Assembly (NCBI RefSeq): GCF_003704095.1
Contig: NW_020843660.1
Span: forward strand, 1-64,000
Length of the DNA stretch: 64,000 nucleotides
Reading direction: 5' to 3'
From: Pocillopora damicornis
Lineage: Eukaryota
Shown: piece by piece, positions 1 to 64,000 of the stretch
Position numbering within the stretch: the stretch's first letter is position 1
Layout of the letters: the number at the start of each line of letters is the position of its first letter
Made by a program: the position numbers and the translations under genes
Notes under the pieces: generated by a model
Seen by the model: the letters and a program-made list of their open reading frames with translations, nothing else
The model's database searches: none
What the model was told of the DNA's origin: nothing

Positions 1-41
1 ACGACCGCCTATATCTCATAATATCTAGGACATTTTTGTTA

Positions 42-847
42 CCGTAATTTCCGTCCATTTACCCGCGCGGCAGATTACCCGCTTCAGTCAATTTTTGCAA
101 TAACGAAAAAGAATTTTCAACAGATTACCCGTACTGGCAAATAACCCGCACCCAAAAACAAAGAAAACCGTCGACTCACACAAAGTTCCTTCATTGTTTT
201 TGTTGACATGATATCCTTTAGCGTGCGATTAATAAATTTTCACACTTTTTGTTTTCGATGTTTCAATTAGAATGATACCTCTTGCAAAGATCTGTTCTCA
301 AAAGAAATCGATACCCCGAGATCAACTGAGTCGGAGGAATCGCTTGAAATTGGAAAATACTCTTTAACTCAGAGTAGTGCTAGCTAAGAAAATTTCACTG
401 ATGCGTCGAAAATTCTGTCGCGCATTAATTCTGCGGCGCCACGGAATGAACACATCAGCACATTTTCCGTGTGAATTTCTCTGAAGCCAGCTTTTTCACA
501 ATTAAATTATTTAATTTTCAAGTTCACTACCCGTGTAAGTGAGAATTGTCTTTTGAACTAAACAAAGAATCAAGCTGTGAAATTGACAAGGTAAGAAAGT
601 TAGAGTACAAACAAGAGAAAAGCTTTGTCATCGAGTTTTGTATGTTTTCGATTTGCATCGGCTTTTATCATGAAGAGCATTTTGCACAGGTTTTTTGAAG
701 AGTATCTTGAGTGTATCTTACTATCTCTGTTATTTCCTGCATTTGGTTTTAAAACTATACCGGAAGCTTTTAAAATTATTACTACTACTACTACTGTTTG
801 TGGAAAAATTAACAGATTACCCCCGGGTAATCAGCTGGAAATTACGG
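42..847. mobile_element. Non-autonomous Tc1/mariner (pogo-like) MITE
   Basis: Inverted termini CCGTAATTTCC (42-52) and GGAAATTACGG (837-847), extended imperfectly by TTACCCG/CGGGTAA. TA on both sides (40-41, 848-849). Internal CAGATTACCC repeats at ~71, ~121 and ~813. No transposase ORF. Confidence 0.65.
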
Positions 848-1496
848 TAATACGAACACATAAAAAGTCTCGAATAGGATCTCCTCAGATATCCTACAAT
901 AATTGAGTAAGATCCAGTTTCAGATAGGTTCTATACTTAACCTAGAGCCTTGATGAGACAAAGTTCCAAATGTTGTTTTCAGCGCAACCTCGATCTTAGG
1001 AAAATAGTAAATCCATGTTTGTAAAAGATGTACCCCCATGCATTTTCTCATTTAGCCAAGCCTTGACCTATCGTGTATGGCTTCCAAGGCATTCATGGGA
1101 CTACCTTTTAAAATTGTTAAAAATCCTCAGGCTGTACGCCGTTCGACCGCCAAAAATGTTAGCGAAGTTAAAACAACTGACTGGGAGCCATGTAAGTCAT
1201 AACTTGTTTAAGTTTATAAATTTCAAAAAAACGACAAAACAGTTTTAGTGGGGATGGAAATCATGACAGGTACAGAGAAAAAAACAAAAGAACGATACTT
1301 CATACTTCGAAATAGGGAGCTTCTTTTCCTTCCACTTTTTTCTTTACCGTATAGTTCATTAGCACAAGAAACAAATGTGATCCAAATAGCAGGCTTCGTC
1401 ATCAATTTTGATCCGCTCTCATGCGTTTGATGAGTAATTCATTTCTAAGGGTAATTCTCTGTCGTTTGCATTCACAATTTGTGGCGATCTTGAAAC

Positions 1497-1657
1497 ATGA
1501 ATATGAGACTGATCTTCGCAGTAATGAACACTAACAGAGCAAAATGAAAATAAGGCCTGAAAAAAATTCAGGCCTGCACGGGATTTGAACCCAGTACCTC
1601 TGCGATACCTTTGCAGTGCTCCAGTATTGCCGAATTCACGAGTTCGAATCCCGTTCA
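1497..1657. repeat. tRNA-derived SINE-like repeat
   Basis: AGGCCTGAAAAAAATTCAGGCCT hairpin, followed by B-box-like GGATTTGAACCC (reverse) and GTTCGAATCCC. Resembles an abundant coral repeat. No complete cloverleaf. Confidence 0.55.
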
Positions 1658-4092
1658 TTAGAGTTGAGGGTAGAGATAAAATTTTGTAGAATAAAAGTCA
1701 TTTCAGTATATACAAAGTAGCATCATCTCTTACCTTCCAAGATCCAACGTTCTTTAGCGCCCAACTGTTACTCAGCCAAATGTGTTTTCTTTTGGTACCG
1801 TCTGGTAGCTATGGTTACTGAAGAAATTGTTTTTTTTCAAGCCAAGATGATCTTCAACATTAGAAAAGAACTTCCTTCTTCCTGTTTGGGCTCTTTGCAA
1901 AAAAGCAAGAATTCAACATAATGCAAAGGAGTGACTGGAGTAATGCCTCTTAGACTACAATGTAATACAGTTATTTCCTTGAAAGTGTCGCTGAACAATG
2001 TCTCCTTAAATAGAGCGAAAGAAATGTTTTAATTTAGTAAGAAAACCGAACAAATTTAGCAAAATGTTCTAGAGATTTACACTAACATGGAAAAATGGAA
2101 ATTTACAACTATGCACTTCTTAGCTTGCTAAATTTTAATTGGTCATTTACAATATAGTTTTTCCATGTTAATAAGACTGACAAGACAAACGCTTTTTTTT
2201 TGTTGCCGATCCACTATTTTCTGATTTATGATCTTTTACCGTATTTCCTACTGTCATTTTGTACAATAATATAAGATGAAAGTCTTGAACGGCTGCCCAC
2301 ACACTGTGCGTGTTTATCAACATTGCGAGCATAGAGTGTTTAGCCTTCTGATGGTAAATAGTTTGCTCAAACAGGTGTTCTTAAACAATTTTGCTTGATG
2401 TGCCAGTTTAGATAAATAAGCCCTCTAGAGAATGGAGCTGCACACTGCTTCAGACACAATATACACGGGTACATAAGATGCAATTATGGAAACTTCTTTA
2501 CTCAGAGCCGAACCGGGAAAAGAATCACGTTTTCGTCAAACTTTGGGTCGAAACTTACGTAATTTAAAAAATTAATTGTTTTGCTAACCGGCCGTAACCA
2601 AAAGTTGCATTTTTGAGGCTTAAAAGATCGAAAGAGTTCCGACCATTCGATTTATAACGTTTGCATTGTGAGACATACGCCCTGGGGTTACTTAGTGCGA
2701 CTGAAAAGAACCTCTCTGCAGTCTCGACCACTTAGTGCAAGACAGGAAGCATATTCGACCGACAATTATGAACTTCATCATTCTTTCCTTTGTTCTCCAA
2801 AAAATAAAAAATTTTGACTTTCCTTTAATATGAAGAAAGAAAATTAATGCGTTGAATCCAGTATTAACCTCATAATTCCTTTTTTTCCCGAAAATTGGAC
2901 ACTATCACCACTATCTATAAAAACGGCCGACGCTTTATGTACGGATTTATTTTAATTTAACGTTCTCACTTTTGCTGCCATCTTCTCTTTGAAATGTAAG
3001 GCAATGATTCGATCGGAATTACTTCGATTGACTGACAGAAAATTTTATAGGAGTTGACGAAAACGTTTCATGATGATATATTGATAAATTTCTCTCTTTT
3101 GCAAGGTGGAAAGTAGGAAAGCATTAAAATTGGTGAAATTCATCAAAACACTCCATTTAACCTCCTTTAGTCTTTTCTAGAAAACTTCAGAACTTTTAGT
3201 TTCCTCTCACCTGTTTCGGAAAATAATACCATTTCAATTCGGCTGGATTGCAAAAATTCGACATGAGACAAGCAGATTTTGGCTCTGTTTTGTTTGTTGG
3301 TTCTTTTTTTGTATTCTTCCTCAGCAGCATATTTAGTTTACCAAATTATTAGACTTTTGGCTTCATTTTCTCGTTATATCAACTCTAAATTCTATTAGAG
3401 GAAAAGGAACACGGATATTATAGCGGTTGTGAAACTGCACCACCCGAACCTTATCGCTGTTGAATTATCTTTCTCAGACTTCGAGTTCCTTTTTTTTTTT
3501 TTTGTTTTGACTGCAAAGACAAAGAACTAAAAACCACCAGATATTTCAAATGAAATTTACAAGCCAAAGGTAACCGAGGGTAAATGTACCCAGCCAAGAA
3601 CTCTTGAGCCAACCTCTTGAAGCATGCAAAACTCCAACAGCTTTCGACCAAGCTCCGAGAGGAAAGCGAGTTTTTGGAAGGAGTAAAAAATTAACTGGCA
3701 AGATTTCTGCACAATCCCATATTTCATGGCACATGCAGTTCTTGGATAGAGAAAACAAAGGCGAAATCAGTAGATTGCTTTTAAGACTACGGCTTTGTTT
3801 TACAATAGTATGGGGTAATACGGAAATCTTTCCAGAAACCTTGCAATATTTAATTGAATAGCGGTAAACGGAGCACACATGCATCACAGACTATGATAAT
3901 GCCTCAACCCCGTGTATTCATTCGAGGCTCATTGATAATGAGATGGAATCAATGGCCTCACATTCTTGTCGGAAGGTTCACCGAGAGCTTTGAAGAAGGG
4001 TTTATTTAAAGACCGACGTACCAAAATCGTTTCAGCTTTCAAATTAAGTTCAAATGGCTTTTTATGACCGTATAAAAATGTAAAGTATAAAA

Positions 4093-5230
4093 TATCACTG
4101 TCACTGTCTCCATCATAGTAATTGTTTCCACCACTATCTGTCACTGTTTTTGTTAGTCACTGTTAACGGATGATCTGCTAAAATGATGTTCGGCAAGACT
4201 TCAAATGAAGTATGTGTTTCGTTCTGTTAAACTTAAATATTCTTAGTTTTCACTCATATTTGTCACTCTTTAAACATAAGTTTAAGGCTATTTTCCTTGA
4301 CTAATGTTGTTAGCAATTTTGCAAAGACTGATAACCAAGGCTTTTAACTATAATGCTTATATAAAAGTTATCAATAAGTTTAGGTAGCAACTTTTGAAAT
4401 TTAGGTAGCAACTTTTTGCATTCTTGGCATTTATTTTTTGCAACTTTAGAAAATTCCAGTGAGCAACTTTACAGAATTTTACGTACACAATCAGACAGGC
4501 CTAGTCTCCTTCACTGTTTTTATCTGTTGTTGTCACTGTCAGTATTGTCATTTCACTGTCTGTTTTCTATCACTTTTATTAGCATTGTTACAGTAGTCAT
4601 TATTTTCCTCATCATGGTCACTGTCCCTGTCTATGTGAATGTCTCTTTCATTACCACTATCACTTTCACTACCACTGCTACTGTCACTTTCAATGTCACT
4701 ATCACTGTTTCCATCGCTATCACTGTTTCTTTCACTTTATTTTACAGTGTCACTGTCCCTCTATTGTCCCTCAATTTCCGTCACTGTCCCTTAGGATATT
4801 ATTTTCACTGTTTCTTTCATTTTTATGGTTACTTTATCTGTTTCCTTCACTGTCACTTCAAATATCTCTTTTAATCTTTTTGTCATTGCACTTTCTTTTC
4901 AAGTGTCTTTGTCACTCACCGTCATCATCTTTGTCACATTCTAGGTTGTTTTCTTTATCATTGTCATGGTCCTTCCTTTAGTCACACTCTCTGTCACTGT
5001 CTCTGTCCTATACTTCATCACTCTTATTGTCTCTCTGATTCTCACTATTATTATCCAGTATATTTTTCTTTCTCTGTTTTGTCATCATCATGTCACTCTC
5101 ATTGTCAGTGTCAGTGTAAATTTCATTGTCTGTCCTTGCCTCTGTAACTAGAAATTTTACTCGTATTGTCATTGTCACTGTCTATCTGACTATCCCTATA
5201 GCTGTTATTGTTGCTGTCATTGTTGCTGTA
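4093..5230. repeat. Degenerate (TCACTG)n-like minisatellite, interrupted at ~4165-4500 by an unrelated insert with AGCAACTTT repeats
   Basis: Dense TCACT/GTCACTGT motifs on both sides of the insert. Explains the spurious V/T/I-rich ORFs at 4416 and 4966. Confidence 0.7.
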
Positions 5231-5942
5231 AGTTGCTTGTCCTTTAGTTAGAAGAGAGCATAATTACTTGATCTGGACATTGTGTTTCAGCTTCAGCAAT
5301 TAATTTATCATACTGACAAAACATGTTATATTATGAACACCAGGTAAATCATCTTTTTGTAATTTGATTGTGAACTTTGTTTTACAGAGGTTAGGGAGGG
5401 GATATAACATTTTTCACACATGGTCATGTACTACACACAAGCAAAATATCTTTTTTCAGAAAATATAGTTACAAACATTAAATCAAGTTGCATATATAAG
5501 AAATTTTATTAGTTTCCTTTCTGGAGACTTGAATAGGTATATATATTTTCATAAATAAGTCATTCCTTTTGATGGCAAAAGCTCCTCAGAGCCTTTGCAT
5601 ACATTATGTTCCTCTATCACTTTGTACATACAACTTCCTGTTCTTGTTATCTACCACTCTCTAGCATAAAAATGGCTGTGAAAAATTATCTAGACACAAA
5701 AAAATTCTCTAATTCCTAAACACTTCTACAAAATTAGATTTCCCATAAAACAAACTGCTGTCCATTGATGTTTCTTCATGCTGTCTGCAACTTTTCTTTG
5801 GTTATCTTTTTTTATGTGATGGGTTTAAGAAAGAAGCATACATTCAATCCTAATGGATAATTGGACCAATCAATGGCCATCCTAGTTGATAACTGGCCCA
5901 ATCAATAGCTATTCTAATCCACGATTGGTCAGGGCATACTAG

Positions 5943-8900
5943 TTAGAGTTCATCATGGTGTTGGACAGCAAAGTTGTAGAGACTGTTCAAATCTCTGGGC
6001 CCACGATACTCTTGTTTCCGAATGCCTCTGCTAAATATGATAAGGGTAGGATACCCCTTGATCTAAGAAAAAATAAAATAAAACTGAGAATAAAGAAGAG
6101 GTTAAAACATAGTGATATTACCTCATAAGTGATTTGCAACTCCACTGTTTAAGAAAGGCTGTGGTAAGATTTCTCTAGTAAGTATTTATTTCCTAGTTGG
6201 AATGTTAAAAAATTAGCTTACTCCAAAACTATGACAAAGATCAGCTTCTTCTGAGCAGTCAACCTGGGAAAAAAAATCGGCCAATATTAAAAAAGGGAAA
6301 ATGAAACAAATGGCGGGGTAGTTCAAATGACAAACTTGATGAGAGGGCACCTAAAAATAATAAACAGATGTTTGAAGGCCATCCCTATTAAGTTAAAAGC
6401 TACAATATGGTAGCTAAACAATACATTCCTGGATAGGATAATTTGATTTTATCAACTGAGTTGATAATGTCAATTGGCCACAGGGGGAGGGACAAAGGGT
6501 TAACACTGGAAATGTCACCTTTGAAACTCTTATTGGCCAATTTACAAAATCAACTCAGTTGATAAAACCAAATTATCCTGTTGAACTTCCCACCAATGCA
6601 GCACCAAAGTTTCTTTTGAAACTTACCACCTTTATTCATAATTTGATCAGTTCTCAACTCGCCTAATGCAAAAATGAAAAAAACCTAAAGGGAAAATTTG
6701 GGAATGCATTTCCCTTTACAGATAAAGGTACTCAATCTCTGTGGGTTAAAGTTGAAAAAGATACAGGCAAAACTGTTATAAGTTTTTTCCTACTCCAGTT
6801 ACTTATCCTCCTGCTTTTTTCATGAGTTTATTTTGATTCTCAAGTCTACTATAACTGGTCAGTCTTTTTTTTCAGGTTCATGACAGTTCATGGAAATGTT
6901 ACCACAGAACTGTTAGGTGAGAGTGAATTACATTTAACAATAAAAAAGAAACCTTTGCAATTCTAGGTCCAGAAGCACTGTCTGCGCACTTGTTTGCCAA
7001 CTGATCCCAGATTGGTGCAAGTGTCTGGCAGTGGACACACCTGTGAATACAAGACGAGAGTGAAATACAACCTCAGAAATGTGATAATGAATTCTCCCTT
7101 TCATTTGGACTACCACCTCAAGCCAATAAGCTATCTAAGTATGTAAAGATCAGGAAAACCCCTTTAATCCTTGAAAAACTCCAAATTTAAATACAATTAG
7201 TCTCAATCCAAGTTTGCAAGAGGCTTTGATAATTAGCACACATATTGCATTCCAAACTAACCAGAGAGCACATGCCAAACTCAGAAGGTAGAAAAAAGGA
7301 GACCTAATTTCTGATTCTCCTTCATAATCCCCATGACATAAGGGAAGCTCTTGTAGTGAAATAACAGATTACTCAGACAGCATACACAAAAAACTGATGC
7401 AAAGTGATGGTATTTTGAACTTACCAGGGTACATAAAATTTGACAAAAGTTGTGCCCACACTGACCATGGCATCAAAGTTACTGTCTGTCAGCTGGAATG
7501 GCTTAATCTGAAAAGGAGCCATGGGATTATCAGAATTATCTTGGATTTCAATAGCAGCTGTAGTGCAGGCAAATCAATAGATTTATCTTTCTAAATGATG
7601 ATGCAATGTTCAACAAGGGTGAGCCCAAGAGCCTGAGGTCCTTGACCTAAATCAGGTTTAAAGCATGAAGATGTCTTGACAGTTTCCCACTTAGTCAGTA
7701 ACACAGTCTGTTTCTGTATCCAGCCACATGCATACAAGCTACTAGAGGGGAAAGAATGTAGTTATGTTTGATTAGTGGTGGAGAATCACACTTTCAAAGA
7801 AAGGGTCTAAACACAACACTATAATCAAGCCTACAATTAGGGGAACACTGTGAGTATTGATACTTCATCTCTGAGATGATTTGGTTGGAAATGTATTACA
7901 AGAGGAATTTAAAAACCGAGGAAGAGTGGTGAACAAAAACAGGCAAAAGACTTGGCTCTTGGTTTCACCACTTTGATTTCAATGCGTTGTCACTAGTTTC
8001 TCTCCCATCCAAGTGAGACTGGGAATATAGAAACAACCCTCTAATTGCAATTTAAATTGCTACCATGTCAGCCTCTGCATCATCTGATGGAATCTCCTCA
8101 GCAGTCTCACTGTTTTCTGTGATTGCACTACTTAACAAACTGTGCTCAGAGATCTTTAGAGTCAAATAATTCTTCAGATCATCAAGTGAACGTGGTCCTT
8201 CATAATGGTCCACCTAAAGCATTTAAAATTCAAATCAGTCCTGTTGATGGTATAGGGAATTATTTACCAGACACAAAAGTACCATAACTTTAACCATAGC
8301 TACATGCTATAAAAGGACAGAAAACACTCTGACAGAAATGATTCCATCCAGGAGGGAATGTTGCTCTATCGCTGTTCAAAGCCCTTGCCTCCTTTCCCCC
8401 ATATTTTTTAGCAGTACCAGTATTATTTTATATAATTTCTCAGAATTATGTTTGATTTCACAAATATTGTGAGGTGTGTAGTATAGTTTGCCCAAGCTTT
8501 AATAGTGAGATGAGGGAACCTGCCCTCACCTCTGAAATAGATGGTACAGAGACACCAATCCCTGGATAAAGATAACAATGAGACCACCAAATAATATTTT
8601 TGTAACCAGATTCTTCACTGAACACAGGGGAATGAATATCTTTGTTACGTTTCCTCATTATTTTCACTAGGAACAGTAAGCAAAATATCACTAACCTCTC
8701 TTCCATCTTTAAACAGCTTCAGTGAAGGATATGCATGGATATTGTGTTCAGTGCATGGTTTGCTCTCAGTTGTACAATCAATCTGAACAATATAAATTTC
8801 CAAATGTCAATGAGGCAAACACTTATTTGACAAGAAAATAAAACTGTAATGGTCTCCATCTCTCTGAAAAGCAAAAGATAGTGACCTTCAAAAAAAAAAA

Positions 8901-11900
8901 GATGTTTAATTTTCACCTTGGCAATTGTCACATCCACATTGTCTTTATGGTACTCTGCTAGTGCCTTCCAAGTGGGTGCAAGTTTGCGGCAGTGACTACA
9001 CCTGTGCAACAAAATCCAAAGAGTGAAAGCTACATGACATTGTATGACTGATAACTATGTATTCTTAATAACCGTGATTACCAGTTCATGATTATTAGTC
9101 TTTGGAGCATTATTACATTGACCCCAATGTAGAGAGTTTTTGACTTTTAAAAGGTACAGAATTTCCTTACAGTGTTTTTCTCCACCCAGACTTATAGCAA
9201 TCTGTCAAAATACTGGGGAGGTTCTTACAATGGAATACGGTCTCATCAAAATAGCAGAAAATTTACACTACTATTAACCTCACTGTATTAAAAGAAGACT
9301 GGGTAAATTCCTAAGGTTTTTAACTTCTTGGCATGTAAGATTTGTGTTTTTTAAATTAAAATCTAGTGATACCAACTTCATTCTGACAAGAACTAGCATC
9401 AACCCAAGCAGTTCTCTGTGACCAAACAATTTCTTCTTTGAATTAATGTAATTATTGTCACTCAGTAACTTCACAATATTTTGCAATAAATTCATGTTAG
9501 ATGCAGTTCAGTAAGCTAACTTGGACATGTTTCACATGACTAACTAAAACATCTCTGGTGACTCAAACCCACAATTTGAGGCATCAGTTTCATGCTCTTT
9601 CACAATGAGAGGCGACCTGTCAAGTTTCTTTATGCAATTCATTCACTTATTTAGCTGTGTCCCAGTTCAGCTAAAAGCTGGTTCAAATGGGGGCCTGACC
9701 ACAACACTAGGAGCTGTGTTCCCTACTCTTTACAAGAAGTGAGTGGGTTCTTTGACATGCTGTGCTAACCAGTGCAAAGGAGATGCAGGAGATGGGAACG
9801 ATAGTCTATCATCCTTATCAAAGAAAACTATAATGTCTGACCATTTGTGGATGTTATAGCAAAGGCAGGACATTCCCCTCAGTTAATTTAAGACCCTTAA
9901 TGTTAGTCCAGTTTGGGGCTTGAACCCTTGACCTTCAGCATAGGAATACGATGAGCTAGCATGAAGATCAGCAGGAAAATCCTTGAACATCATGTTAATA
10001 CCATGAAAATTATATTTTTTCACTTACCATGGGGCATAAAATTTCACAAAATGCAGTCCCATTTCCACATGTCTATCAAAATTATCTGACGTCAGTGTGT
10101 ACAAACCATTATCTGATTCACCTGTAGCCTCTGAATTTTCCTTTTCTTTTTGCTAAAAGAAACCAAGATTTTAAGTATCAACATGTAAGGAAGGTGTATA
10201 GAGGCTTCCTGACAGGTGCAGCCATCGTGACTCTGACATAGGTCTTTTAGGTTTGGTATTTGGTCACTCTCAAGTGCAACACTTGAAATTGCCTCTTAAC
10301 CCACCAAATTCTCAGCATAAGTGTGGGTAAACTGCCAAGGGTTACTAAAAGTTTTAAAAGTCATTTAACATGTTTCTTTCAATATATGATCCATTAACAG
10401 AAAAAACTGTTAATCTAGAACAACAAATAATACATTTCATGTCCTTGGCAATGGCCTTCTGTGTAAATCAAGCATTACAAATCAAAAATAAAACAAGGTC
10501 TCTAAGATATGCCAAGAAAAACAAACTGTTCACTCTAAATTTATGAGCACTTATTTATATAATTGTTCTCACATGAGGCATTTAATAGGGAACAGTGCTT
10601 AATCAAGGGTCACAGGCACTTAATTTAGTAAAGATGATAGTATTTCATTTGTTTTATTCCTATATAGCTGGCAGCCCAAAAGGGCTCAAAGATTGCACAG
10701 ATACATCTTGAATTTAAGGGTATGGGTATATACTATTTAGCCTTTGTCAGATTGTTTGGATTCAATAAATCTAAAGAGAGAATTATGAAAAGCTGACCCA
10801 ACCAATTTTCATGAGAATCTGTTGTGTAGATTTCCTATCTCCACATCATTCATATTCAAGGTTGCTCTGCCTTTCTTTTCAATGAACACACATGTATCAA
10901 TCCTTCAGTTACATGGCTGCCTCTGGTGTTGTGTCTTACCTCTGATGTAACAGCAAACTTATCAACAAAGGCTTTTAGTTCACCCATTCTCCTTTTTCCA
11001 TTGTATCTCTTTATTTCACCATGATCATAATAAAGTTTTAACCTTAAATTAAGAAAAGAAACAGAACATATTCTATTACATTACTTGTAAAAGCTAACAG
11101 ATGTTTACTGACAAAAGATAAAAGATTTGGCCTTACGTAGGATATGCACGGATATTCTGCTTTGCACATAGTGGAGTCTCTTTTGTACAATCAACCTAAT
11201 GAAACAATAACAAAAAACAAACAAATAGCTGCACATTTGCCTCAGCTTTTATAATAGTTATCATCAAAATAATTGGTGTACCACAAGCTGTTAATATTAC
11301 TGATATTGTCATCATCATGCACTTATATTCTTTTCCTTACTGACCACATGATTAACACGCATGATTTGAGACAAATCCAAATATTCATTGACAGAAGTTA
11401 CATGCGCCATAAAACATCTAGCCAACAGGTCTTACTCCACCCTTGAGCTTGTTTTAAATCTATATTTCTCCATAAAAATATAGGGAAATAAATAAGAAGA
11501 AAAAAACTAGTCAACTGATAAATAAAAAGTAGTTGTCCTTATTTTTTCTCACCTTAGCTATTGTTACATGTTCACTGTGTGGGATTTTATTGTAGTGATT
11601 AGCTAGCTGATTCCAGATTGGCATGAAACTTGCGCAGTATTCACACCTAATTGTTAACAATTGAAAACAGTATAAGACTTAGAACCATATCAAATGGAAC
11701 TAATATCAGACCTTAAATAATCCTTATCAGATTTTCTGTAAAACTAAGTAAAATTTTTGTTATAAGACATAGATACTGGTAGTGAGCACGTCTGTGTCCG
11801 AAAACCCGTTTTGAGTGAACACTTCAAGAGTACTCAGGATGTAGCTCCCTGGTCGAAGAATTGCGGTGGGTTAAATTTCTACAGGAAGAGAAGCATGTTT

Positions 11901-12347
11901 TCGAGGAAAGTTATCTCAATTTCACGACGAACCAGAATGTTGCTACGTTGTAGTACTCGCTGAACACTGAACAATCTTACAATGTTGTGTGTTTAATACT
12001 TTGCTCCAGACTATGTCAAAATTATGATGCAGTTAAACGACTAGCTGACCTGTGTTGCGAGCAGTTGTGTAGGAGACGATCAACGAAGATTGCATCAAAG
12101 TTAATCTTTAGAAAATAAATACCTGTACAGTGATGAGCTTAACATAGGTGAAACAGCCGGAAGTTTTATTGGTGAATGTTTACAGAAATTTTACGACTTA
12201 CCAAGGGCCGTAAAACATCACAAAATGTGTAGACGATCCAAAAACTTTGTCTTCAAAATCTACATCTGTTAGTGAAAGTACCTTATCGGCCAATCTTGGT
12301 GAAATAACGGAAAAAAAGACCAAAGCAAATGCTTGTAATACGGCCAT
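5943..12347 (-). CDS. TXNDC5: Thioredoxin domain-containing protein 5 (ERp46), PDI family, ~393 aa, 12 exons
   Basis: Exons: 12347-12202, 11646-11553, 11195-11137, 11042-10940, 10152-10028, 9001-8917, 8782-8696, 8213-8064, 7507-7425, 7040-6953, 6263-6222, 6062-5943. All GT-AG, 1182 nt. Signal peptide MAVLQAFALVFFSVIS. Three Trx domains (FVxFYxPWCxxC...IAK[V/I]DC...YP[T/S]L). C-terminal HDEL. Confidence 0.93.
6435..6579. repeat. Palindromic interspersed element in a TXNDC5 intron
   Basis: AGGATAATTTGATTTTATCAACTGAGTTGAT versus ATCAACTCAGTTGATAAAACCAAATTATCCT, ~30-bp inverted arms plus inner AATTGGCCA/TGGCCAATT. A related fragment lies at ~43438-43520. Confidence 0.6.
9690..9945 (-). mobile_element. 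Degenerate tRNA-headed SINE (cnidarian type) in a TXNDC5 intron
   Basis: CCCTACTCTTT...GTGGGTTCTTT and TCCTTATC...CCATTTG...AAAGGCAG blocks. GGCTTGAACCC is a reverse B-box. Recognised from memory of cnidarian SINEs. Confidence 0.55.
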
Positions 12348-14327
12348 GATTTACGTAAAGACACGTTTTGTTTTGGTGGGAAACCGCAGAATATAGGGTC
12401 GTTCACATCGCAGTCGAATCCAGCGGCTCCTTCGATGTCAAACAGAAGACGCGAAACTTCGTGTTACATTTCGGGACTTATGGGGAGAGGGAGAAGAAGC
12501 GAAATTTGTCATCATTTATTGGTATAAAGTGCGTAAATAATATTTCATTGCAATTGAAATATGCAAAAACACTAAAAATGGCCTCCTCAGAAACAACAGT
12601 TTTAAAATCTCGACCACAACGCTGGTCATCTCCAAGAGAGATAGGAGAAGTTTTCACCAACGCTCTCTTACAACTCGCACCTTCTGCCACACTGGTGTCT
12701 TGATATGTAAGGAGAACAAAAATGGCGGACTGAAATGGTAAGAACTAGCCCGGCGGACATTGATCGGCGCAACAGAAAACCTGATGCAGTTAACAGACCT
12801 CCTTAACTCAGTTATTAAAACTACTAACATGGCCCACCCGGAAAGATGGGATTCTAAAATAGCGGTAGACATATTTAGCTTACGCTCTCAATTGTGTACT
12901 TTCTTAATTTTGTTAATTTCACGGTAGTGAATATTTATCGATGGCACCTCTTGATTCAAAGGGTATATTTCTATACTGCATATCGATGAGGTCACATTTC
13001 AGTTTGCTATCTTGCACCAGCCGTCGTCGTCGTAATGGCAGGAATTCCAATAACAAATCAAAGCGACTAATCAAAGCGATAATTTCGTTACACAAATTTC
13101 TAAATCAACTGATTTGTTTAGGAAGGGGAATTCATTAACCTAAATCTACTTTTTCTTTCTTGGTGCACAACACTTGGCAATACAATATGACAGCGATTTC
13201 TCGCATAGATTAATCTAATTCATTCCTATCACGGAAAGAGCTTGACAATGAAGAGGATGCTCGCAAACAAAAGTCGTCCTGGTTATAAATGTTTTCTTAT
13301 AAAATTCAAGACTTCCTCATTGTCACTAAATCGGATGGAACTGAAAGTTAGTTCCTGAGAGGAAGGTCAACAAGACACATCATCGCTACAGACATACAGA
13401 ATCAATTGGAACGCCACACAATTCCTTAAAAACCATCAACTTTAATAAAACAAGTTTAGAATATAATATTAAGCAATAAAACAATTCGTTTCAGTTTCTT
13501 GTTCAAACACAACTTCAATAACAAGTACGGATCTTTAACACGAAAATATTTTAATGTTGTAAAGATTTATTCCTCGACGTTTCGGCGTCCTTTATACGCC
13601 TTTATCAATGTTAGACAAAAATCAAAAAAGGCAACTGTAAAAGTAGGCATAAGTTTTTTTCTGTTTTGAATCTTTTTAAACACTGAATGATAGCCTGACA
13701 TACATATTAGCTTCGTGATGACACCGAAACTTCTTGGTTTAAATTACCCTTCAACAATTTTGGAAAATATTCTTGAAATGTTAATTTTTGTAGAATATGA
13801 TATTTCTACTAAATAAAAATACGCCCTGGAAATTACAACAGTAACAATATCAATAAAATAACTACTTAAAGTTCGGAAACCCACACACTGAAGCAGAAAA
13901 ATCGCTTAAACTTTGCCTAAATAAGTAATGACCTGAACTTTCAACATTCTGTTATCCAAAGCACGTTTTTATTTTAGTAAATTCAACAAAAACTAACAAT
14001 AACTTGTTCCTCGTTGATCATCATCTGGCCTTGTTGGAAATCAACGCTACCTATTTACCAACCTTTCTACCAACCTGTAACTAAATAGCTCCCTCCTTGC
14101 CTCCTTGCCTCCATCCTCCATAATAAAGATTGCCACACAGTTTCAACAAATCTAATGAACAATTCAGTTAAGAAATTTGATGTATCCTTTCTGAGCTCAG
14201 TAAATAACACTTGACCGTTAATTCACATAAACATTTCGCCATAATATTACTTTTTAAATTATGAGAAGGCTTTGACGAAATTCTTTCTTATCTCTCCCAA
14301 TCTCAGCCACGGTGAGACCTTTTCCAG

Positions 14328-17300
14328 TCAGGAATTGTTGTTCTTGTCAATTTTTGTACCAAGCTTGGGCACTTTTTCCTCTAAAGTTCCCTTCCTCGAT
14401 GACTTTTCCTTAAATGGCCCCTTCAACTTGTCAGTAAGACCTCTTTTCCAGACTTCACGAGCTGTTCTACCAATACTACGATTTTCCTGACGTTTAGAGG
14501 GCTGCTGTAGCGATGAAAAACTTTCTCTACATCGAGCAGAGTCCCGCTTAGAAAATCGCACTCTCCTGTGATTCTTCCTTGTTTTCAAACGCTGACCTGT
14601 ATCGTTGACACAGCTTATATCACCATCTTCCAGTTTAAAAGAATTGTTATTATTCTCACAGATGGAAGACTGTTCATTCACTGTAAGACACGTTACTGAA
14701 AGTTGCTCAGTTGCTGGAAAAAGATCGTCATGCGATGAGGTTGAAAAAGGCGAAGATTGGGTACTTTTCCATCTCCGAGAACATTTTCCTTTGATCCGCT
14801 GCGGTTTTGGGGATGGACCACTATCTTTAATATTTCCATTCTTCAGTTCTTTCATAACAGTTTGAGTATAGCTACAACATTCTTTTGACAAATTGTCCCA
14901 ATCACTTGGAGATCCACTTGCTTCTTTTGAAAATTCGTCTTTGAAATCGTTGCTTGATAAATCGAGACAAACGCCCTCCACACTACTTCCATCCGGTGAC
15001 AGTCGCCTTCCCATTCCCATCACACTCTCTTCATGGGACAAAATTGTAACTTGTTTATGCACGAGGTCTTCTTGACTTTCACAGTATTGGTGGCTTGAGC
15101 TGATGTCACTACCAGATACCTTCATGTGGCAAAGTTTTGCTAACGTAACTACTTGGCTCTCATGTTTGTGTCCAGACAGTGGGTTGTTTTCTTTGAAATC
15201 TTCTTTAGGTTCTTTCTGAGTGTCCTTGTATGCTACCGTCGTTGTGTAGCCGAAGTCGTTATCTGCCTTAGCAAGGAAAGATTTTAAATTATTATCTGTC
15301 TGATTTACTGGCGAAGTTATCATTCCCTCAAATGAACTATCGACTGAAGACGTATCTGAACTGGAATCCACCAAACTACCCTGCGAGCCGCACGAATCCA
15401 TCGAGTCACTGACGACAGAACCACCTTGGGAGAGTGCAGTTGCTGAATGGGTAAACACCAGTTGGCCACTGGCATCAACAGGTGGACCAGCTGCCTGTTG
15501 TGCTTGCTCATAAAGATTTACACCGGAAAAGCAAGGAAAGGCCGTGGCAGCTTGAAAAACTGGAAATAACTGTGGCTGAAGTTGGGCATGAGGCACAGAT
15601 GGAAGGCCTAAGCTTGGTGGGACTAAGTTAGAGAACATCATTTGATTTCTGTACTGGAACGGTGGCATAAAGACCTGTTGAGGATGCGGTGGTTGCATGA
15701 GGTGAGGTGCCATCACAGGTTGAACAGGAGTGGAGAAAGTGAAAGACGGGTAGCATGGTTTCAACAGAGGTAACGCGGGGTACCCTTGGTAGAAAGTTCT
15801 ATGTGGATTACCCTGCAGTGGCGGGAATGATGCTTGACTGTAATACAAACAGGGACCTGAAGGCTGTTGAGTTATCACTTCTCTTGCATTCCCTGCCAAA
15901 GGCAGCTGATTTGATTGCTGGTGAACTGTGTCAGGGGTATATCTCCGCTCCTCACCGAGGGGCGGTTGACGTGAAAATGCACGGTCGTCTACGGATTGGT
16001 CATCACTGGCACTGCTGCTCTCTGATGACAATTCAGCAAGGAAATCACCACGTGCCTGAATTGTACTCTCGGTGCTTGTAAGATCAGATGCAAAACCCTG
16101 ATTCATACCACAGCTTCCAAGGGAAGGGTTTTCTACCGGACTGGACGGTGGTAAAGCAGAGTTGGGTAAATGAGCACATGAAATTTCTTCCCATGAAGAA
16201 ATCAAACCATTGGTTCTTTCTACCGTTGAGCCGTTAAGACATGGGGGTTTGTTTGCCGAGCACGCTTCATGCATGAAGTAACTATTCGTATCAAAGATAC
16301 ATTTAGAGTTGCCTTGATCAGTTTCCTTCAAAGCCTGAAAACCACTACTTGACAGGTTCACAAGAGGAACGAAATAGTTGGTACTTGTCCTTACTTCATG
16401 TAAATAATTGCTAACATTTTCTTTCTCTTCTTCACATGTTATTTGATCATGTACCAGGGCATTTCCAGGAGACTGCTCAAAGTCCAAAGATGATGGGTGT
16501 GCATGACACGTGTCTCCGTCAGACCGAACAGCAGATGCCACAAAACTAGATTTCAGGGTACTTTCTTCACACGATTCAAACTGCACCTCAATGGCACCAC
16601 TAAGATTTGATTCGTTGACTTCAGGTTGCTCTTCGAAGCATGTTTCATGAGAAATTTCAGGTGATTTTGGAAGAGACCGATCATGCTCTGAGGGAAAATT
16701 CAGCACAACAGGTTTCACCGAATTACCTGGAGGTAGATCGCAATTCTGCTGTGAAGACTTCGTTATCTTGTTAGGATCGAAATTATCTCCTTCAGTCAGG
16801 TCTTCAAAGTGTGTTTCAAATGGTCCTTGCACAGCATGGACTGAAGGTACATTGTCAAAGACTGGACTTTCTTGTGTCGAACTAAGTTCCTTGCTCTTCC
16901 CTAGAGTATGTGCTTCAGGTTCATTTACACCAGTTACATTAGAATCACAATCTTTGCCATCGCACTCAACAGGAACGAGAATAGCAATGTCTCCTATAAG
17001 AACACTAGCGAACTTATGCTCCAGGTTTGTTGTGGACGAAGCGCCAGAAATTTCCGTAAGCTGTAACTTTGCTACTGAACATTCAGTTGGGGAGCAACAT
17101 CCATCAAAAGCTTGCTCCTTCAGCTCACTCTCTGGTTTACCTTTATCAGAAGACGAACAGGGAGCGGATGGTTTGTTTTTTGTAATGTAGTTGTCATTTA
17201 CAGAAGGATTTATTAGCTTGGACTGCCTCGGTTTGACTAGATCTCTTCTGTTGTCTTTTCCTGAAAAGGCGACTTCCTTGGAAAGCATGCCGTCTGGTTT

Positions 17301-20300
17301 CTTTTTTCTGAAAGATTTCCTCCCTTTGACAGTCTTTTCATCTCTTTGCTTTGGTGCATGAGGTGCTGAGTCAGTAGAACCCTTTCTAGCTTCAGCTCCG
17401 GAGGTTTTTCCCCGTGAACTCTTACTACCAACTTCAACATTTTGCATCTCAGACAGGGAATGTTCTCCTTCAGATTTGTGCGAGGAATGAGTTCTTTCAG
17501 ACTTTACTTTTCCTATTGGAGATTCAACGCCTATTTTATTCTTCTCTGAATGAGTGTACGATAAGTCATCAAGAACCAGGCTCAGAGGAGCAGGAGTAGT
17601 ACACTTCAGGGTGAAGCTACTTCGAGGTGCAGCTTTTACTAAGTCTCTCTCCCAGTCCTCAGTACCATTCTCTCTTTCAGATAACTTGCCATCTTCTAAG
17701 CTGTTCACACTCACCATGTTTGGTTGCGGTTTACTTTCAGCATGGTGACTTTCTGAACTCGCTTGGTTTGGTTTCTCTTCGTGCAACCTTGGGTACGCTG
17801 TTAAACCATGATTTTGAAGCCCTAGTCCACCGAAATGTAACGCTATAACCTTTGACACTTTCCTTTCAATACCATAGGTTTTCATGACTTCATAAAAATC
17901 CATAAAAGAACAGCAATCTTCAAAGATTCTTTTGAGAGTGTTGTACGTAATTCCCTCCTTTAAGAGTTTCTTTATAGACATATTCTTACTGCATGCATCC
18001 AGCTTACACAGTTTATCTAAATTGGTGAGAAAAAGAGATGGTTTACTAATCAGTTCTATAACTGCAAGATAAATACAGTTTGAAAGCGTGTAAGCAACGA
18101 AAACAAAGCTAGTGTACTCAGTATAACCAGATGTTAGATCACCACCCTCAGATGTCCATGTACATCTATTACATTTTTCATAGTTCAGAGCGCCCTCTAC
18201 GCCTCCTACTCCCAAATCCAAACATCTGAATCCATACCACTCACTAAGTAACGCATACCCATCTGACCAACCTTCTAAAATGGCTTGTTGCTGTTTTTTT
18301 CCACACTGAGAGATGTAATACTCCAATCTACAAACATAAATTTTAGTTCATGATAAATATTAAATACATTTCCATAATATCTCCTTTGTTATTGAAATAA
18401 AAATGATGGACTTGCTCCATTTCAAAACCAGAATTGCCAAGGACTTATATATGTAACTACTTTGGAGAAGACGCATGTTCTAGAATCCACATTATTTTTG
18501 TTGCCTCCATTCCACAGTACATGAATATTTTAAAATTTACTGATAACTGAGTATTGAGACTCAACCCATAATCAAATTGTTTGAAAATTGTGTTCAAATG
18601 AGCTTGAAACTCAATAGTGAAAGCTGCTTTCTCCAATAAAAAGGTACCTAAAATAAATTCACCACAGGTCAAACTACACGCAAGTTGACTATACCCAGGA
18701 GAAGGGACAAAACCAACCTCAATCAAATCTAAGAGTACATGGCTTTTGAAGTTAGTAGAAAATGACACTAGCTTTACTTTCCCTTCATACAATCTGGCTT
18801 CTTCTCTTTGGACAGCACAATTCTTAGTTCAATATGAAAGTCGTACTCATTCTGATTCCCTTCAGACATTCCCAAGCAACAGTTTATGGTGGAACAAACC
18901 TTTCTTTGGTAGATGAATACTTCAAGAGGTGAAGTAGTTTGCGGAGTGGTGTCTGTGTGAAGATCTTAACCATTCCATCTACATCACCCATGGCTCTGTG
19001 TCTGTCTGAAAAGCCAAAATGGAACTTTGCTAAAATACATTTTCTAGTAATGGTTTAACACTAAAGTTTACAAGAGTACCACTGCAACTTAATTTTCCGA
19101 AATTGATTGTAGAGATTCTGAGTTAACCAAAGCTAAAAAGTCAGAGGAAAGTGCATTAACACACAGATAGAGTAAGGGATTTGATTGGATGGTTAACAAC
19201 ACAAAATCAGGGAAAATGAATGTCATGCAAATAAATAATCTAAGAGACAAATTATATTTCTTCTCGCACTAGTTCCAACTGTTTTGTTCCATGAATTATG
19301 TTTCAAAATGATAGTTTGGGTACTGCACAGGAGAGGCCAACAAAACTATGTTACATGGGGAACCAGACAGCAAGAAACCAACATCAACCAAATGTTTCAA
19401 ATCAGTCCACAGTTTGTTGAGGAGAGAATGCCAAATAGTAAAATTTGAGTAACAATGCTAGGTTGAAACACATCAGCAGTCCATATAAAGGCAAACCTAG
19501 TTGGTCATGTTCTGAATTCATGAATTGTTCAAAAATACCTCTAAGAATACTACACATGTATACATCACACCTCCTTTGACAGTATTTACCTTTAAAATTT
19601 TTCTTTGGAAAGAATTTTCTATACAGCGCCTCAAGGGACAGTCTTGTGTTGGCCAACAACTTCTCCCCATTGTCTTTCAACTAAACAAAAGGAGAGTTCA
19701 AAGAGATGTAATCAACATTTCCTTCACATCTTTTTAAAGCAGTTTTGAAGGTTTTGATTCATTTTTATGCATGACTTTCAATATGCTCATGACAACATTT
19801 TCATGAAAAATACATGCAGATAAATAAAAAGATAAATTAAAACGAGCTTTTACATATCTGCAAGCAAAGTGTTAGATTGTCTCTTGTGAACATATAAAAT
19901 ATAAAACAGATGTATGTTGTGCATGCCAAGGTATTTCTTGAAATGGGTAGGGAAGGAGGCTCTTTCCTCTCTTTACCTCAAAAGGTACATCATATGATTA
20001 TTTGATCATTTGTCCTTCTTCTACATTAATACTAACAGTTAAACAAATTTCAATGATATTGAGATAGAGAAAGATGTTTTTTGTCTTTTCACGAGAGTAG
20101 GACAAAGAAAAATTCTAGGTCCCCATGAGGAATTGAATCTCAGACCTTCAGATTGCATGATCCAATGCTCTATCACTGAGCCTCAGAGACTCCACAGTGA
20201 GTGAAGTCTATTATAAAGTTCAGATGAAACAAAATTTACCATCTCTCTTGTTCTATTCACATGCAATGATATCATTGGGTAAATATGTTAAGTTATTGCG

Positions 20301-23300
20301 ACTCATAACAATTTATAGGTACCTGCAGTTTCAGGTTAGAAAAAGATGGAACAATTTCCTAGGTGTTACTTTAAGGTTTCCAACGTTCACATCCATTAAT
20401 TTTACAAAGTATTCCTCATCAAAATCAATACACCCACAGGTCCTTACAGTTAAACCAAAACAATAGGTTCAATAAAAATTTAAAGCGCAAATTATGTGTA
20501 CATTTTGTTTCATTTCTATCCTCTGTTCAAATTTTACTTTCCTTTGTTTTGGCATGTGGCACTGCATGACAAATAGTCTAAAATCAAAGAAAATTAAAAT
20601 TTGAACCACAACATAAGTGCATCACCTACACAAGCATAACTGTTTTAACTAACTGATTCAGTGCAAGTTCACACAAGATTTGCAACCAAACCCTGCACCA
20701 ACCTCATGACAGAAAACCAAAGTATCTGCAAAATGAACATTGTGCTGGGTCAAAATTGAGTGATGTAATCCACACCTCTCCATGTTGTTCAGTAAAATCA
20801 AGAAGTCAAATTGATAGCCATGGTGTGCACACAACACTGAAAAACAAGAATAGAAATAGTGTTAGTAATCAGTTGTAAGGAAACATCTACCTGATATTTT
20901 AATTGCTGGGTATTTTTACTTTTGTATGCTACTGCATTTGTTGGGTTACATGATACTTGCAGTACCTGGACACCACTGGTAAATTTCTCTCTATGAGAAC
21001 CCCTGAGAAAAATACATTTAAATTTAATCACACAGGGAACACTACCATGTTTGATTTCTAGCCCAAGAACCGCTATATCAAGTACTTTACCTGGAAAAAA
21101 ATGCTTCCCATGTTTCTTTTTGGCTAATTTCACCATGTCATCTATCCAGGAAAGAAATTTAAGAAAAATCTCCCTGAAGAATGGCTTGTTGCTTAGATCC
21201 TCCTGTGACAGACCACAATCTCTGGCAGCTAGACATGATGTGAGTACACAATAGGAAATAAAAGTTGTTTAGACTATTAAATAAAAAGACTACAGTAACA
21301 TCAAAAAAATATTTTTCTCTACCTCTTGACATTCTCCTCCCCTATCACAACCTAACTATAAGTTGTCAGTAAATGAGAATGGAGTCTCTGTATGGATAAA
21401 ATGAACATAACACATCATGGAAAGTCTGTCTGTATGGTATTTCCCCTCCTGTTGGTTTGTATCAGAAATCTTACTTCTTTACTGCCTCACTCATCAATTA
21501 TTAATACTACCAATTTGTGTATGTTATTGTACCATACAGACAGACCTCCTTGAAGTATTCTATGTATATTGTAAGTGTATACCCCATAGGTAAATATTAG
21601 TAGCATATAACCCACAAGTGAATAGTGTATTTTCACATGTACTGATAGGCTAGTTAGGAAGTCAATAGCAAGTGCTATTCACCTCTGAGGACCTGGTAAG
21701 ACAAAATTGCCGATCAAGAGTTTAATGTTCGACCATTTGCTTATAATGGAAGGAAATAAACTTATTTTCTTGTTATCTGAGTGGTATGTACTGCAGCTCA
21801 GTAAATATCCAGTACTATTCACCTCCACTTTGGTAAATAATTGTTAAATATTGTAAGAAGAAATTCTCTCTTGATCACTCATGGACTTTAAAGGGTTAAA
21901 GTGACAGTGCAAATACGACATATGTCTGTAGACTGTATATGTCCACTAATTTTGGTTCTGATTACAGAAAACATAAAAATTCTTATTTTACCACCCCATT
22001 CCATATATCAATTAAACTATAAAAAAGTTAACTAAATCATAGTATTGGCTGTAAAATTAGTTTATGTTTAAAAAACATTTAGAGTGCAGTGTAGCAAAAA
22101 CTGTAGCTAAAGTTCTCAAAACACAGGTGGTGAATTTGCCCTTTAATTCCCATGAATGACCAAAACAGAATTTATCCTCACAACATCAATACAATATCAA
22201 GAAGATAAGTGATGAAAAAAGAAAAATATCAATTAGGGGTTTAATAGTTGATTCAATATCAAATTCGCCAAACCATCATTATGAGAACTGTTTGCCATGC
22301 TGTAAGGAGAATTACCAAAGAGATCTTAGGAGTGAAAAAGTAAAAAGCTTAAATATTGTGTTTGTTATCATCAATATTGAACTCTTTGAGATAACCACCA
22401 ATAAAACTAAATTTGGAATTACCAGGCTTCTGTACATTTCTTCCTGTCATTTGGCAGAAAATAAATAACCTATACTCTCCTGTTTTAAAATTTAGGATGA
22501 AGAAGCTCAAAATTTTTATCTGTAGTATTAAGAAGTGCGACAACACCTTGAGAAAAAAGGAAAATAATAGGTCATTTCCCTCCAAATCAATTAGTTAACT
22601 AAATCACAGTTCGTTTACTAACAATTATATTCGCAATGCACTCGAGCTCTTCCATGGGATTAAAAAACGAAAAAAGATTCGTTGCACCCACAGCAAATTT
22701 AAAAATCATATCATCGCCTTCTTACTTTAAAATAAATAGACCACTCGAGAAGAAGGTAAAGACCATGAGAAAAGGAGCCGGTGTCGAAAACAGGATTGAG
22801 ACTAGTTCAGAAATACATGACGAAGCCTGTGTTTATGGCGTTGGCAATTAACATACCGGAAATACCAACACACATTGTAAAAGCCTGAACGAGTCGAGAC
22901 AGTTTCTAAAGGAGCATTTTCGTGAGAGGGAGTCTTAATTGTCTTCAAATTCACTAAATGTGAAATTTTTAGATCGAGAGAAAATAAGGAAATAATTTGA
23001 ATTCCGTCGAATCACCAGACATGCGCTTCTTCGCACGCGCTGTTATTCTTGGCAAATTGTTAGACGCTGTTCAGATGTTGAAGGTTTTCTTTCCCATTTC
23101 TATGACTCTTTGGCTCTTTTCCAGTCCGTGCAAAAACTTTACAGAAAAAAATTTCTTCACACATAGCTTTTTCTTTGAAATGCAGCGGCGTCACAAAGGG
23201 CACAAAGTTGCTGACGGTGTAGATTTATCGTGTCGATGTTATGCAAGAAGCGCATAAACAACGTTCACTTACCGAAGGCACACAGCGGTTGTTTGGTGTT

Positions 23301-23456
23301 TATCAGCGACTGAAAAGAACCTTTCACAACATCAGGATAGCACCTTGCAGCTATTTCAATGATATCGCCACAGTAAACATTTCCATTAGCGGCTTCACTA
23401 TCATAAAATATCATCAACGGTTGAACTTTCGCGTCTTCTTTCTCCTTAGCTGCCAT
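14328..23456 (-). CDS. DEDDh 3'-5' exonuclease (PML-like/TREX-like) with PML-C-like segment and long disordered C-terminus; 1550 aa, or 1480 aa if 18062-18271 is spliced
   Basis: Exons: 23456-23273, 21228-21091, 20836-20703, 19680-19590, 19005-18900, 18327-14328. GT-AG, 4653 nt, phases consistent. ExoI IFYDSE...DIIEIAA; ExoII VLCAHHGYQFDFLIL...FADTL; LSLEALY; ExoIII RHRAMGDVDGM. Then SKNMSIKKLLKEGITYNTLKRIF (PML-C-like) and an S/P/Q-rich tail. Confidence 0.85.
20062..20223. mobile_element. tRNA-derived SINE fragment in an exonuclease intron
   Basis: CCCCATGAGGAATTGAATCTCAGACCTTCAGA...GCTCTATCACTGAGC is a reverse tRNA-like B-box/A-box arrangement typical of a coral SINE. Confidence 0.5.
22136..22343. 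mobile_element. ~200-bp MITE of a TTAA-flanked (piggyBac-like) family, degenerate
   Basis: CCCTTTAATTCCC...GGAGTGAAAAG termini and a TGTAAGGAGAATT motif shared with the copies at 26845, 28338, 31455 and 63422. Confidence 0.5.
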
Positions 23457-23542
23457 GTTCCTTTTTCCCGGGCTTGTAGTAATCAGCCTCGTCTCCAGGG
23501 TGACATAGTCATCCCAGGCTCACTCGTACGCGGCATTTCAAG
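23457..23542. promoter_or_regulatory. Very compact bidirectional promoter/5'-leader region between the exonuclease and CCS
   Basis: Divergent ATGs at 23456 (-) and 23543 (+), 86 bp apart. Locally GC/CpG-richer than the flanks. Confidence 0.6.
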
Positions 23543-36078: not shown

Positions 36079-39000
36079 TCAATTGGTGGGTTTGACATAA
36101 ATGCCCTCCTAAAAGAAAAATGAACAGGTCATTACACCAAGCCACTGGACAAGATTACAATCACTTAACAAGCAACATAAAACTAAACCCCAAAAATTAA
36201 TGACAGGGTAGATTAAAGAAACCTAAAATGTTTACTAGCCGTGGACATAATAAGATTAGATAGTTTTGCAGAAAAAGAAATGAATAACACCACAAGTTTA
36301 ACATGTTTGTTGTTTCCTCGAAATGATAATTTCCTGAACATAAAGTTAGGCAAATAACAGAATGAAGTAAGACACCAGTACTGACCGTTGCCTTCCATTC
36401 ATTTCCTGTTTCAGGATAACTATAACCACTAATTTCCTTTTGACCACTAATGGGCCGGCCAAACTGGTCTCCAGTTACATGCAGATAACTAAAGAGAGAA
36501 AACAAATACAAACAAATAACTAACTGTTTAGGAAGAAAAGTAAAGGAACATGCTTGAATCAGTCTTTGCCCAAAAGCTTAAAAGTTAAAACCCTTGAGGT
36601 TACTCCAAGTTGCAAATTGTTTTCAGTAAAATTAAGGTTACTAACTGGGTATGTAAACTTGCATCCCTCTTCCAAAAAAAAAAATTTTTAAAAATTGAAC
36701 ATTTTCAAATATGCCAGTTCTTGAAGAGAAGGTATTTCCACAAAAGTGACTTAATTTCCACACTGTTATAATCTACACGGGGTGTGAGCTTCCTAATAAT
36801 CCTTTTGAGGCAGATATCATCTGGGAGGGAGTGATGTGGTTTTCTGAAGGGAAAAAGTTCTCAGTTGAATATCAATGCAAGGTCATGACCAAGAAGGGAA
36901 AAAAAGACATGTGAATGTTCAGATGAAAAACAAAAAAACAAAAAAAACAAAAACACACAATATCTTGACAGAAGTGACAAGGGTTGGTGGTTTTTCCAAC
37001 CTTCAAAGATTGAGGAAAACCAGGTTTTTTGCCCTTGGTTTAACCAATATTTGACAACAGAAAATATGTTCATAAAGCTAACATGGGAAAAGGTACTTGA
37101 AAACTATCCCTTTTCCCAGGGAGCTTCATCTTGCTTACAGTGAACATCAGAGGTTCTGCACTTACACTTTAGTAGCTGAATGCTTGAACCTAATTTTATC
37201 CTGTCGTTCCCAAAACTTTGAAGGACAAATAACAGACCAGTTGTCCAAATCATCCCCATCTCCATTTTCACCAAATGCACTCACTTCCTGGTTATGAGAA
37301 ATTGGTGACTGAAAGTGATGACTGTGAAGATTGCGTTTAGTGGCCAGGTGTTGTAATCTTATTGTGCTGCCACACTTAACAGGAGTCCTGGAAAAATAAA
37401 AAGGAATATCTTTCATTTCCTCTTAAAAGTACAGATTTAAGACTTTCATTACTTAGACTGTACCAGTATATTTCTGTTGACATGTCACAATAATTAACCA
37501 GTCCAAGGGTATATCACCAGATTAAGTCTAGTGAAATCTGTAATTGTTGATAAGTTTAAGAGAATGTTTCTCTTTCTGCTGCTCTTTCCCATCTACCATC
37601 CTTTTCTCCCTGCTTTGCATCATGATCTCTAATTATGCCATTACACCACTGTTAACTATAATGACTTAATGCTTAGAGTAGGTTACTTTGGTACTCACCC
37701 TCTTTTGCATGGAGAATCCATTTTCCCTCTCACAACCCAGTAGCTGTTTCCGTCATCCGCACTGTCCACTCCTGTAACAGACTAAAAGTAGCAATATTTT
37801 GTTTAATCAGCAGAAATTCTTAGTCAAATGTATACTGTAGAGATGCCGTCTACAATCGTCTGTCTTGTCATACCTACGTGAGGAAAAAAATTAAGAGAAG
37901 TGATACTGCAGCAGCATTTAAAAAACCCCATTAATGATAGATCTAATAGAGCCAGCCCACTAAGAGTGGAAAATTAGGGTTCCATTGAAGGTGATTTTGA
38001 ACCCCATGTGAAAAAAAGGATAAGTGATTAGGGTGTAGAAAGGCTACATAATTTTTAAAATAGAATGTAATTTCCAACCAAACACTGATACTTTCAAGAA
38101 CTTTAGACGAACTTGTGAAAGGAAATTTGTTACTTTTTCCCTTTAAGACCGTGCAGGACAGCAGGGCTTTTGGCCACAACGAATAGTAGTCTCTACTTCA
38201 AAGCTACAGAACTACGTCAAAATTCGATGCTAACCCTTGGTTCGGTGAGTAATTTTTTAAAAAACCCAGTCTTCCGCTTAACATGCGTATTTCAACAGGT
38301 TGGAAACCGGAAAACCAAACACAAATCAGAAGCGTCCACGCACAGTGCATCTCATTAAAATTAACGCCTGAAGACAAGAAGTAACGCAAGGCGTCCTCTC
38401 CCGCTATCCAGAGTCCCTTTCCATATAATACACTTAAATAAAAATCGTGACATAAATCTAGGTATGTCTGGGGGAAACTATCCCTTTTCTGTCGGTCCAA
38501 TTTTTTCGATGAATACCAACAGTAAGCTCATCAATTGTACTTTGTTTTGGGCATTGAAAGCGAACTTGGAAAAAAACTAGAATTTCTCGATCACAACGAC
38601 AGGGATGTTACAGCAGCTTGGACACATTTTATTTTGAGCGTACACTATCTGCTGTCTTTCCAAACATTCTGCCATAAAATTAACAGAGGAACATCACAGC
38701 AAAACATGCTGAGGATATTTTCAAGAAGGGAGATCATCACATTCGCTCCAACTGACGCAGAACGTACGCTCAATCCTACCTGTTGTCCGCTTCCAGAGCC
38801 ATACTTAACTTCATGGGAATGGAGTCTAACATTGTGCTTTGGATTGACTAGCTTTAAAACACTCCCACAAGTAATATATTTAAATTCTGGAAGAAAAATC
38901 AAACAGCTTCATCATACATTCCGAGTTAAAATGGTTTCAACCTGCTCTGTTTTTTAAATTATTTTGTCTACTTACTTACCTCTAGAATCTCCTTGTGAAC

Positions 39001-39109
39001 GACCGCATAGCAAAGAAGCTATGCTCATCAACAAATAAACGTATTTTACAATATTAGTTCCACTGACTATTCGAAAAAAGTAAAGGAAATTAGGTACTGT
39101 CACGGCCAT
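36079..39109 (-). CDS. SDF2: Stromal cell-derived factor 2 (MIR-domain ER protein), ~224 aa
   Basis: Exons: 39109-38980, 38886-38780, 37781-37699, 37387-37166, 36488-36386, 36108-36079; 675 nt. Motifs ITCGSVLKL, VRLHSHEVKYGSGSGQQSVTG, CGSTIRLQH, NLHSHHFQSPIS, QEVSAFG, FGRPISGQKE, EGIYVKP. Confidence 0.93.
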
Positions 39110-40570
39110 GATGAAATTTCGAAAAGACACGCAAAGGGCATTAAACCTCGCTTTGGCTCGTCAGACTCGTTCTCGTGCACTAAATAGCTATTCCGCGGGT
39201 CGGGTGGGATGTTTGTCCGGGATGTATTATGTATTACAGTATCAAGGGATTTTGGTCTAATGGCACTTCACTGATCAAAGTTATCAAAATATTTTACCGT
39301 TCAAATTGTGTCGCACCTTTTATCATAATTTTGTCAATAAGGTGATACTTAATGAGCATAAGTGGCATTGATTTGGGGAGTAATGGTGGTAATCTGCAAA
39401 ATTTATATCAAATCTGGCACAAGGTATGGTTTTGTTTGGGTATAAATGGGCCGTGGACATCAAAGTTACCACTGCACACACCTGCCTGGAAATGACAGGG
39501 GATTCCTCTGGCCAGTTAATTTTTCAGATACCCTAGATTTGACTATTCTGTAAAAAAGATAATGGCAAGGTAGAGATTACTGGTGAATGACCTGACTCTA
39601 GAAAAGATGGAAAGAAAGGAGAAACTAGATAAAAAATGGTCAGATTCCAAAGTGAGCTGATCATCTTATTGCTAATGAGCTAATAATACTGGTGAGGTTG
39701 AGATCTGCCTGAAAGTACTTTAATGAACACAAATTGAGAGCATTGCTGTCTGATGTTTACTCTATGTCAACCCTAGCTAGAACCAAAAAACATACATTTT
39801 TTTTATGATTTTAGCATTAACATATATGCACATCTTTCTCCCTTGAGAATGATCATGGAGGTAAGCCTGATTACAAACCAGAGTGGGCTTCAATGTGAAT
39901 TACTGACATATTGGTTGTGCACTAGCCCCATACTTAAGTTGCTGAAAAGACACATCAAAGGTAAAATTGAGGTCACTGATTTAAACCCAAATAAAGGCTT
40001 GAATTTTATAATATTGATTTCATGTTGCAACTAAATTCTATCATACATCCAACCCAACATTTTCATGAGTTCTTATTTGAAATAATTTATTTTATTTGGA
40101 ATTCCAGCTAAAGGTAATTTTTATATTTTGCTTTGAGTCTCCTCAGAAAAGGGAGTAAAATAACACATGCTTGCAGTCTGCATCAATTATTAAATCATCC
40201 TCAAACTAGTTATTGTCCACTTATTGAATAAGAAAAAATATCTTTAATATCTCTTTTTCTTCATGTTTTACAGTGTCATTACTTTGCCTACATCATCCCT
40301 TTTTATAACATTAATTTGCTTTTTCCTTCTAATCTATGAATAATAAATTACAACTTTTGATATAAGTAGAAAAAAGCTGAAAAGTGAATAGTCTTCTCCT
40401 CTCATAAACCCCAACCAAAAGCAAATTGGCATTAACAAATTAAACTTTTCACACAATTTGAAGTGGAAAAAAAATTTTTTAAAGAACAAAAAGCTGTGCT
40501 TCATCTGTATCCATCTCGACACAAGAACTATGCAAAAAAAGTTTTTTCATTATTCTTGTACCAGTATGTG

Positions 40571-43237
40571 TCATCTGGTTCGTCTTTCTCCTTTCTGAGT
40601 TCTTTTCCTTTCCTTTTCTTTCCTCTCATCTGCTTTTTGTTTTTGCTTCTCCTTTGCTTCTTTTATCTGTTGTTTTCTCTGTTCACTTTCTTCCTTCATC
40701 TTATCTCTCTTGTCTTTCTCTTTATCTGCTACAGATTGTGTATTCATATTTTTTACCATTCCTGTTAATTTAGAGAAGTTGCGAGGCACTGTTCAAATAT
40801 TGCTCTATAATGCTCATGTGCAATGACATTTTTAAATCTTTAAACATGTTCTTCATCAGTTATTTGATCACTGATGCCCAGCTGGTGGGCAAGTTGACCC
40901 TTGCTGTCTTTACAAACTCAGGTGCTCTTAGTGAATAATAAATTAATACCTTGACAGTCAGAAGTGATCAACATCCAACTTAGTCTTAAATTATTAACAC
41001 AAAGGCAAGCAAAGACATAATTGGCGTCCACAAACTTATGGTTTAACCCAAATATACCACAGTAAAACAGAGAGGATATTAGGTAAAGGAGGATTTTTAC
41101 AAAAAGCAAAAACAGAAACAAATTTTGTTCATCCATGTATGGAGATGAATCTAACCATGCCAATTATCTAGAAGTTGATAGAAATAGAAAAAGTTTATCT
41201 GACTAATCCAGCAATATAACTTTTAAAATCCATCCCTTGGCTCCAGATTACTCCACCAGATTTAAAGATAAAAATGTAAATTATCAGTGTTTGAGAATCA
41301 AAGAGCTGTTGATACAAACCTAAATCCTTCTCAGCAGAAGAACATGAAGCTTGTTCATCATCACTCTCAGTAGTGGTAAAAGGTTAAGGACGTCTAATGA
41401 GTAACATCCAACAAATAATAATTTATATCATTTAATTTTACTATCAATACTCTGGGCAAAAATTTTCACTGCAAATAATTAGTAAGTTCCATTATAAATT
41501 TCTAGAGCCAAATATTAGTGAACAACATGAAGTTTCTTTGATCAAATTCTTAAACATATTAGCATAATAGAAAAAAAAGAATAGTATGAAAAACATGTCA
41601 AATACAATATGGAAATAAGAGATACAGAAGGGCCAACTGCAAATAAAACATCAGAAAGGACTATAGTGACATGGTTCATACCTAACTGAGATGTTTAATA
41701 TTTCATAGCACTATAATGACATAACCTCTTAATGCAAGCTTGAATAACTATAAATCAATACCCCATTTTTAATAAAAAATTCTTTGACTGGCAAATTTTC
41801 ACAAACCATTGGATCATATTTCCTGTAAGCATGATTTGAGGCCTTCCTTTTCCACCCTTTTCTCTGATAAAAGTGACATTCAAGCATACATTGATTAGAA
41901 GAAACATGATGTACATCTCACACATGTTAAAACAGAAACAAAAAGGATATCAGTAGTCTTCATCTGATTCATGTCCATACTGAGCAAGCAAGAGCTTCTT
42001 AACTTCCCTGTCAGCATCAGCCTGGGTGGATTTTCTTGAAGACACTGTTGAGGCTTGTTTCTCCATTATTTCAGCAAGTCTGTTCTGTTTTTCTGTTGCT
42101 TTCTGTTCTGTTTGTAGATGAAGTGTAAATAAGATTTTACATCCAAACTTCATGTACCTCATTGACAAACAACATGTACCTCGTTCAAGATTTTATCAAT
42201 TGAAAAGCAGTTATGTAAGATCATCAAAATTCAATTACTGCATTTTCATTAAAACATAGAGGACGTCAGATTGCTTGTTCAAAACAATCAAAGAGTAAGC
42301 GAGGAAGTGAATGATAGGGGACAATCCCTCAGTAATGTAGAAACTACTCCACCACTTTCTTCACTTGAACCCTTTGGCTGGTGTGTTAATTCAACAGATG
42401 GGTCACTCTGGGTATAACTGGATGGCTAATATTGCAGCAATTTTCGTGGGTCAGTTACTTTGAACAAAATATTTATCTGATCTATTTTAGAGTTATAAGC
42501 TTATGATGATCTGTGTGACAGTTACTTCGAAGAAGTTATTGATTTGTCTTCACTTTCATCTTTGTTCATCTTTTGCAGTCTTTTTGTTAATACATAAGAA
42601 ATCGACTAGTAGATGGTCTTTTAAATCTCAAACAAAATTAATTGTTTTCCTAAGGAACAGTCATTTCATGTTGATTATTATTAATTCATATTTCAAAGTT
42701 ACTCCACTTGTTTGCCAAAATGATTGCCTGGTTGTTTTTCATTAGTACCTTTCTCGAGTTCCTTTTCCTGTAACACTTCTGCCCTTGATGTTCTCCATCT
42801 TTCAATGACTTCATTGCAGAGGTCGTTCAGAGGATATTGCTGCAATTTCAAAATGTTTTCACAAAGCTGGAAATCTATTAAATAGTCACAAGAATTTTGA
42901 AAAACAACAGAAAGATCTCGCCGTACCCAAGAATGGCAGCTACATAATCTCCAATTTAAAACAAAAATTCCCGTAAGATGATAGATACCAATAAGGTCGG
43001 GCTAAATTGATGGTTGAGGTTCCCCATACACGTGCCTCACGCACCTCACCGAGTATTTCTTACCGTCATTCCGTCTAAAATACCCTTGAGTGCGTCTTTG
43101 CGATCTTCGTCCGTATCCTCAGAATCTAGTACTCCTGTGATATAGCTTCCAAATACGTCTTCATCGAGGCCTAACTGTTTCATACGAGAGCTAAGCCATT
43201 CTTCAAACGCCTCTTCTTGTGTTGCTCCGTCCGCCAT
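40571..43237 (-). CDS. CCDC43: Coiled-coil domain-containing protein 43, ~221 aa
   Basis: Exons: 43237-43064, 42839-42749, 42107-41951, 41372-41320, 40761-40571; 666 nt. Intron 3 is AT-AC. N-terminal FEEWLSSRMKQLGLDEDVFGSYITGVL, internal LLAQYG, C-terminal KEKERKRTQKGERR match CCDC43. Confidence 0.88.
41373..41950 (-). other. U12-type (minor spliceosome) AT-AC intron
   Basis: 5' splice site ATATCCTTTT at 41950. Branch site TCCTTAAC at 41390-41383. 3' end CAC at 41373. Splicing restores the frame. Confidence 0.88.
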
Positions 43238-44564
43238 CTTGAGATCCTGAGCAATTCCGCTTCCCACCCTGACTGCGTCTTCAGGTTCCCGAAACCTCAC
43301 TAGGGTGACATGCTGACCCGCAAAGAGTCCCGTCATGTCATCAAACATCTGAAATAAACGCAGCATCAAAGTCAGTTAAAAGTCTACAGGAAACACCTCA
43401 TTTTGAAAACTTTAGAGCCTATAAAATCTTTTTGAGACTGATGAAGAGCTAATGCTTGACGCTACAGCTGTAGAAGCTCCTCACAATGGTTTATTTACAT
43501 TATAAACCAAATTATCTCTTTAATACCTACCTTCATGGGTGCTCAGAATTAGGCATTACCAGGAGTCTATCACTGACTAAAAAATCAATAACACCTCCTT
43601 AGTATTCCATCAGTTTAAAACTTGAGTAGCTCCCCCATGCATGTAGAATGTTTGTGTTTTCATTTTCTCTTATTTAGCCAAGGGAGGTATGGGTGAAAGA
43701 TGTTATCAACAGACACATGTAGGATTGTCTCTAACCGAGAAAGTCTTTGTTCTTAGTCATAGCCATGGAAGAGACTTACATACATGGCTAAGATACCGGA
43801 ACTCAGTTCTGTAAAAGCCATCAAATGGACAACTATGACACAATTTGAGAATTATCACAAAACAAAGCCAAACCAATACCTTGTTATATGCACACATGAA
43901 GCAACTCTCAACTCTTAACCCTTAACCAACAAATGGCTCTGTAGACCCCTAAAAATTATCATTCATCTTTTCAATATTTATTCCAAAGCTTATTCACAAT
44001 GATTATTTGTATCAATACAAGTATTTTTGAGCATAATGACAATCCCGCTTGTAAGAGGATTTTCCCCAGTTTCTCTCATGAGTCTTGTTGTTTGGCACCT
44101 TATTTGGAGAGGCATGAGTCTATAGAATCTGTCTAGTGTGAGGCTATATCTAATGCAATCGAAAGGTAACTTTTCTAATCATTATTTTAGCCTCATTTGA
44201 TGTTATTTTCATGATGAGGAGACGGAGTCCATGTCTCAGTGGCACGAAAGTTCTGTGAAATTTCTGATCCGTTTGTATCTTAAATAGTAGATTGAAAGTA
44301 TTCTTGTTTAATTGACCCCTTAAAAAAAGGTTCTGTACAATTGCCAATTTAGTCAAAACTCACAAGAGTTTCTTTATTTAAAGTAAAATAGAGATCCTCG
44401 CCATGGTTTCGTTATTGACAATCCTGTTGTTGTTCTTGAGGTCACTTGCGGGCGAACTTGCTGATGACATGGCATATATGATGCCTTCTTTATCTAGATA
44501 ACGTACTGAGAACACTTATGTTATCTTCATCTTGACCGTCACCAAATCTCTTAACTAATCTTTA

Positions 44565-44969
44565 TCATCCTCTGGCATTCGCTAAAACCCAAACCCACAC
44601 AGAAGCATCACAACCGAGGCCCAATAGGAATATCCATAGAGGAATAAACACCACGAAATACGATGCAGTTATGATATCCTCAAGTCTGCAACACAGTATA
44701 ATAATAAAACTAAGTTTTGCAGCAACCAGGAACAAGAACCAAAACTTCCTTGCGATGGTAAAACGATTCGGGTCTACGCCATCTTTTAAGTGACGACAAA
44801 TTCGAAGCATAATGTAAAAAATCACTAAGCAATCAAAGATCAGAAATGGTATGAAGATGATGAACCAGAACCAGTCTGTTTCTTTATCCAGTCGAATGAC
44901 TAAGAAGATTAAAAAAAGAAGAACAACACTCCATATGCCAAGAACTCTGTAAAATGGAGTATTCGCCAT
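44565..44969 (-). CDS. TMEM60: Transmembrane protein 60, single coding exon, 134 aa
   Basis: Four hydrophobic segments; LVIRLD...WFWFIIFIPF, CCRLE, SYFVVFIPLW. Typical of the TMEM60/TMEM185 family at TMEM60 length. Confidence 0.85.
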   Translation of the reverse strand: MANTPFYRVLGIWSVVLLFLIFLVIRLDKETDWFWFIIFIPFLIFDCLVIFYIMLRICRHLKDGVDPNRFTIARKFWFLFLVAAKLSFIIILCCRLEDIITASYFVVFIPLWIFLLGLGCDASVWVWVLANARG

Positions 44970-45351
44970 GTTCTAGGTACACCTCAAGATCCAAGTTACA
45001 AATCAAAAAACTGTTATGATACCGCTGGTTATAAGCACAGTGGTTTCCATTTTGGCTGATTTCAATTCTGAGCCCACGAAAATTTGGCTTCTTTTCAGCG
45101 GTATAACCACCGAATAATAACAAGGGGCCAAACTATGTTATCGTCCTCTCAGACGCCAGCGAACGCGCCAGCGTTAACTCGCCACGTTGCCGGACGTTCA
45201 TCAGCGGACCGCTGGTGTGCAACACTTACTTGTTGGTTGGGGATATCTCAATGACAATTGATCATTCGTCAAATAAACTCAGAAAAAGCCTTATCCAGAA
45301 ACAGACGCAGCCGTCAAAAATTACTGTTAGTACGGGAAATCCTTGAATATA

Positions 45352-47978
45352 ATGGAGACTTCAGCCGAACAAGCTGAAGAAATCGAAGCGTTAATAGCTA
45401 TTTATGATCAAGATTTTATTGTCATCGACGAAGCTAACAGAATCTATGAAATCCGCATTTGCCACCAAAGTGATTCCTGGTGGTCAGCTACTCTGCAAGT
45501 CCTTTTACCGCCACAATACCCAGACCGGGTTCCCCCTGTATTCGAAATTCATTCCGCCTGGATGAGTGATGCTGATATGTTTGAAGCCTCAGACTTGTTA
45601 TATACCATTTACCGAGAACATCAAGGTCAGATTATAATTTATCAGTGGGTAGAGGCCTTGAGGACTTTCATTGATAAAAAATTTAATGATCAAGAACCGA
45701 TTGATGCCAAAGGATCGAGAAGTGATGTTTCCCTTAAATATCACGGTAAGCCAATACTTTTTGTCCGTTTTTATTGGGAGGTAATAATTACAAAGAAAGA
45801 TTTTGGAAGCTAAGAGTAGGGATGATGCAATTACTCGATATTATTTCTTAATTTATGCATAGGCAAAGTCCACAGAATGAAATTTCTTTGTTTGCGAGCC
45901 TAGTTGGAGGTGGCTTGAATTAGTTTCAGTAATTAATATAACAAAAGTGATCATAATAGATATCAAAAGGTAAGTATACAAAACTGACATGCATGAGTGA
46001 TGCAAATCAATTTGTTTTAATTTCAAACATCTTATTTTGAGAATTCTAATTGCGGTGCCGATGAAATACTCCTAAAGTTTTCACATCAACAATTTTTAAC
46101 TATGGTGATATCTCTTTCTGTAGTATTCAATTTTCCAGCAAAGCCCCTCAAATTCATTGGAACATTGCACTTCAAAATAAATAATTTGATTCAATATTTA
46201 GAGTAGTCTACATTAGAATTGATCCACTTTAAGTTTGTAGATAAGGTATGTGGGGAAATTATGGTCATTCTAGAGACTAATAGCAAGACTGTGATATTGA
46301 TATTTCTGTGTAATGTTTTTGAGACTTACAACTGTAAGGGAAGGTACGTTTTTTCTTGGGGGGGGAGGGCTGGGGAATTTTGGTATTTTTTCCAAAAGAA
46401 AGTGTTGGCCCTCCCTCATGTTTTGATTAAAAAACTCCTGACCCCCCCCACTTTTAGGTGACTGACAAAAGTGTGACCCTCCCCTCACTACCACATGGTA
46501 TGCTCTATGCCATAGAAACCTCAGAACATTTTTCGACATTTTGCTTGTATTTTGCTTTGGAGCTACTACAAAAGGCTAAACAATGAGTTGAAAGAATTTT
46601 CCCTCGCCAAGGAAATGCTCCCAAAAGAAAGTCAAGAAAGCAGAAGCAGAATCGCCGTAAAGCCGATAAATGCAAATGCCAACGCTACGCAGAAAATGAA
46701 AAGTCAATTAAAACAAGAATTTTAAACATTGATGAAGAAACTCTGAATGACGAAGACTATGTAATAGATCATGGAGATTTGGAGATGAGGGTTGTGAAGG
46801 CTCATATTGGAAGTAAGATTTTGACTTCAATTGTGCAGGAAAAACAGACAAACATTCCGCTAGCCTCTGACTCAAATCCAGTGACAGTGACAGCAACAGG
46901 GTAGAGGGCATTGTTGGATCTTCTAGTAACTCTTCAGAGCTTAATGACTCAGGAGATCAGGCAGTGGATAGACAACAGCTGGAACAAGAAACCATACCCG
47001 AGTCAAGTACGTCATGATACGGATGGAAAAGGACATGAGTACTCCGAGAAAATTATGTGCCATGGAATAATATACATGTAGACACCCAGTAACCTTATAA
47101 AACTAGTATCTGCACCGAATTAAAAGAAACAAGTTGAAAAGAAAATACTTAGTCTGTTAAAGAAAAATGGAAAATAACATCACAAAAATTTCCATTAAAA
47201 ATTCTGGAAAAGGTGTGACCCTCCCCTTGAATAGCTGAAAAAGAGGGTATGGCCCTTCCCCTTTGGTGCTCACTTTCACTGATGACCCTCCCCTCTGAGG
47301 CCCCAGCCCTCCCCCCCCCAAGGAAAAACGTACCTTCCCTAATACAGATCCTTGTTTGCAGCGTTGACTGTTTTTCTTTTCTTTTTTTTTTTGATCATAT
47401 AATCTGACTTAGGTGAGAACATCAAATTATCAGAAACAATTGAAGATGGTGATTCTGAGAAGGATCAGACAGCAAATCTCAGTTGCAATGGTGAGGATGC
47501 TTTGAAATTAATCAGGAGTGAAAGATCAGACCTGTGCCCAGAGATTACTCATGGGGAACCTTTTACAGACAGGAAAAGTACTTTTCAAGCACATCTTGCT
47601 CATGTTATAATACTGGATCAAGTTTCAGGAGTACTACAAGAGTTAAAGAAAAACCGGAAAGTAAACAATGCTACCCACAATGTTATGGCATATAGAATAT
47701 TTTGTAAGGACCGAAACTGTTTTCTTCAAGACTGTGATGATGATGGTGAGGCAGCAGCGGGCTCAAGACTTTTACACCTGTTACAAATATTAAATGTCAG
47801 AGATGTTGTTGTTGTGGTAACCCGTTGGTATGGTGGGATTCTTTTAGGGCCTGACAGATTTAAGCATTATAACAACTGTGCACGGAATTTAATGAAAGAT
47901 GCAGGCCTCATAGATATCAGTCCACAGTTTAAAGAATCAAAACTCAAAAGTAGATTTAAACCAGGGAAAAGACAATAA
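45352..47978 (+). CDS. IMPACT: Protein IMPACT (RWD + UPF0029 ancient domain), ~319 aa, 2 coding exons
   Basis: Exons: 45352-45745 and 47413-47978; 960 nt. RWD: EEIEALIAIY, QYPDRVPP, IIYQWVE. C-domain: DRKSTFQAH, ATHNVMAYR, DCDDDGEAAAGSRLLHLL, VVVVTRWYGGILLGPDRFKH. Confidence 0.95.
46338..47339. mobile_element. 1.0-kb non-autonomous PIF/Harbinger-type DNA transposon in the IMPACT intron
   Basis: TIRs of ~37 bp: GGGAAGGTACGTTTTTTCTTGGGGGGGAGGGCTGGGG and CCCCAGCCCTCCCCCCCCCAAGGAAAAACGTACCTTCCC. TAA duplicated at 46335-46337 and 47340-47342. Subterminal TGACCCTCCCCT repeats. Confidence 0.82.
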
Positions 47979-49746
47979 TGAGTTAGATCCCATTGCTGTT
48001 TGGTGGGTCAATTTTATGTAGATTTGCGTAAATTGTTGTTATATCTTCCACTGTTCCTTCGGGTGTCTTAGGTACATATGTAGTGACAAAATTTCATTTG
48101 TACCCATATTTTAAAGAAAGAAATTGCTGAGATAAATATGTATGCCCACAAGTCAAACTGATGATAAGTTTGATGTTGTGTCAGTTTTGTAGCAGCCTCG
48201 TGTCATTAAAAACTGTGACTGAAGAACATGTTCTTGCTTGAGATAACTTCAAGGTGATTCCTCCGAATTGCAATGGGCATGAATTTCACATAATCAGGCA
48301 AATAACTACGTACATGTTCCAAGAACATGGTATTGCTTTTCAGTCAATGGACTATGTAAAGATGGTCTTCAGCCCTTGAACTAGTACAATGAACTACGTC
48401 GTTATTGTGTAATTTTGGCATGCAAATTATCCCCTGTAGATTGCAGAAAATAAAAATTATATTGGGTGAAAAAAGATGTGGCTAAATGTATCCACAATGG
48501 CCATTACTTTAAGATGCAAGTTATTACCTGAGAGCAACAACTTGGGGAGGGTTTTTGAGTTAATGATGTTTAAAATTGCATTATTTTCCCACAAACTATA
48601 TTTCACATTGTTTTATACAGTTGAAACGTTTTACATATCATGTCTTTTCATGTCACATTTTCTTTAAAAACCCCTTGCAAAATTTATTGTGAATTGATGA
48701 ATGGCTGTATTTCATTAACCTGAACAGAGACAATGGAAGTCACTTGATGATAACTTCTGTTAGGTTTTAAGCTGTACAAGTATGTTGCCTGAAGGGAAAT
48801 TCTCAGTTTAAAAACAGGCATTGATTTCGACCATCATGGTTTTAAATGGGGTATGGTTTGCAAGCAATCCTCAGCAGGGTAAGAATGGATAGCAAAGAAA
48901 AATAATTGCAAAAATGTAATGCTTAATTTGCCTTCAATAAAGCTACTAGGAAATTTGTATCAAAAATGACAGAAAGTGAGAGGGGATTTTAAAGGCTGGT
49001 GTGTGAAATGGGTGTGGAAAATGGCATGTTTTGGTTGGAAATAGGATCAGGCTTTGGATTACTGAGAATTACACCCACACTTAGAATCCTATAGAGCATT
49101 TCCCTCAGGATGTGGTGGTGGCAATAATTAATTTATAATTATCAGCACACTTACTCTATGTGGCAGTTTATTGACAAGAGTAAAATATTTGCTATACCTT
49201 TGAAATTTACTGATTGTATGGACACTATTACTAGTGCTGTGTTTTTTGTTTGCACAGCCCAGATGTTAACTCCAAAATAAAACATGACAAGATTGCTACT
49301 GAACCTCAAGTACTAGGAACAGTTTGGAGAAGCTTTTTACTTACTTCCAATTCTCCATGTGAAAAGTCACATGTTGATCTTGACAGTAACCTGTAACTCA
49401 TTACCATTATTAGGATTCAACTGCAGCTCAACGGTAAATTTGTGTCCCCCAAAAAATTGGAAGAGTGTATCAGTTTGAGAGCCAGTACAGTGAAAATGTC
49501 ACTTTAAAAATTCAGCCAAAGTATAAAGGTCAGAAAAATCTGTAATTAAAACCTAGAGTTAAAACTTTTGTGACTTAACTAACAGGAGTACTCCTTACAT
49601 TTAGTCGTTTCCTTCGTTACAGTTAATAAAAGAAATAAAAAAATAATGCTCGCTACTTCCCTCTAAGAAAATGTAAAATAATTTTTAAAACTGATTCCTA
49701 GCAGAAATGTTTCTTCAATATATATCTGTATGCTTTATCAGCCCCT

Positions 49747-49874
49747 AATAGATTTAAATGACATACCTAATATTTAAGGGGCAAAACTAACTTGTTAATA
49801 GAAACATCCCCAATAGATTTAAATGACATACCTAATATTCAAGGGGCAAAACTAACTTGTTAATAGAAACATCC
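49747..49874. repeat. Near-perfect tandem duplication, 65-bp period, downstream of the BAG stop codon
   Basis: AATAGATTTAAATGACATACCTAATATT(T/C)AAGGGGCAAAACTAACTTGTTAATAGAAACATCC occurs at 49747 and 49812. Confidence 0.9.
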
Positions 49875-50161
49875 AAAATTTACTCTTACTCTGATGTCTT
49901 GTACAGCTCATTTTATTCTAACTAAGTCAAAGTGGGATATTTCCATGAAGAAGCTGCCTACCTGGCTTAATCCTGTAATTTGGTGTCAAAACCACAGAGA
50001 TAAAGAAGGAAAAAAATGCTGCTAAAATATTGATATCACACAGCAGAGAGCAATCACGATTTATGACTAGTCAAACCTACTTCACAGCTTCTAGAATAAC
50101 ATATAATTTTATTGAATTCTTGTTAAATGGATGACAGGCTTACATGACTTCTGGAGCTTCT

Positions 50162-53100
50162 TCAGCCTTTATTCTCTAAAGTATCAATTAAAAATTGTAT
50201 TCTTTGAATGGCTGACTTGCGAGCCACTCGTACATCTTCTAATCCATCTGTCTGTACTTTATCAAGATCCAAAATCAGTTTTGTTAGTTGTTCATCAAGA
50301 TAAATAAACTCTCTGTCACCTTTAAAAAAGCAATATCATTAAATATATAATCAATCAAAGAATTAAGAATTGAAAGAGTCTCAAAATTGATGCATCATTA
50401 TCTTTTAAACAAATAATTTGGAGAGTTTGTTTGAATTGAAATTTCTCCTCTATTCGAACCCAGAGATATAAAAAATATCTTACTGAGTTTGAGGTCTGTA
50501 ACGTAAGATACTGATCCAGTGTCTGCTTGGATTTTTGTACCAAGTGCTTTGCACATGAACCCTAAAGCTGAGGGGAAAAAAACTTGGCCAATAACTTACA
50601 GGGCTGACCCTGCACTTGGTTGGCAAGAGGTATATACTGGTAGCAATCCTCTCTAGAAGTCCTTCAGTTAACTTTGCAACAAAACAATTTAAGACAATCC
50701 TGATCTCCAGCTGTACATTCAACTGCTGGGAGTCTTTAAATGATGACAATACAAGCACCTAACCCACTTATCCTCTGATCTGAGCTTGATCTCAAGTTAT
50801 CTAATACAATTCACAATCCACATGTAACTGAGTTGAGAAATCAAAAGGAAGACAAAACAATATTTAACTGACCTCTGGTTCCTGAAAAAGATAAAACTCT
50901 TGGTTCCAATTCCTCTGCATGACAAAGCAGTGTATCGATTGAATTAATTTTAGCATCTGATAAAGGTGACCTTCGTGTTGTGTATTGACTCCGAGGTTCA
51001 GGCTGGTGATAACCTGAGCCATACATCTGAGGAGCTGACTGTGCATAGGGTTGTCTGCCTGGGAAGCCTGGTTGTTGACCCAGGTTTGTGTATCCTGAAC
51101 CAACTGCATAAGAATTAGGAGGGTAACCAGGTGGTGGATGTTGGGGTTGTGACTGCCGCATCATTGACTGTTCAGTTGCATATGACACTGGAGGAGCACC
51201 TGGGTAAGGAGATGTGTGACCATACACAGAGGTTGGGGCAGGATTTGCAAATGGAGGAGCCCATTGGGTAGCCTGGGATGGAGCAGTTTGAGCATAGGAC
51301 TGAGTTCTTCCATCTATCATTTGTAGTGGTTGTCCCACAGGAGTTGGGCCATAGCCTTGATTTTCTTGTTTCACAGTTCTATTTCCTGGGATACTTTGTG
51401 TATGAGGTGAGGAGTAATTATAATTATTTTGGTATGGATGATGATGATGATGATAGGATTGTGCTCCAGGTGACTTTGGTTGTACAGGGGAGGGTGGCAT
51501 TACTTGCTGCTGTTGCTGGAGCTGTGAAGTAGCAGCACCCACTACAGATGGTATTGGTGGCTTTCCTGAAGGCTGCACTTGATTAGGAACCTGTCCTGGT
51601 GTCTGATAGGCTTGATACCCTCCTGGTCCTGTTGCCTGCATTGTCTGAGCATTAGGTTGTGGTGGACCCTGGCCTTGATTCTGAGGTGAAGGTTGATATG
51701 GTCGTACCTGGTATGGTTGACCAGGAGCTGATGTTGGAGTTTGGTATGCTTGGCTTGTTCGCGAGGGAGGCAAGGGACTCTGCACAGGCTGACCAGGGTA
51801 AAGTTGGCTTGGATTCAAAGACTGAGGTTGATAAAACTGATCAGGATTTGAAGCAGGCATCTGATATGGTTGACCTGGATATGGTGTTGCTTGATATTGT
51901 TGACTTGATTGACGAAGAACACCAGGTTTTGCTGACCCACCTAAGGCCGACACAGAATTAACAGCAGGGAATTGATATGCCTGACTGGTGTTCTGGGATG
52001 AAATTTCATAAGTTGGACCAGCAGCAGACATTGGTATCTGATATGGTTGACTAGAATCTGATCTCTGAGTCTGCTGTGGTTGGCCTTGAATCATTGGCTG
52101 TGCCTCATAAGGTTGGGAAGGACTTGGTCCTGGTACTGAATAAAGCGGTCCTCCAGGAGCCATCTGATTTGGTTGACCGGGGATCACTCGGTTTACTTGA
52201 CTAGATGACATTTGGTTTGGCTGACCATGTGGCATTTGGCTTGGGTGACCATGTGGCGTTTGGTTTGACTGACCAGAAGGCATTTGGTTTGGGTGACTAG
52301 ATGGCATTAGATTTGGCTGACTGAAAACCATTTGACTTGGCTGACTAGATGGCAGTTGGCTTGGTTGAGGAAGTGGCATTTGGCTTGATGGAGCTGGAGC
52401 TTGGTTTTGTTGATTTGATAATATCTGACTGGATTGACCAGGTAACATGTGATTTAAATGACCAGGAGGCACTTGGTTTGGCTGGTCAGGTAACACTGGA
52501 AAAGGTTGACCAGGGTTTGACACTGGGCTTTGAGAAACTTGCCCTGAAATAGGAGGAGGCATTTGGTAGAGTTGACCTGGAGACGATGGTACTGGTGTAG
52601 AGTATTGCTGACCTGACGGCAACTGGAATGTTTGGGATGGATTCTGGTTTCCCAAGGATCCGCCAGGTCCCTGTCAAATAGAAAAGAATTTCAGTTCAGT
52701 GAGCAATCCACTGCTGAGAAGTGGTAACCATGCTTTTCACTCCAAAGTGAAAAATTATAGGATGATTCATGATGATTGTGTTTGATATTCCTAATCCTAA
52801 ACCTAAGTTATACTTACTAATGCAATCTCAATTTCTCTTTAAGAAATTTAACAGGTAGTTTAATTATCTTATAATTCAAGGAACTAAATACTGGAATCAA
52901 ACTATGTCCTGTTTGTGCTGATTCATGAAGGACAAATCTTGCATCACTGGTATAAATCATGGTATGCAAGAAAGCTCTTGACTTCTAGTATCAAAATATT
53001 TTAATTATGGTCACAACTGTTCTGCTGTGGCTGAGTTTAGATTTTCTTGACTTCCACTCATAGCAAATCAACCACCATAATAAGAACTGTGCAGGTTTTG

Positions 53101-56100
53101 GTAAGTCATTGTCAAGTGTTATTGCAGGATGGAATTTGGATGTTCTAATCTTGAATAGCCAGTCCATTCAAACTACATCACATTTGTGATCACACAGAGG
53201 AGAGGATAGTCTATATTTGGTTTCAACTCCAGGTTGCTACAGCAGTGTGGCATTGTGAAAAAAATCCATCACTAATCTATCACTTACACAAAGTAATAAA
53301 AATATACATGTTTTGTAGAACATGCATGCAGAATCTGATAAAAATGTTTGATGAAAAAAAAAAAAATGGTGCAAAACAAGCACATGCCATAAAATTTAGG
53401 CCATGTGGTTGTTCCAGTCTTTTCATTTCTCTCCCACTTTTGTGTTGCGACAACAACAGTTTTGACTATAACTGATGTACTTCAATCAATTAATCAATCA
53501 ATCAATGAGTCAATCAATCAGTCAATCAATATGTCAATCATTTTATTTAGTGATGCAGGTTACAAAAGTGGCAGCCATGAGGCTGATGTGGACCTACAAT
53601 TAACTAATAAAATGTAAAATAATAAACAAAATAATTTGTAAAATCACCCTATGGTATTAGAATTCAGTACAAGTCAATAAAATGAGGTTCATTGACAAAG
53701 TAAAGTTTCAAACTAATCTAGAAATTTATGTACAGTATAATAATACCTAAAAATATACAAAATCTTGGTCTTTCATAGCTATTATGGGTGCTTCGAATAA
53801 GAAGCTATTTATGTTTTGTGAGAGCCTATGTAAAATGTTTTTTAAACTGTCTTTTGGAACATTTGCATTAAAAATTACCAACCTAGTTATAAAATTCCAG
53901 ATTACAGGGCCTCTGTATTGAGCTGATTCCTTTCCCACTTTGTACATCACCCTAGGGATTTCAATCTGTAACCCGCATTGTGTGACAAGTTATTACGTAT
54001 CACGCACTAAAAATAAAATCAACCAAATCCACAAAAAGCTCATTTGTCTTGAACATTTCACTGATAGGTTTTCAGGAGGTCAAAGGATACGATGTTTCGT
54101 GAACATAAAAACAATAAATAAATGACTGATTTATTAATTTGGGTGACCAACTAGGAGGCCCGGGCACCTCAGCCAAAATTTTGATTTGGGCAACCATCTT
54201 TTAGGCCTGGGCACCCAAGCTAAAACGCTTGGGAGCCCAAAGGGCTCCCTGAAATTTTCCTTAGAGCAAAGCCTTGGATTAGTTAACAGAACTTAATCCA
54301 TTGTCTTTGGAAAATACTTCCTTTGGATCCTTTGACTTTTTTCATTGAAGATTTCATCATTGCAGAGTCATTTAGCTTGAATTTGTTTTCCACGCTGACA
54401 ACCAGAACTGTTGTTTGCTAAAAAATGCGCATGTGATTTGTCCCTATGCGCTCTTAAATCGACAGGTGTCAGATTGTGACAGATACTTTTAAAAAAATGT
54501 TTTGAAGTTTTCTTGGAAGCCTTTTAAATCACCTTTTAATATCATTATGCAAATAAATATGTTTTGATGAAACCACTCGCTTTCATTTGCATTGCCCTTG
54601 TTTTCTCTACCATCTACTCACACAAAAATTGTTCCGTTTATGGAGAATCTTGCCATAATTATAGCCCTTTATCATTCAGATTCTTTTCAAAACCATTTGT
54701 TAGGTTTTAGAAAGAAATAAAAATGTTATTCACCATCCAAGGTTGGTCCATATTGGGAAAAACTGTGCCCTCTGTCTTATGTACTGCCTGAGGCCTATGG
54801 CCTGGTGGTATCCAAGATAGAGGACACAGTTTTTCCCAATACGGACTTCCCATCTGGTGAATAACATATATGTAGTTACTTAATCTTGTTAGGAATGCAG
54901 ATCATGCCTCAGAACAGCCTTCATTTTGCTCAGTTTTCCATAGTGCTGTATTTTTCAAAATAATCTTCTCAAATATTATTATTTCTGAGACTATTCTGGG
55001 GCTGTAAGATTATACTGTAAGAGTTAAAGAGGTCTGCTTTTATTCTCCCATTGTTTAGGTTCATGCAGGTCAAATTTTGTATTCTTTAGTGAATTTGTAT
55101 TCTTCTGCTCTACTCAGCAAACTGAGAATAAGCCAAACTGTTGTATATATACCTTTGTTGTGTTACACTAACACAAACAAATGGCCAATTTGTTTAACAT
55201 CACATTAACAGACCTTGGTTTTTAATAGGAAAGTGAACAAGAGTGAAAATAACTTGGCAAGAATCCACAAGACACTAGCTAGACTGGCTGTAAACATGAA
55301 TACGGATTTATCAAAAAATTCCAGGAGATGAAGGAGATTTAGTTGTTACTAGTATTGAAGTTGATATCTGGACCAAGTGAATGGTTACTAATATCATCTG
55401 CAGATCCCTTTCACTACCTTGTAACTTGTACCTGGTGACTTTCATACATTTTTGAAAGTCACTAAACCATAACACATTAACAGACGACACATTGCGCCAA
55501 AACTTGTTCGGTTTTTGAAGATATTTATTGCTGTAAAAGAATATACTTAGAATTCCACTTCCGTGAAAGGTATCAGAATTGTAAACAAATTCTGGATCAG
55601 CCACACAGGTAATACGTAATACAACACGTCACTATGACCAAAAAAATGCCTTAAATTTCACAAAGTTTTCAATTAAATGAAGAGCAGCTGAACTAAAACT
55701 TCTAATCAAATGTGTTTAACGACCCAGATTTTTCAAGAGCATCTTAATTTTGACAAATATTCCCTCAAGTGACACAGGAAAAAATGCAGTACAACGACAT
55801 TGTCTAGGTAACGATATGTGTTACCAACCAATTTATTGCGTTTTAGCTCAGCCAAAATATTATAAAATCAGTTTAAGTGATCTGTTTTATATAAATTCTT
55901 CGCTATCAGACCCACCAACATTGTTGACATTTCAGAACTACTCAAGCTAGACGTCAGCTATTAAAGCATACAAAATATCCATTTTCAATTAGTTCGAAGA
56001 AAAGCATTTTGTGACCATTTTGAGTCACGAAAACCAAGATCAAACTCACATGCATCATCAATAGTACACCTAGCACGGTGTTAAACAGCATTACTAACCT

Positions 56101-56254
56101 GATAATGTTTCTGCCTTACTCTTGGATCTTCCCAAGATGTTGTCCGCGTCTTATGATCGATGAAGAATGGTTTTCCAGAAGTAGGGTCCACTTTCATCTC
56201 CCAGCCTTGAGGGAGAGGCGGATAACCAGGTGTACAACCTTGATAAATTTCCAT
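50162..56254 (-). CDS. BAG-family Hsp70 co-chaperone with N-terminal WW domain (BAG3-like architecture), ~703 aa
   Basis: Exons: 56254-56099, 52670-50873, 50319-50162; 2112 nt. The start codon is uncertain. WW: [36 protein letters not shown]: [54 protein letters not shown]. Confidence 0.85.
53483..53950 (-). mobile_element. 5'-truncated LINE (CR1/L2-like) 3' remnant in BAG intron 1
   Basis: ORF fragment [14 protein letters not shown] resembles the end of CR1/L2 ORF2. On the minus strand it is followed by AATAAA and an (ATTG)n tail (53483-53530). Confidence 0.65.
54723..54867. mobile_element. Palindromic MITE
   Basis: ATGTTATTCACCA...TATTGGGAAAAACTGTG versus CACAGTTTTTCCCAATA...TGGTGAATAACAT. 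Confidence 0.7.
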
Positions 56255-57933
56255 CTGATGGCTATGTGCTGTAAAGCTCAATGCAAAAGAGCTCTTCCGT
56301 CAATATTTTCAGAAGATAAATGAGTTGCTTCCACAACGTCATTAACGTCCGCCATTACACCTTGCTGATCGCAAAGAATTATGGGTCTATTACAGGTTAT
56401 CTATGAAAGAGTTGGTACACCCCGCCTGGAAATATGTTTTTTGTCTGTTGTTGTGTTGCTGTTGCGGCAATTTTTCCCACTCTTTCGTGAAGATATTAGC
56501 CATCTCAGGTTCAGCCTTAAACGCTAAGTTACATTTTATAAACAAGGGTGAAGTAAAATTTGTAACTATTTTCTGATTTCAGAAAATTACTAGAGTGGGA
56601 AGTGGACCCTCCGCTTTGCCACTACACCAGCAAGTCGATAACTGAATTCTTAGCCGATACTTAAAATAGAGAAGTATGTATTGTAAATCTTTAGTGAATA
56701 CAAAAGCAAACCGCATGTAAATTGCAACAAAATCCAAGATGTTTCACTCTGGAGAGCGGGGCTAGATGTAGACGGCCTCAGGGAGCCTTTAGCTCTTGCC
56801 GGCTCGGTCGCGGGTGTAATCAGGAGGAATAGTTTCGTTACGAAAATAGGTAAAATATAAGACCTTTTCTTAGGGTTTTCTTTCCATCCTAAAAAATAGT
56901 TGTTTGGGGATATCCATTACACCGGTCAGCTATGGACGGGAAGGGGTGCAGAAACGAAAAATTTTCCTAAAAATGTAAGTTTTTTCCATTATTTCAATGG
57001 TGGTCTCACTTACAATAATAAAAATCGCTGAACTTAAAAAAAGGGGTGCAGAGACGGAAAATGTCCGTTAAATCCATTCTTCTAATGTTGATCCCGGAAA
57101 TACCAATAAAAATCGCTGAACTTAAAAAAACTCACTTAACTTAAAGAACTGGAATAGAGCTCTTCGTCAATATGTTGTTAGAAACAATCGTCGAGTGTTT
57201 TAAGTTGCAAGCATCGTAGCAGATTCATGCAGAGTCCTCTACAAACAGAATGGATAATCTGCTCAATAACCTATTAGTCAAACGAACACATGTACCGTGT
57301 AGGTCTGAGAGCGTTTAAACTTCGTAAAGCGTAATGATCAGCTCGGTGCGGGGGTGGGGCTGGGGAATTGGGAACCCGTGTGGGATATTAGAAAAGCTGT
57401 TTTCGAGCCTTTTTCTGGTTACCCTAGTTTCTCAGGTACTGATACTTCAGTCTGCTGTAGAATCTCGAGGGAGAGTAATCTCCAAAAATTCGCGGGTTCT
57501 TGGTACTAAGATGTAGGGGGTTATTGTCCTGCAAATGTCAAGTCCAGAGTGCACTGCGTCGTGTTTGCTCTCATGTTTTGCTCCACCCTTGTTCGGCTGG
57601 GAGCGTTGATTATATCCTAAGTTTTATCATTCGAAACTTAAGTTTTCTTTCAGCTCATTTGTGCTCGCAGTTGCTTCTGTGACCGCACTTTTTCGCGAAA
57701 CAGCGCTAAACAAATTCAGTCATCTAGAGCACTTATGACCTTACCCCACGCTTTGATCACACTGGATTGACTGGATCAGACAACGCCAGCTGTACAATAA
57801 CTGATCCAGGGATTCATGAACATATAAAGATAGGTGTGCTAGTGTTAGAGGCTGGTTCGCAAAGCAGAAATTACGATTGAGAGACCAGTCTTCGAATACA
57901 GGCGGCTACATTTTAGTCCGGTAAAAAGCTACA

Positions 57934-60900
57934 ATGTTGGAACCAAAGGACCCGGATCTTTTGTGGATAGTTATTGTGGGTTTCATTGTTGCCTTTGTCT
58001 TGGCTTTTGGAATCGGAGCAAACGATGTAGCGAATTCATTTGGAACTTCCGTGGGAGCCAAAGTGTTGACTCTCCGGCAAGCCTGCATTATTGCAACGAT
58101 CTTTGAACTGTCCGGAGCAGTTCTCATTGGAGCCAGAGTATCAGGTAACGGCCATCACAGGATACTGAAGAGAGTGTTTGACCTTAATTAAGTTTGACCT
58201 TGGAGGTTTCACCATGTCTGATGAATTTATTATGTATTCAAGATGCTTCTCTGTCCCTTTTGATTTTCAATGTTTATGGAAAGGGGTGATTTCATTATCT
58301 TAGGCATACTCCTCATTAGCAGATGTTTTTGTACGAAAATCGTCCTGATTGTGTTGAACAATGATCGTAATATTGCCTCAACCCATGAACAGTTCGAATA
58401 TCGTGAGATTAAGCTTACTGATCAACACGATATGAATTTAAAACTTCATCTTCAATGGCCCTGGAAGTTTACATAATAAATGATTGTTTTTTAATGGAAG
58501 TTGATATTAGTTTCCAGTATTTCCATACAACAATAGCAGCTCAGAGTACAAGTGTGTTCACTGATCCGATTCATTCATCTCCACAGCTGAGTGATTTTTT
58601 TAAGCATTTGAGGATACATTCAATTATTTTAAGAACCGAAAAAAACTTTTGTGAAAATATTCTTGTCCTTCTGACATGATTATTTTCTTTTTGCCATGGA
58701 GTTATTGAAAGATGTCATTACGTGGCTTCTATTGTTTGCAATTTGCAAGTTTGAGGTTTCACATTTGACCGTTACGAATGTAATTTCCAAAGTGGTTGGA
58801 AGGGCTGAATGAATATGTTTTTATGTTCAGTGAACTGTTTCATGTAATTTTGATAATTAGGATGCAAGTTACTTAGATTTGTGTCAGACAAGGTCACAAT
58901 TTTAAGCTAAATGAACACTATTCTGGGTTTAATAAATATTCATGAAATGCAGCCATAAAATAATAATTTTTCTGGTTACAGAATAACTCAAGAGATCACA
59001 TCATAGTTAAGAGTAATCAACAAGGGGGTTAACTGAGAATGATTAACACCAGTTTTCAAATTTCTAACTTCACTAATGTGGCCTGCAATGTGACTGCTCA
59101 AGGTGATATTAGAACTGTGGGAGAACAAAAAAAACTTTTAACTCGGGATTGGTCTAAGCTCTAAAAATAAAAATGTTCTGAAATTTTTTAGTTTTATGCA
59201 CTTGGTTTAAATATTTCATTAACAATGTCCAGAAATCATCTTCTATGTAAGCTTGATTTGCTAGTCACTTATTTCCACTTCACCAGCACTTTTAATTTGA
59301 TAGCTCAAGTGGATCAGATTACTGTGATATAAATGGCCTTACCCATTTTCCTTCTCTTGCAATTTTGAAGTCTAATTTGTAAAATCACAACAAAAACTGT
59401 TCAGGTTAGTTTACTTAATTAAGTCTAATTTTCAAGAAATGATAACTCACTGATATCATCCTTCAGACCAAATTATTAAAGGGACATGAATATTGAAGCT
59501 TTTGTTTTTCTTGTTCATAGACACAGTAAGGAAAGGAATCATTGATATAAACTCCTTTAATGGTACTGAAGAACTGGCTATGATTGGATCACTGAGTGCT
59601 CTCAGTGGTACAGGAATATGGCTGATAGTTGCAACATTTTTTAACCTTCCTGTGTCAGGGACTCACAGTGTTGTTGGTGCTACTATGGGTTATGCATTAG
59701 TGGCACATGGGCTTGCAGGAGTCAAGTGGAAGACTTTTGGACTCATTGGTGAGTCTTTTAGCCTAAAGAAATCCATCATTCTTGATTACAGTTGTGGATG
59801 ATTAAAAGATTTGGATCAATATCAGTATCTGGGCAACTGCCCACCTACCCCTCCCCTAACCTAACATTCACCCTAACTTGTTATCAATTGACTGTTATTA
59901 GGTTAGGGGAAGGGTAGGTGGGCAGTTGCCCAGATACTGATATTGATCCAAGGATTTAGTAGAGAGAATTAGTCAGTTGTTGTAAAACATAGAGCTTATC
60001 AAACTAGATTCCTTTTTTAAATTGATTTTATAAAACTTCAATTACAACAGTTGCCTTATCTCTGTAACAGAATTTTAAAACCTTCATTACATGTTTGAAA
60101 AATGAAGTAGAAACCTGAAGGTATTTTTTAATAATCTTGGTCAAGTGTTGTTGATGACTATGATAGTTTTGGATTTTTTATGACTATTTACCTTTTTCTA
60201 TTTGTAGCTGCATCTTGGGTCATATCTCCATTGCTGTCAGGACTTTCAAGTTCTATCATCTTTGTTCTTATTCGACATTTCATACTTTCCAAAGTAAGAA
60301 ACCAAGGTTTGATCTAATGAAAAACTGTACCTAGTTTTTGTTCTTGTGCAAGGAGCACTTATTAAATAATGGTATAACTACAAATTAGGCAGTTTTCATA
60401 TTTAATAAACTTCATATTTCTGTGGTTGGGAGAAGTAAGCTTTTTATTAAACTTTTACACCTGCACAGTTTCTAACTGCCAAGCAGAAACAGAATTTATT
60501 GCTTTGTGTATAGTCTTTATCTTTAAAGCAAAATATGTGGAATGTAATGGGATGCTGCTTGGGTTTGTGTTTTTTTATTTTTTAACCCATTTCTAATTAC
60601 ATTTAACTGAAAAAGGTCTTAGTTTTTTATTAGTGAATCTGAAGCCTTTTGAATACACCAGGTAATAGTACAGTCCCCTGACTTATTTTTTGTTGCTTTG
60701 TTTTGCTTTATTTTGTTTGTTTGCCAAATGTTATTAGCCAAGTCTCATAAAAATTAATGCTAGTATTGGTTGACAGAGAGAGCTTACATAGCATTGTGGC
60801 AAATATTGAGTGCTTTTCTAATTGACTCAGTGTTATTTGTATACTGCTTGATTTATTTTCAATTGAAAGAGTTGCACTTTTGATTAGTATCTGTAGTTTG

Positions 60901-61800
60901 ATACAGATTTTGGTAATGAATGTACATTCCCTGAATCCTTTATTAATTTGAAATTTTGATGTACAGTTATTGTAACTTTTTTTCCAGATTAACGCATTTG
61001 ATATTGGTCTGAAGTCACTGCCTTTATTTTATGCCATAACAATAGCCATTAATTTCTTCTCAGTGTTCTACAAGGGATCTCATGGTAAGAAGAGTTTCTG
61101 TAGAAAACATTGAGATAACATGATTTTTGATATAAAGTACTTTTTAATGGTGTAGATAAAATCTGTAGGGTTTTTGATAATTATATAATTTTTCTTTAAG
61201 AGGTACTTTCATTATTTGGTCAAATTATTTTACATCATTTCCCAGTTTAATTAAGTTTTCTTTAATTTGTTCTTCTCCATGACTAGAAAATGTTTCTTAA
61301 ACCAGTAAAATAGGGGGCACTCTCTAGCTTATAAACCTTCTTTATTTTCATCACTTGTTTCATGAAGAATGTGCTGAAATCATGAGGAGAAATTACATGC
61401 CAATGAATAAGAACAATATAAATTAATTATTAACTTATGTTAATTGGCAAAGAAGTTGGGAGTAAGTCCTTCAAATTAAAACACTGTCAATGATAGAACT
61501 CATATTGAGTAATGACATGATTAATTGGAGGTTCTATTCAATTGTTTTCAGTATTGGGCTTTGATCGCATTCCACTGTATGGTGTGTTAATCCTGTCAGT
61601 TGGAGGTGGTATTCTCTCAGCAATTATTGTACTCTTTGTTGTGTCTCCATACTTGAAGAAGAAAATTCTGAGGGAAGTATATGGTGATGAAAGAGAAACA
61701 ACTTTATCTGCTGGTTCACCAGCTGCTGCCCATTTCTCCAAATCAACTTTGATTAAAAGTATTGAGCCAGAAGTTTTTACTGATGAACAAGGTTCAAGAA
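57934..61800 (+). CDS. SLC20A: Sodium-dependent phosphate transporter, SLC20/PiT family; 5' exons only, gene continues beyond the last exon found
   Basis: Exons: 57934-58144, 59521-59748, 60208-60293, 60988-61084, 61552-61800. Signature [16 protein letters not shown], plus [33 protein letters not shown]. Confidence 0.92.
59811..59951. mobile_element. Near-perfect hairpin MITE in SLC20 intron 2
   Basis: TTGGATCAATATCAGTATCTGGGCAACTGCCCACCTACCC versus GGGTAGGTGGGCAGTTGCCCAGATACTGATATTGATCCAA: 40-bp perfect arms, extendable to ~54 bp. Confidence 0.85.
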
Positions 61801-62471
61801 GTAAGTTTTTGTTCAAGACACAACTTTACTTCCATGTCAAATTTGTATTCAATCTTAAATAGTTTATCATATTTTTACTTGCTGAATAGAGGGTATTTTA
61901 AAAAACTGTGACCAATTAAGTAACACTGATGGTGCAGTTTCCTTTACCGAGGGAAGAGTTTGCATGGCTTCGTGGAAAATAAGAACAAATGAAGCTATGA
62001 ACAAATTCCCACAACATCTGCAAAAATACCTTTGAATCCCACCTTATAAAGAAGGAATGATAGAATGAGTTAATTATTAATACCAATGGAATCCCTCCAA
62101 CATGACTGAAATCTAAGAGATAAGTGTTCAGATTTATACTTACTATGCTATTGCAGTGACTCAAACAAACGTTTGGTAATGTGCTGTGTTTAGTACATGA
62201 TACCTAAGTTAAGAAAAGTGTTCTTAAAAGACAAAGTCATTTTAAAAATCGCATATCTTTTGTGACCACTAATTTATAGTTTACACTAAGCTGAGTTGGC
62301 CACCATTTTTTCAGCTTCCAAAGTTGCTCCAATCCTGGAGAAAATCCAGTTCAAAGTAGCCAATGTGCACCATCATTTTGAATAGCTAGTTAGCATATAG
62401 TGGCGATGTCAGACTTTCCAACATATTATTACCCCCTGCACATTTCCAGTGTTTACCTTTTGATTGTGGTC

Positions 62472-62980
62472 ATGGCATCTCATAAACAACATTGTTTTAA
62501 GCCAAAACAAGCTCAAAATCTGGACGAAAACAGTGACGGAGATGGTGAAATGAAGAATCTACTTGAAACTACAGATAGGTGCTCTTGTGGCTTACGCCAA
62601 GTGCTACCAACGCCAAAAGAGTGCATTCACTGTCAAAAACAAGCAGACTGGAAAACAAGACGGAGAATACAAATGCTTATATGAATGAGTGTTGGCTATA
62701 ATGAGTGAATACTTTTAATGGAATGTGGTGTCATTTTGCTTGACTTAAGTGTTGGAAATTGCACTTGTAAGAAATTAGCTTTAACAAACTATATTTGTAT
62801 TTATCTCTGTGTATTTTGTGTCTATAATTTTTCACTGCTGGGCAAAATGCAGGGGTTTCATGTATCTTAGAGAAGGAGGAATTCCCGGCCGTGTGCTTAA
62901 ATCGAGCACATTGTTACCAACTGCGATGATGGGCCTGTACAACTATAGTAGATCACCTATGCCTTCACCATTGCAGAATT
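62472..62980 (+). pseudogene. Decayed P2X7-C-terminal-like Cys-rich protein gene (type carried by KolobokP transposons) in a probable SLC20 intron
   Basis: MASHKQHCFKP...LETTDRCSCGLRQVLPTPKECIHCQ, then after an AG at 62852 GVSCILEKEEFPAVCLNR, then a frameshift to LPTAMMGLYN. Matches the pattern WCxCGxCxxMPTxxECxCC...CI...FxxVCLN with several Cys lost. Confidence 0.55.
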
Positions 62981-63421
62981 GATAAGGGCAGTGCTGATAA
63001 GATTCTATTTGCATTTACTCCAGGATACATCATGTGCTATACTTGCTCATTAGTGACATGATTTTACTCAAATTACATCAAGACTATGAAGTCTGCCATC
63101 ACTCTTTTGTTCTAATGAAAATGTACACTCCAGAGAATGATGTTGTTCTGTTCCTCTTACATTTTTGGTTATATGTTGTTGTTGTTGTTGTTGTCCTTTT
63201 TTTCTTCAAGTATAAAATTTAAATTCAAAATTTCTTTTATCTATGTCATCATTAGATACAAATTATTACCAATTTTATTTTCAGTCCTTATGACTATGCA
63301 GCTTATCAAGAGTAGCTCTGTCTGATTCAAAGAAAGTTTGAAAGAGAAGAAATTATTCCATCCTGTGTCATTACAACTATTCCAAAAGAGTTTGTGGAAG
63401 CTGATGGGAATTCTACTGGTT

Positions 63422-63629
63422 TTAACCTTTTGACCCCTTAAAGAGACCCGCATCTCTCCTTACAATATTGTCCTTAAATCAAATGTTAGGGTCACACGAG
63501 TAAAGGAAATGATCACCAACTAAAGAAGCTCTTGATTGTTAAACAACTTCTTCTTGTCAGTTTTTTTGGATGTATGTGGAGATAAGTATGGAGAATGTTC
63601 ATACTTATGTCATGGTGTTGAAGGGTTAA
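63422..63629 (-). mobile_element. TTAA-flanked MITE, copy 4 (reverse)
   Basis: TTAACCTTT...GAAGGGTTAA ends. Internal TCTCCTTACAATAT, GGAAATGATCACCAACTAAAGAAGCTCTTGATTGTTAAACAA, GTATGGAGAAT. Confidence 0.7.
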
Positions 63630-64000
63630 GGTTGCAACAATGGGTGCAATATATTTGGTAGTTATCCAGTACATAAATTAGCTAGTTGTGTTATTTAATT
63701 GTCATGTGGGTAAGTAAAAAATATAGAAGATGTAGCCTTTGGATGTTAAACTAATTTAAGAATTGTGTATCAAAGTCTTGTAAAAAAAAAAAGAATGAAA
63801 GCACCTTATTTGATAAACAAGTATGGCTAGTGGTGACCCAATTGCATATGCTCTATCACTATTAAATCACTACAAACTAACTTATTAATGTGATGCCAAA
63901 ATATAAACCATGGAAGAAAGGTGGGACATGCAGTTGCAATATCATATGATTGTTTCCTGGTGACAATGCTATACCACAAGAACTTAAAATCATTCAAACC

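Follow-up and report, generated by a model that had tools for sequence, protein, structure and literature searches.

A spliced, single-copy anthozoan gene in Pocillopora damicornis for a DEDDh exonuclease domain, a SAM-like helical module and a long low-complexity tail

The question raised by this locus is whether several small open reading frames carrying the motifs of a DEDDh exonuclease belong to the same gene as a neighbouring 1332-aa ORF and, if so, to which of the known nuclease groups the resulting protein is related. The window, i.e., the whole stretch analysed, comprises the first 64,000 nt of contig NW_020843660.1 of Pocillopora damicornis (assembly GCF_003704095.1). The gene occupies positions 14328-23456 on the minus strand, the same coordinates as in the initial annotation, which was made from the sequence alone and proposed a PML/TREX-like exonuclease fused to a disordered tail. 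Seven coding exons, with GT-AG introns throughout, are defined by spliced contigs from four RNA runs (X1, X5, X7 and X10), each belonging to a different study. The features are as follows.

23273..23456, minus strand: coding exon 1 (E1), ATG at 23456; ExoI motif FYDSE (D at 23400-23402, E at 23394-23396); joint 21228/23273 in 4 runs; 54/61 residues identical to the orthologue P0002
21091..21228, minus strand: coding exon 2 (E2), region of helix alpha1, which follows the first three strands (AARDCGLSQEDL...HGKHFFP); both flanking joints in 4 runs; colinear with P0002 residues 62-106
20703..20836, minus strand: coding exon 3 (E3), ExoII motif AHHGYQFD (D at 20805-20807) as well as HFADT, whose D is invariant; RNA joints; 38/44 identical to P0002
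19590..19680, minus strand: coding exon 4 (E4), LKDNGEKLL...FPKKNFK; joint 19005/19590 in 3 runs, joint 19680/20703 in 4 runs
18900..19005, minus strand: coding exon 5 (E5), ExoIII motif HRAMGD (19000-18983; H at 18998-19000, D at 18983-18985); RNA joints; 33/34 identical to P0002
18272..18327, minus strand: coding exon 6 (E6), piece of a long connector helix (RLEYYISQCGKKQQQAILE) and opening 18 codons of the 1332-aa ORF; joint 18327/18900 in 4 runs, joint 18016/18272 in 3 runs
18017..18271, minus strand: intron 6, 255 nt, in frame and stop-free, with GT..AG ends at the RNA joint
14331-18016, minus strand: exon 7 (E7), coding part of the large exon, ending at the stop codon
17826..18016, minus strand: start of exon 7, where the connector helix ends and a SAM-like bundle of four helices follows (CSKNMSIKKLLKEGITY...ALHFGG)
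14331..17825, minus strand: remainder of exon 7, low-complexity tail of ~1,150 aa
14328..14330, minus strand: stop codon

The six joints seen in the RNA contigs (21228/23273, 20836/21091, 19680/20703, 19005/19590, 18327/18900 and 18016/18272) all read CT..AC on the plus strand, that is GT..AG on the minus strand, and X5 lacks two of them. Joined accordingly, the seven exons give a CDS of 4,398 nt that specifies 1,465 aa plus the stop. Since a 3,172-nt X7 contig runs from deep within the large exon into E2, that exon and those of the exonuclease share one transcript, and the junction check proposed in the initial annotation has come out in its favour. The five small exons join the 1332-aa ORF in phase, as had been proposed, the joint at 18327 lying 1 base upstream of the first codon of the ORF. 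This ORF had been taken for a single exon; its link to the exonuclease exons stands, but intron 6 was overlooked and only the first 18 codons form exon 6. The intron was hidden within the ORF because it is in frame and free of stops. The 85 residues that it encodes are absent from the orthologues, and it is retained in two low-depth contigs. Candidate AATAAA signals are found at 13973 and 13571, which is 357 and 759 nt downstream of the stop codon.

When aligned locally, exon by exon, every exon was colinear, with no gaps at the boundaries, with full-length orthologues of five other anthozoans, and this colinearity is, judged from the alignments, far beyond chance. All exons map to a single place in the genome of 234 Mb. 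What stands there is an anthozoan gene, present in one copy, spliced and expressed. The initial annotation had itself raised a transposon ORF as an alternative, and an ORF borne by or derived from a transposon, or else a gene-model artefact joining unrelated ORFs, is very improbable and has been largely refuted by the single copy, the six conserved-phase, RNA-confirmed introns, and the orthologues of the same architecture. Searches with Pfam of both the window exons and the full-length orthologues found no transposase or integrase domain. What speaks for such an origin comes from elsewhere in the same genome, where an ORF with EXO and PML_C domains lies directly behind an ORF for a Mutator-like transposase and decayed copies exist; mobile elements can hence carry nucleases of this kind along.

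Long-tailed orthologues occur throughout Anthozoa and share one architecture, those of octocorals and Nematostella included, and shorter-tailed relatives are present in a hydrozoan, in echinoderms and in a hemichordate. Every one of these is annotated as uncharacterised, in agreement with the initial annotation, and this includes the Nematostella orthologue LOC116613833; a literature search under the locus names of the orthologues found no paper. The next-closest relatives, ~300 aa long, carried no name either when looked up. The family is a distinct and unnamed clade.

Single exons of the window were too short to score and gave nothing useful against Pfam and PDB. Fold and family were read instead on an orthologue ~88% identical over the domain, with the intronless orthologous transcript L001 serving as a proxy for the joined protein. 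In this transcript (L001:319-1218) the Pfam model RNase_T (PF00929) scored 37.9 bits, above its curated gathering cut-off of 24, which bears out half of the profile matches that had been expected, the other half, PML_C, giving no direct match. RNase_T also matched the proteins of Oculina, Montipora, Nematostella and Dendronephthya. The domain begins at about residue 13 and has the RNase H-like alpha/beta fold of DEDDh exonucleases. The complete residue set that had been assigned to FYDSE, AHHGYQFD and HRAMGD was recovered on the window DNA, where the codons of the ExoI D-x-E, the ExoII D and the ExoIII H-x4-D, five in all, could be located. Across 29 relatives D18, E20, D117, H184 and D189 (P0002 numbering) are conserved at >=90%, and H111, G113, D117 and D144 (same numbering) are invariant or conserved at >=90%. 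The AHH of the ExoII motif, which had been pointed out as a departure from the usual AHN, is real but means little, as orthologues carry H, Y, G or N at this position. By its sequence, then, the domain is a DEDDh exonuclease of the DnaQ/RNase_T type with a predicted intact active site, and the protein is probably an active 3'-5' exonuclease. A two-copy complex prediction for the 300-aa N terminus returned a score of 0.00, for which the tool gives no verdict and which counts neither way for dimerisation.

The closest relatives of this domain are less easily named. The best sequence scores are to bacterial DnaQ/PolC-type proofreading exonuclease domains, over the ExoI half: the PolC exonuclease 2p1j reached 1.6e-13 with the clade profile, and NCBIfam epsilon models gave 2.5e-9, far below their cut-offs. 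The alignment to the bacterial domains is good only over the first ~90 residues, however, and the coral gene is an animal gene with introns and without a polymerase context. That the protein could be a cnidarian orthologue of TREX1 or TREX2 with added C-terminal sequence, and not specially related to PML-CDE, Plex9 or Exuperantia, draws on TREX2 being the best-scoring solved animal protein (E 0.011 with a single sequence; 1.6e-8 with the clade profile, over profile positions 110-202 only), followed by TREX1 at 3e-6, with Plex9.1 at only 0.05-0.1. These scores are weak, the similarity to TREX is marginal and the bacterial PolC domain scores better. Furthermore, the connector helix and the SAM-like domain that the coral family conserves are missing from TREX1 and TREX2, as is the 1,150-aa tail; TREX1 has a C-terminal membrane anchor, and TREX forms an obligate homodimer. 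With the anthozoan profile also aligning through the SAM-like domain to a PML_C-bearing, Plex9-like protein (P0065, below), TREX orthology appears rather unlikely. As far as sequence comparison goes, the nuclease domain alone cannot tell 'PML-like' from 'TREX-like'.

In the predicted model a helix at residues 214-237 connects the nuclease fold to a SAM-like helical bundle, the order of parts that characterises the EXO-SAM module. The initial annotation had recognised a helical segment after the exonuclease fold, and this proved to be a separate domain with likeness to the SAM-like portion found in Exuperantia and in PML-1's PXL domain. Matches to SAM-like domains were obtained with an exhaustive structure aligner and were weak, and Foldseek with the helical module alone found no match below E 2. 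The PXL structure was not among the structure matches and may be absent from the PDB copy searched. At the sequence level, PML_C (PF25244), SAM_Exu (PF18609) and Exu_RNase_H_like (PF22123) gave no match at E values up to 10, whether the query was the orthologous N terminus, the module alone or the window's own module. Among 34 relatives PML_C was matched by P0065 and its cluster mate only. P0065 has a sub-threshold Pfam match to PML_C, and its other matches are to Plex9-type PDB chains (8e-12 to 6e-10) and to Exuperantia (0.012). When the anthozoan profile was compared with P0065 by hhalign (97.6%, E 3e-12; BLASTP 2e-13), the alignment took in the EXO domain and the connector helix, ran on through the first SAM helices and entered the PML_C-matching part of P0065. 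Homology to PML_C proteins through the helical module is thus transitive only, by way of P0065. The clusters nearest in a protein language-model search combined RNase_T, PML_C and Exu, and are taken as a lead only.

The PML/Plex9 family (PML-like exon 9 exonucleases) has been described in jawed vertebrates only (PMC10123124). Compared with the C-terminal DEDDh domain of fish PML and with Plex9.1 and Plex9.2, the coral protein has no RBCC and no direct Pfam PML_C match, and its nuclease is N-terminal with a giant tail after it. The RING, B-boxes and coiled coil of PML (TRIM19) were not found by Pfam in full-length orthologues, in which RNase_T is the sole domain; the lack of RING and B-box had been noted initially, and is in keeping with an in-frame stop upstream of the ATG and with orthologues that begin at the same place.

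Among solved structures the EXO-SAM layout is found only in the inactive Exuperantia and in PML-1's PXL domain, where the SAM-like part aids nucleic-acid binding (PMC13659232). Because these proteins are inactive binders, an intact motif set is not sufficient as proof of activity. The coral protein might, by analogy, be a pseudonuclease whose EXO-SAM module does no more than bind RNA or DNA and whose tail builds ribonucleoprotein granules. The DEDD residues are gone from Exuperantia and PXL, whereas the coral family has kept all five across Cnidaria, echinoderms and a hemichordate, a distance over which such conservation argues for selection on catalysis, and a pseudonuclease is unlikely. No direct sequence match of the coral family to Exuperantia or PXL was detected.

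The favoured explanation, considered likely, is that of a three-part protein of 1,465 aa, with a DEDDh domain belonging to the TREX/Plex9/Exuperantia structural group, a SAM-like bundle and a long tail, representing a distinct anthozoan clade. From its fold and residues, the DEDDh domain would most likely remove single nucleotides from free 3' ends of ssDNA or RNA by two-metal-ion hydrolysis. The SAM-like bundle after the connector helix probably holds or selects the substrate, and the few short conserved motifs of the tail would probably serve in localisation, partner binding or regulation. Going by TREX1 and fish PML/Plex9, it can reasonably be guessed that the protein clears stray or retroelement nucleic acid, while the wider roles suggested earlier, in genome defence, nucleic-acid immunity and condensate formation, are pure conjecture.

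Neither a new fold nor a new mechanism is involved here, and the value of the family is evolutionary and as an experimental entry point. This gene and its hydrozoan, echinoderm and hemichordate relatives are EXO-SAM-type proteins with a seemingly intact active site that have been missed by the Pfam PML_C model. They are probably an active variant of a module for which all known structures are of dead proteins, and they may bear on the origin of the nuclease-like part of vertebrate PML. Through LOC116613833, Nematostella offers a tractable model for the function of such nucleases in animals that possess cGAS-STING and lack interferon. The 2026 paper on the PXL structure calls explicitly for evolutionary and biochemical work on EXO-SAM proteins of other organisms (PMC13659232).

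The tail evolves fast, overall identity to anthozoan orthologues falling to 19-43%, and Pfam found no domain in it. It is serine-rich with a P/Q-rich block, much as first described: serine makes up 14.4%, and the block at about 15495-15773 reaches 32% P+Q in one 100-aa window. Three basic clusters are present, and the NLS-like clusters that had been reported are conserved only in part. The SUMO-consensus-like sites that had also been listed did not hold up as evidence and were rejected: three psi-K-x-E sites were counted against a mean of 2.4 after shuffling, with 43% of shuffles reaching 3, and the sites show no conservation beyond the closest relative. The tail features are as follows.

17295-17327, 14766-14810 and 14547-14585, minus strand: basic clusters
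17562..17663, minus strand: second conserved island, TEDWE...PRSSFTLKCTTPAPLSLVLDDL
16965..17015, minus strand: conserved island, KFASVLIGDIAILVPVE followed by acidic residues; a short hydrophobic motif of beta-strand type

The island at 16965..17015 looks like a SUMO-interacting motif. Its pattern, [ILVF]x[ILV]GD[ILVF][APT][ILV]x[ILV]P, occurs in every anthozoan orthologue fetched, including those of octocorals and Nematostella, and was not found in the hydrozoan and echinoderm relatives. It could be speculated that the EXO-SAM module, which later turned into PML-1's dead PXL domain and Exuperantia, has in the anthozoan protein a pre-vertebrate relative with intact catalysis, and that the SIM-like motif of this protein's tail builds SUMO- or partner-dependent bodies in which retroelement or foreign nucleic acid is degraded. 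This bolder scenario is quite unlikely; were it true, with an EXO-SAM ancestor and a body-forming tail, the family would be to cnidarians, in function, what PML/Plex9 is to fish, and would give a view of a nuclease turning into a body-forming scaffold. In the second island, 8 anthozoan sequences agree throughout in the W, F, P, S and D columns.

On the minus strand, from 23456 to 14328, the window sequence carries an ORF of 1332 aa and, on its upstream side, short stretches without stops that bear exonuclease motifs. Splice sites taken directly from the window DNA, and joints in RNA, define seven coding exons:

Coding exons and intron 6
23456-23273, minus strand, exon 1
21228-21091, minus strand, exon 2
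20836-20703, minus strand, exon 3
19680-19590, minus strand, exon 4
19005-18900, minus strand, exon 5
18327-18272, minus strand, exon 6
18016-14331, minus strand, exon 7
18271-18017, minus strand, intron 6 (255 nt, in frame, stop-free)

The introns are GT-AG throughout with compatible phases, and the CDS of 4,398 nt specifies 1,465 aa plus a stop. The initial annotation had the five small exons right, and their in-phase joining to the 1332-aa ORF at 18327, but overlooked a sixth small exon (ORF codons 1-18) and the 255-nt intron, which is undetectable in an ORF list because it is in frame and stop-free.

The gene stretch occurs in 16 RNA runs and 4 DNA-type runs from ten studies, and RNA contigs from four RNA runs (four studies) were compared with 17900-23500. 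All six predicted joints were found at the exact predicted bases, with CT..AC ends on the plus strand, four of them in each of the four runs and the remaining two in three runs; as assembled contigs, not raw reads, these show that the spliced form exists, not transcript ends or expression level. One 3,172-nt contig (run X7) spans the large exon to exon 2, and one of 713 nt (run X10) links exons 5-4-3-2-1, so that the exonuclease exons and the large exon are joined in RNA, as had been proposed. Intron 6 is retained in low-depth contigs at 17989-18301 (depth 6-9 versus 51-78 spliced; runs X1 and X7). These may be unspliced precursor; if translated, the intron would add 85 residues to the connector helix between the nuclease and SAM-like domains. 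Intron 3 contains a dispersed repeat of about 170 bp (20060-20235; 973 first-look candidates in the genome, scored copies about 78-88% identical), which accounts for the high depth of RNA contigs at 19957-20330 and for their many loose ends there. In intron 1, a further high-depth stretch rich in loose ends (about 21830-22390) is probably another repeat.

The gene is conserved and single-copy. Searching with the large exon matched 55 proteins, mostly prokaryote-style ORF calls of this exon alone from coral metagenomes, and three were full-length with a Pfam RNase_T domain: the coral orthologue P0002 (1,443 aa, 71% identical, encoded on an intronless Logan contig of 5,456 nt), and one protein each from Oculina patagonica and Montipora foliosa, both annotated 'uncharacterized'. 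The N-terminal 300 residues added Nematostella vectensis LOC116613833 (1,474 aa, 54%), Dendronephthya gigantea (999 aa) and Paramuricea clavata. Every window exon matches consecutive residues of the orthologues, gap-free at exon boundaries, and in the genome (234 Mb, 4,393 contigs) each exon occurs once, solely at this locus. In Oculina patagonica, a 205-aa protein (P0060, LOC144665499) shares the chromosome-scale contig of the orthologue; its 72% identity covers only the first half of the nuclease domain, and by sequence it is a truncated paralogue or partial duplicate. The whole-genome exon search found no such copy in P. damicornis.

Scored against all 1.84 billion representatives, the N-terminal fragment has 234 relatives. 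In the following examples, all uncharacterised, the alignment covers the helical module as well as the nuclease:

Relatives aligning over both domains (examples)
Hydractinia, 546 aa
Antedon (crinoid), 707 aa
Anneissia (crinoid), 854 aa
Acanthaster, 766 aa
Holothuria, 683 aa
Ptychodera, 328 aa, auto-named 'DNA polymerase III PolC-type-like'

PML and Plex9 have been assigned to jawed vertebrates (Mathieu et al., PMC10123124). A literature search found mention neither of the orthologue loci nor of cnidarian PML/TREX-like nucleases.

Evidence on fold and family comes from a proxy, the natural intronless transcript L001 of a related coral (CDS 319-4650), which over its first 300 residues shares about 88% identity with the window exons, themselves compared singly. 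Pfam RNase_T matches L001:319-1218 across the full profile (3.3e-9, 37.9 bits, cut-off 24), and NCBIfam gave DnaQ/PolC matches only, far below threshold, for the N-terminal fragment. Across an alignment of 29 relatives, eight positions (D18, E20, H111, G113, D117, D144, H184 and D189, numbered as in P0002) show no variation or at least 90% conservation, and codon checks found all eight in the window protein, which has the complete DEDDh set described initially. The reading of ExoII as AHH rather than AHN was correct but lacks significance, the position being H, Y, G or N among orthologues. An AF2 model of the orthologous N-terminal fragment (mean pLDDT 92.9) found TREX2, Plex9.1, TREX1 and Exuperantia as best Foldseek matches. 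The predicted fold of the product is that of a nuclease of the TREX/Plex9/Exuperantia type to which a SAM-like domain is appended, and we infer that it is an active 3'-5' exonuclease. A profile (A6) built from the cnidarian, echinoderm and hemichordate relatives that have names, with three unnamed close matches added, was searched against PDB:

Matches of the A6 profile in PDB
Bacterial PolC exonuclease, E 1.6e-13
TREX2, E 1.6e-8
TREX1, E 3e-6
Plex9-type chain 9l8b, E 2.5e-5
Plex9.1, E 0.05

On these scores, 'TREX-like' would be at least as fair a label for the nuclease domain as 'PML-like'.

In the AF2 model the last strand is followed by a 24-residue helix (214-237), coded by exon 6 and the beginning of exon 7, and behind this connector lie four short helices (243-298). 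The helical segment proposed initially is there (pLDDT 87.9 when folded separately), but the expected PML_C match failed: neither Pfam PML_C nor SAM_Exu matches it, and Foldseek with the module alone returned nothing significant. A sequence link to PML_C may run indirectly via P0065, a metagenome protein of 393 aa that matches Exu_RNase_H_like, RNase_T and, below threshold, PML_C. Its PDB matches are Plex9-type chains (8e-12 to 6e-10) and Exuperantia (0.012), with no TREX among them. Coral residues 6 to 268 align with P0065 (BLASTP 2e-13), and an anthozoan-only profile does so at 97.6% probability, entering its PML_C-matching stretch. A language-model search, as a lead only, placed RNase_T+PML_C+Exu clusters nearest, mostly from molluscs. 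Among solved structures the EXO/SAM arrangement of PML-1 is shared by Exuperantia only, and both have lost the DEDD residues (2026 PXL paper, PMC13659232); the coral family has the same arrangement, whereas its catalytic residues are kept. The SAM-like domain may aid nucleic-acid binding. Overall, the initial observation was confirmed with one gene-model correction, and part of its interpretation is supported, namely the enzyme class, the helical module and the absence of a RING/B-box (RBCC).

The tail, of about 1,150 residues, was rightly described as S-rich (14.4% Ser) with a P/Q-rich block (P+Q makes up 32% of one 100-aa window that has just one acidic residue). Windows rich in basic residues are near exon 7 residues 201-300 and 1101-1200, and Pfam found no domain. 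The basic clusters read initially as NLS-like may have that role. Overall identity falls to 43% (Oculina), 29% (Montipora) and about 20% (Nematostella and the octocorals). Two islands are conserved:

Conserved tail islands
17663-17562, minus strand, island 1, TEDWE...FTLKCTTPxPLSLxxDDF
17015-16965, minus strand, island 2, KFASVLIGDIAILVPVE plus acidic flank

All anthozoan sequences retrieved have the island 2 pattern, which the hydrozoan and echinoderm relatives lack. With acidic residues after a hydrophobic strand, island 2 looks like a SUMO-interacting motif, though this is a resemblance in sequence only. The SUMO-consensus sites noted earlier did not stand, as three psi-K-x-E is chance level (shuffling mean 2.4; 43% of shuffles reach 3) and they are unconserved. 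The tail motifs may steer localisation or partners; condensate formation, and a role in genome defence or innate immunity, are speculative.

Outside the window, an ORF at G000:C3984:245664-246371 (L008:1165-1872, plus strand) has Exu_RNase_H_like, sub-threshold PML_C and RNase_T, and matches Plex9-type PDB chains (7e-9 to 2e-8). The ORF immediately preceding it on that strand corresponds to the C-terminal end of the profile of Mutator-like transposases (PF20700, 1.3e-28). Other contigs contain three weaker matches, of which two are interrupted by stop codons. In corals, mobile elements may carry nucleases of the PML_C type or have given rise to them. Within the window, a 604-aa ORF (50841-52655, minus strand) has no Pfam match at E 0.01 or better, and G+C is raised around it (0.417 in 50001-52000). 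Two plus-strand ORFs, at 45343-45813 and 47502-47978, have the domain pair of the IMPACT protein, RWD (4e-20) and UPF0029 (4e-32), and are probably two exons of the coral IMPACT orthologue.
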